Part shown: one piece after another, positions 1 through 64,000 of the stretch
How positions within the stretch are numbered: the stretch's first letter is position 1
Layout of the letters: each line of letters starts with the position of its first letter
Source of the DNA: Curvularia clavata
Lineage: Eukaryota
Length of the DNA stretch: 64,000 nucleotides
Reading direction: 5' to 3'
Assembly: GCA_023920165.1 (NCBI GenBank)
Contig: CP089279.1
Location: 2,666,001-2,730,000 of the forward strand
Notes under the pieces: generated by a model
Seen by the model: only the letters and a program-made list of their open reading frames with translations
Databases searched by the model: none
What the model was told of the DNA's origin: nothing
Position numbers and translations under genes: made by a program

Positions 1-79
1 CCTGGTAGAGAAAGGAAGAGCGCGCGTGCAAATGCTTGTTCGGAATGCCCTTGGTTTTGGGGGCTTTGACTTTGCTCAT
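1..79 (-). CDS. 5' end of an RNase P/MRP subunit Rpr2/Rpp21/Snm1-family gene (runs off the window start)
   Basis: Minus-strand ATG at 79 in good context (CCATCATG) reads MSKVKAPKTKGIPNKHLHARSSFLYQ, matching the NKHLHxRxSYLYQA N-terminal signature I recall for fungal Rpr2/Rpp21 proteins. Too short for the ORF track. Divergent from SUB2. Confidence 0.7.
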   Translation of the reverse strand, partial: MSKVKAPKTKGIPNKHLHARSSFLYQ

Positions 80-589
80 GATGGTATCTTGACTCCCTGA
101 CAAGAAATTACGATGGATATGCTGGCTTCTTGGGGGGACTGTGGCAGGTGTGCTTGTATTTGACGACCCTCTCATATACAAATCGTTCACCTGGGCGCAC
201 GTGCTCGTTTGCACCTCACTGGCGAACGTGCAAAAGGCATCAAAGCCGTTTGGCGTATTGTGGTTCAAAGCCGTCCGTTTGCGGCCTAGCGCAACGCCCA
301 GCCAGGTGTCCCAAGCTTTTTACCTAGACATCACCGCCCAGCGACCGCTCTTCTCCACCGTCAACACCATCACGAACCTCTCCCGCCGCCGAACCTCTCC
401 AGCAGCAGTCGACTCGTGTGCCTGTGAGCCCGCAGCTCAGTTGCTAATTTCTTCTCCTCCTAGTTCTTTCATATAATACTCGCTTCTCCTCTACACTTGC
501 GACACGGCTTTGTTAGCAGCCTTGCTTGCGACACACGCAACCACCAACTCCTTATTATAGCCACACGCATTTAGGACATATAATCCATC

Positions 590-2424
590 ATGTCTCACGA
601 GGAGGATCTCATTGACTACTCCGATGAGGAGATCCAGACCGAGGCGCCCGCCAACGGCGGCGCGTCAAAGGGCGGTCTTGCCGCGGACGCTGCTGGCGAC
701 AAGAAGGGCAGCTACGTCGGCATCCACTCTACCGGTTTCCGCGACTTTTTGCTCAAGGACGAGCTTGTGCGAGCGATTACGGACTGTGGCTTCGAACATC
801 CTTCCGAGGGTTAGTCTAATTATTTCCCCTCAGCCTTCTCAACCTACAAGCGTCCGTCCATCAACGAAACGAGCCATGTCTGTAAAAAAAAGAAAGCGGC
901 CATGGTCTGTCTATACACGAGAGAGTGGCGAGGGACCCAGTGCCTTCCGCTACGTACCAACCTCGACGCACATTGCAAATGTCGTTGCACCGATACATCC
1001 ATCAAGAAACCTAGCGGTGCCTGACGGGCCCGCTCAAATGGTCCTAAGGACTGGTTTCAGCGGAGGAGCGCATGCTGTGGATGCGTAAGAGGAGGCGCTG
1101 ATGGGAGACGGGGAGGATAGACAGACTGGCACGCACGCTAGATGGAGGATCTCGGCTGCGCAAGATGGACGGACGCTTCGATTCCCACGCTTCGTTTCGA
1201 CCGCTTAAGACATATTCTGACATACTTTGTGCCCTACAGTCCAGCAAGTTACCATTCCCCAGGCCATTCTCGGAAACGATGTCCTCTGCCAGGCCAAGTC
1301 CGGTCTCGGAAAGACTGCTGTCTTCGTTCTTGCCACACTCCAACAGATGGAGGAGAAGCCCGAGCCCGGTGTTGCGACCATCCTCGTCATGTGCCACACT
1401 CGTGAGCTGGCGTACCAGATCCGTAACGAATACAACCGATTCGCCAAGTTCCTTCCCGACGTCAAGGTTGGCGTCTTCTACGGAGGAACGCCTGTGCAGA
1501 AGGACATTGAGCTCCTCAGCAACAAGGATACTCACCCTCACGTCATTGTAGGAACACCTGGCCGTATCAACGCTCTGGTTCGCGACAAGCACCTCCGTCT
1601 CGCCAACCTGAAGCACTTTGTCCTCGACGAGTGCGACAAGATGCTTGACCAGCCCGGTGCGTATCAAACTTGAAGTTATCACAACACCCGCTGACATGCT
1701 GCAGATATGCGCAACGATGTCCAGTCCATCTTCCGTGCCACTCCTCAGCACAAGCAGGTCATGATGTTTTCAGCTACCCTTAACAAGGACGTTCGCGTCA
1801 TTTGCAAGAAGTTCATGCAGAACCCACTTGAGATCTACGTCGACGACGAGAAGAAGCTGACGCTGCACGGTCTGCAGCAATACTACATCAAGCTGGACGA
1901 GAAGGAGAAGAACCGCAAGCTTAACGATCTGCTTGATAACCTCGAGTTCAACCAGGTCATTATCTTTGTGCGCTCGACGCTGCGCTGCTCGGAGCTCGAC
2001 AAGCTCCTCCGCGAGTGCAACTTCCCCAGCACTGCTGTCCACTCTGGTATCAGCCAAGAAGAGCGGTATGTTTGGAGTAACCCATAGCCAAGAGGCTCAA
2101 TACTAACAACAGCACAGTATCAAGCGCTACAAGGAGTTCAAGGAGTTCCAAACACGTATCTGTGTCTCAACCGACATTTTCGGACGTGGTATCGATGTTG
2201 AGCGCATCAACGTAGCCATCAACTACGACATGCCCGACGCAGCCGACGCCTACCTCCACCGTGTCGGTCGTGCCGGTCGTTTCGGAACAAAGGGTCTCAG
2301 TATCTCGTTTGTCAGCAGCCCTGAAGACGAGACTGTCCTCAAGTCCATCGAGGAGCGCTTCCAGGTCTCGCTCCCCGAGTTCCCAGAGGACGGCGTCAAC
2401 TCTGCCTCGTACATGGACAACTAA
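590..2424 (+). CDS. SUB2: DECD-box ATP-dependent RNA helicase Sub2/UAP56
   Basis: Exons 590-809, 1240-1656, 1705-2065 and 2118-2424, joined by GT-AG introns with CTGAC/CTAAC branch points. Motifs: [26 protein letters not shown] (Q motif across intron 1), [32 protein letters not shown]. Confidence 0.98.
810..1239 (+). other. Long, highly structured intron 1 of SUB2 (candidate cis-regulatory RNA)
   Basis: 430 nt, versus about 45-105 nt for the other introns modelled here. Perfect 15-bp complement 848-862/1164-1178 plus further nested helices (see findings). Confidence 0.75.
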
Positions 2425-5400
2425 ATCATGGGCAATTGGCGGATGGGGGATTTTTTTTTTCTTTCTTCTCTTCAAGCTTGCGAGACAATGGAAAAAACAA
2501 AAAGGAAGATATTTCTTGTCTGAACCCCTAAATAAAAAAACGAAGATGCCGTCATGTATGAATGTGTCTTGGAGTCGAAAAGCAGAAATCAAGGCGAGAG
2601 AATATGTAACGGCCCCCATGCGTGTGCACTGGCTTGGTATGAGTCTTTTTTTTCAAACGAAGAATAGTTATGTGGAGGGGAGCATTCTAGGGACTTTTTT
2701 GTCTCATTTGCAGAGAGGAGTGAAAGAAATTGAAATAACATCTCCTCGTATTCCGCGGCCAGTGGGCTGACGTCATGGTGGTGCTTGTTTTGGTGATTTA
2801 TCTTGGCGGTTTTTGTGCATGTGTTGTGAATTGTTTTATGGGGAGTAGGGAGAGAAAGCGCGTGTCTTTTCTGCGTATGAGTGTAGCTTGTTTGTTGTTA
2901 TGCGGCGCCCTTTGTGGGAGTTTTTTTTCCCTCTAAAATAAAAAGACTGTAACTATTTTCTGCTCTGTTTTTGGAACCATTTTATCGCTCTTTTTTAACC
3001 ATGATTGCTGTTTGGCATTTCACCTTCCAAAAGAGTATCACGTCCAACATTGGACGTTATGCGCCATAGCCGTATGGCGAGTGATAAGCTCCAAGTCGAC
3101 TGCCGTGCCTCGTGGGCGCATGGATAGATGCAAATGAGACAGACTTCTTATCTTTGGCGCTCCATCAAAGCTAAGCCACTGGTTCATGGAGATAGGACCC
3201 CTCACGCGTTCTATAACAACGGCATTTATAGCTTACCAATTCATCCCCAATGTGAAGACAGGGTACTGCTGTGTAGAGCTTATTGGCATGCAGGGCAGAA
3301 AAACCAAATAGTTGTTTCGGCGTGCCAATAAGCGCGTGTAAGAAAAGGACATTACAAGGGGGCAGTGCTAACAGCAAGAAAGTTGGCGGGATGCCTGCTA
3401 GCAACTCATTTCGCTTCTGCACGCGCATTTCTTGTGTGAAGGAGAGTGCTACGTCGTGCGTCTGGGCCTGTCAGCACACAATGGCAGAGTTGACATTGCG
3501 ATATAGTTTCGGAGGAGCGCGGAGGGCGAGAAGATGGCGACTATGGTAAGCGAAAGCGGAACATCCGCGGAAGCCGTGTGTAAAGCCTGAGTGGTGAGTG
3601 CGGCAATGTTAGAGTTCATGTAGGCAAGGACTTGTTGGAATGGGAGTTTTTGTCCATATTGCAAATATTTAACCGGAGAGAGACCGCACATGAGGATTCG
3701 GACGCAAGCGCAAGGGGAGGTGTGATGAGGCGAAAGACACTCCCTCCGTCTTTGTGTGTGTTTGACGATATTTCTTGTGGACGGTTCCCACGCCCACGCT
3801 CACGCCCACGCCGACCCAAAAGCTCGGGGCTGAGGAGTCGGGTTGCGAAGCATGTAATCTCCACCAAGTGCCGATTACATGTCGATGACTTCTTCGCAAG
3901 GCGGGCGCCATGATGTGAATGATGTGAAGATCGACGACGGCAAGCCCACCTCCCTGGTCCGGCAGCCACACACGTTGCCGGTTGCTGGTTGCGGCGGCGC
4001 CACCTGTCAGGAACCAGACTGAGGTGACTCGCTTGGTAGTGGGGGCAGCCGTCCGCCGAGGAGCATGAGGTAAGGAGCCGGAAGGGGCTTAGCGAGGTAC
4101 CAAAGGAGAAAGCATGGGCATCCAAGTAGGCTCAGGACAAGGCCATGCGTGTTTTGTGATTCGAAGGCGCATCGAAGAAGTGGCACCGCTTGTATGCTTT
4201 GGAGAGTCCAAGGCGAGCAGAATGCTTGGCAGGCCGACGTGGCAGTCATGCGGCGTTGCCCTGTAGACGCGAGATTCAGAAGCGGATGCGCAGTGATGGG
4301 CAATGTGCAGGTTTCTATTCCGAGATTGCAATGCTCATTTCCTCTGCCATGCTGTGCGATGGCGTTGGCGTTAGCGTGCGAAAGTGTAATTGCTGTGGGG
4401 GCAATGGCACCCGAAAACCTCCTTGTTCCCTGTGCATATCGCGTGTGCTATGGGAGCGGGCAAACAGCCGTTTGATGCTAGACGCTGGCGCTGGTGCCTG
4501 GAGGAGCGGCTTGAGGGCGGCTTTTGAGACGGCTAGCAAAACTTGTTTGACGGGATCAAAGAACATGTTTGTTGGTCCATTGGCCCGGCTCCCGGCTGCA
4601 CGTACACCTGGTACATGTAGTATGTACATACATACACATGGATGGTAGATACGAATACGAGAGGCGTTACCCCATGTCGACGCGCGGATAGCCGTTGTTT
4701 AAGGCTTGCGCTTCCTGGCCGTCGTCCGACACGGTTTGGCCGAGCAGTGTATTGGCAGGTCACGCAAGATTCGGAGTAGAGGCTAGAGCTGTCCAAAGAC
4801 CTCTTCTGCCTCGCCACTAGCAGGCAAGCGAGATCTCGATGGTAGTGGGCCTAAGGCCGGACGATATGGACAGGGGGTGCGAGGAAGTGGACTTGCAGAC
4901 AGGCGACATTTGCAGCCAGAGGCAGCGGTGTCGGGAGTTGTCGAGAGAGTGGGTAATTGATAGTCTACTAGGGCTGCGCGTCGGGAGCCTTTGAGGGGTG
5001 CCCAAGGCGGTGCGTGGTTGAGGGAGCTGTGCGCGCCCGTCTTGGCAACATGTCCTATCAGGGGACGATCGCTGCACCTCACCCAAGGCGGACCCGACAA
5101 GCCAGACACGGCGGCAGCCATGTAAATACAGACAGCGACGTGTGCTGGCACATTGGCCCGACCGTCGTGCTGGCTGCCATGGGATGATTTTGTAGTAGTA
5201 GGTGCAGAAGCGGCTCGGATGCGGGAAGGCATCGGAGCCGTGCGTTGTGTGCTGGCCATGGGCGTGGCCAGGAATCAAGCAAGGCCATGGCCTGCCATGG
5301 CCGCCAAAGTCGGGGCGGCGTGCGGCCGTTATGAAGGTCCGCAGCGGGCATGTAAGCGGCAGACAAGAGACTGATTGAGAAGAAAAGCAATCTGCAGGGC

Positions 5401-6093
5401 TACTTATGGGCAGTGTGCGTGGGAGGCAGCGCAGAGCGCCCTTTTTGGGAAGCTCTTGTTTTTTTAACAGCGTCGAGGGGATCCAGGCAACCGTTGGGAG
5501 AGGACGGGCAGGCAGGCAGGCGGGCGGGCGTGACAGCGGTTGCACGGGTCGCAGTTGGACGGACTTGGTGGGCGTTGGGACGGAAGGGCTTGGCCGACGC
5601 AGATGCGAACGTCGACGTCAGACGCACGAGCCATGGGCGCGCGCTAGCTGGCTTGGGCCTAGGGCGCTGCCCGCCTGGTGCTGACGCCTTGGGGGGAGGG
5701 GGCAGATAGGATAAGATGCCATGGCCTGCAATGAAACGGACGGCGGCCACGAGTCGCTCGTGCTCGGCGCTGCGGCATTGCGAGCGCAGGCCAGATAAAT
5801 AAATGTACGTCCGGCGGCAGGGCGGTCGGGAGCACAGCAGCCAGGGCGGCGGTGCAGGCGCAAGCGGGCGCCTCAAATGTGCGTGTCGCAAGTGGGCCGG
5901 CGAGCAGCTTGGAGCAGAGCAAGACCAAGTCCAAGGAGAAGCGGATCTCCATTGCTTGGAGCGGTCGTGGTCGGGGTGCCGCGCAAGCGTAGGGAATAGA
6001 CTGTTCGGCGCCGATCCAATCCAGTCCAATCCAGTGAGAGGGAGCTGCGCTGCCTGTGGCGCCATGCCATGGTCGACGAATGCATGTGCATCT

Positions 6094-6128
6094 GCGACTG
6101 CTAACTGCGACTGCTAACTGCTACTGCT
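6094..6128. repeat. Short tandem repeat (TGCGACTGCTAAC)x2 plus degenerate copies
   Basis: tgcgactgctaac tgcgactgctaac tgctactgc read directly. Confidence 0.8.
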
Positions 6129-6993
6129 GATGCGCCTGCGTATGCCTGCAGACGCGTGCGCATCCTGTATCCCTCTCTCTCTGTAGAGTATTGCGGCACC
6201 AGAGAGACAAGACGACGCGTCGTCGCTGCTGTTACCGCCGCCGTCGCAAGACATGGCGCCACGGCAGCGCATGTGCCTCTTTTTTTATCAAGCAAAAACA
6301 ATGACGATACACAGCACGGCCCCGCCCATAATAAATCAGCCAGGCCATGCACCTCGCGGCCACTGCGAGCGATAAGTCCAAAAGCATGCTAGCGCCTCCC
6401 AGTCGAGCCTGTGGGCGGAATATCAAGCAATGCTCGCGGGCCTGGCAGTGCAGAGCCCTTGCTGACCTCAAGCTCGCTGTGCGCTTCTTCGTCCGCCCAC
6501 CAGCCTGCCCCCGTCCTACAAACACCCTCCCTTGCTCGTCCTCTTTGCTTTAACCTTTGCGCTGCCCGCTCCCGCTCGCTTTTGCCTGCCGCGGATCCCG
6601 AGTGAAGCATCTCCTCGATTGATTGCTCGCTCCATTGCAACCACCAGCGGTTCCTTCCCACGCCGCTGCCGCACTCACCTTCGCCCTCGCCCTCGCCATC
6701 TCCGACCCTCACGACCCCAGCGTCCGTCCTGCCTACCCTCTCTTCCTCTCCATTCCTCTCTTATGACCCGGCCCGAGTCCTCTTCGTGATTCGCCTCACC
6801 CTCTCTTGCGCGCTCCTCTGCACACTCGTTTCCCTTAGCCTATCTTAATCGATAATTCCCTCCGCTGCCACTGTCTGGCTCTGCTCTGCAATCGCCATCC
6901 AACCAAGCGCCACCAACTTTTGGCTCCTCTCCCACAGCACCTCTCGCTGTTCTCCTCACACCCTATCCACCCGCCACTCGCAGCCACCTCGAT

Positions 6994-9550
6994 ATGCCTC
7001 CAGCTGTCCCACGGTTACGCATTCTCTCAGGTGCGTCATCATCCCACGGCCCTTGGCCTTGTACCTATTCGCTCCCTCACCGGCGATTTGTGCATCGCCT
7101 GCGTCCTTCAATTGACTCTTACTGACACTCGGCAGTTGGCGGCAACGCCGTTTCAGCTTTCTTGTCGTGGCGTCTCCAAGCCACCAATGCCTGCGACGTC
7201 ACCCTTGTATGGAAATCGGGATTCGACAGCGTCGCCCAATACGGCATCACATTCAAGTCCGTACTACCATCTCGAATCTGCCACTATTCGATTACTGACA
7301 TGTTTTGCTCTAGATCTGCACTTTACGGCAATGAGCGGTTCAAGCCTCATGCTGGTATGTATCCTACACAGTCTCTGCAGCTCGGGCTTGCGAACTAACG
7401 CCCACCACAGTCGTCCGCACACCCGAAGATGCCGCACATTCTTCCAAGCAGCCTTTCGACTACGTGCTCCTCTGCGTAAAGGCCCTCCCCGATGTATACG
7501 ATATCGCCAATATCATCGAATCAGTCGTTTCTCCTCAGCACACCTGCATCCTTATGAACACAACACACAGCCTGGGTGTCGAATCATATCTCGAGCAGCG
7601 TTTCCCAACAAACGTTGTGCTTTCATTGGTGTCCGGAGCAGAGATTTCACAGCTGGGTCCCAGCGAGTTTGAGCACAAGGGCGCAACAGACATTTGGGTC
7701 GGTCCCGCCAACAAAAATGCAAACATTCCACCACAGATCCAATCGGATATGGCCGAGGCCCTTGCCATGACTTTGAGCTCCGGCCAGGTCAACTGCAAGG
7801 TCTCCCAGAACATTCGGCAGCAGCAATACGAGCGAATGATTGGGTAAACCCCTCGTCTCTCCTACTACATTACATGCACTAACTAACATGATACAGCCCA
7901 ATCGCGTTCCACCCCGCCAGCGTGTTATTCGAGACACCTAGCCATGCAGAGTTGATAGAAAAGGTTGGCGTCCGACCTCTGGTAAATGGCGTCATGGACG
8001 AGATGCTTGCACTCGCACAGGCGTCAGAGTGCTCTTTCCCCGCCGATTTTCGAGAAAAGACATTCCAAGAAATGCTCCGTCCTCAGGAGCACAACAGCAC
8101 AATGTGGCTCGATTTTGAGGCCAGGCGGCCCATGGAGATTGAGAACTACCTCGGTGCCCCCCTGAAGCTTGCCCAAGAAGCCGGTGTCGCAGTCCCGCGA
8201 ATCGAGACGCTGTACGCGACCCTCCATCATATCAACATTGCAAACCGAAACCGTCCAGCAGCAGGCGCTGTTCCCCCCATGCAGCCACCCCAAAACGGTA
8301 CCCAACCGCCACCAAGGATGTCTTCCGCCCCATTGCCGCGAGGACCTCCTTCTCAAGGCTCAATGATGAATGGAAACGGCCCAATGAAGGGTGGTCCTCG
8401 TCCAGGCAGTCGTGCTCCATCTGTCAATGGTGGACCTCCCCCTATGATGCGTCGTGGGCCCCCTCCAGGCCCCAACGGCTATCCTCCAAGGATGAATGGT
8501 CCCCCAAACGGACAGCGCCGTCCTTCGCTTGAAGGCGACGGAAATCTGGAAGAATTCTCTCACCTCATGCTTTACGACGACATGGTCCCCGATGGCCCCA
8601 GCGGCGGACCTTATGAAAGCGCTGGCAGCTCATCCAACAATCTGTCCCTTCGAGAACGAGAGCTGATGCTGAGACAGCGGGAATTGCAAATCCGGGAGCA
8701 GGAGATGAATATGCGACGTGGACCTGGCGGTCCCATGGGTCGTAATGGTCCCCCGGGTCCAATGGGTCGAGGAAGGCCCCCGCCAGCTCCTTCAATGGCC
8801 GGGTTCGACGAAGATGACGAAGATGGCGAAGACTTCTTTGACCCCATGGGAGGCCGACCGATGATCGACCCCGACAACTTTGATATGATGAGCGTTACAT
8901 CGCGCCGCAACCGCTCAGCACCCAACGCCAAGCAGATTCGCCAAAACCCAGAAGGCGCAGGCTACGGTCCTCCAGCTAGGGGACCGCGGAATCCCTTCTC
9001 GCGCCCAGGCATGAACAAGAATCGGAGTAGTGCTCGGCTAATGGCAGATGTCCCAGGTCTTCATGACTCGATAATGAACAACCCGCTCATGGGCTACTCG
9101 TCAGACCGCTACGGACAGGTCGATCGCAGTGCTATTGGTGCACAGTCGAGAACCAACTCACTGACATCTGCCCGTCTAGACGACCTCTCAGGTGGCGCCG
9201 GCTACGGTGCTTATCCCGCCCCCAACGGTCGTCGAGTGAGCCAGTCACCAGGCAACGCTCTGAGCCCTGGGCCCAGGCCCGGCGGCCGACCGTCACCTCC
9301 CAATGGGTATGCTCCCAACGGCATGCCACCCAATGGAAGACCGTCGCCTCCCGGTATGAACCAGCCAGGAGTGCCGCAACATGTTGAGCAGCACGCTGGG
9401 GTGAGCAATCTCTACCCGCCCAAGTCCCGTCCCCAAGTTCGCAGTCTGACTGGAAGCGCTTCCAACAGTAGCGCGGCTCTAGATTCTGAAAACTCTGCGC
9501 ACAGCAGCCAAAGTAGCCTAGGACCCCGTCCTCCGGTTGGTGTTCGGTGA
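6994..9550 (+). CDS. Ketopantoate-reductase (ApbA/PanE)-fold protein with long Pro/Gly-rich C-terminal tail, Svl3/Pam1/mug72-like
   Basis: Exons 6994-7030, 7136-7256, 7314-7354, 7411-7843 and 7897-9550. N-terminus MPPAVPRLRILSVGGNAVSAFLSWRLQ (Rossmann-like), FDYVLLCVKA, STMWLDFEARRPMEIE (ApbA_C-like). Confidence 0.85.
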
Positions 9551-11186
9551 AGGAGGCAACGTGCCGACTTTGATGCGGTGGTCGTTGGCTTTGAGCATGT
9601 TGGGATTGGGCACCGTTTGGCTGCTTTGGCGAAACCATGCACAGCGTTGGCGACCGCCACTTCCTCATTGGACCACCCCCGTTGCGCAGCACTCTAGGCG
9701 GCGGCATCTTCTTTTCTTTCCTTGTCCATGGATTTTTTCTTCAAACACATTGGCACAGCAAAATGGTTACTAAAGGACCGAGCGAGCCCAATGAGCCCGT
9801 TGGGGTCCGAGCAGCATTATGAACCGAGCCAGGGCTTTGGCAAAAACGCGGATATTTAATGACGAATAGAAATGGGTGGGAAAGGGGCACACTTTGACGC
9901 AAACAGACGGGCTGGTTATGGCCACTCTCAAGACTGCTGTCTTTGGGAATTTTCTCTTTTGTCGCTACCGTACATACTTGTAGATGGTTTTCTTTCTTGC
10001 AGCGTCAGTACCAGCCTTTCCTTGTCGTTTTTCTCCCTTTCTACATATGGGTCAGCAGCCGGGGCAGCCCTCTAATCATGTTTTCCTTGTCTTGCATGGG
10101 TTTTATGGTCAGCGGAGGGTCGGTGTTTACTCGTGCCACTTGTTTGCTATACTACGGAGTTTTCGATACATTGCACATGGATTTAGCTGCTTGTAATTCC
10201 GTGGCAGTCATGTTTACCTTTGTGCCTGGAGGGCCTTGATCTATTCCCGAACAGCGAGTACATGGTTACTGTGGTGGTGGTGGTGGTGGTAGTAGTTGGC
10301 CTGATGGCATACACAAGGTGTCTCTTTTGTCTTGCTTTCTTCTTCTTCTTGTTCCCTTCTCTACAGCGGCGGGATTGGAGGGGCATTATCATAGCGCAGT
10401 ACAAAAAAGCTAACGAAGCGTTTTCCTTGTCTGAGGGATGAGCCTGTGGCGTGAAAAGCAAAGTATTCGCATGTTGGTTGAGGCCGGAGCACTCGAGCAT
10501 CACGTGTTGCTCGGAGGTGCAGAGCATACATGGCACCGACATGCAGCAGCCGCTTGCCCCAAAACGCGCGCTGGGTGCTGGGCTTCACAAATGCCATCGG
10601 CTGCATGTCCCGTCTCTGTCGCTAGCGTAACGTGGCATGCAGAGGTCTGCCCGCAAGGCCGCGGCGCGGATGACCCTGCTACCACAGTTCCGTCTTTCGA
10701 CCAATGACCTGATACTGAAGTGATGTTGTCCTGTCTCTCATAGTATGCAAGGTAGGAGGTACATGCATGCTCATTGAACGCCCAAGCTCGCCTGCCCCTC
10801 GTTCTCCGTCATAGCCGCAAAAAGGCGGGGCTGCCGGAATGAGCACCAGCAGCAATAGCACCACCTCCAGCTGGAGCAGCAGCCCAACTAAAGGCACGCG
10901 CCCATCCCAGCCCCCAAGCCAGCGTCAGCAGCCTGCTCGGCCAGAAAATACTTCAAGACCTCTGGTGACCCACACGGTAGCCGCTGTCCTTGTTCTCCTA
11001 CTAGCGCTTGGTACCGGTTTCTTTGCACCCCACCTGCCATACGCCATAGTGCGCTTCCTCAGCAGAGAACAAGTACCTGGCATAACCCTCCGGAGCCCCA
11101 TTGTCTTCCAAGATCCTCCCGTCTGCCCCAAGCCCGAGCAGCACGTCGAATTCGTTGGCACCTTCAACAGAAACCACAAGCGCAGC

Positions 11187-12850
11187 ATGACTCTCGCAGA
11201 CCAGGCCAAGAAGGTGGCCGCCGAGTTTGACTTTAGCGACGATGCCGTCAACAAGGCTGTCAAGGAGTTCATAAGGGAAATGGGTAGGAACAGACACGGC
11301 GCCTGTTGGGAACAATCGCTGACACACGCCCGCAGACGAGGGCCTGGAGAAGAAGGGCACCGAATTGAGCCAGATCCCAACCTACGTCACTGCCGTTCCC
11401 AATGGCACCGAGAAGGTACACCACCATGACCATGCGACAAAACTACGACTAACATGGCCAGGGTCTCTACATGGCTGTCGACTTGGGCGGCACCAACTTT
11501 CGCGTCTGCTCCATCAAGCTGCACGGCAACACCACCTTCTCCATTACCCAGAGCAAGGTCGCTATCCCTCGCGAGCTCATGGTCGCTAAGACGTCCAAGG
11601 AGCTCTTTTCCTTCCTAGCAAAACAAATCGAAGCCTTCCTCAAAACGCACCACGAAGACCATTATGCCGGGACCCTTCGACGCAGAGAAGGAAAGGCTGG
11701 TGAGCCGGAAGAGGAGGAGATCTTCAACCTGGGCTTCACCTTTTCTTTCCCGGTGCAGCAGATTGGTATCAACAAGGGTATGCTGATGCGCTGGACAAAG
11801 GGCTTCGACATTGAGGATGCTGTTGGCAAGGACGTCTGCGCTCTGCTTCAGAACGAAATTGACGAGCTGCATCTTCCCGTCAGGGTGGCTGCCTTGGTCA
11901 ACGACACTGTTGGAACCCTCATGGCACGCTCGTACACTTCTCCTGGAAAGACTGGCACCCTGCTCGGCGCCATCTTTGGAACAGGCACCAACGGAGCGTA
12001 TGTTGAGAAGCTTTCGAAGATCTCGAAGCTCACACAGGACAAGGATGCCGGCGAGTACGACCAGTCCACAGGAGAGATGATTGTCAACAGCGAATGGGGC
12101 TCGTTCGATAACTCGCTCCGCACTCTGCCCAACAGCCCTTACGATATTGAGCTCGACAAGAACTCGGTAAACCCCGGCATCCAGATGTTCGAGAAGCGCA
12201 TATCAGGCATGTTCTTGGGTGAGCTTCTGCGCCTTGCTCTGCTCAAGCTCATCAAGGACCCTGCTGTCCCACTCTTCACTGATGACAACTCGTCCTCCAA
12301 CGACGTCCACAGCACCACGCAAATCCACGACGGCAGCCCAATATGGAAGCAGTGGGGTATCGACACGAGCTTCCTCAGCGTATGCGCGGGTGACCACAGC
12401 CCCGGTCTGCGCATGTTGAGACAAACTCTCGACAAGGAATACGACATTTCCGCCGTGAGCGCTGAAGACGCAGAGGCCGTCCGCGAAATCGCCGGTGCCA
12501 TTGGCCGCCGTGCAGCCCGCCTCGCCGCCGTCGCCATCGCCGGTGTCGTCATCAACACCGGGCGTCTGAACCAACCCGCTGCTGCCACCACGGAAGCCAA
12601 GGCCGGCGTCGAGCCCCCTCGCGGCGACGTCAGCGCCGACCAGGGCGATGAAATCGATGTTGGTGTCGATGGCTCGCTCGTCGAGTTTTACCCCAACTTT
12701 GAAGAGTACATCCGTGAGGCGCTGCGCGCAGTCCCGGAAATCGGGGCCAAAGGTGAAAAGAGGATTAGAATCGGTATTGCAAAGGATGGGTCCGGTGTTG
12801 GTGCTGCGCTGATTGCGCTCGTGGCGGGTAAAGTTGCGGCGCCGCAATGA
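11187..12850 (+). CDS. GLK1: Glucokinase (hexokinase family)
   Basis: Exons 11187-11283, 11336-11415 and 11462-12850. Motifs: [79 protein letters not shown]. An in-frame upstream ATG at 10839 may extend it. Confidence 0.95.
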
Positions 12851-14009
12851 AGCAATTTTACAAAGTAGAGAGAATAGAAAAAGTAGGGGAAAAGAAGCTC
12901 TCTGCCACACGGGTATCGACGGGCTTGGGGGTTTATTTTGGAAATGACATGATTGCGTATATATAGGAATTGAACGAGATGTCGGCTTCTTCTGCTATCA
13001 TCGTTGTATCTAGAGAATCGTACGTATGCGTATTCCTATTCCTATCCCTATTCCTCATGCATCTGTGTTCTATTCTCCCCCTAGTGCTTATCGCTCAAAA
13101 ACGAACAAAGACATCGAAGATGTTTTAAAATAAAAATAAAGGAAAAGTAAAACGAAAAAATTCATCGTTCCATTTCCTTCATGCTTTTCCCGAGTCCCGA
13201 CCCGACATGTTCGAAAATCTATCGCTGTTTCTTTCTTTTTTGCCGCTGCTTCACCGTCTTCTGCTTATCAGTAAGGGTCCTTTTCATCATCCTTGTTTTT
13301 TTCTTTTCTCTGTATAGTTGTGCTTTTCGCGCTTTGGTATTGATTTTGCACGAGTTCAACAAATTCCACGTGCAAATTTGCTTTTACTGCTTTTTTGGTC
13401 CATTGGAGCTTGGGCTGTATGGGGGCGCAGGAAGATACCGCATTAAGCATATTGATGAATGGGGCGAGAGAAGTATGCGAAGATGGGATGGTGGAATGGG
13501 GTTGTGGTGTCGATGGGATGTAGCAGAGGCTGGAATGGAAGGAAATGCGAGATGTTGGGATGAAAGAAAAGGAGAGAGTTGAGCAGCGGTGCACAGCGTC
13601 TTGTTCTTACGAGGCTGCATACTGTAGAATATTGATCAAAAATAGAAGGTGTTGCAGGTATACTTGCAAGAATTGGCGCGATGCTGATATTGACGGGGGA
13701 AGAAAGAGAAGAATAAAAAAATAGAACAAAGGGAGAGAGAGCCAGATTGCTGTCTCAGTATCAAAAAAAGACAACTCTTTGAAAAAAGGTTCGACTTTGG
13801 GTGATGCATAGGAGAGCCATTAGGGTCGGTCTCTCTCGAAAAAAGAGGTCTAACAAAGGCTTCTTGACGACTTTGAATATAGCGCACAGTGTTAAGCATA
13901 CCACAAATGATCTGGACAAACATCAGACGAAAACTCGCCTCAATCTTTGAAAAAAAAAAATTCAACACCACAACAAGCAACAGCATTCCTTAGAACTGCA
14001 AAAAGAAGA

Positions 14010-14083
14010 CGCCCGACCAGGGACTCGAACCCTGAGCCTTGAGATTAAAAGTCTCACGCGCTAACCAATTGTGCCAGCCGGGC
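14010..14083 (-). tRNA. tRNA-Lys (anticodon TTT), intronless
   Basis: Reverse complement GCCCGGC-TG-GCAC AATTGGTTA GCGC-G-TGAGA CTTTTAA TCTCA-AGGCT-CAGGG TTCGAGT CCCTG-GTCGGGC-G forms a cloverleaf; a T-run Pol III terminator follows. Confidence 0.96.
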
Positions 14084-14478
14084 TTTCTGATTTGATAGCA
14101 ATCTTTAATATTATTATAAATATAATGAGCAAAAGAATTACGGAGATACAAGATCTGTCTGCGATGTTGGGGGCGGAATCGTGGGGACCGGACTGGGAAG
14201 CGCTAAGCGAGGCGAGACTTGGAGAAAACCGGACTAGGCGATCGTATGGCTGATACGTTCGGCATGGGGCTGACAAGATTGACTGGGGCAAATACAGCTC
14301 CACTTGAAGTTGTGGAATGCGGATTTTTGGAATCTTCAGTGTGTGACAGAAATTGACGTTTGTGGGCCTACCATGGCATTTTGCAAACAGCTCTTGAGCG
14401 TGGTAATACGACTACAAAAGGTCATGCACGGCCCTCAACTTTATCAGGTGATTGCGCGAGCATACTCTCATTAACGAA

Positions 14479-15046
14479 ATGCGTATGGTGGACAATACAT
14501 TAATACAATTTGGATCGTCTGCCTCTTGTCAGCCTCGCCATGGCAAAATCCTGGATATCTAGCTGATTTATCGCAGAAAACGAAATCAAACGAGCTTTCG
14601 TGGAGTTTCTTAAGCAGGATACAATTTGGGTTCGGTGCGAACTTAGCCCAATATGAGCGATTCATCCAAACTAAGTTGTCAAAAGGGTCATTTATTCTTC
14701 GTTCATCGTTTGGGATGACCCGGCGAGGCGTCTAGGAATTCAGCTCGGCGGGTTACGAAAAGCAGACAACCAACCGGATGAAGTCTGGATTAAAAAGGGC
14801 GGAGATGTTCACAACTGGTTAGCAAAGATGAATTTCCTTGATGACTGGCTGGAGGGCCGTAGTCTGACTGAGCTCCGGCCTCGGCGATAGTATCCCGGGG
14901 CTGAGGGAAGCAGAGGTCAGGGAAGTTTCACGCGTCACCCAATTGACTTCTTCACGGACCCGGGAGAAGACGAGCTGTTTGATGACTGGGACATTTCAGT
15001 TGACCAGAAGACATTCAAGGCTTGGTACGAAGCTCGCCAGATTTAG
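14479..15046 (+). pseudogene. Possible small spliced gene or pseudogene of unknown function with an in-frame TAG
   Basis: Tentative exons 14479-14482, 14577-14634 and 14686-15046 give a protein-like frame (NEIKRAFVEFLKQDTIWVRVIYSSFIVWDDPARRLG...HPIDFFTDPGEDELFDDWDISVDQKTFKAWYEARQI) interrupted by TAG at 14888-14890. No homology recognised. Confidence 0.35.
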
Positions 15047-15435
15047 CGACTAATCATGACATTTGCGCATTCTAGCAGACGGAAGAGCTGAAACGAGTTT
15101 TAGTGGACAATCATAGCGATGTTGTAGGCAAATGTAACACAGCTTTTTGTTGAAAAAAGTGAATTCATGCCAAATGCTCATGAAACTATCTCCCAGGTGT
15201 ATACATTCGGCTACCAGAAATTAGGGTAAGGGTGACAGTTATCTCATACAGACTTTGCCCATCTTCTACAGTTGCTGCTAGATGTGCTCATTTGACGTTG
15301 TCGAGCGAAGACGATCAGACAATGCACTGTAGCGTATATTCCTAGGTCACCAAGCTCCCAGAAATAACCGGTCAGCTGCTTGTAGTAAACAATGACATTT
15401 TGTAAGATAGGTGGCCTATCAAACTACAATCTCTG

Positions 15436-16131
15436 TCAGATATACCAGGGCGTTAACGGCCTGGCCGATGGAGCGTTGATTACTTTTCCGTTTTTGTATA
15501 AGTAATCACCACCGTTTGCTCTGCTTTCTTCCTCTGCCAACCGATCATACTTTAACTCCAGGTCCATCAATCTCATTTCTTCACCTATTTTGGGGTCGAT
15601 AAACGACACGTTTTCCGGCCCACAAGGCCAGTAGTAGTCTTCTGAGGCTCCATGCCAGTCCTGAAACGCGTCCGTTTCATTGACGACAACATGTATTTCT
15701 AATGCGTTGACAAATTTTCGAAGCTCTCGACATGGGGTAAAGAAAAACCACGGATCTTCACCACTTTTGGAAATGAATCTCAGTCGTTTGATTCTATGAG
15801 CAATGGGCCAGAGAACCTCAAAGCGGCCATGGATGAAGATTGTGTCGACGTCTAGGTTCAACCAGATGTAGCGCTGATCTGACTCGTTTTTCTTGCCTTC
15901 GAGAACAGTTATATCGGAGATAGAACGCTCATATAGTCCAGCCTTTCGCGATTCTTGACATGTGTGTAATTGTGCTGGTAGTGGTGTAGATGAAGATGCA
16001 GCGCGAAGCCGAGTGTGAGGTCGTTCTATGAAGCGAGTGCGGACGTCAACAAGGCGAGGCTCTACAGTCAGCTCCCAAATCAAGAGTCGGAGTTCTTTGG
16101 GAAGTCGACAGAATGGGTGGAATGTCGCCAT
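15436..16131 (-). CDS. 2EXR-domain protein
   Basis: Intronless ORF starting MATFHPFCRLPKELRLLIWE, with LPAQLHTCQESR and IWLNLDVDTIF, the typical 2EXR pattern. Confidence 0.85.
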   Translation of the reverse strand: MATFHPFCRLPKELRLLIWELTVEPRLVDVRTRFIERPHTRLRAASSSTPLPAQLHTCQESRKAGLYERSISDITVLEGKKNESDQRYIWLNLDVDTIFIHGRFEVLWPIAHRIKRLRFISKSGEDPWFFFTPCRELRKFVNALEIHVVVNETDAFQDWHGASEDYYWPCGPENVSFIDPKIGEEMRLMDLELKYDRLAEEESRANGGDYLYKNGKVINAPSARPLTPWYI

Positions 16132-16522
16132 GCTGTACTGCAGCCTTTTGGAGATGTCGGGAGAGTTGTGTACATACAGGAAATGAGACAAATAGACAGC
16201 GTAGGCAACGGTGAGAGAGGGGTTGTGACACCACGCAAGCGAGATGCAGTTAACTGCAGGGCAATTGGACAGACTAGCGCGAGTAATTTACCTGGGTAGG
16301 ACAGCCCTCACCCAAAGGGCAAACCATAGGTTGAATGATTTTTCTCTTCTACTACAATCATCAAAAGTGTATATTAGTTCTTTGTAGTAGCGGCCTAGTA
16401 AGTGGGTGGAAAATGTGAGCTGCTTAACAACCTGTCCAATTGCCTATTTCAGTAAAAAAAGTCTTTGATTATTGTTTCTACCATTCTATTCCTGATTTTA
16501 TACTGGCAACACGTACATACAG

Positions 16523-17092
16523 TTATGTCTCGAACATTGCTGCCTGTCGCTTGGTATAAAAAAACCATGAAACGGTGAAGAACGCAGTGACCATAAACAA
16601 CAACCATTCAAACGCCCCAAAGACCGTCGCTGCCTTGAGCGCCCCACAGGAAACATAGCTGTCTGCACATGCTCCAGTTCCAATGTTCACAGCCACAGCA
16701 ATCCATCCAGCGAACCAGGAAAGAAGAGCTATCGCCTCCACAGCGATTCGAATGTACCCAACCCAAAGATGGCGCGTGAGTGCTTTTTCAGCAACATAGT
16801 AGAAAATGACGACCAAAACTGTCCAACCAGCGCAGAAGATCAGGAAGCCCCAGGCATTCGGGACACCGAAATAGCCTTCATACCCACCCCAGGGTGTATC
16901 GACGAAAGAAGTATGGCCACGGTACACGTTGATAGCTAGATGAGAGTAAGACACATGCATGCACTGGAAGAATTGTTTTCAGTAATTGGACATACCATAG
17001 CCGTCAGTTCCCATGATGATAATCGCAAAAATGACTTGCAACGCTCGGAGTGCCAGATTAAGCATTGAGTTTTCCGCAATGTGTGTCGCCAT
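16523..17092 (-). CDS. MARVEL-domain (4-TM) membrane protein
   Basis: Exons 17092-16996 and 16935-16523. LALRALQVIFAIIIMGTDGY, AWGFLIFCAGWT, EAIALLSWFAGWIAVA, CGALKAATVFGAFEWLLF. Confidence 0.88.
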
Positions 17093-17672
17093 GGTCCAAT
17101 TTGAGACTTGTAGTTGAAAAGAGAATGTGGTTGTATCGAGTCTCCAGTAAAAGTGAAAGAGATGTAGTGCGAAAATAAGAAGGAGAATGCTGCAATTCAA
17201 TCAAAAGATAGCTTCAACGAAACATCAAAATCGAGGGTCGAGCATGCATAGAAGATGAATTGACTGCTAGATGTACACACCAAGACTCTCACTCGTAGCA
17301 AAGTGCGAGTTACATTATATAGAACATACAGTGAATTTACAGAGACGACTACATCGCATAGTATGCGTCCCAACTAGGCAATCCTTTTTCGCAAGCTTCA
17401 CCGTAACCGGTTAATCCTCGCAACTCACACCACATCCGGCAATGCTTGCGAGACGGCCTTAGGCCACCCATACCAGGAAACCAATCACAATGACTGTTGC
17501 AGTTAAAGTAATAGCAGCACGTACAACGACCTACTACACAGCCACGCATCGTCGTAACGATAGTGGTAGGTAAAATTGTTTACACAGTGATGTTAAAAAA
17601 AAAGATATTCGTCTTGTGGTTTCAGACAGAGATTGAATGTACTTTAATCTTGAAACGTATTGTAGAGAATAT

Positions 17673-20570
17673 CTAGTCCTTTGAATCTTCCTGCCTCATA
17701 TTATGCTGTGATTCTTCAATCTCTTCCATATCCTCTTCCGGGTCGCCCTTCTTCTTCAGGTTCTTCTGCATCAAGGTCCACTTGTCAATGACTTGTTGCT
17801 TTTCCTCATCCGAACTCTGCATCCACTCCTCATACCCCTGGGCTGCCCTGGATGCAATAATATAACTCTGCACATTGCTGCCAAACAGATTCTGGACCTC
17901 TTTGTTGACTCCCTGCAGCGTGTGACTGAGAATACCCAAAGCGGCTGCACCTGGCTTGACCAGAAGTCCAGCGATGCCTTTACCCACTCCCTTGAAGAAG
18001 CCGCCGGCGCCTTCTTTGCGGGCGCCGTTCAAAGGCTGAGTCACCAAGCCCGTTATGCCATCATAGAAGCCAAAATGGAATTCTCTTCCCACTGCCTTCA
18101 TGCCCGACCTGAAATCGCTTACCCTCTCTTGAGGGCGCACGGTATCGTCTCCCCAGAGCTTAGGGAGATTGTGCACCCCTCTAGTCAGGTTTACCGAGAT
18201 GTCCACAGGACCTTGGACGAGCGCTCTTGCGAAACGACCAGCCCCTTTGGTCATGTGGACGCCGACGGGGCGAAGCATATCCGGATCTTTACTAGGGCCA
18301 GGTGCATCGCGACTGCGAACCTGACTGAGGTTGAGGTCTTCTTGCTTAGCACTCGGCTGGCCTAGTAGTGAATCATGTGCAGAATTTTGATCAGCCAGTG
18401 ATGTAGGAGTTGACAGATTGGTGACTTCTTGGTGATTTTCGGTACGATCAAGACAGTCTTTTGTGATCGAGCCTGTTTCAGTGCGTCCAGCCAGATCCAC
18501 TGGGTTTGAGCTTTCTCCCACACGTGAGGCTTCGTCTTGGCTTGAAACCTTAGACAACGATACCTGGGACCGTTGTCGGCTGCGTTCAGCTGGAATCTGC
18601 ACAGCTTTCCATGTCTCTGAAGGAACACGGGCTAGCCCCATCATCATACCGCCGGTTGCCCTCGCAAAAGCAACGAAGCCTCCCGTTATGGGGTCTACAG
18701 GGCCTTCGTCAGTATAATGTTCTTGAGGTCTGAAAAGCTTCAGATCTTGGAAATCTAAAAGATTTGCATTCGCCAAAGTACAGGCAGCAAAAGCGCTCAA
18801 CCTGACCTTAGTCCGCTTGATACGCCATACACCAACTCGAGATGGTGCAAGAGAGCAGCGGAGTCTGTCAGGCTCAAGAAATCGATGCATCGACTGAGCA
18901 CCCATCTCACAGCCTTGCTCCGCCGCGATCTTGCTTGCAAGCTCTCGAGCACGCTCCAGAGTCTCGGGCCTCAGACAGAATTTGATGGCTTCTGCTAGCT
19001 TGTCTGCCGTTAGTTGTTTGTGAGGAATTGGTTCTGGGCCTGCACCTGCTCGCGCGATCATACTTCCCCAGAAAGGCTGGTCTCCAAAGAATGGGACAAT
19101 CGTGGTTGGTCGGCCTGCAGAAATTCCTGCTGCTGTAGTTCCTGCACCGCCATGATGAATGACACAAGAAACATGTTTAAAGAGCCAGTCGTGTGGCACA
19201 TTTCCGAGTATGAAGACTCCATCGGGAATATCAAGCTCATCTGCACCTATACCACCCCAGCCTTTGGAGAGGAGAACACGCTGGCCAGTCTTCCTTACAG
19301 CCTCAAATATGAGTTTTGTCATCGCATCAGGGTCGTCTAGAACAATACTCCCGAACCCTATGTAGAGAGGGGGTGAACCGTTGTTAAGGAATGCCATCAA
19401 GTCAGCATTGGGGGCGTAGTCGGAGGTCAAATCGAGAAAGTAAAATCCAGAGATAGATATATGTGAACCCCAGTCGCTTGGCTTGGGTATTAGGGCGGGA
19501 GACCAGCAGTAGGTGTGAGGTATTTTCAAACGATGGAGCATTCCTGGGCCTCGAATCGTACTAATGGGATCCAGACCGAGACACTTGGCACGAAATCGGT
19601 TGATGATATCACCCAGAGCCTGCCACGAGAGCAATTCGACCATGGAATAGCTGATATAGTTTGTCAGATGAGGGTCGGCATTAGATGATTGAATATTTGT
19701 CAGGGGATGAGGAAAGGCCTGTGTGGGCGAGTATGGCATAGTGAACATAATGTGCAGCGGTATTCCCAGCTTCTCTGCGCAGTGAATATGGGCAAAGCTT
19801 GGAGGATTAGCAATGATGCAATCTGCAACGAAGTGTTTTAATGTAGGTTCGGAGCCGGTGTCGTTCATAGAGAGCTCGTCGTGATCACTGCTGATTCCAT
19901 CGCCAGCTTGGTAACACGATCGCCAGCAGCCTTGAATGTACTCAGCAACGTCTTTTCTTCGCTGGCCGACGTCTCCATCTGTCAAACTGCGCAGGCCGGG
20001 CCTCAGACTGGGATTTTTGACCATGAATGCCATTAAACGAGCGGGGTCACCGCCAATGCTGAAGAACTCTAGGCCATTTTCCCGGACAAAGTCTTTAAAA
20101 ACGGGATGGGTCGCAAGACGTACACGATGGCCATAGACACCTTTCAAGACTTTTCCCAAGGCGACAAAGGGCTGAACATCTCCGCGAGAGCCAACGACCT
20201 GGATGACAATGTTCAAGCGTGGAATTGGATGTTTGGATGATGGCGAAATGGAAGGACCATCTTGAGCATCTTGGATGTTTTTGTTTGGGTCAGGAGTAAA
20301 GATTTGTGACAATCGGCGGTTCAACTGATTGATGCGGATGTTGACACGACCATCGTCAGTGACAACGGCACTTGAGCCTGTACCGTTCGTCTCGTCGTCA
20401 TGGATCTCGCCATACGTGTCACCGTAGGGAGGAGGGACGTCGTCTTCAGCCAGAGGCTGATTGGTGACCAGGTCTAGGAGGTGGGGATCAGGTGTCGTGG
20501 GGCTGGTGGGGTCGGCTTCGGTGACAGCTTGAGCCTGCTGTGCCACAACATCAGGAACAGGTTGACCCAT
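17673..20570 (-). CDS. UDP-glycosyltransferase family GT1, sterol 3-beta-glucosyltransferase-like (no PH/GRAM domains)
   Basis: Intronless 965-aa ORF. LNIVIQVVGSRGDVQPFVALG, RVRLATH, IIANPPSFAHIHCAE, YIGFGSI, PHDWLF, HHGGAGTTAAG, PFFGDQPFWG. Confidence 0.93.
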   Translation of the reverse strand: MGQPVPDVVAQQAQAVTEADPTSPTTPDPHLLDLVTNQPLAEDDVPPPYGDTYGEIHDDETNGTGSSAVVTDDGRVNIRINQLNRRLSQIFTPDPNKNIQDAQDGPSISPSSKHPIPRLNIVIQVVGSRGDVQPFVALGKVLKGVYGHRVRLATHPVFKDFVRENGLEFFSIGGDPARLMAFMVKNPSLRPGLRSLTDGDVGQRRKDVAEYIQGCWRSCYQAGDGISSDHDELSMNDTGSEPTLKHFVADCIIANPPSFAHIHCAEKLGIPLHIMFTMPYSPTQAFPHPLTNIQSSNADPHLTNYISYSMVELLSWQALGDIINRFRAKCLGLDPISTIRGPGMLHRLKIPHTYCWSPALIPKPSDWGSHISISGFYFLDLTSDYAPNADLMAFLNNGSPPLYIGFGSIVLDDPDAMTKLIFEAVRKTGQRVLLSKGWGGIGADELDIPDGVFILGNVPHDWLFKHVSCVIHHGGAGTTAAGISAGRPTTIVPFFGDQPFWGSMIARAGAGPEPIPHKQLTADKLAEAIKFCLRPETLERARELASKIAAEQGCEMGAQSMHRFLEPDRLRCSLAPSRVGVWRIKRTKVRLSAFAACTLANANLLDFQDLKLFRPQEHYTDEGPVDPITGGFVAFARATGGMMMGLARVPSETWKAVQIPAERSRQRSQVSLSKVSSQDEASRVGESSNPVDLAGRTETGSITKDCLDRTENHQEVTNLSTPTSLADQNSAHDSLLGQPSAKQEDLNLSQVRSRDAPGPSKDPDMLRPVGVHMTKGAGRFARALVQGPVDISVNLTRGVHNLPKLWGDDTVRPQERVSDFRSGMKAVGREFHFGFYDGITGLVTQPLNGARKEGAGGFFKGVGKGIAGLLVKPGAAALGILSHTLQGVNKEVQNLFGSNVQSYIIASRAAQGYEEWMQSSDEEKQQVIDKWTLMQKNLKKKGDPEEDMEEIEESQHNMRQEDSKD

Positions 20571-20747
20571 GTTTTTGAAGGGCTGGTGATGGAGGAAAGA
20601 AGACAGGAAATGCCATGTTTAGGACATGAGACTAAGAGCCGAAGGTTTCGCCTAGCCGCCGAACTGGCGGCCTAAAGGAGTGTAGGAACGCAGGAGGCGC
20701 AGTAGGTTAATTGTAGCCGTGAAGTCTGCCAAGCCACTGACCACTTT

Positions 20748-20761
20748 ACGCGTCGACGCGT
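20748..20761. promoter_or_regulatory. Tandem MCB (MluI cell-cycle box, ACGCGT) pair forming a 14-bp palindrome
   Basis: ACGCGTCGACGCGT ends 66 bp upstream of the RFC5 ATG. MCB/MBF control of replication genes is established in fungi. Confidence 0.7.
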
Positions 20762-20826
20762 CTACCCCATGCACGCTCCCCCAACTTTTACGTTCCTACA
20801 ACGACGTCCACAAGCAACACCACCCA

Positions 20827-22056
20827 ATGGCGCTTTTAGTAGACAAACACCGGCCGCGCAACCTGGAAGCGCTCAGCTACCATTCTGAACTCTCGGACCG
20901 CTTGCGAGCTCTAGTAAGGGATTCAGCGAGAGCACCTGGGACACATCTGACAATTGCACTACAGGCACAAAGCGGTGACTTTCCACATCTCCTCGTATAC
21001 GGCCCTTCTGGAGCAGGCAAGAAGACGCGAATTGTTGCGACACTCAAAGAACTCTATGGGCCTGGTGTTGAGAAAATCAAGATCGACGCGCGTGTCTTCC
21101 AGACGACTACGAACCGTAAACTCGAGTTCAACATCGTTGCTTCCGTATACCACCTCGAGATCACGCCCTCAGATGTCGGAAACTACGACAGAGTAGTAGT
21201 GCAGGACTTGCTCAAGGAAGTCGCGCAGACACAGCAAGTCGACTTGGGCGCAAAGCAGCGATTCAAGGTCGTCGTTATCAATGAGGCTGACCACCTGACA
21301 CGAGATGCGCAGGCAGCGTTGAGGCGGACAATGGAGAAGTACAGCCCGAACCTGCGATTGATCTTACTAGCAAACTCGACGAGTAATATCATTGCCCCCA
21401 TCAGGAGCAGAACGCTGCTTGTGCGAGTAGCGGCACCTACGGAAACTGAGATCTGCGATGTGCTGAGCAAGGTGGGCAAAAAGGAAGGATGGAAGGAGGT
21501 TGAGAGCCTAAACCAGAGGATCGCAAAAGAGAGTGGCCGCAACCTCCGAAAGGCACTTTTGATGTTTGAAGCAGTGCACGCCCAGAAGTAGGCATTTCTT
21601 TCAATTATGCATGCCCGAAATCTTTGCTAATACTCGATTAGTGAGAAGATTACAGATCAAACACACATCCCACCACCTGATTGGGAGGCTCTGATCGAGC
21701 AGATAGCCCGCCAAATCGTCGAAGAGCGATCTCCTCAACGGCTCCTTCAGGTTCGCGCTTCCCTCTACGATCTATTGTCACATTGTATCGACCCGACAAC
21801 CATCATAAAAACACTCACGTGGAAACTCATACCCAAAACGGACGACGCACTGAAGCCCGAGGTTATCAAATGGGCGGCTTTCTACGAACATAGGTGCAAA
21901 ATGGGTGCCAAACACATATTCCACCTAGAGGCATTTGTTGCCAAATATATGAGACTATACGAGAGGTATGTGAAGTTGTAAAAAGATCTGAGATTTGTGT
22001 GTCAAACTGACACTCCTTGCAGCTACTCCATGGGCCTGGATTTCGATTCCGCATAA
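20827..22056 (+). CDS. RFC5: Replication factor C subunit 5 (yeast Rfc5 / human RFC3)
   Basis: Exons 20827-20913, 20965-21587, 21642-21965 and 22023-22056. MALLVDKHRP, FPHLLVYGPSGAGKKT, VINEADHLTRDAQAALRRTMEKY, IFHLEAFVAK. Confidence 0.96.
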
Positions 22057-22339
22057 AAGGAAGCGTTGATATCGCCGAACGGCACCACAAAAAGCATGAA
22101 GATTGCGAATCGGGCATGGGTAGATTTAGCGTGAGGTGTTCTGGCGTTGTTGAACGCGTTTCGCGTACCGGAGTTTACGAGTAGTTACGTCATAAGTTGT
22201 TCTCAACATACCCAGCTACCTCGAGCTCTCGGGCTTCAGCTCCATTCCATCTATCCATTGCACAAACACCTCAAAAGTCCCTTCTCAACCCCTCTTCTCA
22301 TTTGTGCCTTTTACCTCAATTCGATTACACTTAGTCAAC

Positions 22340-22788
22340 ATGTCAGACAAACTCATGGATACCGAAGTTGGCGGCGAACAAACCCAATACGAAGGCATTC
22401 ACACATACGTCGAGCCGCACGACAAGAAATACGGTCAACTAGGCAGTATGCTCTACTGTCCCATTCATAATTCATCCTTTTCTTAATTCACCCCGCTTAC
22501 ACCACCTTTTGCACAGACTCCTCAGAAGGCACATCGGTCCACGCAAAGACCGCGGACCCTGGTGCCCCAAACACGCATGGCATCACACCTGCGGACAAGA
22601 TCCGCTATGGCCAAAGTATCCAAGAAGGCGGCATGGGAGGCAAGACTACAACGTCAGTTGGTGAGGCGAAAGCTGAGTCTGGATTTGGAGGGACCGAGGC
22701 GTTAGGCGATGATGAGAATGCTGCGAAGCAGAGGCGGGAGCAGGGTTATGGCGGAAGCAAGGATATGGATAGAAGCATTGGTGCGTAG
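22340..22788 (+). CDS. Small hydrophilic Gly-rich fungal protein (hydrophilin/stress-protein-like), function unknown
   Basis: Exons 22340-22445 and 22517-22788 (GTATGC...CACAG). Product MSDKLMDTEVGG...ADKIRYGQSIQEGGMGGKTT...RREQGYGGSKDMDRSIGA. CRE-like TTACGTCA upstream at 22185-22192. Confidence 0.8.
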
Positions 22789-23110
22789 ACTAACGCCGCA
22801 ATTACGTATGTTGAAGACAGAACAAAGGCTGGCTTCGTATAGGCGTGAGTAGGAAGTGCGGATATATACATATACTGCTTGTACATTGATGATATGAACA
22901 CAAGTCTCTAGTCTAAAACATCTTCCGCCTCGTATTTGTACCGAAACGCCAACGCTATGCAGTGAAATCTATCCATGAAGTAATCGTACACATGACGTAA
23001 CAAATGAGGAGGGGGATATCTGAGCAGAGATCTAAACCGACACAGAAATTTTCAAAACAGAAAGTCCTCCGCAGACCTGAGGAAAAGACCTGTTGAAGAA
23101 AAAGCCAGTC

Positions 23111-24956
23111 TTAGCCTTTCCTGGTCTCATCTCCTCTAAGTTCACCCCTCGCCATCTTCCTTGCCATAGCTCTCTCCCTTTCCATAGCACCAGCAAGCGT
23201 ATCCATTCTCTTAGCCATGCCTCCCATCTCAGGCGCTCCAGGAGGCATAAAACTATCCCCTCTGCTAATTCCGTTTCTGCTGCCTCCGCCCCAGGCTCCG
23301 AGTCCCCAACCTCCTCCTGAGGCTACTGCTGGCCGTGTTGGCTCCCGAGTGACGAGCGCGCCAGGACCATGTCCGTACATACTGACTCTCTGGACTTTGC
23401 GCAGTCTAAGCAGTCCGTATACCGCAACAATAGCGCCGAAGACTGTGCACCAGGCGCTGATGCCGTAGAATCCATAGTCTGACTCTTCGATGAAGTTCTT
23501 AAGGTTCATACCGTAGAGGGCGGCGACAAACGTTCCGGCTGTTATCGCGAGCGTGAGAATAGAAAACCTAAGATCGAGAAGCATGAGTGAATTGCGGTTG
23601 GCGTCGAGAATGGCTTTGACACTATAGCAGGTCAGTGACTCTGGGGAGTGACTCCGAGGGGAAGGAGACAGCATACATTTCCTCGGTGTTCCTAATACTC
23701 GACACCAAGCCCTCAGCGGCTTGTACGATTTCATCGGCCACCTTGTGGTAAGACTCAAGGAGCATCTCGACTTCGGTGTGATCGTCGTCCTTGCGCACTT
23801 TGCCCTCGGCCTTTTCGGTCAAGTACATGGCGCTCAAATCGTCGTCCGCCTCAAGCAACTCTTCCAATGCATTCCTCACCAATCTTGCCTTTTGTGCGAA
23901 ACTACCCAGTTTCTTGCTGTAAATCAGCAGGTACCTGAGCTTGTCCCGATCGATATCTTCCTCAAGTTCTCTCAGAACTCTTACAACGGGCTCACTGACT
24001 CCTTCGAATTCTTTCTCCAAACTCAGCGTCACACTAATCAAGACTGCTTCCAACGCCCTGAATTCGTATGGAAGGGCACCGTTGAGGGCTGATTCCTTCT
24101 GGCGGAGTCTGAGATCGAGATCGTACATGAAAACAGACTGCGATTTCGAATCTGTAGTACCATACGCGTCGAATACGAGGACACGGTTGTGTTTTAACAA
24201 TACGCGTAGATTGAGAAGGTTTATAAGAATCGCAGAGGGTCGAACAAGGATATGCGGCAGGAGCGAGGAATCGATTTTGCGAAGATCACGGGGAAGAAGG
24301 CCATACTATTCTGGAGCGTTAGTTACGATGTGGTGGTGGTCACTCGCTTTGCGTACCTTTGCGATCAATTCGCTCTTCTTGAACTCTCCGCTGACAAGCG
24401 TCACATTGCCATGCTCGTCCAATTCCGTGCAGCGCATCTTCAGTTCGTTTGTCGGTCGCATTATACGTCCCAGACTACTACCAAATCCCGATGAGCCGGC
24501 GGAATCATCCGGTGGTGGGGGTGGGGGTTGCAATTGCGCCAGCTTCCGCATCTTCCGAGCATTGAAGAGGTTCCATCCATTGTTGGTGCGTGTTGTAGAA
24601 AACGTGCGATGATTGAAGCGGTCGGAACGCTGTAGCGAAGTCTGCGGGGCGTGTCCCAGGGCAAGCGCTCGATCAAGAGCTGGTTGGGGGACTTGGTGCT
24701 CGACTAGACATCTCGAGGTCATGAATCTTCTACCATCATAGTGTCCTCCTTTTGCTAAATGAGTTGTAACTCTCCCAAACGAGCATTTTCCTGGGCTCCG
24801 TCCTATCTGACTGCCGATACCATATGCACGGCATTGCCGGGTGGTGTAGGCGCATTGCGCGATAGGCGATGCGAAAACATTGCTGACCTGAGCCCTCAGG
24901 AAGCTCAAAACCGACGGTGATGGGGTAACAACTCTCTGTACCAGAATCGTCTTCAT
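23111..24956 (-). CDS. MRS2: Mitochondrial inner-membrane magnesium transporter (CorA/Mrs2-Lpe10 family)
   Basis: Exons 24956-24357, 24305-23677 and 23621-23111. Presequence-like N-terminus, YGLLPRDLR, LPYEFRALE, EVEMLLESY, LDANRNSLM, YGMN motif. MRS2 versus LPE10 orthology is not resolved. Confidence 0.9.
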
Positions 24957-25078
24957 AACTTTCCGGTGGAGTCGATACGTATGCGGAACCGATCCATAAG
25001 GTCGTTAATCAAATCTTTGCTTGAGCCCTGTCTGCACGTCATTGCGTTTCCGCGTTCTTGGAAAATCATTTACCGCTA

Positions 25079-25094
25079 GTGACGTCACGTGCAC
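25079..25094. promoter_or_regulatory. Overlapping CRE (TGACGTCA) and E-box (CACGTG) in a short bidirectional promoter
   Basis: GTGACGTCACGTGCAC lies between divergent ATGs at 24956 (-) and 25174 (+). Confidence 0.5.
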
Positions 25095-25173
25095 CCCCTT
25101 ACCACTGTTCCTCACTGCAATCCAATCTCGTGTCCACAAATTCTCTAATCTTCAGTCATTCAAATCCAATGGC

Positions 25174-25557
25174 ATGTCTCATCAGTTTTATAATGCGCTG
25201 ATTCGAACGCATCACATCACGTCGCGTAAAAAGGTTGCCAAACTCAAAGCAGCAGCGTCAAATTGCCATGTATACGCTCTGCTGCGTAGCGGAGGCTGTC
25301 CGGGCATCATGTACTGTCAAGGTTCAGAGTCTGGCGTAAGGGAATGGGTTGCCAACGTTCAGAGATTGCGCTACAAAGATTTTCAGCTGGTGAGAAAGCC
25401 TGCTGAAAACGAGGTTGCCGGGAAGGAAGTAGAGAACGGGATCGAATATGGAAAACTAGAAGAGGTCGATACTGTGAAAGAATTTGGAGAGAGAATGGAG
25501 AGAATCGGCGTTTGGAGATGGTGGAGGAAAGGCATGGGTTATGTAGGCAGCGACTAG
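25174..25557 (+). CDS. Small protein resembling the RWDD2/DUF1115-associated C-terminal domain (HHI...G-x-PG)
   Basis: MSHQFYNALIRTHHITSRKKVAKL...RSGGCPGIMYCQGSESGVREWVANVQRLRYK resembles the SHHI...GKPG...EG...W pattern I recall for RWDD2 proteins. Intronless. Confidence 0.7.
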   Translation: MSHQFYNALIRTHHITSRKKVAKLKAAASNCHVYALLRSGGCPGIMYCQGSESGVREWVANVQRLRYKDFQLVRKPAENEVAGKEVENGIEYGKLEEVDTVKEFGERMERIGVWRWWRKGMGYVGSD

Positions 25558-25840
25558 AGTGCTCTTGCTACGTAAAAATGGGTATGATGTGTCGTTTGGC
25601 TGCAAGCGTCTAGGCGAGATTCTGGATACTGTTGACATAACTTAGCTGAAGACAGCTTACAGTGACGTCCAACAACAATGTGAAATGTTTGATACTGACA
25701 GTATCCTTCTTCTAATCTTCTGCGGACCAAATCCAGCACTGTTTTCTGAGACGGGTCAGGAGCCCAGGCCTTACTCATTTCCCATGTTCTCTGCAACCTC
25801 TATTTGTCCACACCGAGATCTCTTTTGGCGTCTTTTTTCA

Positions 25841-27745
25841 CTAACCAAGCCGAATCTTCTGGCGGGCCTTCTCCGCATGATCAAGGAGATGATGGTGATC
25901 GTAGATAAGGCCTATGCGCTCCCAGTGGTTGCCCATGTTGCCAACAATGAGCACGTAGTTGCTATAACCACGAATACTGTTTACTAGATGGATCGCTAGT
26001 ACGGGGCCAGGTAAGACTGGAACCGATCCTGGGCTCCTCCAGATATAAAAGGTTATTGGTTCGCCCGTTATTAATCTTATAAAAACTTTGTTTTTATCGC
26101 CGTCGGCTTCGATATTGATTACAGGAGATACAAAGGCTTCTACATGAATGAATCGACTGGGGCGGTCTTTGGAGAGCAGACCTTCGCTATAATTGTTCAG
26201 TTCATCATAGCGTAGCTGATATTCTGACAAGCTGCACAAGTCGCCGGACATAAGCTCCACTTCAAATTTTGGTAGACTTTCTGGTTCTGAGGGCTCATCA
26301 TCGAGAGCTCGGGATATAACTAGGGGCCAGTAAACGGCACCGTCATTGTGAGTCCAGGACCAAGTAGGAAATCCCTCGCGGCGTGCTGGCTTGCTAGCAC
26401 TCCAACATAAGCTTTCCGCAAATACCAATTCATGGGAGACATCCTGGCCTTTTGTCATTTCGTATCCGCTACCTCTGAATGGCAGACCCCACAAATGGAG
26501 AACTCCTCGGTCTTTCTGCAGTTGTGACAAGATGCCGAGGAAAGCATTGAGAATATCTACGGGATATGAAAGATGCCTTTCAGAGTAATCTTCAATACAT
26601 TCATAAGTTGTCAAATCACCCAATGACTGGTAACTTGGAACCGCTTTTGATACTGCTTTTGACAACCCATCGTCCGATTCGCATTCGATTTCGTTGTTAT
26701 GCCCAAGGAACAATTGTTTGTCGGTAAAGTATAACTGATGTTTCGACAGCAAAGCCTCTTGAAAAGTCCAACCTCTTGTCGCCCAGACGCTGTTCTCGAT
26801 CTCTTTTGTCGCAGGAGCTCCCAATAAGTAGCCGAGGTCTTGGAATTTAAGGGATGGATACGGTGTGCGCGGACGAGAGACTCCCGGTAGGCCATAGGTA
26901 GAGTCTGCCCCTGCACAGGCAATGACAGTCAATGCAGATTGCGAATAAACATTGTCCATTTGTTGAATTTGCTGCGCGCGCACATCATGGCTTCCATAGA
27001 TGCAATAGCGGTCGACCCACAAGTAACGGAAGCCTAGTTTTAAACAAACAGTGATGCAATCTTCAATGGTAGAGGGTAGCTGCAATGGGAGTGATTCAGG
27101 CTCATCTTTTCCAGAGCCTGGTGCAATTTTACCAGAGTCTACAGAGCCCCAAACATAGCTGAGAGTGACGTATGGCTCCTTCTCTGGGAGGATAATAAGC
27201 TTTCGCATAGTGCAGTCAATGACCTTTAATGGTACAGTCGATTGCAGATTTTCAGCCAGCTCATTTCGAGGTTCTGGATAGGGGATTTTTCGATTCATCC
27301 ATTCGGTTATTGTCGCGTATGAAATCAGCGGGGGTACCATTTTTGGCTGACCTAATGTCCGTTGCCCTTTGCTAGTAATGGAGACTATTGTGTCAAGAAA
27401 AAATGTCATTGATGAACCTGAATCAGGGGATAGAGACAGGTGCAAAGTTTTGATGTCTGGATTCTCCAAGGGTTGTGTCCAGAGCTCCAGGTAAGTTCGT
27501 ACGCGCTGTCCAGTGCACTGAAGCTGAACTCTATTCTTGATTAGCCAAGACATGACAGAGAGGTGTTCGTACCTCATTGGCAAGCTCTTGAGCAAAAAGC
27601 TGCACAGTGAACATGCTTCGGTCCATTCATCGGGAGATGGGATTTCCCATACGTGAGAATTCTCACTTTCTTCCCCTGAGAAACACAGATCAAATGGGAT
27701 TTTACTACAGATGGAACATAATTGAAATCCTGGGGCTTCATCCAT
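25841..27745 (-). CDS. Heterokaryon-incompatibility (HET, PF06985) domain protein
   Basis: Intronless 634-aa ORF. PYVTLSYVWG, LPSTIEDCI, YLWVDRYCI, QIQQMDNVYSQS, WATRGWTFQEALLS, FPTWSW; N-terminal CxxC pairs. Confidence 0.93.
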   Translation of the reverse strand: MDEAPGFQLCSICSKIPFDLCFSGEESENSHVWEIPSPDEWTEACSLCSFLLKSLPMRYEHLSVMSWLIKNRVQLQCTGQRVRTYLELWTQPLENPDIKTLHLSLSPDSGSSMTFFLDTIVSITSKGQRTLGQPKMVPPLISYATITEWMNRKIPYPEPRNELAENLQSTVPLKVIDCTMRKLIILPEKEPYVTLSYVWGSVDSGKIAPGSGKDEPESLPLQLPSTIEDCITVCLKLGFRYLWVDRYCIYGSHDVRAQQIQQMDNVYSQSALTVIACAGADSTYGLPGVSRPRTPYPSLKFQDLGYLLGAPATKEIENSVWATRGWTFQEALLSKHQLYFTDKQLFLGHNNEIECESDDGLSKAVSKAVPSYQSLGDLTTYECIEDYSERHLSYPVDILNAFLGILSQLQKDRGVLHLWGLPFRGSGYEMTKGQDVSHELVFAESLCWSASKPARREGFPTWSWTHNDGAVYWPLVISRALDDEPSEPESLPKFEVELMSGDLCSLSEYQLRYDELNNYSEGLLSKDRPSRFIHVEAFVSPVINIEADGDKNKVFIRLITGEPITFYIWRSPGSVPVLPGPVLAIHLVNSIRGYSNYVLIVGNMGNHWERIGLIYDHHHLLDHAEKARQKIRLG

Positions 27746-28185
27746 CGTGTAATTTTAAGCAACATAGAATCGAGAAGTAAGCCAAAGGATAAAAAACAAA
27801 AACAACAGGATAGCAAATGTGTTGCAGCCAAGTGTTGAAAAAATGTTGCCTAGAGCTGACTCGATATGGAAGTGGGGCTAGTTAGGTAACCCAACAAGTA
27901 GTGCCTACGTAAGTGATATCCTATTACTGCATGACACTCTCCAACCTAACAAAAAATACAGCACGCTTTGTTATTTGCTTTAGAACTTCAACCACTGAAT
28001 AAATGCTTAGGATCACTTAAAGCATAACCAGAGGCACCTTAGGTCGAGCTTTGACTGAAACTGACCGTGCGTGCATATCCGTCCATGTTAAACGCGAGCT
28101 TTAGAAAATTAAGCAATAGTAATTAGATTCGATACTAGACAAACCTAATATGCTATCTGTTCTCTTCCAACATCACCACCGTATT

Positions 28186-30045
28186 TTAATACTCTTTCGC
28201 AAGCTTGCTCCTCGCACGCAACAAATGTCCGTACTTGAACATGACGAACGGAATCAAACTCAACACCGTTCCAAATAGCGCAAGAATCAAACCAGCGTAC
28301 TGACTGCCTACGTTGTGGAAGAAGGCGCTCGCAAAAAGTGGTGTCACCGCGCCAAGTGTATTTCTCATAAGTCCTTGACCAGCAATAGCCGACGAAGACG
28401 TATCGCCGTAGCAGTCGGCCGTGTACGAGTACGTGCTTTCGAAGACGAAGTAGATACCAAAAGCGATAGGGGCGAGACCGATGACAGGTCCGACCCAGCT
28501 GAGGTGTTGGTATTGCGTGAAGGAGTAGATAAACAGGCCGATAGGAAGCCAAACCGCACCAAACATGGCACCATAAAGACGATGCTCGGGGACGACGCGC
28601 ACGTTGGGATCTGCTTGCAGTTTATTGTATTTCATCATTTGGAGGTGGTGAGCGGCCCAGCCGAGGACCGTGCCGACAGCGAGAGAGATGTAGGGCAGGC
28701 CGCTAACTCCTTCGTTCCAGCCGCGCTTCTCGGTGAAGGTAATTGGGATGACCGATAAAAACAGGAAGACCACAGCCCAGCAGAAAGCAATCCAGAGGCC
28801 GAAGGCGAACACGACGGGTTCAGTGACCAACATACGGATGGCCTTGACGGAGGATGCTTTGAGCATAGACTTGACGTCAGGGGTGTAGATATCATCTTCA
28901 GCGACGTAGCGCTCGTCACCAGTTGCCTTTTGAAGCTGTTTCGCGCGCTTGTGGAGTTTAGCACCGCCACGAGTCTCCGGGAAGAAGACGAAGATGAGAA
29001 TTAGCAGAGGAATGTTGGCCAGTCCCTGGACACCCTCCACCCAACGCCAGCCGAGAGCTTGGTCGATAAAGCCGGCGTAGATTGGCGCGGCGACTGTACC
29101 GAAGATAGCTACAAAACTGAACATGGCCATGGGTCGACCTCGCTTGTGGGGTTCGTACATATCATCAAACGTTCCGCCGACAAGGATGGTACCCACACAT
29201 CCAAAAAGACCGAGGAGCAAGCGGAGACCGATGATGGTCGAGATACTTTGTGCCAATGCGAGTCCAATGAAGATGAGCGAGAAGCACAAGAAGGCACTGG
29301 CGTATACGATTTTGCGACCAACAAGTTCACAAAATGGGGCCAGCACCATGGGAGCAATGGCGCAGGAGATGTTGAAAGTGAACAGTCCAAGCTGTCCGTA
29401 TATGGTGTCGACACCAAACTCCTCACACATTTTGTTGATACCCGAGCTGTAAGCTGTCGTCGCGAGACCAATGAACAGGGTCATCAAGTTCAGCATCGTG
29501 GTGATGCTGCGCTTGTACCATGGGTTCCAGTTGAAAGGATTCTCCTTGTCGCCTGTCGCGAAGCTGATGACAATGTACTCCTTGCCTTCGTGGTTGACCA
29601 TCTCGGTCAAGGTAAGAGGCATGTCGCAGTCCACACGCTTGATAGGTCCACAAGCCGGGTCGATGTCCTCGATATCATCTGTAAGATATTTTCCACCAGC
29701 GATCCTTCCAATCAGAAGCTCGCCCTTCTCGTTGCGGAGAATCTCCGAGTTCATGGACGCGTTATCTTCATTTGCGAGCTTACTGTTCACCCTGGACAGA
29801 AAAGCGGGTGTGGAGGCACCGGTATGAGGCGCAGTATTGGCGGCAGTGTTCGCAGCAGTTTGAGCGGCAGTTGAGCCGTCGATAGTATACGGAATAGAGC
29901 CGTTTCGGGGCGTTGTTATCGATCCGTTTCGAGGTGTGACTGGCGCGCTTTGAGCCACTCGGTAGGACGAATTTGCTCTTGACGCTGCAAGAGACGGAGG
30001 CCGCGAGGACTTGGTGTAAAAGGATGGCCCGTAGTAACCAGACAT
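28186..30045 (-). CDS. MFS transporter, DHA1 family (Bsu1/polyamine/drug antiporter-like)
   Basis: Intronless; ATG at 30045. DKENPFNW, LAPFCELVGRK, RLLLGLFG, GGTFDDMY, LGWRW, PETRG, PEHRL; about 12 hydrophobic segments. Confidence 0.92.
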   Translation of the reverse strand: MSGYYGPSFYTKSSRPPSLAASRANSSYRVAQSAPVTPRNGSITTPRNGSIPYTIDGSTAAQTAANTAANTAPHTGASTPAFLSRVNSKLANEDNASMNSEILRNEKGELLIGRIAGGKYLTDDIEDIDPACGPIKRVDCDMPLTLTEMVNHEGKEYIVISFATGDKENPFNWNPWYKRSITTMLNLMTLFIGLATTAYSSGINKMCEEFGVDTIYGQLGLFTFNISCAIAPMVLAPFCELVGRKIVYASAFLCFSLIFIGLALAQSISTIIGLRLLLGLFGCVGTILVGGTFDDMYEPHKRGRPMAMFSFVAIFGTVAAPIYAGFIDQALGWRWVEGVQGLANIPLLILIFVFFPETRGGAKLHKRAKQLQKATGDERYVAEDDIYTPDVKSMLKASSVKAIRMLVTEPVVFAFGLWIAFCWAVVFLFLSVIPITFTEKRGWNEGVSGLPYISLAVGTVLGWAAHHLQMMKYNKLQADPNVRVVPEHRLYGAMFGAVWLPIGLFIYSFTQYQHLSWVGPVIGLAPIAFGIYFVFESTYSYTADCYGDTSSSAIAGQGLMRNTLGAVTPLFASAFFHNVGSQYAGLILALFGTVLSLIPFVMFKYGHLLRARSKLAKEY

Positions 30046-31551
30046 ATTGGTCAAAGCTTGAGGGAAATTGTGCTTGAGGAAGCAAACGGCGAGTGCGGGT
30101 GGGACACAATGATAAAGGATGGCTATGGCTTCTTCCCCAGGACTAACAAGGACATAGAAGGATCTAACTCATCGACACCGGTGAGGTACCGGCGTCATAG
30201 AGAAGCAGGGGCGGTGTGGATTGATAGCCATTTAGTCCATCTCTCGACCGTAAACGCCCGACAAACCGGACTCAAGCAGGATGCCAAAGTAAAAGGCACC
30301 CATGTGGTCTCACCTTCAACGTCATAATGTCTGTGCGCAAGAGCTCACAGCATCGCTTTGGTGGCCTTCAGGAGAACAATCGGACAAAAATTTGATATCT
30401 GTAACGTGTACCGCCACTATGCGGTCTAGCGTTCAGTATCGGGGGAAGAGTTTGGTGTTGAGGCTCTGCGGGACTCCACTTAGCGTGCGGATCAGTCGGT
30501 AGATTCGCGGCATGACGTCGTGCGTGGGTATCGTGAGCCCAGAATTTGCATATGCTTCGACGAGACCTAGATCGCAGGATATGCATGGCAGCCGTAAAGG
30601 CCCGAGCACGCGGCTGTCAGCAGCATCTGTGTGGTCCGATCTAGGAGTTTTGATAAACCCTCCGGCCGTGATAGTGATTCTCAGGCCCCTGCTGAGAACG
30701 ACATCTTTGCCCTGTTCAATACCAGGATGGTTTACCGAACTCAAACCTAGTTGCTTCATGATCTCTATATGTAAGCGATGAGTGGCAACACCGTACGCGG
30801 TTCTTTCGTCATACACAGTGAAGCCGTTTCCAAACACATGGAGACAGGATGGCTTTCGGGTGGACTGGAAAACGTTACATCGATAGCTGCTTTCCGTCAG
30901 CACACAATAGTTTGTCAGTACACTCAAAGTAGAATGCAGGGCAGAGCATACTCCTAGAACAGTCAACGGTTAGTTACTATGAGTCGAAGTCATAGCAGGC
31001 TAACTTTTTTGACATGGCAAGGTCGACACTGCGATCTTAGGTAATCAGTCCAATTGATGCGAACGAATTTGAGCGCCATTCTAGGTATCAAGTAGCAGGG
31101 GTGCACATGCGTGCCTAGGTTCCTGTGTTATGCTGCTACTGTGAGATCATATCACTACTAATGTAGCATCCAGGGTGCAACACGGAAATGTAAAGCTGGC
31201 GAGACCACAACACGTATTGAAACCGCTGGGCAATTTTTTCTTGTTCCAAGAACGGTCTTGATCGGTGCTTTGGGCATACAAAGAACACGAACATGAAGTC
31301 GTTTGTCTCACATGAATGTTAGGAGATACTAGCAGACACCGGGTAGCGTCAGTGCAATTATTGCGCGTATTCCCTTGTCGAGCAGCGGTCTGCTTGGTCA
31401 TGAAGGTGCCATTGTTTTGTATGAATTCCTGATAAACCCATGATCGTTATGAGACCGGCATCCGAATGCTGCATTGAGCGATGTTATCGGAGCATGATTG
31501 CCGATGCAGAGAAAACGCTCTAAGAACTCCACCCCAGTGCCCAATGTTCCC

Positions 31552-32028
31552 TTAAACCTCAGCAATCTCACGGAGACGGCGGATTGTTGACCTTGTGGCG
31601 GCGGCGGCGGGAGTACTGATATCCTTGTTAGTAATGTTCTGATATAATTTGCGACTCTGCTCCTCGGGTCACGCTGCGCTCGGGGTGTCCAGGGGTGTCT
31701 TACGAGACGGTGTAGGCTCCTCCGGCGGTCGTCTTGCGGCAGGATCGGCAGTTCCAGATACCAACGGCCTCGCGCTTGACAGAGTTCTTTCCGCAGAACT
31801 GGCAGACGTAGCGGGCGTGCTGTGTGATCTATCGTGGTCGTGAGCGACTGGTTCTGTGGGCAACGCGTAATTACTGGGTAATGCGCACCTCCATCTTCTT
31901 GACCTGCTTTCGGAGCGAGGCACCGTAACGGGTACCGTACTTTCCGGTGATGCCGACCTTCTTTGTGCCTACATGGCCGTCAATAATTATCTTCTCCGCA
32001 CTCGTAGGGCATACGCACGCTTCGTCAT
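31552..32028 (-). CDS. RPL43: 60S ribosomal protein eL43 (L37a)
   Basis: Exons 32028-32019, 31968-31889, 31828-31704 and 31615-31552 give [92 protein letters not shown]. Confidence 0.98.
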
Positions 32029-32121
32029 TTTGGCGGTTGTGTTTGATAGACGATGAGGAGTGGTCGAGGCTGGTAAGTGCGAGTAGGAGATGGTGGGCGG
32101 CTCGAAATTCTAAGCGAGCCG

Positions 32122-32129
32122 TCACGTGA
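32122..32129. promoter_or_regulatory. Cbf1-type E-box TCACGTGA upstream of RPL43
   Basis: Palindrome about 95 bp upstream of the RPL43 ATG. Cbf1 sites are known in ribosomal-protein promoters of several ascomycetes. Confidence 0.5.
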
Positions 32130-33043
32130 TGCGGCCCTGGAAGAACTAGTGTCCGGCCATTTTAGAGAACCACAACAGAGCACCAACACCGACTACTTTT
32201 TCGCTAGCAGTGCAATGGGTGAGTGCCTGCGTTTGATGCGTCGACTAGACTGTTCAGTAACCCTTTATTATGGCGGCGCCGCCTGTTGTTGACCTTCCAC
32301 AACGTATCCGGTTGTGTTATGGGCGCCAAGCACTTTGCAGCATCGGATCATCACTACTCGACGGTCTTTGTTCAGTTTCACCACACAATGTCACCACAAG
32401 GTAGTGCCCGCGTATAGCATCGGAAAGTCTGGGTGGAAATATGCTCCACTTTCAGGTCATGCCTAGGCGTCGACGTGTACATCGAGGCTGGACATCCCGG
32501 CAATATACATTCCGTTACAATTAACAGGATTCGTCGAACGTTTTTCACGTCACAAGCGCCCTTGGGGCTTGGCCGTTGGAACATAGAAGGCGCAGCTATG
32601 TAAATATTTTGGAACTAGGCTACCGACATTGTTGAGCGCGTGGCAGCCAGTGGCTGAAACAACATTGAAACCGAAACGGCTGACAAGCACCCAAGGCGCC
32701 GATAGACCACGGAGAATACACCTACCGAGACTCCATGCGCTTATTGTCTGAAGACGAATGGATCTGCAATGCTGAGGTCTATTTTGATCTGGTTTTAGTG
32801 GGATCCTGCGACTTTCCTGGGGTGGCCATGCCTTGGATAACCTGGGGCGGAAAATTTAGCGTAGATCTCGGTCTCTCTATACCTCAATGCATCCAAATAT
32901 GACTGAGGATGTATATAACCTAGGGCTGCAAGTTACCTGGGAACTAAAGGCAAGCCTCGTCTCGACTCTAAGCAGCGCTTAAGTCATATTGACTTTTCTT
33001 TGAATATTTCTCATAACCTTTGCGTATTTTTAATTCGATAACC

Positions 33044-34167
33044 ATGAGTTCCCGCTACTACTGGCCAGTAGCAATCTTAGCAGCTCTCGCATCGCAGGTA
33101 GCAGCACAAGGCCGAAGTATCATACCTCAAGATCTCCAGGCCGGATTCACTGCGGGCGGCGACGAAGTCCAAGTCAGCTTTACTGGCAAAGCAGTTGACG
33201 GCTTCCAGGATGGAACAGTGTTTGAAAAAGATGGTGAGTGACTTGTAGCAGTCTCTAAGAAGTTAGTCACTGATATCTATCAGCCGTAGCAAAAGAACCG
33301 ACATTTGCGCTGGGTGATAGTAACGGCATTTCTCCAACAACTTTATATACCATTATCATGGTAGACACAACATGTCCAAACGCTCGCAGGTTACACTATG
33401 CTCGCGCAAATTTCAAGAATAACTTTGATATTACGAACATTGCCACCGACTCTCCACCTATCGTCGATTACGTTGCCCCCGGTTCTGTGGGCGAGAAGGG
33501 TGACAACAGGCAATACAGTTTCTTGATGTACCTCAATCCTGGAAGAAAAGAAATCACCAATCTGCAATTACCAGGAAACAACGAGGCGTTCGATGTCAAG
33601 AAATTCCAAGATGACAATGGGCTTCAAGACGCGTTGGCAGGTGTGGGTATGGTAGTGAAGCTTGGAGGCGAAGCAAATTGCGAGGGCGGAGGAGCGATTG
33701 AGCCACCCAGTAATTCTCCGACAGCCACTTCGGCAAGTAGTGCGACCAGGCCTGCATCGAGGACAAGTGCAGCAGCGAGTTCTAGTGAAGCAGCTAGTAC
33801 TACGCGGTCCGCGGTCCCAGAGGTGCCTCAAAGCACTGTTACGACTTCACCGACCGCGAGTGGTCCTGGTGGACAGAGGAACAGCACATCCGCATCGCCG
33901 CCAAGGCCTTCACGGAGCCCAGCAAATCCGGCGGTCTCTTCACCGGTCGCCCTTCCATCTGAGACACCTGAATCACCGGAGTCACCTGAGACGCCAGTGC
34001 CATCTGGTATCTCTACCGTCCCTGTGCCAAACTCAAGTGGTGCAGGTACCCCGACATCGAGTGCTAATCCGGCCCAGCAAACTGCAAATGCTGCTCCTGG
34101 AGGCTACCGAAACTATAACTGCGAGATTTTTGCATTGGCCATGGCGCTTGGTGTTCTGGTTGTTTGA
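33044..34167 (+). CDS. Secreted, probably GPI-anchored PEBP-like protein with Ser/Thr/Pro-rich stalk
   Basis: Exons 33044-33233 and 33284-34167. Signal peptide (VAILAALASQVAA), YTIIMVD...LHY...YVAP...RQYSFLMY (PEBP-like), S/T-rich region and hydrophobic C-terminus. Confidence 0.82.
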
Positions 34168-34442
34168 GCAAAAGTCCTTGAACTTGTTTTCAAGCATCGC
34201 GTTTCTCTATCATGGATAGCCCAATGTCTAGACGTATAGCATATGTAGTTGATGATATCTTACAATGTAATGTACAATGAACTATCACCCACTAAACACG
34301 AGCAGAGGAACTTGCGAACAAGTCGCTATTGTATTGATAATTGCACCCTTTGTTCTGCCAACTTCCTGTTTATCGGGGCGTGCAACTCCATGGCCTTTCA
34401 AATATTCATGCTTCCATCTGCTGTACGTAATGCACATAGTAA

Positions 34443-35379
34443 CTACTCCTTGACAGCTTCGGCATAGCTCTTATCCAGGTCGCCGTGCTTTTTGATCAGC
34501 TCACCAACGACGAATGGAATGCAATCTTTAGGACCGTAGTATTGCAAGTCAAATTTGTCCCACTCGCCTGCATCTCTCAGGTACTCTAGTGTATGCCGCT
34601 GGAGTTCGCATCCGCCCATGAAGAAAGGCCAGCCCAAAATGGTGTACACAAGTTGCATGAACCGCGCTGGGACGCTGCCCTCGGTTCTCCACGGATTTGC
34701 TACGTGCTCGCACACGACCATTCGGCCACCAGGTTTCAGAAGGCTGTAGAGACTCTTGATGGTTTGCTCTGGATGTGGCACACCGCAAAGCACGCGAGTG
34801 CAGCAAATCTCGTCAAAGATCCCCTCGGAAGCCAAGCCACCCTTTCCACTAACGTTTAGAATCCCACTCTTGTGCAGTGCCGGAATTAGACTCTCAGGCT
34901 CAGCTCCACACACCATTGGATGAAACCTGCTCCCGAAACCTCTCTTCTCTGCATTCTTCATCAATCCGGGGTGCAGGTCTTCAGCAGGCTCAGCGGCGTA
35001 AAATGCGACAATCAGGTCTGGATCAAACCGAGACAGCAATTCTCCTGACCCGGGGCCAACATCGAGGATTACGCCCTTGCATTGGGCCAACATGTCAAAA
35101 GTAGGGCCCGGCATTTCGGTGGACATTGCCGCACCATTGTTTTTCCAGAGACGAGCAAAGGCTTTGAATCGCAGTTTGGTAATGTTGAAAAGGGTAAAGG
35201 GGCTCCACTCGTAGAAAACAACCTCAAACATTGTCATGACAAAATCTTTATCACTGTCAGTACAGGCCGTTTAAGGTCATAATGAGGTAGTATGCCTTAC
35301 GATATGCTGCTATACTGAGAAGTATCGTGGGACGAAGCAAGGTCGGGACCACGCCTGCCAGCCAGTCCGCAGACGTCAT
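34443..35379 (-). CDS. SAM-dependent methyltransferase, METTL7-like
   Basis: Exons 35379-35301 and 35245-34443. Hydrophobic N-terminus, GVILDVGPGSG, FDEICCTRVLCGV, LLKPGGRMVVCEHV, GGCEL. Confidence 0.88.
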
Positions 35380-35832
35380 GATGGCTTTTGATAGAACGAT
35401 GAGCCAGAGGCAAACGTAGAATAGAGAGTAGTACAGTAGACTGGGAAGCGTAGAGAGTTTGAACCCCTCAGAGCTAATAACGAGTATGGATGTATTGTTG
35501 GCCAAGGTTGTGTCAAGTATACGAAGTTGGTACGGAGTACAAGGAAGAGAATATAAGCTTCCACGAATTTTACGCGAAGATGGATAGTGACGATTAGTCA
35601 GGCATATCTATCAGAAGACGCCATGGCAGGGCCCCGAGGAGACGCTTCAGTCGAGGCTTGCCGGAAAGAGACCGCGCACGGATGTGCGGACTGTGACGTC
35701 GACGCGCTACTAGTACTACTGTATCGACTGGAAGTGGGACCCGCCCACAAGCTCTCCGCTCCAGCACGTGAAAATCATAGTAAAGCTGCCACGGCCCGAT
35801 CTCTCTACCAAACCAATCAACCTACACAAAAC

Positions 35833-36824
35833 ATGGCTCCACAAGCAAAGCCACAGTATGCGCTCATCACGGGGTCAGTAGTGCTGCAATATGCATTGCG
35901 GAGGCGATGTGGAGAATGGAGTAGTAAAGCTGACTGCAGTAGATGCACTCCCGGCGGCATTGGACACTTCCTCGCCCTAGAATTCGCGAAGAGGGGTAAG
36001 CCAGCCATGTTGAATATATCCATGGTCCAGACTCACCAAGAAAAGGCTTCCAGGTCCTGGGAACCGTTCGTAATCCTGCCAAATACCCCTCACCTGACCC
36101 CAGGATAACCTATCTTCCCCTGGAGCTCACTAGCAACGAGTCCATCAAGGAACTCCACCAACGCGTGACTGAAATTACCGGAGGAAAGCTCGATATCCTA
36201 TACAACAATGCAGGACGCAACTATGTTGTCCCCGCGCTCGACTATGACGAGAAGGAGTTGCACGAGCTTTTCCAGGCAGACCTTTTCTCCGTGATGAAGA
36301 TGTGCAGCACCTTTGCACCGCTCTTGATCGAGGCCAAGGGCACCATTGTGCAGACGGGTTCGCTGGCAGGTATCATGCCATATGTTTGGGGTGCACCCTA
36401 CAATGCAGTCAAAGCCGCCCTGCACGCCTATTCCGATACTCTTCGTGTGGAGCTTGCACCACTAGGCGTTCGCGTAATTACCGTTGTTACTGGCGGCGTC
36501 AAATCGAACATTGCGCGAGAGGAACGTCAGCTCCCACCTGGCTCATACATGCAACCGCTTGCAGCTGAATACCAGCGAAGACTCAAACACAGCCAGGAGT
36601 TGGGAATGGACACCCAGCAATATGCACGCAGCTGTGTGGACAAGGTGCTCGCTGGCGACGGCTTGATCCGCAAAACCAGATGGATTTGGGAAGGTAAAAT
36701 GAGCTGGATCGTATGGTTTGTCTGGACTTACATGCCGACTGCGGCTCTGGATTTCTATTTCACAACGACATTCAACCTGAACAAGCTCCGAGGGACTGCT
36801 GGGCCCGATAAAAAGACAAACTAA
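35833..36824 (+). CDS. Short-chain dehydrogenase/reductase, Ayr1 (1-acyl-DHAP reductase)-like
   Basis: Exons 35833-35873, 35943-35995 and 36046-36824. LITGCTPGGIG, LDILYNNAG, YNAVK (YxxxK), LRVELAPLGV, TGGVKS. Confidence 0.9.
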
Positions 36825-37677
36825 AGAAACAATCAGTTTTATACTCCATGCTCTCTGTCGAATCTTGCGCTACGAGTGAGCGATAGGCAGTTACTACACT
36901 GAACTCTAGTACAGGTACTCTTCAGCCCCATAATTTAGGTGGCAAATCTGGGAGGGATTTTGAACCTTTTGTATGTTTGTTAGTCGCGCAAAATAAGATG
37001 AGTGGTTTGAAGTAGTACCGCCGCGGTTACACAATCATACATTAATGAATGTGACTGAACGGGAACTAACAAAACTGCGTTTTGATAAAAGGACATGTGC
37101 CAGGAAAACTCAGAAAAAAAGGAGATGAAGTGGGACAAAGGAAGAACATCCATGGCGTAGATCGGATGAATTACCTAATCTGACAATGGCATATTAGGCC
37201 TCCATTAACCACGCAGTCATTTGTACCTGGCCGCCAAGTAAGAGGATTGGAAAGCAGACGATCCCAAAATCTTGGCGAGGTTCAACGTCGTCATACTCTC
37301 TGCTGTACGCGGTAAGTGGAAGTAGCATGTCTCGACAAATACATGCCACTGCTGCTGTGTCACCCTCTACTGTGAACAAGAGACTAAGTCATCATAGGAA
37401 TGGACAAATGATTGCCAGACAGAACTTCTAAAATAGGCATGCCTTTACCCGTACGCTTGGCTGAAGTAGGCTGTGCCGTAATGGTGCATACCCAGCAGCA
37501 GCGGGCCTAATGGAGCAGGCCGGCTGTAGACATCCCTAAGGCAGACAGTTACGTCGCTACCAAAGGCTCCAATGGTCTTGTCTATATTCGTTTCGATAAA
37601 TCCCTCTGGGTCTCATCGGTTTCTCTCTTTGGCCCTCTGTCAAACGACACAATGTGTCACTTTTTCTCGTTACCGCC

Positions 37678-38978
37678 ATGTCTAAACTCATTATTTTTCG
37701 GCCGTCAAGACATCCGCTCCGTACATTATTTCGTGCACTGTCTTCCCACTGGAAGTTGATCCTCGTAGTCGCCATCTTAATGATCATCGAAGTTATCGTC
37801 CACGTCCTCAGTTTTACCATCACGCCTCCTACTACTCCCCTCGACGCGCCCTTCCACACCGGTTGCCAGGACCCTATCCTTAACACCACTGCGCGCGAAA
37901 ATGCTGTAATCCTCATGCTCGCTCGCAACTCAGAAGCTAAGGGCGCAGCAGCCAGCATACGCAGTGTCCAGGAGAAATTTAACGACAACTTCGGATACCC
38001 ATGGGTATTTCTGAACGACGAGGCTTGGGACAAAGAGTTCATAGAACAAGTAACTACCGCTGTCCAGCGAACATCCGCCACTGGCAACATCAGCGTTACA
38101 TTCGACGTGATACCCAAAACAATGTGGGGCTTTCCATCCTGGATCGATCAAAACCGCGCAAGACAAAGCATGCGCGCCATGGAAGAAAACAAGATCCAAT
38201 ACGCCGGACAAGAAAGCTATCACCACATGTGCCGATTTCAATCTGGGTACGTCCTTTTTCCCACTCCCCCCCTCGCTTTCCTAACCCCTCTTCCAACACT
38301 TATAGTTTCTTCTACGACCACCCCTCCCTCCTCCCCTACAAATACTACTGGCGCGTCGAGCCCAGCATCTCCTTCACTTGCTCCATAACCTACGACCCCT
38401 TCGCCGCCATGTCGCGCACGTCCAAACGCTACGCCTACACCATCGCCCTCTGGGAACGCGGACAAACTGTGCCTTCGCTCTTCCGCAAACTCTCGGATTA
38501 CAAGGCCTCTCGCAACATCCACACGTCTCCCTTGTGGACTGCGATGCTGGATCCCAGCTACGTCCCCTGGCCCTTGCGTCGCGGTATGGCGTGGCTGCGG
38601 AACCGGGATGCGAATGGTGATCTGTGGAATATGTGTCATTTTTGGTCAAATTTTGAGATTGGGGATATGGAGTTTTTTAGAGGTGAGGACTATCGTGCAT
38701 TGTTTGAGTATTTGGATAAGGAGGGTGGGTTTTATTACGAGAGATGGGGGGATGCGGCAGTGCATTCGTTGGCGGTGGCGATGTTGCTGGAGCCGGGGGA
38801 GATACATCGTTTTAGTGATTGGGGGTATGTGCATGATGGGTTGCAGGTTTGTCCGGAGGCGAGGGGGGAGCTGGGGTGTAGGTGTGTATGTGATGGGAAG
38901 AGTAAGATTGTGGAGCCGGTGTGTATGGATAGAATAGGGTTGACAATGGGTGAGGATAAGTCATGGATTTTTTCCTAG
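37678..38978 (+). CDS. Alpha-1,2-mannosyltransferase, GT15 (Kre2/Ktr family)
   Basis: Exons 37678-38246 and 38306-38978. Type II anchor, RENAVILMLARN, YPWVFLND, SYHHMCRFQSG, YYWRVEP, CHFWSNFEI, GFYYERWGDA. Confidence 0.95.
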
Positions 38979-39024
38979 ACAACGACGCTTTGAGTGGTTT
39001 CTACAGATACAGGTCTATCTTAGT

Positions 39025-40684
39025 TCAGAATCTTGGTGCTCGTCCTTCTCTGAATGCGCCAGGGTCTCGCATGAACAAGTCTCGCACGTCGCCTGTAGTA
39101 AATCCGCGATTCTTCTCCACACAGGCTTCCATGCACCTTGCTATTTTCCTTGGCCATTCAATGTACTGCGCCCACTTCTTGCTCTCGTCGTTGTCGTCGA
39201 TAGTAGCAATGATGTTGGCTAGCCATTGCACCACCGCCTTTGTCGGAGTCTGGAGCGATTTTCTCGGTGCAGCTAGCGGCGAGAGAATGAAACGAATTGC
39301 GCTGAAGTGCGCCATGACGATATTACCGACGTGATTCTTTGGACCGAAAATGTGGAGAATCGCCTCATGAGGCCAGGTTGCGAATATACTTAGAATTGCC
39401 GTCATAGCTTGGAATGATGTGAAGGGTAAAGGGAAGCTGGCAGACGGGGTGATTATGTTCTCCCAATCAATGTTCTGGAGGTTATCTTCCAATTTTGCTG
39501 GGAGCAAAGGATTTTTTGGAAGAATGGAATCAGAAAATTCCGTCGATATCGAGGTTGTGTCTGTGAGATCTGGTACTGCTGATTCTCCGCTTTCCGACTG
39601 GGTATCAGAGTGAAGCAGACATCGAAGTGCTACTACGAGCTGTCCGACGACAGCCCTTTCAATAGCATGCGTATCTGGGCGAGACACCAAATGTGAAAAC
39701 CCTTTGAGAGCCAACAAAGCTTCGCGAATGAGACCTTGGTCTACTTTGATAAAGTTGTCGAAGGTCATGTTAATAGGTATCAAGTTCAAACCACTCTGCT
39801 CCACAAAAGGGCCTTTGAAGTTCTCAGTAAGGATGAGCTGAGACAATAAGGAGCATCCTCTCAGAGAAAGAAAATGCTCCAGGAAGCCGTCGCCTATGAA
39901 ACTACATTGGATAGATAGCAAAAAGGACGTTGCAAACATTACGTGGGATTCGTCAGCAGACGGAGGCCATCGAGCAAAAGCATCCTCTAATCCTACAATG
40001 GCTCTCTGGCGGTGACGAAGGGCTAGGCTATTATTGGGCCTTTCGACTTGAACAGCAAGATGGGAGCCTGCCAAAGCGAGCATAGCGTCCATGAGGTATG
40101 GGTACTGGGCCAGTCAGTTATAAATCTTGAGCAGCTGTGGCGTATCTAGGTATACTTGCTCGATGACTTTTGAGAGGAACGTCACGAACCCAAATTTCGT
40201 CGCGGTCGTGAGGAACAGAGGGATATGCTGCTGTGAGATAGTGATGGAATAGTTGCATGTCGTCCGGGCTATACACAATTGGTGTATCAGATAGCCGGAC
40301 AACCTGGCTCGGGCTTGGGACCTTGGGCTCGACAAAATCCTGCCGCGCATGCTTGAATACATCTGGGTATCTACAGAGCACTTTCTGGTCTTTAGCCACA
40401 GTAGCCTAGCATTGGACAGCTTACCTACACCGACGCCTGTCGCAATTTGCACATGACGGCCACGTTTCTTGACACTAATAGGCTTTAGCATGGGCAGGCA
40501 TTCAGGCAAAAACAAATACCTTGATCTTTCTTTTCTTACAACCAAGACAGCCCAGACGACTCTTGGTATGCACTCGTCGTTGTCGTGAGCCTGTCGAGGC
40601 CTCAGCATGGCTGTTGGGTACAAGAAAACTATTTGGATGAGAATCCAGCCACCAAAACCTATCGAGAGGCATACTCTTGGTCAT
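39025..40684 (-). CDS. Zn(II)2Cys6 transcription factor (Upc2-like HTKSRxGC subtype)
   Basis: Exons about 40684-40520, 40474-40429, 40380-40160 and 40104-39025. HTKSRLGCLGCKKRKIKCQETWPSCANCDRRRLLCRYP, DMQLFHHY, YLMDAMLALAGSHL. Start could be 40684 or 40672. Confidence 0.85.
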
Positions 40685-41884
40685 GTTGGCCTAGTTCAGA
40701 CTGAGGCGTGAGCGATACATGATTAAAATTTCGGGCATGCTGCTCCGGCCGTGGTGCCATTCTGGGTTGCTTGTTGTGGCTGATCAGAGCATCGTCCTCG
40801 AGAAAGTCACCTAATGCATCCAGCACTATGTAGCCCTGGAACAAGTCATCCATGGGGGCTCATTCGTCGAGTGCCAGAGAGCGCAAATGTGGCATTTCTT
40901 GTTTGTGAGTACTACCTCAACGTCGGGGATTTGAGCAATGCTCACACCACTTCGGTGGACCCCACATCCAATCAAGTTGTCCTGATGGGAGGCCTTGTCC
41001 AGCAATTCCAAGTCGGAAGGTCGGCGCTATTAATGGCACCCAGGTGAGAGGCACAGCACCAGCTAAGCAGAGCGGTCCGTGTGCTTTGCATGTCGGCGCT
41101 TCTTTCAGGAGTTTGTCTGATTCAACGCTATAGAGCGAGCGACATGTGTATACCCAATGGCAAAGAGAGAAGACCGGGACCGCTGGTTTGTTGGAATGTT
41201 CCCCGGCATCCCAGGGGGCTACGTCACTGGCTCGGAAGCGTGGATACCTCAACATTGCAACATGAGTTTGACTGCAGCGAGCTTTGTTTCAAAATACCGG
41301 GTCAAAATATGTGTGGCAAGGAGGCCGAGTAAAGTCTTGGGCTCAGTCTTGGTTGCTGCGTATAATGTCTGGTGATGTCGCGTGCGCAGACTGACGGAGG
41401 AAGGGGTGAGTGGGAATGGTAATAGGGAGACTGTATCTAGCCGGCCCGTCTATGGACGCGTCTGTCGTTCTTGAGCCGCAACAGATGCAACGGATCTTGG
41501 ATCCATGTGGTGGAATGCTTGACGGACAAGGCCATTCGATAGGTTTCTTGGTGGTTCGTTAGGCTCCCACGCGTTCGGGAGACTAGCTAGCCGCAGCAGC
41601 GCCCTCAGGTCTGACGTCTCCCATGAACAAGGCTCCACCGGTATTCCTTCCAACACCGTGGCAAACCTCACGCTGCCGAAAAGCTCTTCACTCAACGCCG
41701 TGCTGCATCTGCCGGGCATACTCTCACCGACACGGCGACTGCTTGTTGCTCATGTGCTGCCTAATCACTGCGCGAGGACCACGCCCCCACTGAAGTGAAC
41801 ACGCCAGCGCCCGACGGCTGCACTCGACCCTCGCCCGATTCACCACCACCACCCACCTAGGTCGAGTCCGCACCGCCCGCCACA

Positions 41885-43886
41885 ATGCCGTCCATTCTGT
41901 CCGACGAGGACAAGCAGATGGTCAAGCGCACCGTCCCCAAGTCTGGCAACAAGATCCATGCCGTCGCCGTCGCCAAGTTGTACATTGCCTATCCCGACAG
42001 GCACCGATGGACATACACCGGACTGCAGGGCGCCGTAGTGCTGGCCAACGACCTGGTCGGAAACACCTTCTGGCTCAAGATGGTCGACATATCGGTACGC
42101 TCCAGCAAATCCCTCCACGAGAAGCCGCATACTGACACAGGCAGCCGCAAACCCGAGGTGTAATATGGGACCAGGAGATCTACGACCCCTTCTCTTACAA
42201 TCAAGACCGTGTATTCTTCCATACCTTTGAACTCGAGGATTGTCTGGCTGGTTTGTCGTTTGCCGACGAGAAGGAAGCCCGAACGTTCAAGAAGAAGCTC
42301 GACGACCGTGAAAAGAATGCCCACAAGAACACAAAGAGCAAGCCTTTTAGCGCAACAATTGGCAGCAGTGTAGCTGCAACCAACGAAAAGAGCGGAGGCC
42401 ATGGCCATGGTCACGGCCTCTTGGGCGGAATTTTCGGACACCGTCATTCCTCGCACCCAGCTCCCCCAGCGCAATCTATTATTCCACCCGCCAGCGTTAC
42501 GTCACCCGTACAAAGCAGCCATTCCAACGCAACGAGCGCAAGAAGTTCCGCAATCGACACGACCGACCCCTCATGGCAACCGCTGCTCAAAGAACTGCTG
42601 GCTATGGGTATCACAGAAGACCAGATTGAAGAGAACGCCGACTTCATCAAGCTCTACATTGAACAGAGGAAATCCGAGGAAAAGCTCAAAGACGACCACC
42701 ACCGTCGATCACGAGCACCCCCGCCGCCTCCGCCCGGTGCGCCTCTCAGTCCCCAAAACACGGGTAGTACAAGCGCGTCAAAACGAGGTCCTCCGCCAGC
42801 ACCCCCGCCAGCGCGGCGCACGCGACACGATGCATCTGTCAACCGAAACTCGTCGCAAAGCCCAGCACCACATTCGCCGACTCGAGAAGCCACGCCTCCT
42901 CCAGGACCGCCCAAGCCCGTATTCCGAGCGCCTCCGCCGATTGCAGATGCAGGCAAGTTTGCGAATCAGCCTCCTGCACCACCAAACCGAGCGCGAGCCT
43001 CCTCAAACGCAGCGAACCCGGGCCCTCCTCCACCACCTCGACCGCCGAAGACGCCAGTGCCCGACGAGGAGAAACCAGTGGGAGGCAAATTTGGTGTACC
43101 TCCACCTTTTACGGGGAACCGTGTACCTTCAGGTCCACCGCCTCCTCCTCCCAGCCGGGGACCAGTACCACCGCCGCCCCCAGCGCGAGACACACCGTCA
43201 GCACCTCCTCCACCGCTTCCTCCAAAGACCTCAGCAGCACCAACGCCGCCCCCAATTCACAACATACCGCCTCCGCCGCCGCTACCGCCATCTGCATCCC
43301 GACCAGCACCTCCTCCACCGTCAGGAGCAGCGCCAGTTCCACCTCCTCTACCTCCCACATCGAGCGCAGCACTCCCAGCGCCGCCGCCACCACCTCCCCC
43401 TCCGATGCCAGGACGAGCAATTCCACCACCTCCACCAATGCCCAACAGTGGTGCGCCGCCGCCACCTCCGCCTATGCCCAACAGCGGCGCACCTCCCCCA
43501 CCACCGCCAATGCCTCCAAGTGGCGGACCCCCGGCACCACCACCTCCACCACCACCAGGCGGTGCCTCTCTACCCAAAGTTCCAGCTGGGCGGGATGGTT
43601 TGCTGGCAGATATTCGTGGAGGAGCAAGATTGAAGAAGGTTTCAGATTCAGAGAAGAGAGATCGAAGTGGGGCAGCAGTGCCTGGAAAGGAACCAGCAGG
43701 AGGTGCATCAGGAGGCAGCTCGACTCCTGGTGGTGGAGAGGCTGGACTGGCTGGAGCATTGGCTAGCGCTCTCGCAGCGCGGAAGTCCAAAGTTAGTCAT
43801 AGTGGTAAGTGGACATTCTCCAAGCGTGAAGTGATGTTATGCTAACAGCGTGCACAGACGACGAGTCAGACAAGGACGATTGGTAG
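41885..43886 (+). CDS. LAS17: WASP-family actin nucleation-promoting factor Las17/Wsp1
   Basis: Exons 41885-42094, 42145-43804 and 43858-43886. WH1 domain (AVAKLYIAYPD...WDQEIY), polyproline tracts, WH2 (GRDGLLADIRGGARLKKV), acidic DDESDKDDW end. Confidence 0.95.
43423..43528 (+). repeat. Coding tandem repeat PPPPPMPNSGA x2-3 within LAS17
   Basis: ccaatgcccaacagtggtgcg / cctatgcccaacagcggcgca / ccaatgcctccaagtggcgga. Confidence 0.8.
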
Positions 43887-44640
43887 ATGAAGGGAGTCAG
43901 CAGCTCAAGCTTGTTTCAAAGCAATGCCAAAGAAAAGTGCCGAGTCGACAGTGTGCTGTTGCGTGGCTGGCCTACTGGCTTTGTAGCGTTGTTCGGTGAG
44001 GAGAAGAGCAGAGAATGGAAGCAGAAGGCGAAATATAGCCGTATCTGGTCGGCGAGCATGATGCTGATGGTGGTACATGGCAGAGATAGTAGCAGTGACA
44101 GTTGATAGCAAGAATGTTCAATGTATATTCTTCCATGCTGGGCCGTGTATCGTTTGTCGGATGCTCAGTCACGTGCGTGGGGGCGGAATAGGGTTTCCGG
44201 CGCTAGGCCGCACGGGGTTGCGGGCTGAAGCAGCGGAGCGCAGCCGAGAGGAAGTTGCGGCGGGATGATGATGCGGGGTAGCGACTCTGTGTGCGCCGCG
44301 CGCGCAATTGCCTGTGTCTGCGGGCGGCTCGTGAATGAGCCTCTCTGTCGGTTCATTGTGAGCATGGCAAGGAAGAGGAGCCGATTGCGGTTTGGCTGTA
44401 AAGTCGATTGCCATGTCGACGTCGCGAAGCATTAGACGCGTGCGGCACATGGGTGTGTCCAGCCTCGGTTGACGACGGCGTATCCATCCTCCCGAATTCT
44501 GCAAGCCGAGCCATTGCCTTAAGGTTGTGCACTGAACCCGTTCAAAAGCCAGCCAGTTCCCTCACAAGTGCCTAGTACGACTGTCCCTCCTCTCCAGAGC
44601 TCGTATTGACGTCGTCCGGCACGACAGAAGCTAATCAGTC

Positions 44641-46458
44641 ATGTCGGCCTTCAGCCGCAACCTGTGCAGTACCGCTTCACGAACCATCCGATCGCGGGCC
44701 AGCGTCGTAACCAGAGCCACCAGGCCAATTGCTCTCCGTGCGTTTCCTACCATCTCAGCCACCTCGAGAGTACCATCTGCATCGCCCTTCTCCACAATGA
44801 CGCCTCTCAAGAGCGCCGTGACGCAGACGCTCACCAAGCGCGAGTATGATCCCGAGATCAAGGACATGGCCAGCTACATCCACAACACCCCGATCGACTC
44901 GGAGCTTGCGGTAAGACAAATATAGATCCCACCCCCCACTGGAACCGAAAATCTAACGTAAGTCGGACAACAGTACGACACGGCCCGCTGGGTGTTTGTC
45001 GACACGCTAGGATGCGGCCTCGAGGGTCTGCGTTTCGAGCAATGCAGGAAGATCCTGGGCCCTGTTGTTGAGGGAACAATCGTTCCCAACGGCACAAAGG
45101 TGCCCGGCACAAACTACCAGCTCGATCCCGTCAATGGTGCCTTCAATATTGGCGCCATGATCCGATGGCTCGACTTCAACGACTGCTGGCTGGCTGCTGA
45201 GTGGGGCCACCCTTCGGACAACTTGGGTGCCATTCTTGCAACTGCCGACTGGATTACTCGCACAAACAAGGCTGGAGGCAATCTCGGCAATGGCAAGATC
45301 TTCAAGGTTAGAGATGTCCTCGAGGCCATGATCAGGGCCCACGAGATCCAGGGCTGCATGGCCCTCGAGAACTCGTTCAACAAGGTCGGTCTGGACCACG
45401 TTATTCTCGTCAAGCTGGCCTCGACTGCCGTCGTGTCTAAGATGATGGGTCTCAGCGAGGCTCAGACGCGTGATACCATTTCTCAGGCCTTTGTCGATGG
45501 CCAGTCGATGCGTACCTACAGGCACTCGCCCAACACCATGTCGCGCAAGTCGTGGGCCGCCGGTGACGCGTGTCAGACAGCCGTCAACCTTGTACTCAAG
45601 GTCATGAAGGGTGAGCCGGGACTTCCCACTGTTCTCTCGGCTCCTACGTGGGGCTTCTACGACGTAAACTTTGGCGGAAAGCCATTTACCTTCCAGCGAG
45701 GATACGGAAGCTACGTCATGGAGAACGTCCTGTTCAAGGTCTCGTATCCTGGTAAGCCCTTACTTGGCCCTCTTTCCTTTTTCGTGCTCAAAAACTAATA
45801 TTGGCGGCAGCTGAGTTCCACTCTCAAACGGCCGTCGAGGCCGCCCAGCGCCTCAACAAGAAATTGAGGGCAATGGGCAAGACTGCAGAGGACATTGAGG
45901 GTGTGGTGAACCGAACACACGAAGCCTGCATCCGTATTATCGACAAGCAGTTTAAGCCAATGGAGAACTTCGCCGACCGTGATCACTGCGTCCAGGTAAG
46001 TCGTATATGTCGCTGACTCACAGCTGACGCTGACATTGAGGTAGTACATGGTCGCCACCATGTTTGTCTTTGATCGTCTCGAGGCCACCGACTATCCAGA
46101 TGACAGTGAAGCTGCTACTTCGGCGTTGGTGGAGTCGCTGCGCCAGCGTATCAGCTGCGTCGAGGACCCTCAGTTCACCAAGGACTACCACGACCCGGAG
46201 AAGCGAACCATCTCCAACGCCCTCACCGTCACGCTCAAGGACGGTACCGTGCTCGAGGAGGAAGTCGTCGAGGCTCCTCTTGGTCACCGACTGCGTCGTG
46301 AGGAAGCCAAGCCTGAGATTCTTGCCAAATACAAGAGGCACCTCGGCCCGCACTATCCGGCGGAACACGTCGATAAGCTCGTTGCCTTGGCTCAGGACAG
46401 CAAGACGCTCGACAACATGGACATCGACGAGTACGTCGACCTGTATGTGAAAAATTAG
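44641..46458 (+). CDS. prpD: Mitochondrial 2-methylcitrate dehydratase (MmgE/PrpD family)
   Basis: Exons 44641-44910, 44974-45751, 45811-45995 and 46045-46458. Presequence, [53 protein letters not shown]. Confidence 0.97.
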
Positions 46459-47573
46459 AGATTAAGCCTCGGTTCCGCAATCATAGCTAGATTAAGTGCC
46501 TCTGCCATCGGGCGCCTCGCCAACGCTGGGCCATATCGTGATTGTCGCTTATGCAACCCAATGCAGTCCCAGCCTTCTGTGCTTCCGTATATTTTCTTCT
46601 CTGCACATCCCTGCCGCTTGCGCTGCGTAGTCACGTTGAAACGTCACGCCAAAACACCGCATTGACCACGTCATATAGTTTTGCAATATCCCATACACGC
46701 CGCGTGATCTTAGCCTGCCCGACATTGCGACCATAGTATCAGATGCATCATGACGACGTCCGTTCCGGCGGGGATTATGTACTCAGCTCGATATAGAGGC
46801 CGCTTTGTGGGGAACATGCCATTTGACCGGTTGTTGGGGCCCAAAAGTTACCGACCTAGACTACTGCCAGCCATAGTGATATCTCCCCACCAGACCAGAT
46901 GAGTACGGAAGTAGGCGAGCCGTCCACCCCCCAACTCGGGCTCACCTCAGAAAGGTGTTCTAGGACGGTACGGAGTGGAGGCTGGAGTGAGACAAGGGCT
47001 CCACACGTAATGGACAGTCTGTTGTGGCGCGCCGATGTGTTTACGGAGATTGGTACCGGATACTCCAGAATGTGCGTTCAATTTTGGAAATAGTAGTGTT
47101 TGCAGCGAATCGATGACCACTCATCCCCCCTTCCGATGAAACAGGCGTGCGCCTCTTTGCCTGCTCCGGGCTTTTCTTGATAAGTACCCTTTCTCAAGGT
47201 TCGCTCTCGCTCTCTCTCTCCAAGTCTGACTTTGGTTGTCGACTATTCATCGTTCCGTCTTCTCCCGCTTACTCTTAGTCAGAACACAGACTCTGTATAC
47301 GTGAAAGAAGGTTCTTTTTCGGCAAGTGCACTGTCAGATTTACCTAGTGAAGATCGCTAGTAAGCCTCCTTAGAGTTCCACTTTTGTTATTCTTGTACTG
47401 ATGTCGATGTGCAGCCAAATACCTACTGGGAATACCAGTGTTCGGTTACTGAACACCTTGTGCTCTTGCAAAGTTCAGTAGACGTCACTCGTTCTTTTCC
47501 CTTTTTCCTCTTTTATATCTCCAAGTCCTCTCTCTTTTTTGGATTTTGGTATTGTAATTGTACATTTCTTACC

Positions 47574-49500
47574 ATGTCGTCCACACCGAACAGCAACCTT
47601 TCCGACAGCCGGAGCCTCAGTTCCATCGATGAGGCTGAAAAGGGCATGTACGATAGTACACTGGAGCTCACAGCACCTGGCTTCGTATACATGGATCCGA
47701 AAAAGCAATCCCTTGCACCTACACCAGCACTTCCAGTTTCTCCAGTGCACCAGGGCATAACACCTTGTGCGAGCGTACCAGAATTGACATTGCCAGCCGG
47801 GGAGAAACCGAATGGTGCCGCTGAAGTCAAGACAACAGTCAAAGGGCCAGTGACTGATAAGCCGCGGAAACCGAAGACCAGTCGATGGGTTCTCTTCACG
47901 CTCTGGTTCAACACGTACCGAAAGTTCTTCACATTCGTTACTTTGCTCAACCTCACGGGCATCATCTTGGCAGCATGCGGTCGCTTTCCCTACGCCGAGA
48001 ACCATCTCGGTGCTCTTGTGCTAGGAAATTTGCTCTGTGCAATCCTCATGCGGAATGAGCTGTGGATGCGCTTTTTGTACATGGTTGCCATTTATGGTCT
48101 GAGCGTGTGTATGCCCTTGCTCCTTCGTACACATCCATCACTGACCTGTTTGAACAGTGGACACCAATACCTGTGAAGCTGGCAGTGGTATCTATACTGC
48201 AACATGTTGGAGGTATCCACTCTGGATGCGCGCTATCCGGTGCTGCGTAAGTGAACACAACTTGTCTAACAAAGAGCTGTACTGACACTCGGCGTAGTTG
48301 GCTCATCTACAAGGTCGTCGACATCATCAGATACCGCGCTGTGCAGCATCCCGCTATAATTGCGAGCGGCATCATCACTAATGTTTTCATTATCATTTCT
48401 GTCTTGAGTGCTTTCCCTTGGGTTCGGAAGTAAGTCGACGGACACATCACTTCAGACACATCCGCTTACGTCGTACTCAGCACCTATCACAACGTCTTTG
48501 AAAGACACCACCGTTTTGTCGGATGGCTAGGTCTTGCAGTATGTGATTCAAGATGTCACCTCAGAAAGGATACATGCTGACGACCTCCAGATGACATGGG
48601 TCTTTGTGATCATGAGCAACACCTACGACATCAAGCGCGGCGAATGGCGCAGAGACTCTCACAGCCTTCTCAGCGTCCAAGAGCTCTGGTTCGCCGTCTT
48701 CATGACCATCTTGTCCGTTCCCCTTTCACCCAGAAATACCATCCACCGCTAACCCCTCCTCAGCGTCCTCATCCCCTGGGTTACCCTCCGCGAAGTCCCC
48801 GTCGAAGTCGAAATCCCCTCGCCCAAAGTTGCCGTTCTCAAGTTTGAGCGCGGCATGCAGCAAGGTTTACTCGGCCGCATCAGCCGCACATCCGTCATGG
48901 AGTACCACGCCTTTGGCATCATCAGCGAAGGCCGCAAGTCCGGCTGCCACTACATGATCTGCGGCGTCCAGGGTGACTTCACACGCGGCCTTGTTGCCAA
49001 CCCCCCGAAAACCGTGTGGACCCGCCAACTCAAATTTGGTACGTCATTTATCTACTTGCAACTCCCCCCAGACCCCCAATATTCCATGTACATGAATACT
49101 AACGAAACACTCCGTCCCCACAGCCGGCCCCGGTCACGCCTCCGCCATGTTCAATCGCGGCATCCGTATCTGTACCGGCACAGGTATCGGCGCCGCTCTC
49201 TCCACCTGCATCCAGTCGCCCAACTGGTTCCTCATCTGGATCGGATCGGACCAGGAGCGCACATTTGGACCTACCGTCGCGGGCCTCATTCACAAGCACA
49301 TCGAGCCTGAGCGCATGATCCTCTGGGATAGCAAGAAACGTGGTGGTCGACCCGATACGATGGCTTTGCTGAGAGAGACGTGGAAGAGCTTTGGTGCAGA
49401 GGTTATTTTTATTACGAGTAATAAGCAAGGAAATGATGAGATGATGAGGGGTTGCAAGGAGGAAGGAATGCATGCGTTTGGGACGTTGTGGGATTTTTAA
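47574..49500 (+). CDS. Ferric-reductase-like transmembrane protein with FAD/NAD(P)H-binding tail (NPS12-type C-terminal module, no adenylation domain)
   Basis: Seven exons (introns near 48106, 48247, 48430, 48539, 48713 and 49039). WFNTYRKFF, ILMRNE, GGIHSGCA, HNVFERHHRFVGW, EYHAFG, GDFT, CTGTGIG, FITSN, GTLWDF. A 5'UTR intron at 47360-47414 is likely. Confidence 0.8.
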
Positions 49501-51567
49501 GAGGGGGTTCGACGATGAAGATGGTTGTAGCAAGCGTTTTTTGGTTCTTGAGATGAGTATCTTTGGTGTTTCTTTTTTTTTCTCTCTCTGAGCATTTTTA
49601 CCTGGCGTTTATATCTTACTTCTCGCTGTTACTTTTTGGATGTTCAGAAGTATTTCTTCCTTTTGTATCTTCATCATATCATCATATCTCTCCTTCCCTT
49701 TCGGACTTGATACACGGCCTTTTTTGTAAGTAGATATTAGAACGCTGCATATATACAGTCATGGTTCATAGTTGCATACGCATTTTCTCTTCCTTCATGC
49801 TGTTAAGTGCGCGAAATATTTCTTGCATGTTTCATACCTCATATGTGCATGAGTAGATATGTTGTTCTCGCTCGCAGCGTTCAACCCTGTTGTTCGTACC
49901 CAGACGCACTGGTTGTCTCAAGATAGCTAAAAACAACAACAGGACTAGACTCCGCTCCCCACAGTTTCTCTAAGAATACACCAAACAAGTTGCTAGAACG
50001 TGGGTTCCTCGTATCACCATTCATCGCAACGCCGAAACTCTCTTCCTCCAAGTCGTCAAAGAAATCTCCATATACTCACGGCCATGGCTCCGAAAAGCCA
50101 ATTCTAATCGTCGGAAGCGCAGATGCAAAACGCAGACGCATCTTTCCATGTCGATGAGCCCTCCTCATCAAGATCAGGCAAACACATACGCGCATACACA
50201 TCGTCATCACCACATAGCACAGCCTCTCGCCTATCTGTCGTTTTACTGCCCAACCTACTTTCCCCAACGCACCCACCACCTCAAAACCACGTACATCTTC
50301 CCCGGCCCCACTTGCCTCGTCTCAATCTATCCACGCACGGGTGGAAAGACGCTATCGAAAGACGTGCAGTGATGCGGTAGATTAAATGTGGGCGCGAAGG
50401 TTCTAGTGGGGGGGTCTGAAGTACGAGTGGCGTTTTGGAAGACTGAGGGACCCGCTTTCGAGGGTGGGATGGGGAAGATGGGAGGGTATGTCACTGCCAG
50501 GTATGCAAACGGATAAGGGAAGGTTTTGCGTTGCTTAGCGCGGCTGTAGAAAGATTGGATACGTGCCCTGGCTGAATGTATGTGTATCTGCAACCGGGTA
50601 TTCGGGAACAACAAGAGTCTGCCTCACGCGACGTCATGACGGAGAGCAGGTGCAAGCGCAAGGGTTAGTGTGGGGGGAGGGAGCAAGAAATGATGTAGTT
50701 CATCCTTAGAAAGTAAAGTTTGCCCAAGTTGCGGGAAGTCGGGAAGTCGGGCGCGTAGATCCGGGAGTAATTAAGGTACCGATTTATTGCTTTCTTGGCT
50801 TCTCTTTTCTTCTCATCTTGCGTAAGTTTGAGTTTGTTTAGGAGGGTCCACTGACGTATGATCTGGATCGTGGTCTAGAAGGGCGTTGCTTCTGGAAGAT
50901 GACCAGTATAAAGTTATGGGAGATGAAGGGTTTTTAACCAAGGTTGAGCAGGAATTGTTTGCTTTTGTACAAGACACAGACGTGATGCCGAGAGAACCGC
51001 CTATGTTCTTTGGTTACAGTGAGCTGTGAAGGCGATCCAGGGGTTGATGAAGTTTACTTTTTTCTTCCTGTCCTGATGAATGAAAAAAGTCTATCGTGCA
51101 GCGATCGAAATCTTGTTGCACCTTGAACCCTGATGAGCAAAAAGCTGCTCATGTTCTTACACGCAGTTACTTGCATGGCGCATTCTTTGGGTTTTTTGAT
51201 CACGCAACGCAACACACTGCTGCCAAATTACTTGAATTTTCCGTCCCTCATCGGTAGAGCACGATTCCCGGTAACTGGAAGCGACAATCCTCTCGCCATG
51301 CAACAAACAATACGGCACTGGCCACGCGATGGCGGGGGTCCTGCTATGTCCGTAACGCGTGGCAATGCCGTCAAGTGTCCCGAAGTATGCATGCGCAATA
51401 CCGCGGTTGCATGTCTCTAATGAGGTTAGAGTTCTTGATGCGGATGATGCCGAATGCGGTTACACCAGTTAAACAACCACAAACGTTGCAAAGTGGGGCA
51501 TACACGGCTCATTGAAATTGAGAATATAATTCGTTAAAATGGGAATCTTTTCATCACAAGAGCCAAC

Positions 51568-51677
51568 GACAAGATGGCCGAGCGGTTAAGGCGCATGACT
51601 CAAGCGAAAGCTTTCCCCCTCAGCGAGGAAGTGTTCATGTAGAGAAATCTGCGTGGGTTCGAGTCCCACTCTTGTCA
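51568..51677 (+). tRNA. tRNA-Leu (anticodon CAA) with ~29-nt intron (51605-51633)
   Basis: Acceptor GACAAGA/TCTTGTC, A box TGGCCGAGCGG, CATGA-CTCAAG[intron]T-TCATG anticodon arm, long variable arm AGA-GAAA-TCT, B box GGTTCGAGTCC, downstream T6. Confidence 0.96.
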
Positions 51678-52615
51678 TCATCTTTTTTGTTATTCTTTTT
51701 GCCTCGAGGAAGGTGCAGCAGCATGTGTAGCAGGTAGGCATACTGGGAGGCATGACCAAATTTTTGTTGACTCGGAATCGTTGATGCAAACGATTCGCAA
51801 CTGTGAAGCAGAGACCGAGGAGGAACATCACCTGGTATCTGTATCGATACGCCATTCATGGAGCAGAAGAGTGTTAAGAAACAGTGGTATTTGTGTATGT
51901 AAACTACGACTGAGAAGGAAACGCAGTGGACTAGAAAAGAAGCAGCAGCACGATATAGACAAGAAGCTGCGGCGTAACATACGAAATTGGGCCACGCACA
52001 TGGAACAGCACAAGGCATCGGGGTTCCTGCAGCGTCGATCTCGAGGTGGCGTCCGACACCTGACTGATGCACCACCAGGTTGATGCAGTAGCCAGAGTAA
52101 GAAGTTGCACAACAACGAGAACAAGGGATGTAGTGGCTACGGAATATGGGCGGAGGCAGGTATACCGAGAAGAAAGAGAAAGAGACAAGGACAAAGTAAA
52201 ATAAGGCTGTAATATTTCGTATGAGAAGAAGCAAAAGACCAGAAGAAGTTGAATATAACAGTAGTAGTAGTAGCAGTAGCAGCAACACAAGCGAAATCAG
52301 AACGCCAAACCCAGCCGCGAGGCTTTCCAGTTTAAGCAAGTAGAGGAAATGTCGTGTGTCCGCGAGGACGTTGTGTGTCTGTTTGTCTTTTCGTGATGGT
52401 GTGGCAAGGGATAAATATGTGGAGAAGAAGGGAAGGGAGGTGAGGTGAGGTGAGGGGCAGGGTGGATGTGGGTGTGGGTGTGTCGGGTGGGTGGGTTCGA
52501 CAACACTGTTTCTGATGGTAGTACTTTGCGGGCCCAGCTCGCTGGATCCCGTTTTCTCCAACCAACCTCCTCCGCCTCGCTCCCTTCCTCCCTTGTCTCT
52601 TTTTTTGGGCTCAAT

Positions 52616-53116
52616 TCATATGCGGCGGTCCAGGCGGTCGACGCGCGCCTTGAAGCTTTTTACAATCTCGCCGATGCGCCGTACTTTGTCGAATTCGACC
52701 TGGAGCTCGTCGATTTCGCGGAGGATGGCACGGAAGCGGGCGATTTCGGCGTCGGCCATTTGCATGGCGTTGCCTGCGCGGTCGTACTGCATTTGGGTTG
52801 CTGTTTGTGTCTGTTGGGTGAGCTGGGGAGCGGAGGTGGGTTAGCTTGTGTATGCTGCTTGGTGCTGTTCCTCCGAGCCAGAGCAGAGGGAGAGACTCAC
52901 ATACTGCCAGCGCTGCTGGATGGAATACATTAAACGATCAAAGTGGGCGCTGAGCGCCTGCAAACTAGAAGGATCCAGGAGGAGACGGCCCTGGCTAGAG
53001 GCGTGAGAAGCAGCGCGCGAGGAATTGGAGCCCTGCTGCGAGGCGGCAATTTGCTGCTGAAGAAATCTGCTCTCGCTCGAGTTGAGGCCCAGTTCAGACA
53101 CTGGGATGGCAGACAT
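52616..53116 (-). CDS. CNL1: BLOC-1 subunit Cnl1 (cappuccino/BLOS4-like) coiled-coil protein
   Basis: Exons 53116-52901 and 52822-52616. MSAIPVSELGL...GRLLLDPSSLQALSAHFDRL...QYDRAGNAMQMADAEIARF...IDELQVEFDKVRRIGEIVKSFKARV. Confidence 0.75.
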
Positions 53117-54420
53117 GTGCACATAATTATCTTAAGAACATGGTCGGTCGGATGGAACCCTTCTGGCTTTGCTTTCTCCCCTGTGGATGTGCGTGTGTAG
53201 GATTGGTGTGTGTGACGCCCTGGAAAGCTCAATGCTTGGGACGGTAGCAATTGTTACTAGTGGGCTCTGGAGCTGCTGGGCAACGTTACGATATCCATGC
53301 GTCGAGGAGGGAATGGGGACGGAGGAATATGCACGCTGATGTTGTTTAGGGATCATGGAAGGCGCGGCTGAGAGGGCCCGCCAAGTGGCCGCCGGCTACC
53401 TCTCACCAACAACCTTACCTCGCCCACTACCACCCACACATGTCACCCCCGGAAAAGCAAAGACCTGCGAACGCCCAACTATCCCACACCCTCATCTCCT
53501 CTTAGCCGGCTGCAGCCCTACGTCCTGCCGCCCGAGTCCCGACCGCGTGTGCAGCACTCGTTGTGCACTTGGTGCTGCACCGGTTCTGATGCGCGACACG
53601 GCGCGTATCGCAACGAGCGAGCATAGCCGTCTGCAAGCCCCTCCCTACTCTCCTACTCTTACTCTTTCACTTTGGTCCACTCGCCGAACCACCATGGCCA
53701 TTGTGCTTTTTTGTGCACCCACCATCTAGGTGCTGTGCCGTCCAGGCGCGGCCCACTGACTCCGCATGCACACCCTCTTGATCCCCCCGCGACAAGGATG
53801 TCTTTGATTGTGCCGTCAGGTTCATGGGTGAATGTCGACCCCACCAGCTCCCATGAGGGAGGGGGTGTACACAACTCCCGGCCGGGACCATCGACGAACC
53901 ACATGCAGAAGGTGACAATGCTCTGGGGGCAACGTGATGAGAATCTGCCGCTGGGCTTGAAAACCAACAACCTCGTCTCAAGCAAAGCATTTCAAGTGGC
54001 TTTCACAAAAGAGCACAAGATGTGCCGAGGCAACAAGGCCCCCCCTGGACACACACCAGACCTTCTTCATGGATGTAGACAGGATACGCGACTTATCACA
54101 CGTCCGTGACAGAGCGCTTGTTCCTGTCACATCTTTGACATGCTTCAACTGTATCCTTGACACCTGGTATCAATAGTCAAACTTTGTTTCATAAGTGAAC
54201 AACGATTCATATTTTCCCACATTAACTCCCGGCCTAGGGTATCCTGCTAAAGAAAAAAAGGAGAGAGCTGGTTCGCTCATGTTCGTCCAAGTCGTCATAT
54301 AGTTACAGGTAAAGTGGAAGAAAAGGAAAAAAAGGGGGTATATACACCAAAGCCTACCAACGCTATGCACAACAGGGGGAAGAAAAGGAAAACTGCAAAC
54401 GGTCTTATGACCAACGCTCT

Positions 54421-56990
54421 TTACAAAGCATAATTTTCGGCGTGAAGGAAAATCTCGTCACGTCCACTGTCACTCCACACGCTTCTTTGCAACTGCGCAA
54501 CCGTCTCACTGACGCTGATGCGCATGGCCGGTGGCCCGCAAACAAACACGCAGGTACGCCTGCCAAAGTTTCGACTGAGGCCTTTGAGCAAGTATGGTAT
54601 ATCCGGGCGTCCGTATTCTGTGCTCCATCCGTCCTTCTTCTTGACGGCAGCGGGCAAGAACGCGAAGCGCATCAAGTTCTTTTGGAACTCGGTGGGTGTA
54701 GAGGGGAATCCAAAGTCGAATCCTTGTGTAGTCTCCACAGGGTTGTGGACGATACTAGGGGCTATGGCTCCAGACCCGGCTGAAATGGCCTGTGAAATGT
54801 CGAGAGAGAGGTTACGGTCCTGACGACGAGCGGCCAGTCCGCGTGGCGCGGGGGCAATCACGTCGGGGTTAGAACTATTTGCTGACTCGGCGGAGTTGCG
54901 GCCGTTGTTGTAGCCGGGGCGCGGTGGGGCTAGATGACCCCTGTTGACGGGCAACAAGTGTGCCTGTGGGAGCGCGGTGATGTTGTCTTCGTTCTCACGT
55001 CTAAGTTCATACTCCTTCTCTGGGTCGCCTTGTGCTTCGTCGCGGATAAGAGCCGAGTGTCGCTTAGACGAAATGCCCGACAAGCGGTGTTCAGCAATGT
55101 TCTGGAAAGCGTCGTTGACCTTGTCGTGAAAGTAAAGCGACACTGGACGGGTGGGTGTCTTTGCACTAACCAGTCCACCAGCGGGGTTGCGCTTTGCTGC
55201 AGTAATGTAGAACTGGCATTCTACTGTCTCAGGCGGTGCGAATTCTCGGCAGATGCGAAGTTCTTCTTTGAACCACTCCATGGTCTCAGGACGCTTGAGG
55301 GCCCAGATGACATGGATCTTGCGCGTGACTGCCTTACCATCGCGCATCTTCTTGATCAATGATAGAAGCTGAGAGACAATGGCTGTAATGCCACTGCCGC
55401 CGGCGATGAGCACAACATCATCAAAGGCTTCAATACGTCGTTGCATGCCTCCGTAAGGGCCATCGATGAAAGCTCGGTAGGTATGCCACGGGCCGTGGTC
55501 GAGCGCGTTTTCGAGAACCTTGCGAGTGAAGCCGCCAAACGGTCGGAAGACCAAGACCATGTCGCGGTATCCCTCACCGTATTCAGAAGGAAAGTCTTCG
55601 CTGCAGAGCGAGGCGATGGTGAAAGGGTGGTTTTCGAACACTGAAATGCCAGGCATGCGGAGGTAGACATATTGTCCAGGTCTCCACGTCATCTGAGTCG
55701 GGATGGTGACCTTGATGGCGTTTTCCGGCATAAGTGTCACGGCAGCCTCATCACCAATGAGCCAAGATAGACGTCCAGGGCGAGTCCAGTTGAGGTAAAA
55801 GAGCCGCATAAAGTATGAAGTTATCCAGATGGCAAGGGTCGAGAGGAGATAATGCCACGATGTGAGGTAGTTATTGCAATGCCAGAACATCATGCCCAGG
55901 AAGACGATGGAAACGGGCACGTGGAGCGCCACAAAGAGCTCGTATATTCGATGGCGGAGAGGTGCGATTGAATGTGTACAAAGAAAGCAAAGGGGAACAA
56001 GTGCTGCGATACCTGGAATCTGTCAGTTTGCATCATGTGACCACTCGGAATAGTAAATGTACCTGTGCCATAGATGTACATTCCTTCACGCTGTTGGAAC
56101 AGCTGCTGGAAAGATGCTCGTGCGCCCTTTTCCCAGACTGGAGTGATGTAAAAGGGGACAGTGTGCAAGATGCTAAGCAGAAGGCAGATGTATGCCGCCC
56201 ACCTGTGTAGCACATTCAATCGCTCGTGGCTGATACCGGTCACCATCGAGATAAGGTTTGCCTTCATCGCAAGAGCGACAATCCAAGGCATCAGGGCGAC
56301 AGCCATCATACCAGAACGGACCGCCAATGGAGGGGAGCCATAGGCAATACTTTCCCAGAACAGTGGCTGAGGGAGGGTGCAGTAGAGAATTCCTAGGGCT
56401 AAAGCAAGGAATACTATCACGCAAATAGCCAAAGAGGGAAAGACAATGGGCCTCCATCCTTTTTTGATCTGGATCTGTGGTGTCGGGCGGTAGAAGATGA
56501 ACCGGAAGAAGGCGACCATGTTGTTGATTGGGCTCACTGAAGAAACGCTAGACTGCTGTTTTGGCACACTTGGTAGCGGGCCTTCGCGAGGAAAGAACTT
56601 CATGGTGGACTTGTCAGTATCAAGTACTGATAGTTCGTAGTCTGTGGCAGGAGAAGATGTTTTCGAAGACTGTAATACCTCTTCTTGATGGAGCGCGGTC
56701 CGGATCTTGTCCGTGAATAGGTGGTAGTACCGCATGAGCGCTGCAATGACGAGCAGAGGTATGCAAAAGTAGACGTATGCAAGCGCATATTTGCCACTCT
56801 TGCTCCATGGATCAACTGTGTTGGCTTGTATCAAACCAGCTGGGCTTGTGCTGTTAAACGGGATGTTGATCCGTCGAAATAACGTTGAGACGGACTGTAC
56901 AACGTCCCGCTCGGCGTGCGACACAATGACACCTAGTTGTTCCATGGCCATGCCCGTCCGCGCCACGAGGGCTTCCCGTAGGGCTGGCAT
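54421..56990 (-). CDS. Ferric/cupric reductase (FRE family metalloreductase)
   Basis: Exons 56990-56063 and 56012-54421. Heme His pairs (LNVLHRW...SILHT; ALHVP...FWHC), WRPGQYVYL, HPFTI, IDGPYG, LIAGGSGIT, VFVCGP, LHAENY. Confidence 0.93.
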
Positions 56991-59900
56991 TTTCGAATCG
57001 TAACGCGTGTTCGCAATAATCGGTGTGGTGTTTGTTTCGTAGATCACCTCTGCCAGCAGAAGTCGGAACTCGACAGTAAGGCGTCCTGGGCCGGCGGGTA
57101 ATGACTTTGGGGGAACGGTCGCTTAAAGAACATCCGGGGTCCTGTTTCTACATGGAAAACCAGGTGAACGGTCGTGTATTGTGATAATGCGCTCCTGTGG
57201 CGCAGCGGAGACTCAATCCAGGATTGATATTATGCCGTGGCGGAAAGGATCCCGTGCAACAAGAAGCTAGTTCCACCTCTTGTTTTGCTTTGCGATGATG
57301 GTATTAGGTGCAAATACTCGCAACATCCGTCTAGACGCAGACCGGAGTGTACATTCTGATGGACAGATAACGTGCGCGAGCAGGAGCTCGGTTCCTTAAG
57401 TCCTGTGGCCAAGTGGGGTGCGGGTGACTCGCAGGGATACTAGGGCTGTCGTATCGTGGCAGCAAATGGAGAATGATATTCTACCGCTCACCAGAATCCA
57501 CGCTATTGGGCCAAGGTGTGATTGCCAGTCCGGGCCGGGGGTTGCTCAAAAGGGAATTAGAGAGCCTAAAGCGCGCCGTCACATTTGCAACCTGCAGCAA
57601 CACACATTGGATTATGAGAGGCCTTTGCAGCCATTGCCGCAATATGCTTTATGCACAGGGGCCTGGGCGGTGACTGGACTGGACTGGCGAGCAGCGGACC
57701 GGCTAGGAAGCGGACCGATCTTAATCTTCCCTTTTCAAGCGGGAGGGTACTGGTACTCGCGGGAGCACTGAGTCGTGCTATTCCATCGCTGATCGCTCCT
57801 GAGGTACGCCCAACGTCGAGGAGCTGTAGCACGACGCTCATTTCACGTCGTGTTCATGGCCGTCTTCCATCTCATGTGAGACCTTTCATCATGTCGGGGC
57901 CGCAGCACAATCCTGCTCATCTGTCCAGGGTCCTTAGCGTCGTCGTCGAGGCAGCACGACAGCAGCCGCAGTCGTATCACAGCCTCTAGGGCTCCCGCCT
58001 GTCGGTAGGCAAGCTCCGCTTGGTGGATTAGTGGATATCAACAGGGCTGTTCTTTCGTTCGCATGACCGTAGGATGGACGAATAGGAATAACTGGGCCCT
58101 GAAGGCCTTACCGAGGGTGCTTGCAGCCATGCACGGGAAAAGCGATGCTGTGGAGCGGGGTGTCGTGGTGTTGCGAGTCTTTCACTGGACGACGATCGAC
58201 AATCTAAGCGCCGGCCATCCTCACTGGGACTAGTGCATAACCAAGCTTTCCGTGACCCGCTCGAGTTACCACATGCAATCCTGGTTGGCTGCAAACCTTC
58301 ATTCAGCATGGCACACCGTCCAGTGCTGAGATGCACTACCTACAGCGTTGAGCTCGCCGCAAGTCTCGGCAAATTTCTTGAAAAGTAATTGGAATACACA
58401 GAAACGGCGTTGATCTTGTGGCCCTGGCCCGCTTCGGTGGCTCTCTCCCAACGCACTAACGGATGCCCCCATTGCGAAATCTCTTGTTTTGAGCCTGGAT
58501 TCGCCAAACAAGCATCAAGCGGTCACATATCGGCATCAAGTTCTCATTCTGGTCCGAGACGGTGACCGTGACGGTCATGATTCATACGATGCAGTCATCA
58601 TCTCGAGTCTAGGTTCCAGCACGGTCCTGACATTGCGTCAGTGGCCCAAGATCCGACCATTCGCATTTACTGTATACACAAACAGCTAAACACATAGTCC
58701 ATTGCCGAACTCTTGTTAGCCGCTCTCTGGACCCCTTTGAGGCCGCCCCGCACGTTAACGCACATGGAATATGCCTAACCGCCAGCCCTACCATCTCATT
58801 ATGTTCAGGGCGATTCGTTTAGGGCTGGAAACTGTCAGCCCAAAGTGCCGGATTTTCAGGCACAGCTCGCTTTGCACGCTCATTACGCGCTCACCCTCGA
58901 TTAGAGTTGCAGCCACCAGCCCACACTGCGTGAACATGCGCACCCGAAGTGGCAGACCATGCGCACCATGAGCGCTTGGATGATGTCGTGGGCATCTGGA
59001 TGGGTCTGATGGCGCTTCGCCCCTGTTCGAGAAGTGTGCTCATGTTGCTTGCAAACGTTGTAAAGTGTTGCGCAGCAGACGACGTGGGGGTTCGGGCGAG
59101 CCGAGCACGTATACCTTCTGTTCAGTACGGTGACAGCTTCACGAAGCGCCCGCAAGCACAGTAGCAGACGCCCGCTGTCCCCAAAGCGACCACGACTAGT
59201 GCAGTCTGCAATAATAATGCAATAACACTTTGATATGTCAGACTAACGACGCTGCACTCTATCACTACCACCATGACCCAGTCCTTAGTCTCACTATAGG
59301 CCGCCTCACCGGCTGAACGGATGTTTTCGTACTCGACTCTGTTTTAGAACTCGGACCTTGTGTCTCTCTGATACGCAACTTGATCGGGGGCGATAGTCGA
59401 ATCCATCTTACATGCAGGAAACGTTTCGAAACATCCGTCCAATCAGTATACAGCATCGGAGCAAATCAATGCTGTGCGACCCACCTCACGTGCGCTGGCT
59501 CATATATACCCAGCCTCTTGGGCTCTTTTATCTAGCTTTTTTAGTCGCTGCGTGTGGACGCTCCAGACTTCTCCAGACTGGTGACACGCTATCGGAGAGC
59601 TGCCGTGTCACGTTGACGATAAGGCAGTGAGTAGAGCTATTTTTGGCCGACGTTAAGATCTTCACAACGATAGGGGATGTTAGAAGACGTACAGAAAGAT
59701 TTTGAGAAGGACGATTAATTGTTCCTTGAGCTCCTGGTAGTATGAGGGCCTGACAAGCCCTGCTTTGTCTCGGGTAATTGCCATAATTGTAACATGCCGA
59801 ATCGTATGCTGCGAAAGAGACGCAAAGTGGCAGAGCAAACATACCTTTTATGCGTAACGTGGCTGGAAGCAGTCTTGGTACGACACCGCGACTACCTGCC

Positions 59901-60146
59901 CGCCAAGCCAATTTCTGATATGAAATCTCAAAGTGTCATGGAAATGTCTCCGAGTATCGCGGTGAGACACTCAATCAATTATCGCTTATCTTTGCACTTC
60001 AAAGCCATGCTCCATTCACCAGTGCCTTCAACTCTACCCGCGTATTTCTTCTATCTTCATATACAATCGAGAAGAAACAGAAGTTGTCAAAAAGTTAAAC
60101 TTTCTCCCAACTCTCAACCTCCACACATCCCCCATCATTTTTCTGT

Positions 60147-61133
60147 TCAGTCTTCCCTCCACTTGACATCGCACCAAACCCCCAGATGATCACTAAACTG
60201 CACCTTTGACCCCGACTCCACCCCCTCAACCACCATCTCCCCACTACAGCACTCCACCATTTTCGTCCCCAAAATCCCCACAGCTGAAGGCGTAAGTCCT
60301 AACATCGCAACTTTATCCAACCTATTTGGCGGAAAAACTTGTTCACCATGCACACCCCACGTATACCCTGGGTCATTCGACTGAAGACATACCCACGCAT
60401 CAACAAGCCCATTCGTACTTACAAGATCCTCGTCTTCGCGGAGAAGGGGATTGAAGTCTCCAGCGATGACCCCACGGCCCGCTCCGAGCAGGTACGACGT
60501 ACAGATAGTGAGCTGTTGTGGCCTGAGCGACGGATTTATGGGTAGAGAGTCCAAGTGCACATTGATAAGTCTTATCCGGAGTGACCTTTTACCAGCGCTA
60601 TGCTTAGATGAAGGATTAAAGATGACATCACAGCAGAGCGCGTTGCGGCCGAAGCGACTTGGCAGTGCCGCTCTCCAGATTGCACCTAGTTGGAGATCGT
60701 TTATAGCGACCCAACTTTTGGACACGAGGGTGATATTGATGAATTTTTGGCTGCCAAAAGCGGAGATATCAATGTCGCTGGTGTACCAAGTTTTCTGCAC
60801 CCAGGAGTTTTCAAGTAGAGTTTTGAGCGCATCTCGGGATACTTCTTGTAGGAAGAGGACGTCTGCGGCTGCTGTGGTTTGGATAACGTGAAGAAGGGCA
60901 GACATGCGAGATTTTGGGAGCGGTGCGTCTGCATTCACGTTCCACGTTACCAGACGGAATGAGCCTATCCATTGATTTTCAGTGTCGGGTTGAGAAGTTT
61001 TGTTAATGAAATATGGTATCCAGTGTTCTTGGTCGAAGTGGTACCACTGCTGGAAGCTAGGCGTTGCTGCCGTCATTGGCAAAGGCGTCTGTTGCCACCA
61101 TGATTGAATGTGGCTGCGCATTCGCGATAGCAT
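60147..61133 (-). CDS. Endonuclease/exonuclease/phosphatase, TDP2-like
   Basis: Intronless; ATG at 61133. LVTWNV, DVLFLQEV, NVHLDS, IAGDFN, DAW, GYTW, RLDKV, SDHLG. Confidence 0.9.
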   Translation of the reverse strand: MLSRMRSHIQSWWQQTPLPMTAATPSFQQWYHFDQEHWIPYFINKTSQPDTENQWIGSFRLVTWNVNADAPLPKSRMSALLHVIQTTAAADVLFLQEVSRDALKTLLENSWVQKTWYTSDIDISAFGSQKFINITLVSKSWVAINDLQLGAIWRAALPSRFGRNALCCDVIFNPSSKHSAGKRSLRIRLINVHLDSLPINPSLRPQQLTICTSYLLGAGRGVIAGDFNPLLREDEDLVSTNGLVDAWVCLQSNDPGYTWGVHGEQVFPPNRLDKVAMLGLTPSAVGILGTKMVECCSGEMVVEGVESGSKVQFSDHLGVWCDVKWRED

Positions 61134-62789
61134 GGCGAAGTCGAATGTTTGGTATTCGTGGGAGGCCGTGAAATGAAGTAGGGTGGATTTCTCGTTAGTG
61201 TAGCGGTAGAGTAAGGTGAAGCTGTAGTTGGCGCAGGAGTGAAAGGCAAGGAGAGCCAGCAGCCTACAACATATGCTCACAAACTATGAAGAAGTTAATA
61301 TGGCGTGCTCGTAGCTATGATAAGGTAACGTTAATACTATATGTGCCACCTATACAGTACCAAAATATCTACTGTAGGAGGCCAGAGCTCCCAATAAAAT
61401 CGTACAATTTTGGAGAAAGTATGTTCATAAGTCGTAGCAGATTACTATCAGCTGGAACTTCTTGAGCAGATTCATTTTCTAGCCGCGCGTGGTAGTATGA
61501 GTAGCAGACTGAGGCTGACGCACGTAGCTGGGTCCGGATTCTAGACAATCTTGGGGGCTTGTAGTTGCCAGGACTCTCCCTTCCTGACCTGCACATCACA
61601 AGGCAAACCACTCACTTTGCGTACGTGTCCCAGCGCAAAATTAGGTATGACATCCTATACATGTGACAAACAACTGCACTGTAGCTGACAAAAGTGCTTG
61701 CTGCTCCTTCACAGGGAAACAACAACCATCCATTATTTAATCACTTCGGGGTTCAAATACCTGACTGGTCACAGTGCTCAAACCCGCGCAACATCCCAAG
61801 CCCCAGTCACAGGCCTAGATACTTTTACAATGCGACCTAACATAATTGTTCGAGCGGTCTCATACGTCCATGCCGTTGCAGCTACTGCTTATCTACGCCT
61901 CTTAGTGCCAGAGAGATTGTGTGGCTCTCGACCTGTGCCCCGCGGAACAACAGGGAAATTTCGATAGTCAATGACGGTTTGGCGATACACCTCCATGCTC
62001 AACAGCTACACGGGGACTATGGAGGACGAACGAAGCGTACAACTGACAGGTGCTGTGGCGCTGTCTGGATGGTGTTCGATTCGGTTTTGTCTACTTACGG
62101 CACTACGTGTAGCAGAATCTGTGGGGCATTTGCGGGGTACTTAGCGTCCTCCTTGCTCCGCAAAATCTGGGGTGGCTATGCGCCGTCTCGGCTTCATCAC
62201 ACTAGGTCGTTATTGTTTGATTGACCACGAAACATGGCGAGACGATGCTTGTGTCCTCGCCTCGCTCAAGCATGCCAAGCTGAATGATATTCGGCTCTGC
62301 GGTCTCTCGGAGCGTTCCAGCACAGGCTAAATACGCACCAGTCTGTGATATACATATGTTGGGATTTTATTGTGGTCCGGCGTCTTTTTCAAACACACGG
62401 ATGTGCTACCGCCTTCCTGTTACAAGTCCACGTGCGGCATAGGGCCGTTTCCCCAACTCTGACTTGGGGAAACATGCAACGTGCCGGCCGCATTCTGTGG
62501 GGCTCAACTGTAAACTAAGGCGACAAGTATGCGGGGGCTTCGCTAAGACCACACATCTTGGACACTGAGGCCCAGCTGGGGCATGTCACTCTTAGCTGGT
62601 TAACGACGGGGGTCTTGCAGGGTGACTAGGGGACTGCACATCCTTATTAACGCACGGTTTGCCCCAGATTTCCGCCCATCTGACAACAACCTCTGGAAGT
62701 GGTCAGCTTCTTTCCTCCACGTCTCTATATTCTTCAGTACCTTTGTATTAATATCTCCTATTCCCAGGTCACCGGTATAGTGGTACACC

Positions 62790-64000
62790 ATGGGGTTCCT
62801 AGGAATTGCCGAGGACAAGCATCTCGCCCATGTCCCTGCGACAGTCATCTTGAGCGAGGAGCAAAATCCTCTTACCGTCGTGCCTGAAGGAACAGCTCCT
62901 GCAGGACTAAAACGTGGTACTGGAAAGGATGCGGACATCATCCTAATCCCGCAACCGTAGGTCGTGGCGAACGAGCGAGAAGGCTACAGGACTAACGAAG
63001 CGCAGATCCGAAGATCCAAACGATCCATTGAATTGGTCTTACACGCGGAAATTGACCATCATGATCATCATCGCATACGGTTCAGTACTATATGCTGCCG
63101 TACTTTCCCCTCTCCTGTCGCCAGCATTGGTCGTCATCGCACAAGACTTTAAGAAGCCCGTTGGTGACATTACGGTCATTTCAGGATACATGCTGCTAGT
63201 CACCGGAGGCGTTGGACCTATAGTCAGTGCTTTGTCTCGCAAGTATGGAAAGCGTCCTCAGCTTCTGATTGCTTCTCTCTTTGGCCTGCTTGGCACGATC
63301 ATCGCCAGTGCTGTGAACAGCTACGAGGGCCTGCTGGCAGGACGCATCATCCAAGGTGGCTCGGTGTAAGTTCAGCGCGTACACATCTCTCGGACATGCT
63401 GACAGTTACCAGATCTGCTTTCGAATCTCTCGTTGTTTCCATGATTGGTGACCTCTACTTTGTGCACCAGCGCGGAGGTTTCATGACGTTGATCCAGTTC
63501 ATCCTTGGAGCTACCTCAAACTTCTCGGCCATTATTGTCGGACCTATCGCAACGAACCTTGGATGGCGCTACCTCTTCCATATGCTCATCCCCTTTGTCG
63601 CCCTTGAGGTGATCCTGCTCTACTTCTTCGTTCCCGAAACAAATTACAACCGCGACCATCGTTACGACATTGACGAGCTGTCCAACGAGAACCTAGCCGA
63701 ACTTGCTGCCGTCGAAGAGAAACGAGCTACTAGAATTGAGAGAGAAAGAAGCGATGACTTGGAAAAGCTCGGCACAACGACCACCACAGCTTCTACCATA
63801 CCCCCGCGGAAGACCTATGTCCAACAGCTAGCCATTTTTACGGGAACCTACTCCAACGACAACCTCTTCCAACTTGTCATTGCACCTTTCGCTGTCTGCA
63901 CCAACCTGGCTGTTTTGTGGATGGTCATTGTAACTGGAGGCTTAACTGCTTTCTTCGTCGCCCAGTCCTACGTCATGGCACAGATCTTCCAGGCGCCTCC
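62790..64000 (+). CDS. MFS transporter (Hol1-like DHA1 subgroup), truncated by window end
   Basis: Exons 62790-62956, 63006-63365 and 63413-end. HVPATV, LIPQPSEDPNDPLNW, KYGKRP, GRIIQG, IGDLYFVHQRG, LGWRY, VPET. Confidence 0.92.

Follow-up and report, generated by a model that had tools for sequence, protein, structure and literature searches.

In Saccharomyces cerevisiae, zipper stems of the RPS17B type are described, in the accessible part of PMC12350175, as the pairing of a strand after the 5′ splice site with a strand before the branch point over at least 6 bp, with a linker of 42–85 nt. In RPL7B the zipper is required as a splicing enhancer, and the feedback proposed for this gene removes the zipper; what is conserved there, according to the available part of PMC12311795, is an alternative structure that binds Rpl7. 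YRA1 encodes an autoregulated TREX subunit that is toxic in excess; it carries a long intron with a non-canonical branch site conserved across yeasts, and its off state is the unspliced RNA (available parts of PMC11585973, PMC2864733, PMC2911113 and PMC4818039). As far as these texts describe regulation of the YRA1 type, the unspliced RNA is exported and decayed through Edc3, and the gene product inhibits splicing. The plant DEAD motif of DRH1/RH46, an intronic duplex that has been suggested to sense helicase activity and to shift splicing to non-coding forms, is a local 20-bp hairpin hiding an alternative 3′ splice site in a DDX5-like helicase of land plants (accessible part of bioRxiv 10.64898/2026.01.23.701338). 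Human DDX39A/B promote the splicing of their own intron 6 in a level-dependent manner; this positive loop is tied to polypyrimidine tracts, and an RNA stem is not mentioned in the available part of PMC11317157.

Sub2/UAP56 is essential in splicing and mRNA export and inhibitory in excess, and we found no account of how its level is set in fungi. A literature search, whose reach excluded most subscription papers, returned no description of an element in SUB2 intron 1. The words "SUB2", "UAP56" and "helicase" are absent from the main text of two fungal RNA-motif screens (PMC8216456 and PMC5640933) and from three short supplements of the latter, and the supplement of PMC8216456 may list lower-ranked candidates. 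Screens for compact motifs could miss the stem described below (P1), since its interior is long and variable.

The window (the whole stretch of DNA that was analysed, 64,000 nt of Curvularia clavata) carries a SUB2/UAP56 gene. The homologue search returned proteins named SUB2/UAP56 with identity up to 100%, exons 1 and 2 translate into the N-terminal helicase domain, and in a quick tree the protein groups among references of an order that we take to be Pleosporales. The following parts of the gene were used:

590..809, + strand: SUB2/UAP56 coding exon 1 (73 codons and one further base), whose end lies in the Q-motif region (translation with exon 2, homologues)
810..1239, + strand: SUB2 intron 1, 430 nt, phase 1, with spliced and retained forms in RNA contigs
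1657..1704, + strand: SUB2 intron 2, 48 nt, internal control, spliced form only in RNA runs X1, X5 and X12
2066..2117, + strand: SUB2 intron 3, 52 nt, internal control, spliced form only in X1, X5 and X12

The ends of intron 1 (GT..AG) were confirmed by RNA contigs with a joint skipping 430 nt in three of the four runs used (X1, X5 and X9). As the first-pass annotation had remarked, this intron is much longer than its neighbours, the comparison being made here within SUB2. Upstream of it, contigs of X5 and X12 run unspliced through window 424–463, where words resembling a donor, a branch site and an acceptor could mark a 5′ UTR intron. No more than 24 nt past the donor (window 816–833), a word of branch-site type followed by AG resembles a 3′ splice site at the very start of intron 1; the AG is present in many orthologues, without a common branch word, and is used by no joint in the RNA contigs.

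The longest perfect inverted repeat of intron 1 is P1, which had been read from the sequence as a perfect 15-bp stem and proved to be one:

848..862, + strand: 5′ arm of P1, with a conserved core at 852–862 (orthologues, chance test)
1164..1178, + strand: 3′ arm of P1, with a conserved core at 1164–1174 (orthologues, chance test)

A length of 15 bp was reached neither by any of 2000 dinucleotide shuffles of the intron nor by any of 290 tiles of 430 nt taken elsewhere in the window; the longest was 13 in both sets. The predicted mean pairing probability of P1 in the whole-intron ensemble was 0.97.

Relatives were collected by scanning metagenome contigs with an exon 1–donor pattern, which gave at least 118 stretches; 84 of the 118 listed yielded the intron in full, at the same position. 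In a tree of 26 loci, the window and 51 named proteins (quick method, SH-aLRT only), a branch with support 100 comprised 64 rows, among them the window and 19 metagenome loci, and these 20 complete introns form the sample used below. We take the references of this clade to be Dothideo-, Lecanoro-, Leotio- and Sordariomycetes, and the clade itself to be Leotiomyceta; a group of four loci without a reference protein in the tree (L009, L012, L041 and L068) presumably represents Eurotiomycetes. Two loci, L017 and L056, were left out because they duplicate, or nearly duplicate, L012 and L021, and close kin remain among the 20 rows (L024/L069 and L033/L040/L048).

The orthologue comparison bore P1 out: a stem of 10–19 bp enclosing 199–531 nt was kept in all 20 introns, its arms being anchored by a script on the core word. 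In the 11-pair core, 218 of 220 cells pair (207 with the consensus, 7 as G-U and 4 changed on both sides), although the intron averages 31% column identity and its interior resists alignment between classes. In 16 of these introns, at least 99 of 100 shuffles fell short of the longest perfect inverted repeat, and the four below this cut-off are Sordariomycete rows whose stems contain G-U pairs. Among introns of at least 150 nt at the same position in other eukaryotes, 4 of 34 passed the same test, three of them through simple repeats. Truncated loci agreed in part, with the 5′ arm found within one mismatch in 14 of the 20 examined; L052 has a variant 12-bp stem, and L082 has the arm at two mismatches and a different donor. 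A non-fungal locus (L065) shows weak matches to both arms.

In an unedited MAFFT alignment, with three rows (L006, L008 and L034) out of register, the P1 and donor–branch pairs together had 90% paired cells, against 86.7% in column shuffles, none of 500 of which came as high, and 31–44% when slid. Two-sided changes occurred at 7 of the 15 P1 pairs, a count inflated by relatedness, since related rows are not independent. Because few two-sided changes fall within the core, the covariation comes mostly from the flanks, where pairs differ both ways between lineages. On this comparative evidence, P1 is a conserved long-range stem of almost unchanged core sequence around a variable interior. The core of the earlier observation is real, and it is stronger than a reader of the sequence could have known.

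The P1 arms (window 848–862) are composed of four-base units. Additional units in L008 and L021 permit slipped registers, and the stem of L034 is lengthened by another tetranucleotide repeat. The same intron of three non-fungal loci (L011, L023 and L015) contains 17–19 bp stems of purine/pyrimidine simple repeats, which in L011 and L023 lie about 50 nt from the donor.

The splice signals around P1 and the spacer between donor and stem are as follows:

810..815, + strand: donor GTTAGT, which includes the in-frame TAG at 812–814 and can pair with the branch word
816..847, + strand: linker joining the donor to P1, rich in C and U, with partial sequence conservation (alignments, composition)
1216..1221, + strand: non-consensus branch site TCTGAC, with the branch A at 1220 assigned from the consensus

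All 20 introns have a GTYAGT donor, and a T precedes CTRAY (TCTRAY) in every one. Control introns were 30 other SUB2 introns, taken by a greedy script from 15 of the 20 loci, two of them with doubtful ends; a GTYAG start was found in 1 of the 30, and the preceding T in 2 of the 26 that have a branch-like word. The duplex of the branch site with the U2 of this genome was weaker for intron 1 (−2.7 kcal/mol) than for introns 2 and 3 (−4.0 and −4.9 kcal/mol). At the same time, the duplex of the donor with U1 reached −6.3, against −6.9 and about −5.5 for the other two (the window for intron 3 being one base off), so the intron 1 donor is no weaker against U1 than the other donors of SUB2. Intron length is likewise maintained, at 423–697 nt in the 20 orthologues against 46–90 nt in the 30 controls. 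Retention of the intron leads, as had been noticed from the sequence, to an immediate stop in the Q motif (TAG, 812–814). When retained, each of the 20 orthologous introns stops the reading frame at its codon 2 or 4, and the five donors that have lost the TAG are followed by a TAA two codons later.

P1 resembles the yeast zippers in pairing a post-donor strand with a pre-branch strand and in exceeding 6 bp in every intron; the yeast definition includes formation in vivo, seen by chemical probing, and P1 has predicted pairing and comparative support. The two linkers of the window, 38 and 41 nt, add up to 79 nt. In all 20 introns they measure at least 38 and at least 39 nt, and, counting the unbroken helix only, their total is 78 nt in L063 and 92–201 nt in the remaining 18. 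Thus, unlike in the yeast zippers, 18 of 20 linkers exceed 85 nt; moreover, the 11-bp core of P1 is nearly fixed across several fungal classes, whereas yeast zipper stems share 20–30% sequence identity in the set of budding yeasts compared and are gained and lost from one orthologue to the next (available part of PMC12350175). It is this contrast that makes the stem odd: long-range zippers have been described as fast-changing, and P1 is nearly fixed around 300–500 nt that cannot be aligned.

The simplest account would be a constitutive zipper, with P1 shortening a long intron, retention reflecting slow splicing, and the sequence frozen because an essential gene purges single substitutions in so short a stem. 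The 79-nt linker of the window fits the yeast definition, changes within the core are mostly G-U wobbles, and a search for folds competing for the arms found none. Nevertheless, we consider this account unlikely: it leaves unexplained why none of the 20 introns has shrunk toward the 50-nt norm and why the weak branch site and the early stop are both kept, and it is further opposed by the 18 overlong linkers and by the low sequence conservation of the yeast stems.

RNA contigs were drawn from 4 of 24 listed runs (X1, X5, X9 and X12), belonging to four studies. Contigs keeping the intron cover 780–1268 (X1 and X5), 848–1268 (X9), and 844–1063 and 1194–1435 (X12). Their depth against that of the spliced junction was 179.8/221, 161.2/304.2 and 16.7/66.3 in three studies, that is, 45%, 35% and 20% of the local contig depth, which is a poor measure of level, cannot rank parts of the gene and comes from contigs of no known strand. 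For X12, the one run on record as RNA, no spliced intron 1 joint was listed, and the contig at 1194–1435 crosses the 3′ splice site unspliced. The exon overlap of the intron-keeping contigs is 30 and 29 letters in X1 and X5, below a 31-letter rule, and reaches 31 only in record 8 of X12, at the 3′ end; X9 is a mix of several organisms. Genomic DNA is an unlikely source of these contigs, since introns 2 and 3 appear only in spliced form in X1, X5 and X12.

The reading that we prefer, and to which we give close to an even chance, is that P1 is a zipper-type long-range stem and that the weakly spliced long intron around it serves negative feedback on the dose of Sub2/TREX, the feedback being proposed on the model of YRA1, RPL7B and the plant DEAD motif. 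On the sequence, P1 folds an interior of 300–530 nt away, so that about 80–130 nt remain from donor to branch point. Splicing should then depend on P1, given a non-consensus branch site with weak pairing to U2; such reliance is what RPL7B would lead one to expect. A large share of the transcripts would stay unspliced, as the contigs indicate. Plentiful Sub2, together with Yra1/THO, might load on the interior and open P1, or might commit the RNA to export before the spliceosome assembles. The retained RNA, which on its sequence stops at codon 75 in the Q motif, yields no helicase and might subsequently be detained or decayed.

Negative feedback is supported by the presence of P1 in all 20 introns, the kept length, the early stop and the intron-keeping contigs. 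It is also supported by the harm done by Sub2 in excess, the overexpression of which inhibits growth and mRNA export in yeast (available part of PMC4818039). The opposite sign of the human DDX39A/B loop and a donor no weaker against U1 than the others of SUB2 argue against it, as does the point that Sub2 is not known to bind specific sequences. Like YRA1, SUB2 intron 1 is long and has a weak branch site, an early stop and an unspliced RNA; unlike YRA1, it belongs to a different gene. With RPL7B it shares a long intron and a non-consensus branch site (20 of 20 orthologues, 2 of 26 control introns). In contrast to RPL7B, it is the zipper itself that is conserved in SUB2, with no conserved, mutually exclusive structure, and an RPL7B-like switch architecture is not indicated, since neither arm has a conserved competing partner in cis. 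As 423–697 nt are kept where other SUB2 introns have 46–90 nt, something beyond the zipper would maintain the long interior, and arms so nearly fixed in sequence suggest recognition of the stem, or of an opened arm, by a protein. SUB2 intron 1 thus resembles a zipper in an autoregulated intron and stands outside the DEAD motif and the Rfam families. By these analogies, its stem probably lets the cell limit the amount of its own helicase, through a small, mutable cis element, two arms of 11 nt, which several classes of filamentous fungi possess.

The retention might also be governed with the other sign or by another regulator: Sub2 could open the stem, or a pairing of donor and branch word, and thereby promote the splicing of its own RNA, or Yra1, an SR-like protein or stress could set the level of retention. 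Human DDX39A/B, which are orthologous helicases with retention of one intron of their own, give this alternative its model, in that intron 6 depends on the cognate ATPase (available part of PMC11317157), and A-complex formation involves Sub2 at the branch site (available part of PMC11585973). In 16 of the 20 orthologues, full pairing of donor and branch word is possible, with a predicted probability of about 0.3 in the window and above 0.6 in 9 of the 20 model folds; such a pairing is also predicted in L013, a locus outside the clade. The remaining four orthologues have a C-A mismatch, and both words are in any case constrained as splice signals. Linker–linker pairing in the 20 orthologues gave a mean z of −0.37 relative to shuffles, with 5 of 20 below −1, so a donor–branch helix can be called possible at most. 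A single rod formed by the two linkers was not supported, as they showed no pairing beyond shuffles; there is a correlation between their lengths (rho 0.67), but each also follows the length of the whole intron, in rows that share ancestry. Positive feedback, moreover, would be no guard against toxic excess, and we regard a loop of the other sign, or another regulator, as unlikely. We presume that intron 6 of human DDX39A/B lies at a different position from SUB2 intron 1.

Helicase sensing by SUB2 intron 1 is plausible by analogy with the plant duplex. P1, like the DEAD motif, is a conserved intronic duplex in an RNA helicase gene. It differs in being long-range (arms 199–531 nt apart), in belonging to a UAP56-family gene and in the RNA outcome, the contigs containing retained forms and no alternative site. 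A more ambitious form of the idea, which we put forward tentatively and consider rather doubtful, would make P1 an ancient, sequence-locked sensor by which Sub2/UAP56 or a TREX particle measures its own activity in most filamentous ascomycetes. Opening of the 11-bp core would at once remove the splicing zipper and expose the arms to a specific factor. If true, this sensor would parallel, in fungi and in another helicase family, the DEAD sensor of plants. Outside the Pezizomycotina rows, the 553-nt AT-rich SUB2 intron of L013 (1450–2002, − strand) folds into a long rod (z −6.5) in which the donor is paired with the branch word over 6 bp, without the P1 sequence. The arrangement would be older than the P1 motif, since a rod of different sequence occupies the same intron in this locus.

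Other identities for the intron were examined. It is single-copy, with one match in the genome, in a search that can miss common words. The 11-nt P1 arm has 16 exact genome matches, compared with 18 for a control word, and a facing exact arm pair occurs at one place among the 16, in SUB2. A MITE or foldback element was rejected on this single match, this single arm-pair site and the fixed orthologous position. Rfam gave no match in intron 1 at E up to 10 and nothing at gathering score in the 20 loci, and an intronic snoRNA or other Rfam family was set aside for want of a covariance-model match and of a conserved interior. A hosted small RNA (snoRNA-like, or a stable intronic RNA), with P1 as its terminal stem, or a foldback remnant would accord with the abundance of intron sequence in the RNA contigs and with the closing of a 300-nt domain by P1. 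We consider either very improbable, given that the contigs run from the intron into the exons, that no conserved C/D boxes were seen by eye in the alignment inside the P1 stem, and that the Rfam result, the non-conserved interior and the single copy with its one facing arm pair all speak against them. The search of viral contigs gave 0 matches.

Alternative partners and uses of the arms were likewise rejected or not supported. Only 1 of 10 duplexes between the arms and snRNAs (U1, U2, U6) beat most shuffles: the 5′ arm with one U2 copy had 9 of 300 shuffles as good, and the second U2 copy failed. As a decoy donor, the 5′ arm gives a U1 duplex of +0.3 kcal/mol and no joint is found there. The ATG in the 3′ arm is not a convincing restart, as its frame to the acceptor varies and it is missing in 2 of 20 orthologues; the AG at the inner end of that arm, as an alternative acceptor, is present in 12 of 20 and has no joint, in contigs that drop rare forms. 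No conserved second partner of either arm was found in the pre-mRNA among the 20 introns, the best alternatives differing in place and all being weaker than P1. A 26-nt match to window 827–852 (L121:1501–1526, G000:C5; 23/26, 3 mismatches), near the end of an unrelated gene, was attributed to chance.

The first-pass annotation had nested further helices (P3, P4, P5 and an apical junction) within P1. All its arms, the hairpins at 1013–1034 and 1041–1051, the branch word at 1217–1221 and the stop at 812–814 are correctly placed. The competing elements of the interior are:

873–883 and 899–914, + strand: two near-duplicate strands competing for 1117–1130 (P3), with pairing probabilities of 0.96 and 0.02
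925..953, + strand: local hairpin competing with P4/P5, conserved in the nearest relatives; the subregion folds best this way in the window, L096 and L114
938–959 with 1078–1100, + strand: P4/P5 rod, lineage-restricted and weakly supported (duplex against shuffles)
1006..1058, + strand: apical junction, predicted in the window sequence only, with a probability of about 0.98

The overall stability of intron 1 is ordinary, with z −0.66 and 24 of 100 shuffles folding equally well. In the 19 clade orthologues whole-intron z ranged from −4.5 to +1.5 (20 shuffles each), and whole-intron stability was dropped as evidence, its signal not being uniform over the orthologues. P3 as drawn is disfavoured in the whole-intron ensemble, because the near-duplicate strand at 873–883 pairs with 1121–1130 instead; it does form when 895–1135 is folded alone. 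A strain variant at 905, seen in run X9, has no compensating change. P4 and P5 are likely in the whole intron (0.8–0.9), but the hairpin at 925–953 is best when intron positions 113–299 are folded alone. In L005 this hairpin lies 2 kcal/mol behind the long rod, and it is absent in L063. The P4/P5 duplex was matched by 0 of 300 shuffles in L005, by 13 in the window and, marginally, by 20 in L096; it was unsupported in L114 and L063 (143 and 211 of 300). Strand 943–953 has accordingly two mutually exclusive partners, each recurring in some of the nearest relatives, and its alternative pairing might conceivably represent a switch, or else an intermediate of folding. The apical junction stands as a prediction for the window and is unmatched in relatives, as judged by eye in the alignment. 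A second helix with two-sided changes at 10 of 18 pairs was seen in 11 Lecanoro-, Leotio- and putative Eurotiomycete rows, which were picked by eye for having it in common.

Conservation of the nested arrangement as a whole is not supported, since the interior is unalignable across classes and the inner helices are lineage-specific; judged from folds and alignments, the inner helices of the first-pass annotation are mostly not general across the clade. What survives of its conserved, structured and retention-prone intron is P1, in 20 of 20 introns, and retention where introns 2 and 3 are not retained; the conserved interior does not.

Beyond the clade, long introns at this position recur in a Pezizomycete group (L026, 633 nt; L074, 509 nt), with stems of different sequence that reach 14 bp in L026, and the SUB2 intron of L016 at this position is ordinary (79 nt). 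In the genome of the window, the P1 arms are absent, at up to 3 mismatches, from the 635-nt intron of a YRA1/ALYREF-like gene, which has no sequence in common with SUB2 intron 1. This gene, named from its sequence (PF13865 match), carries that long intron (L122:531–1165; G000:C1, near 5056114–5056748) among introns of about 50 nt, which matches the report for yeast YRA1.
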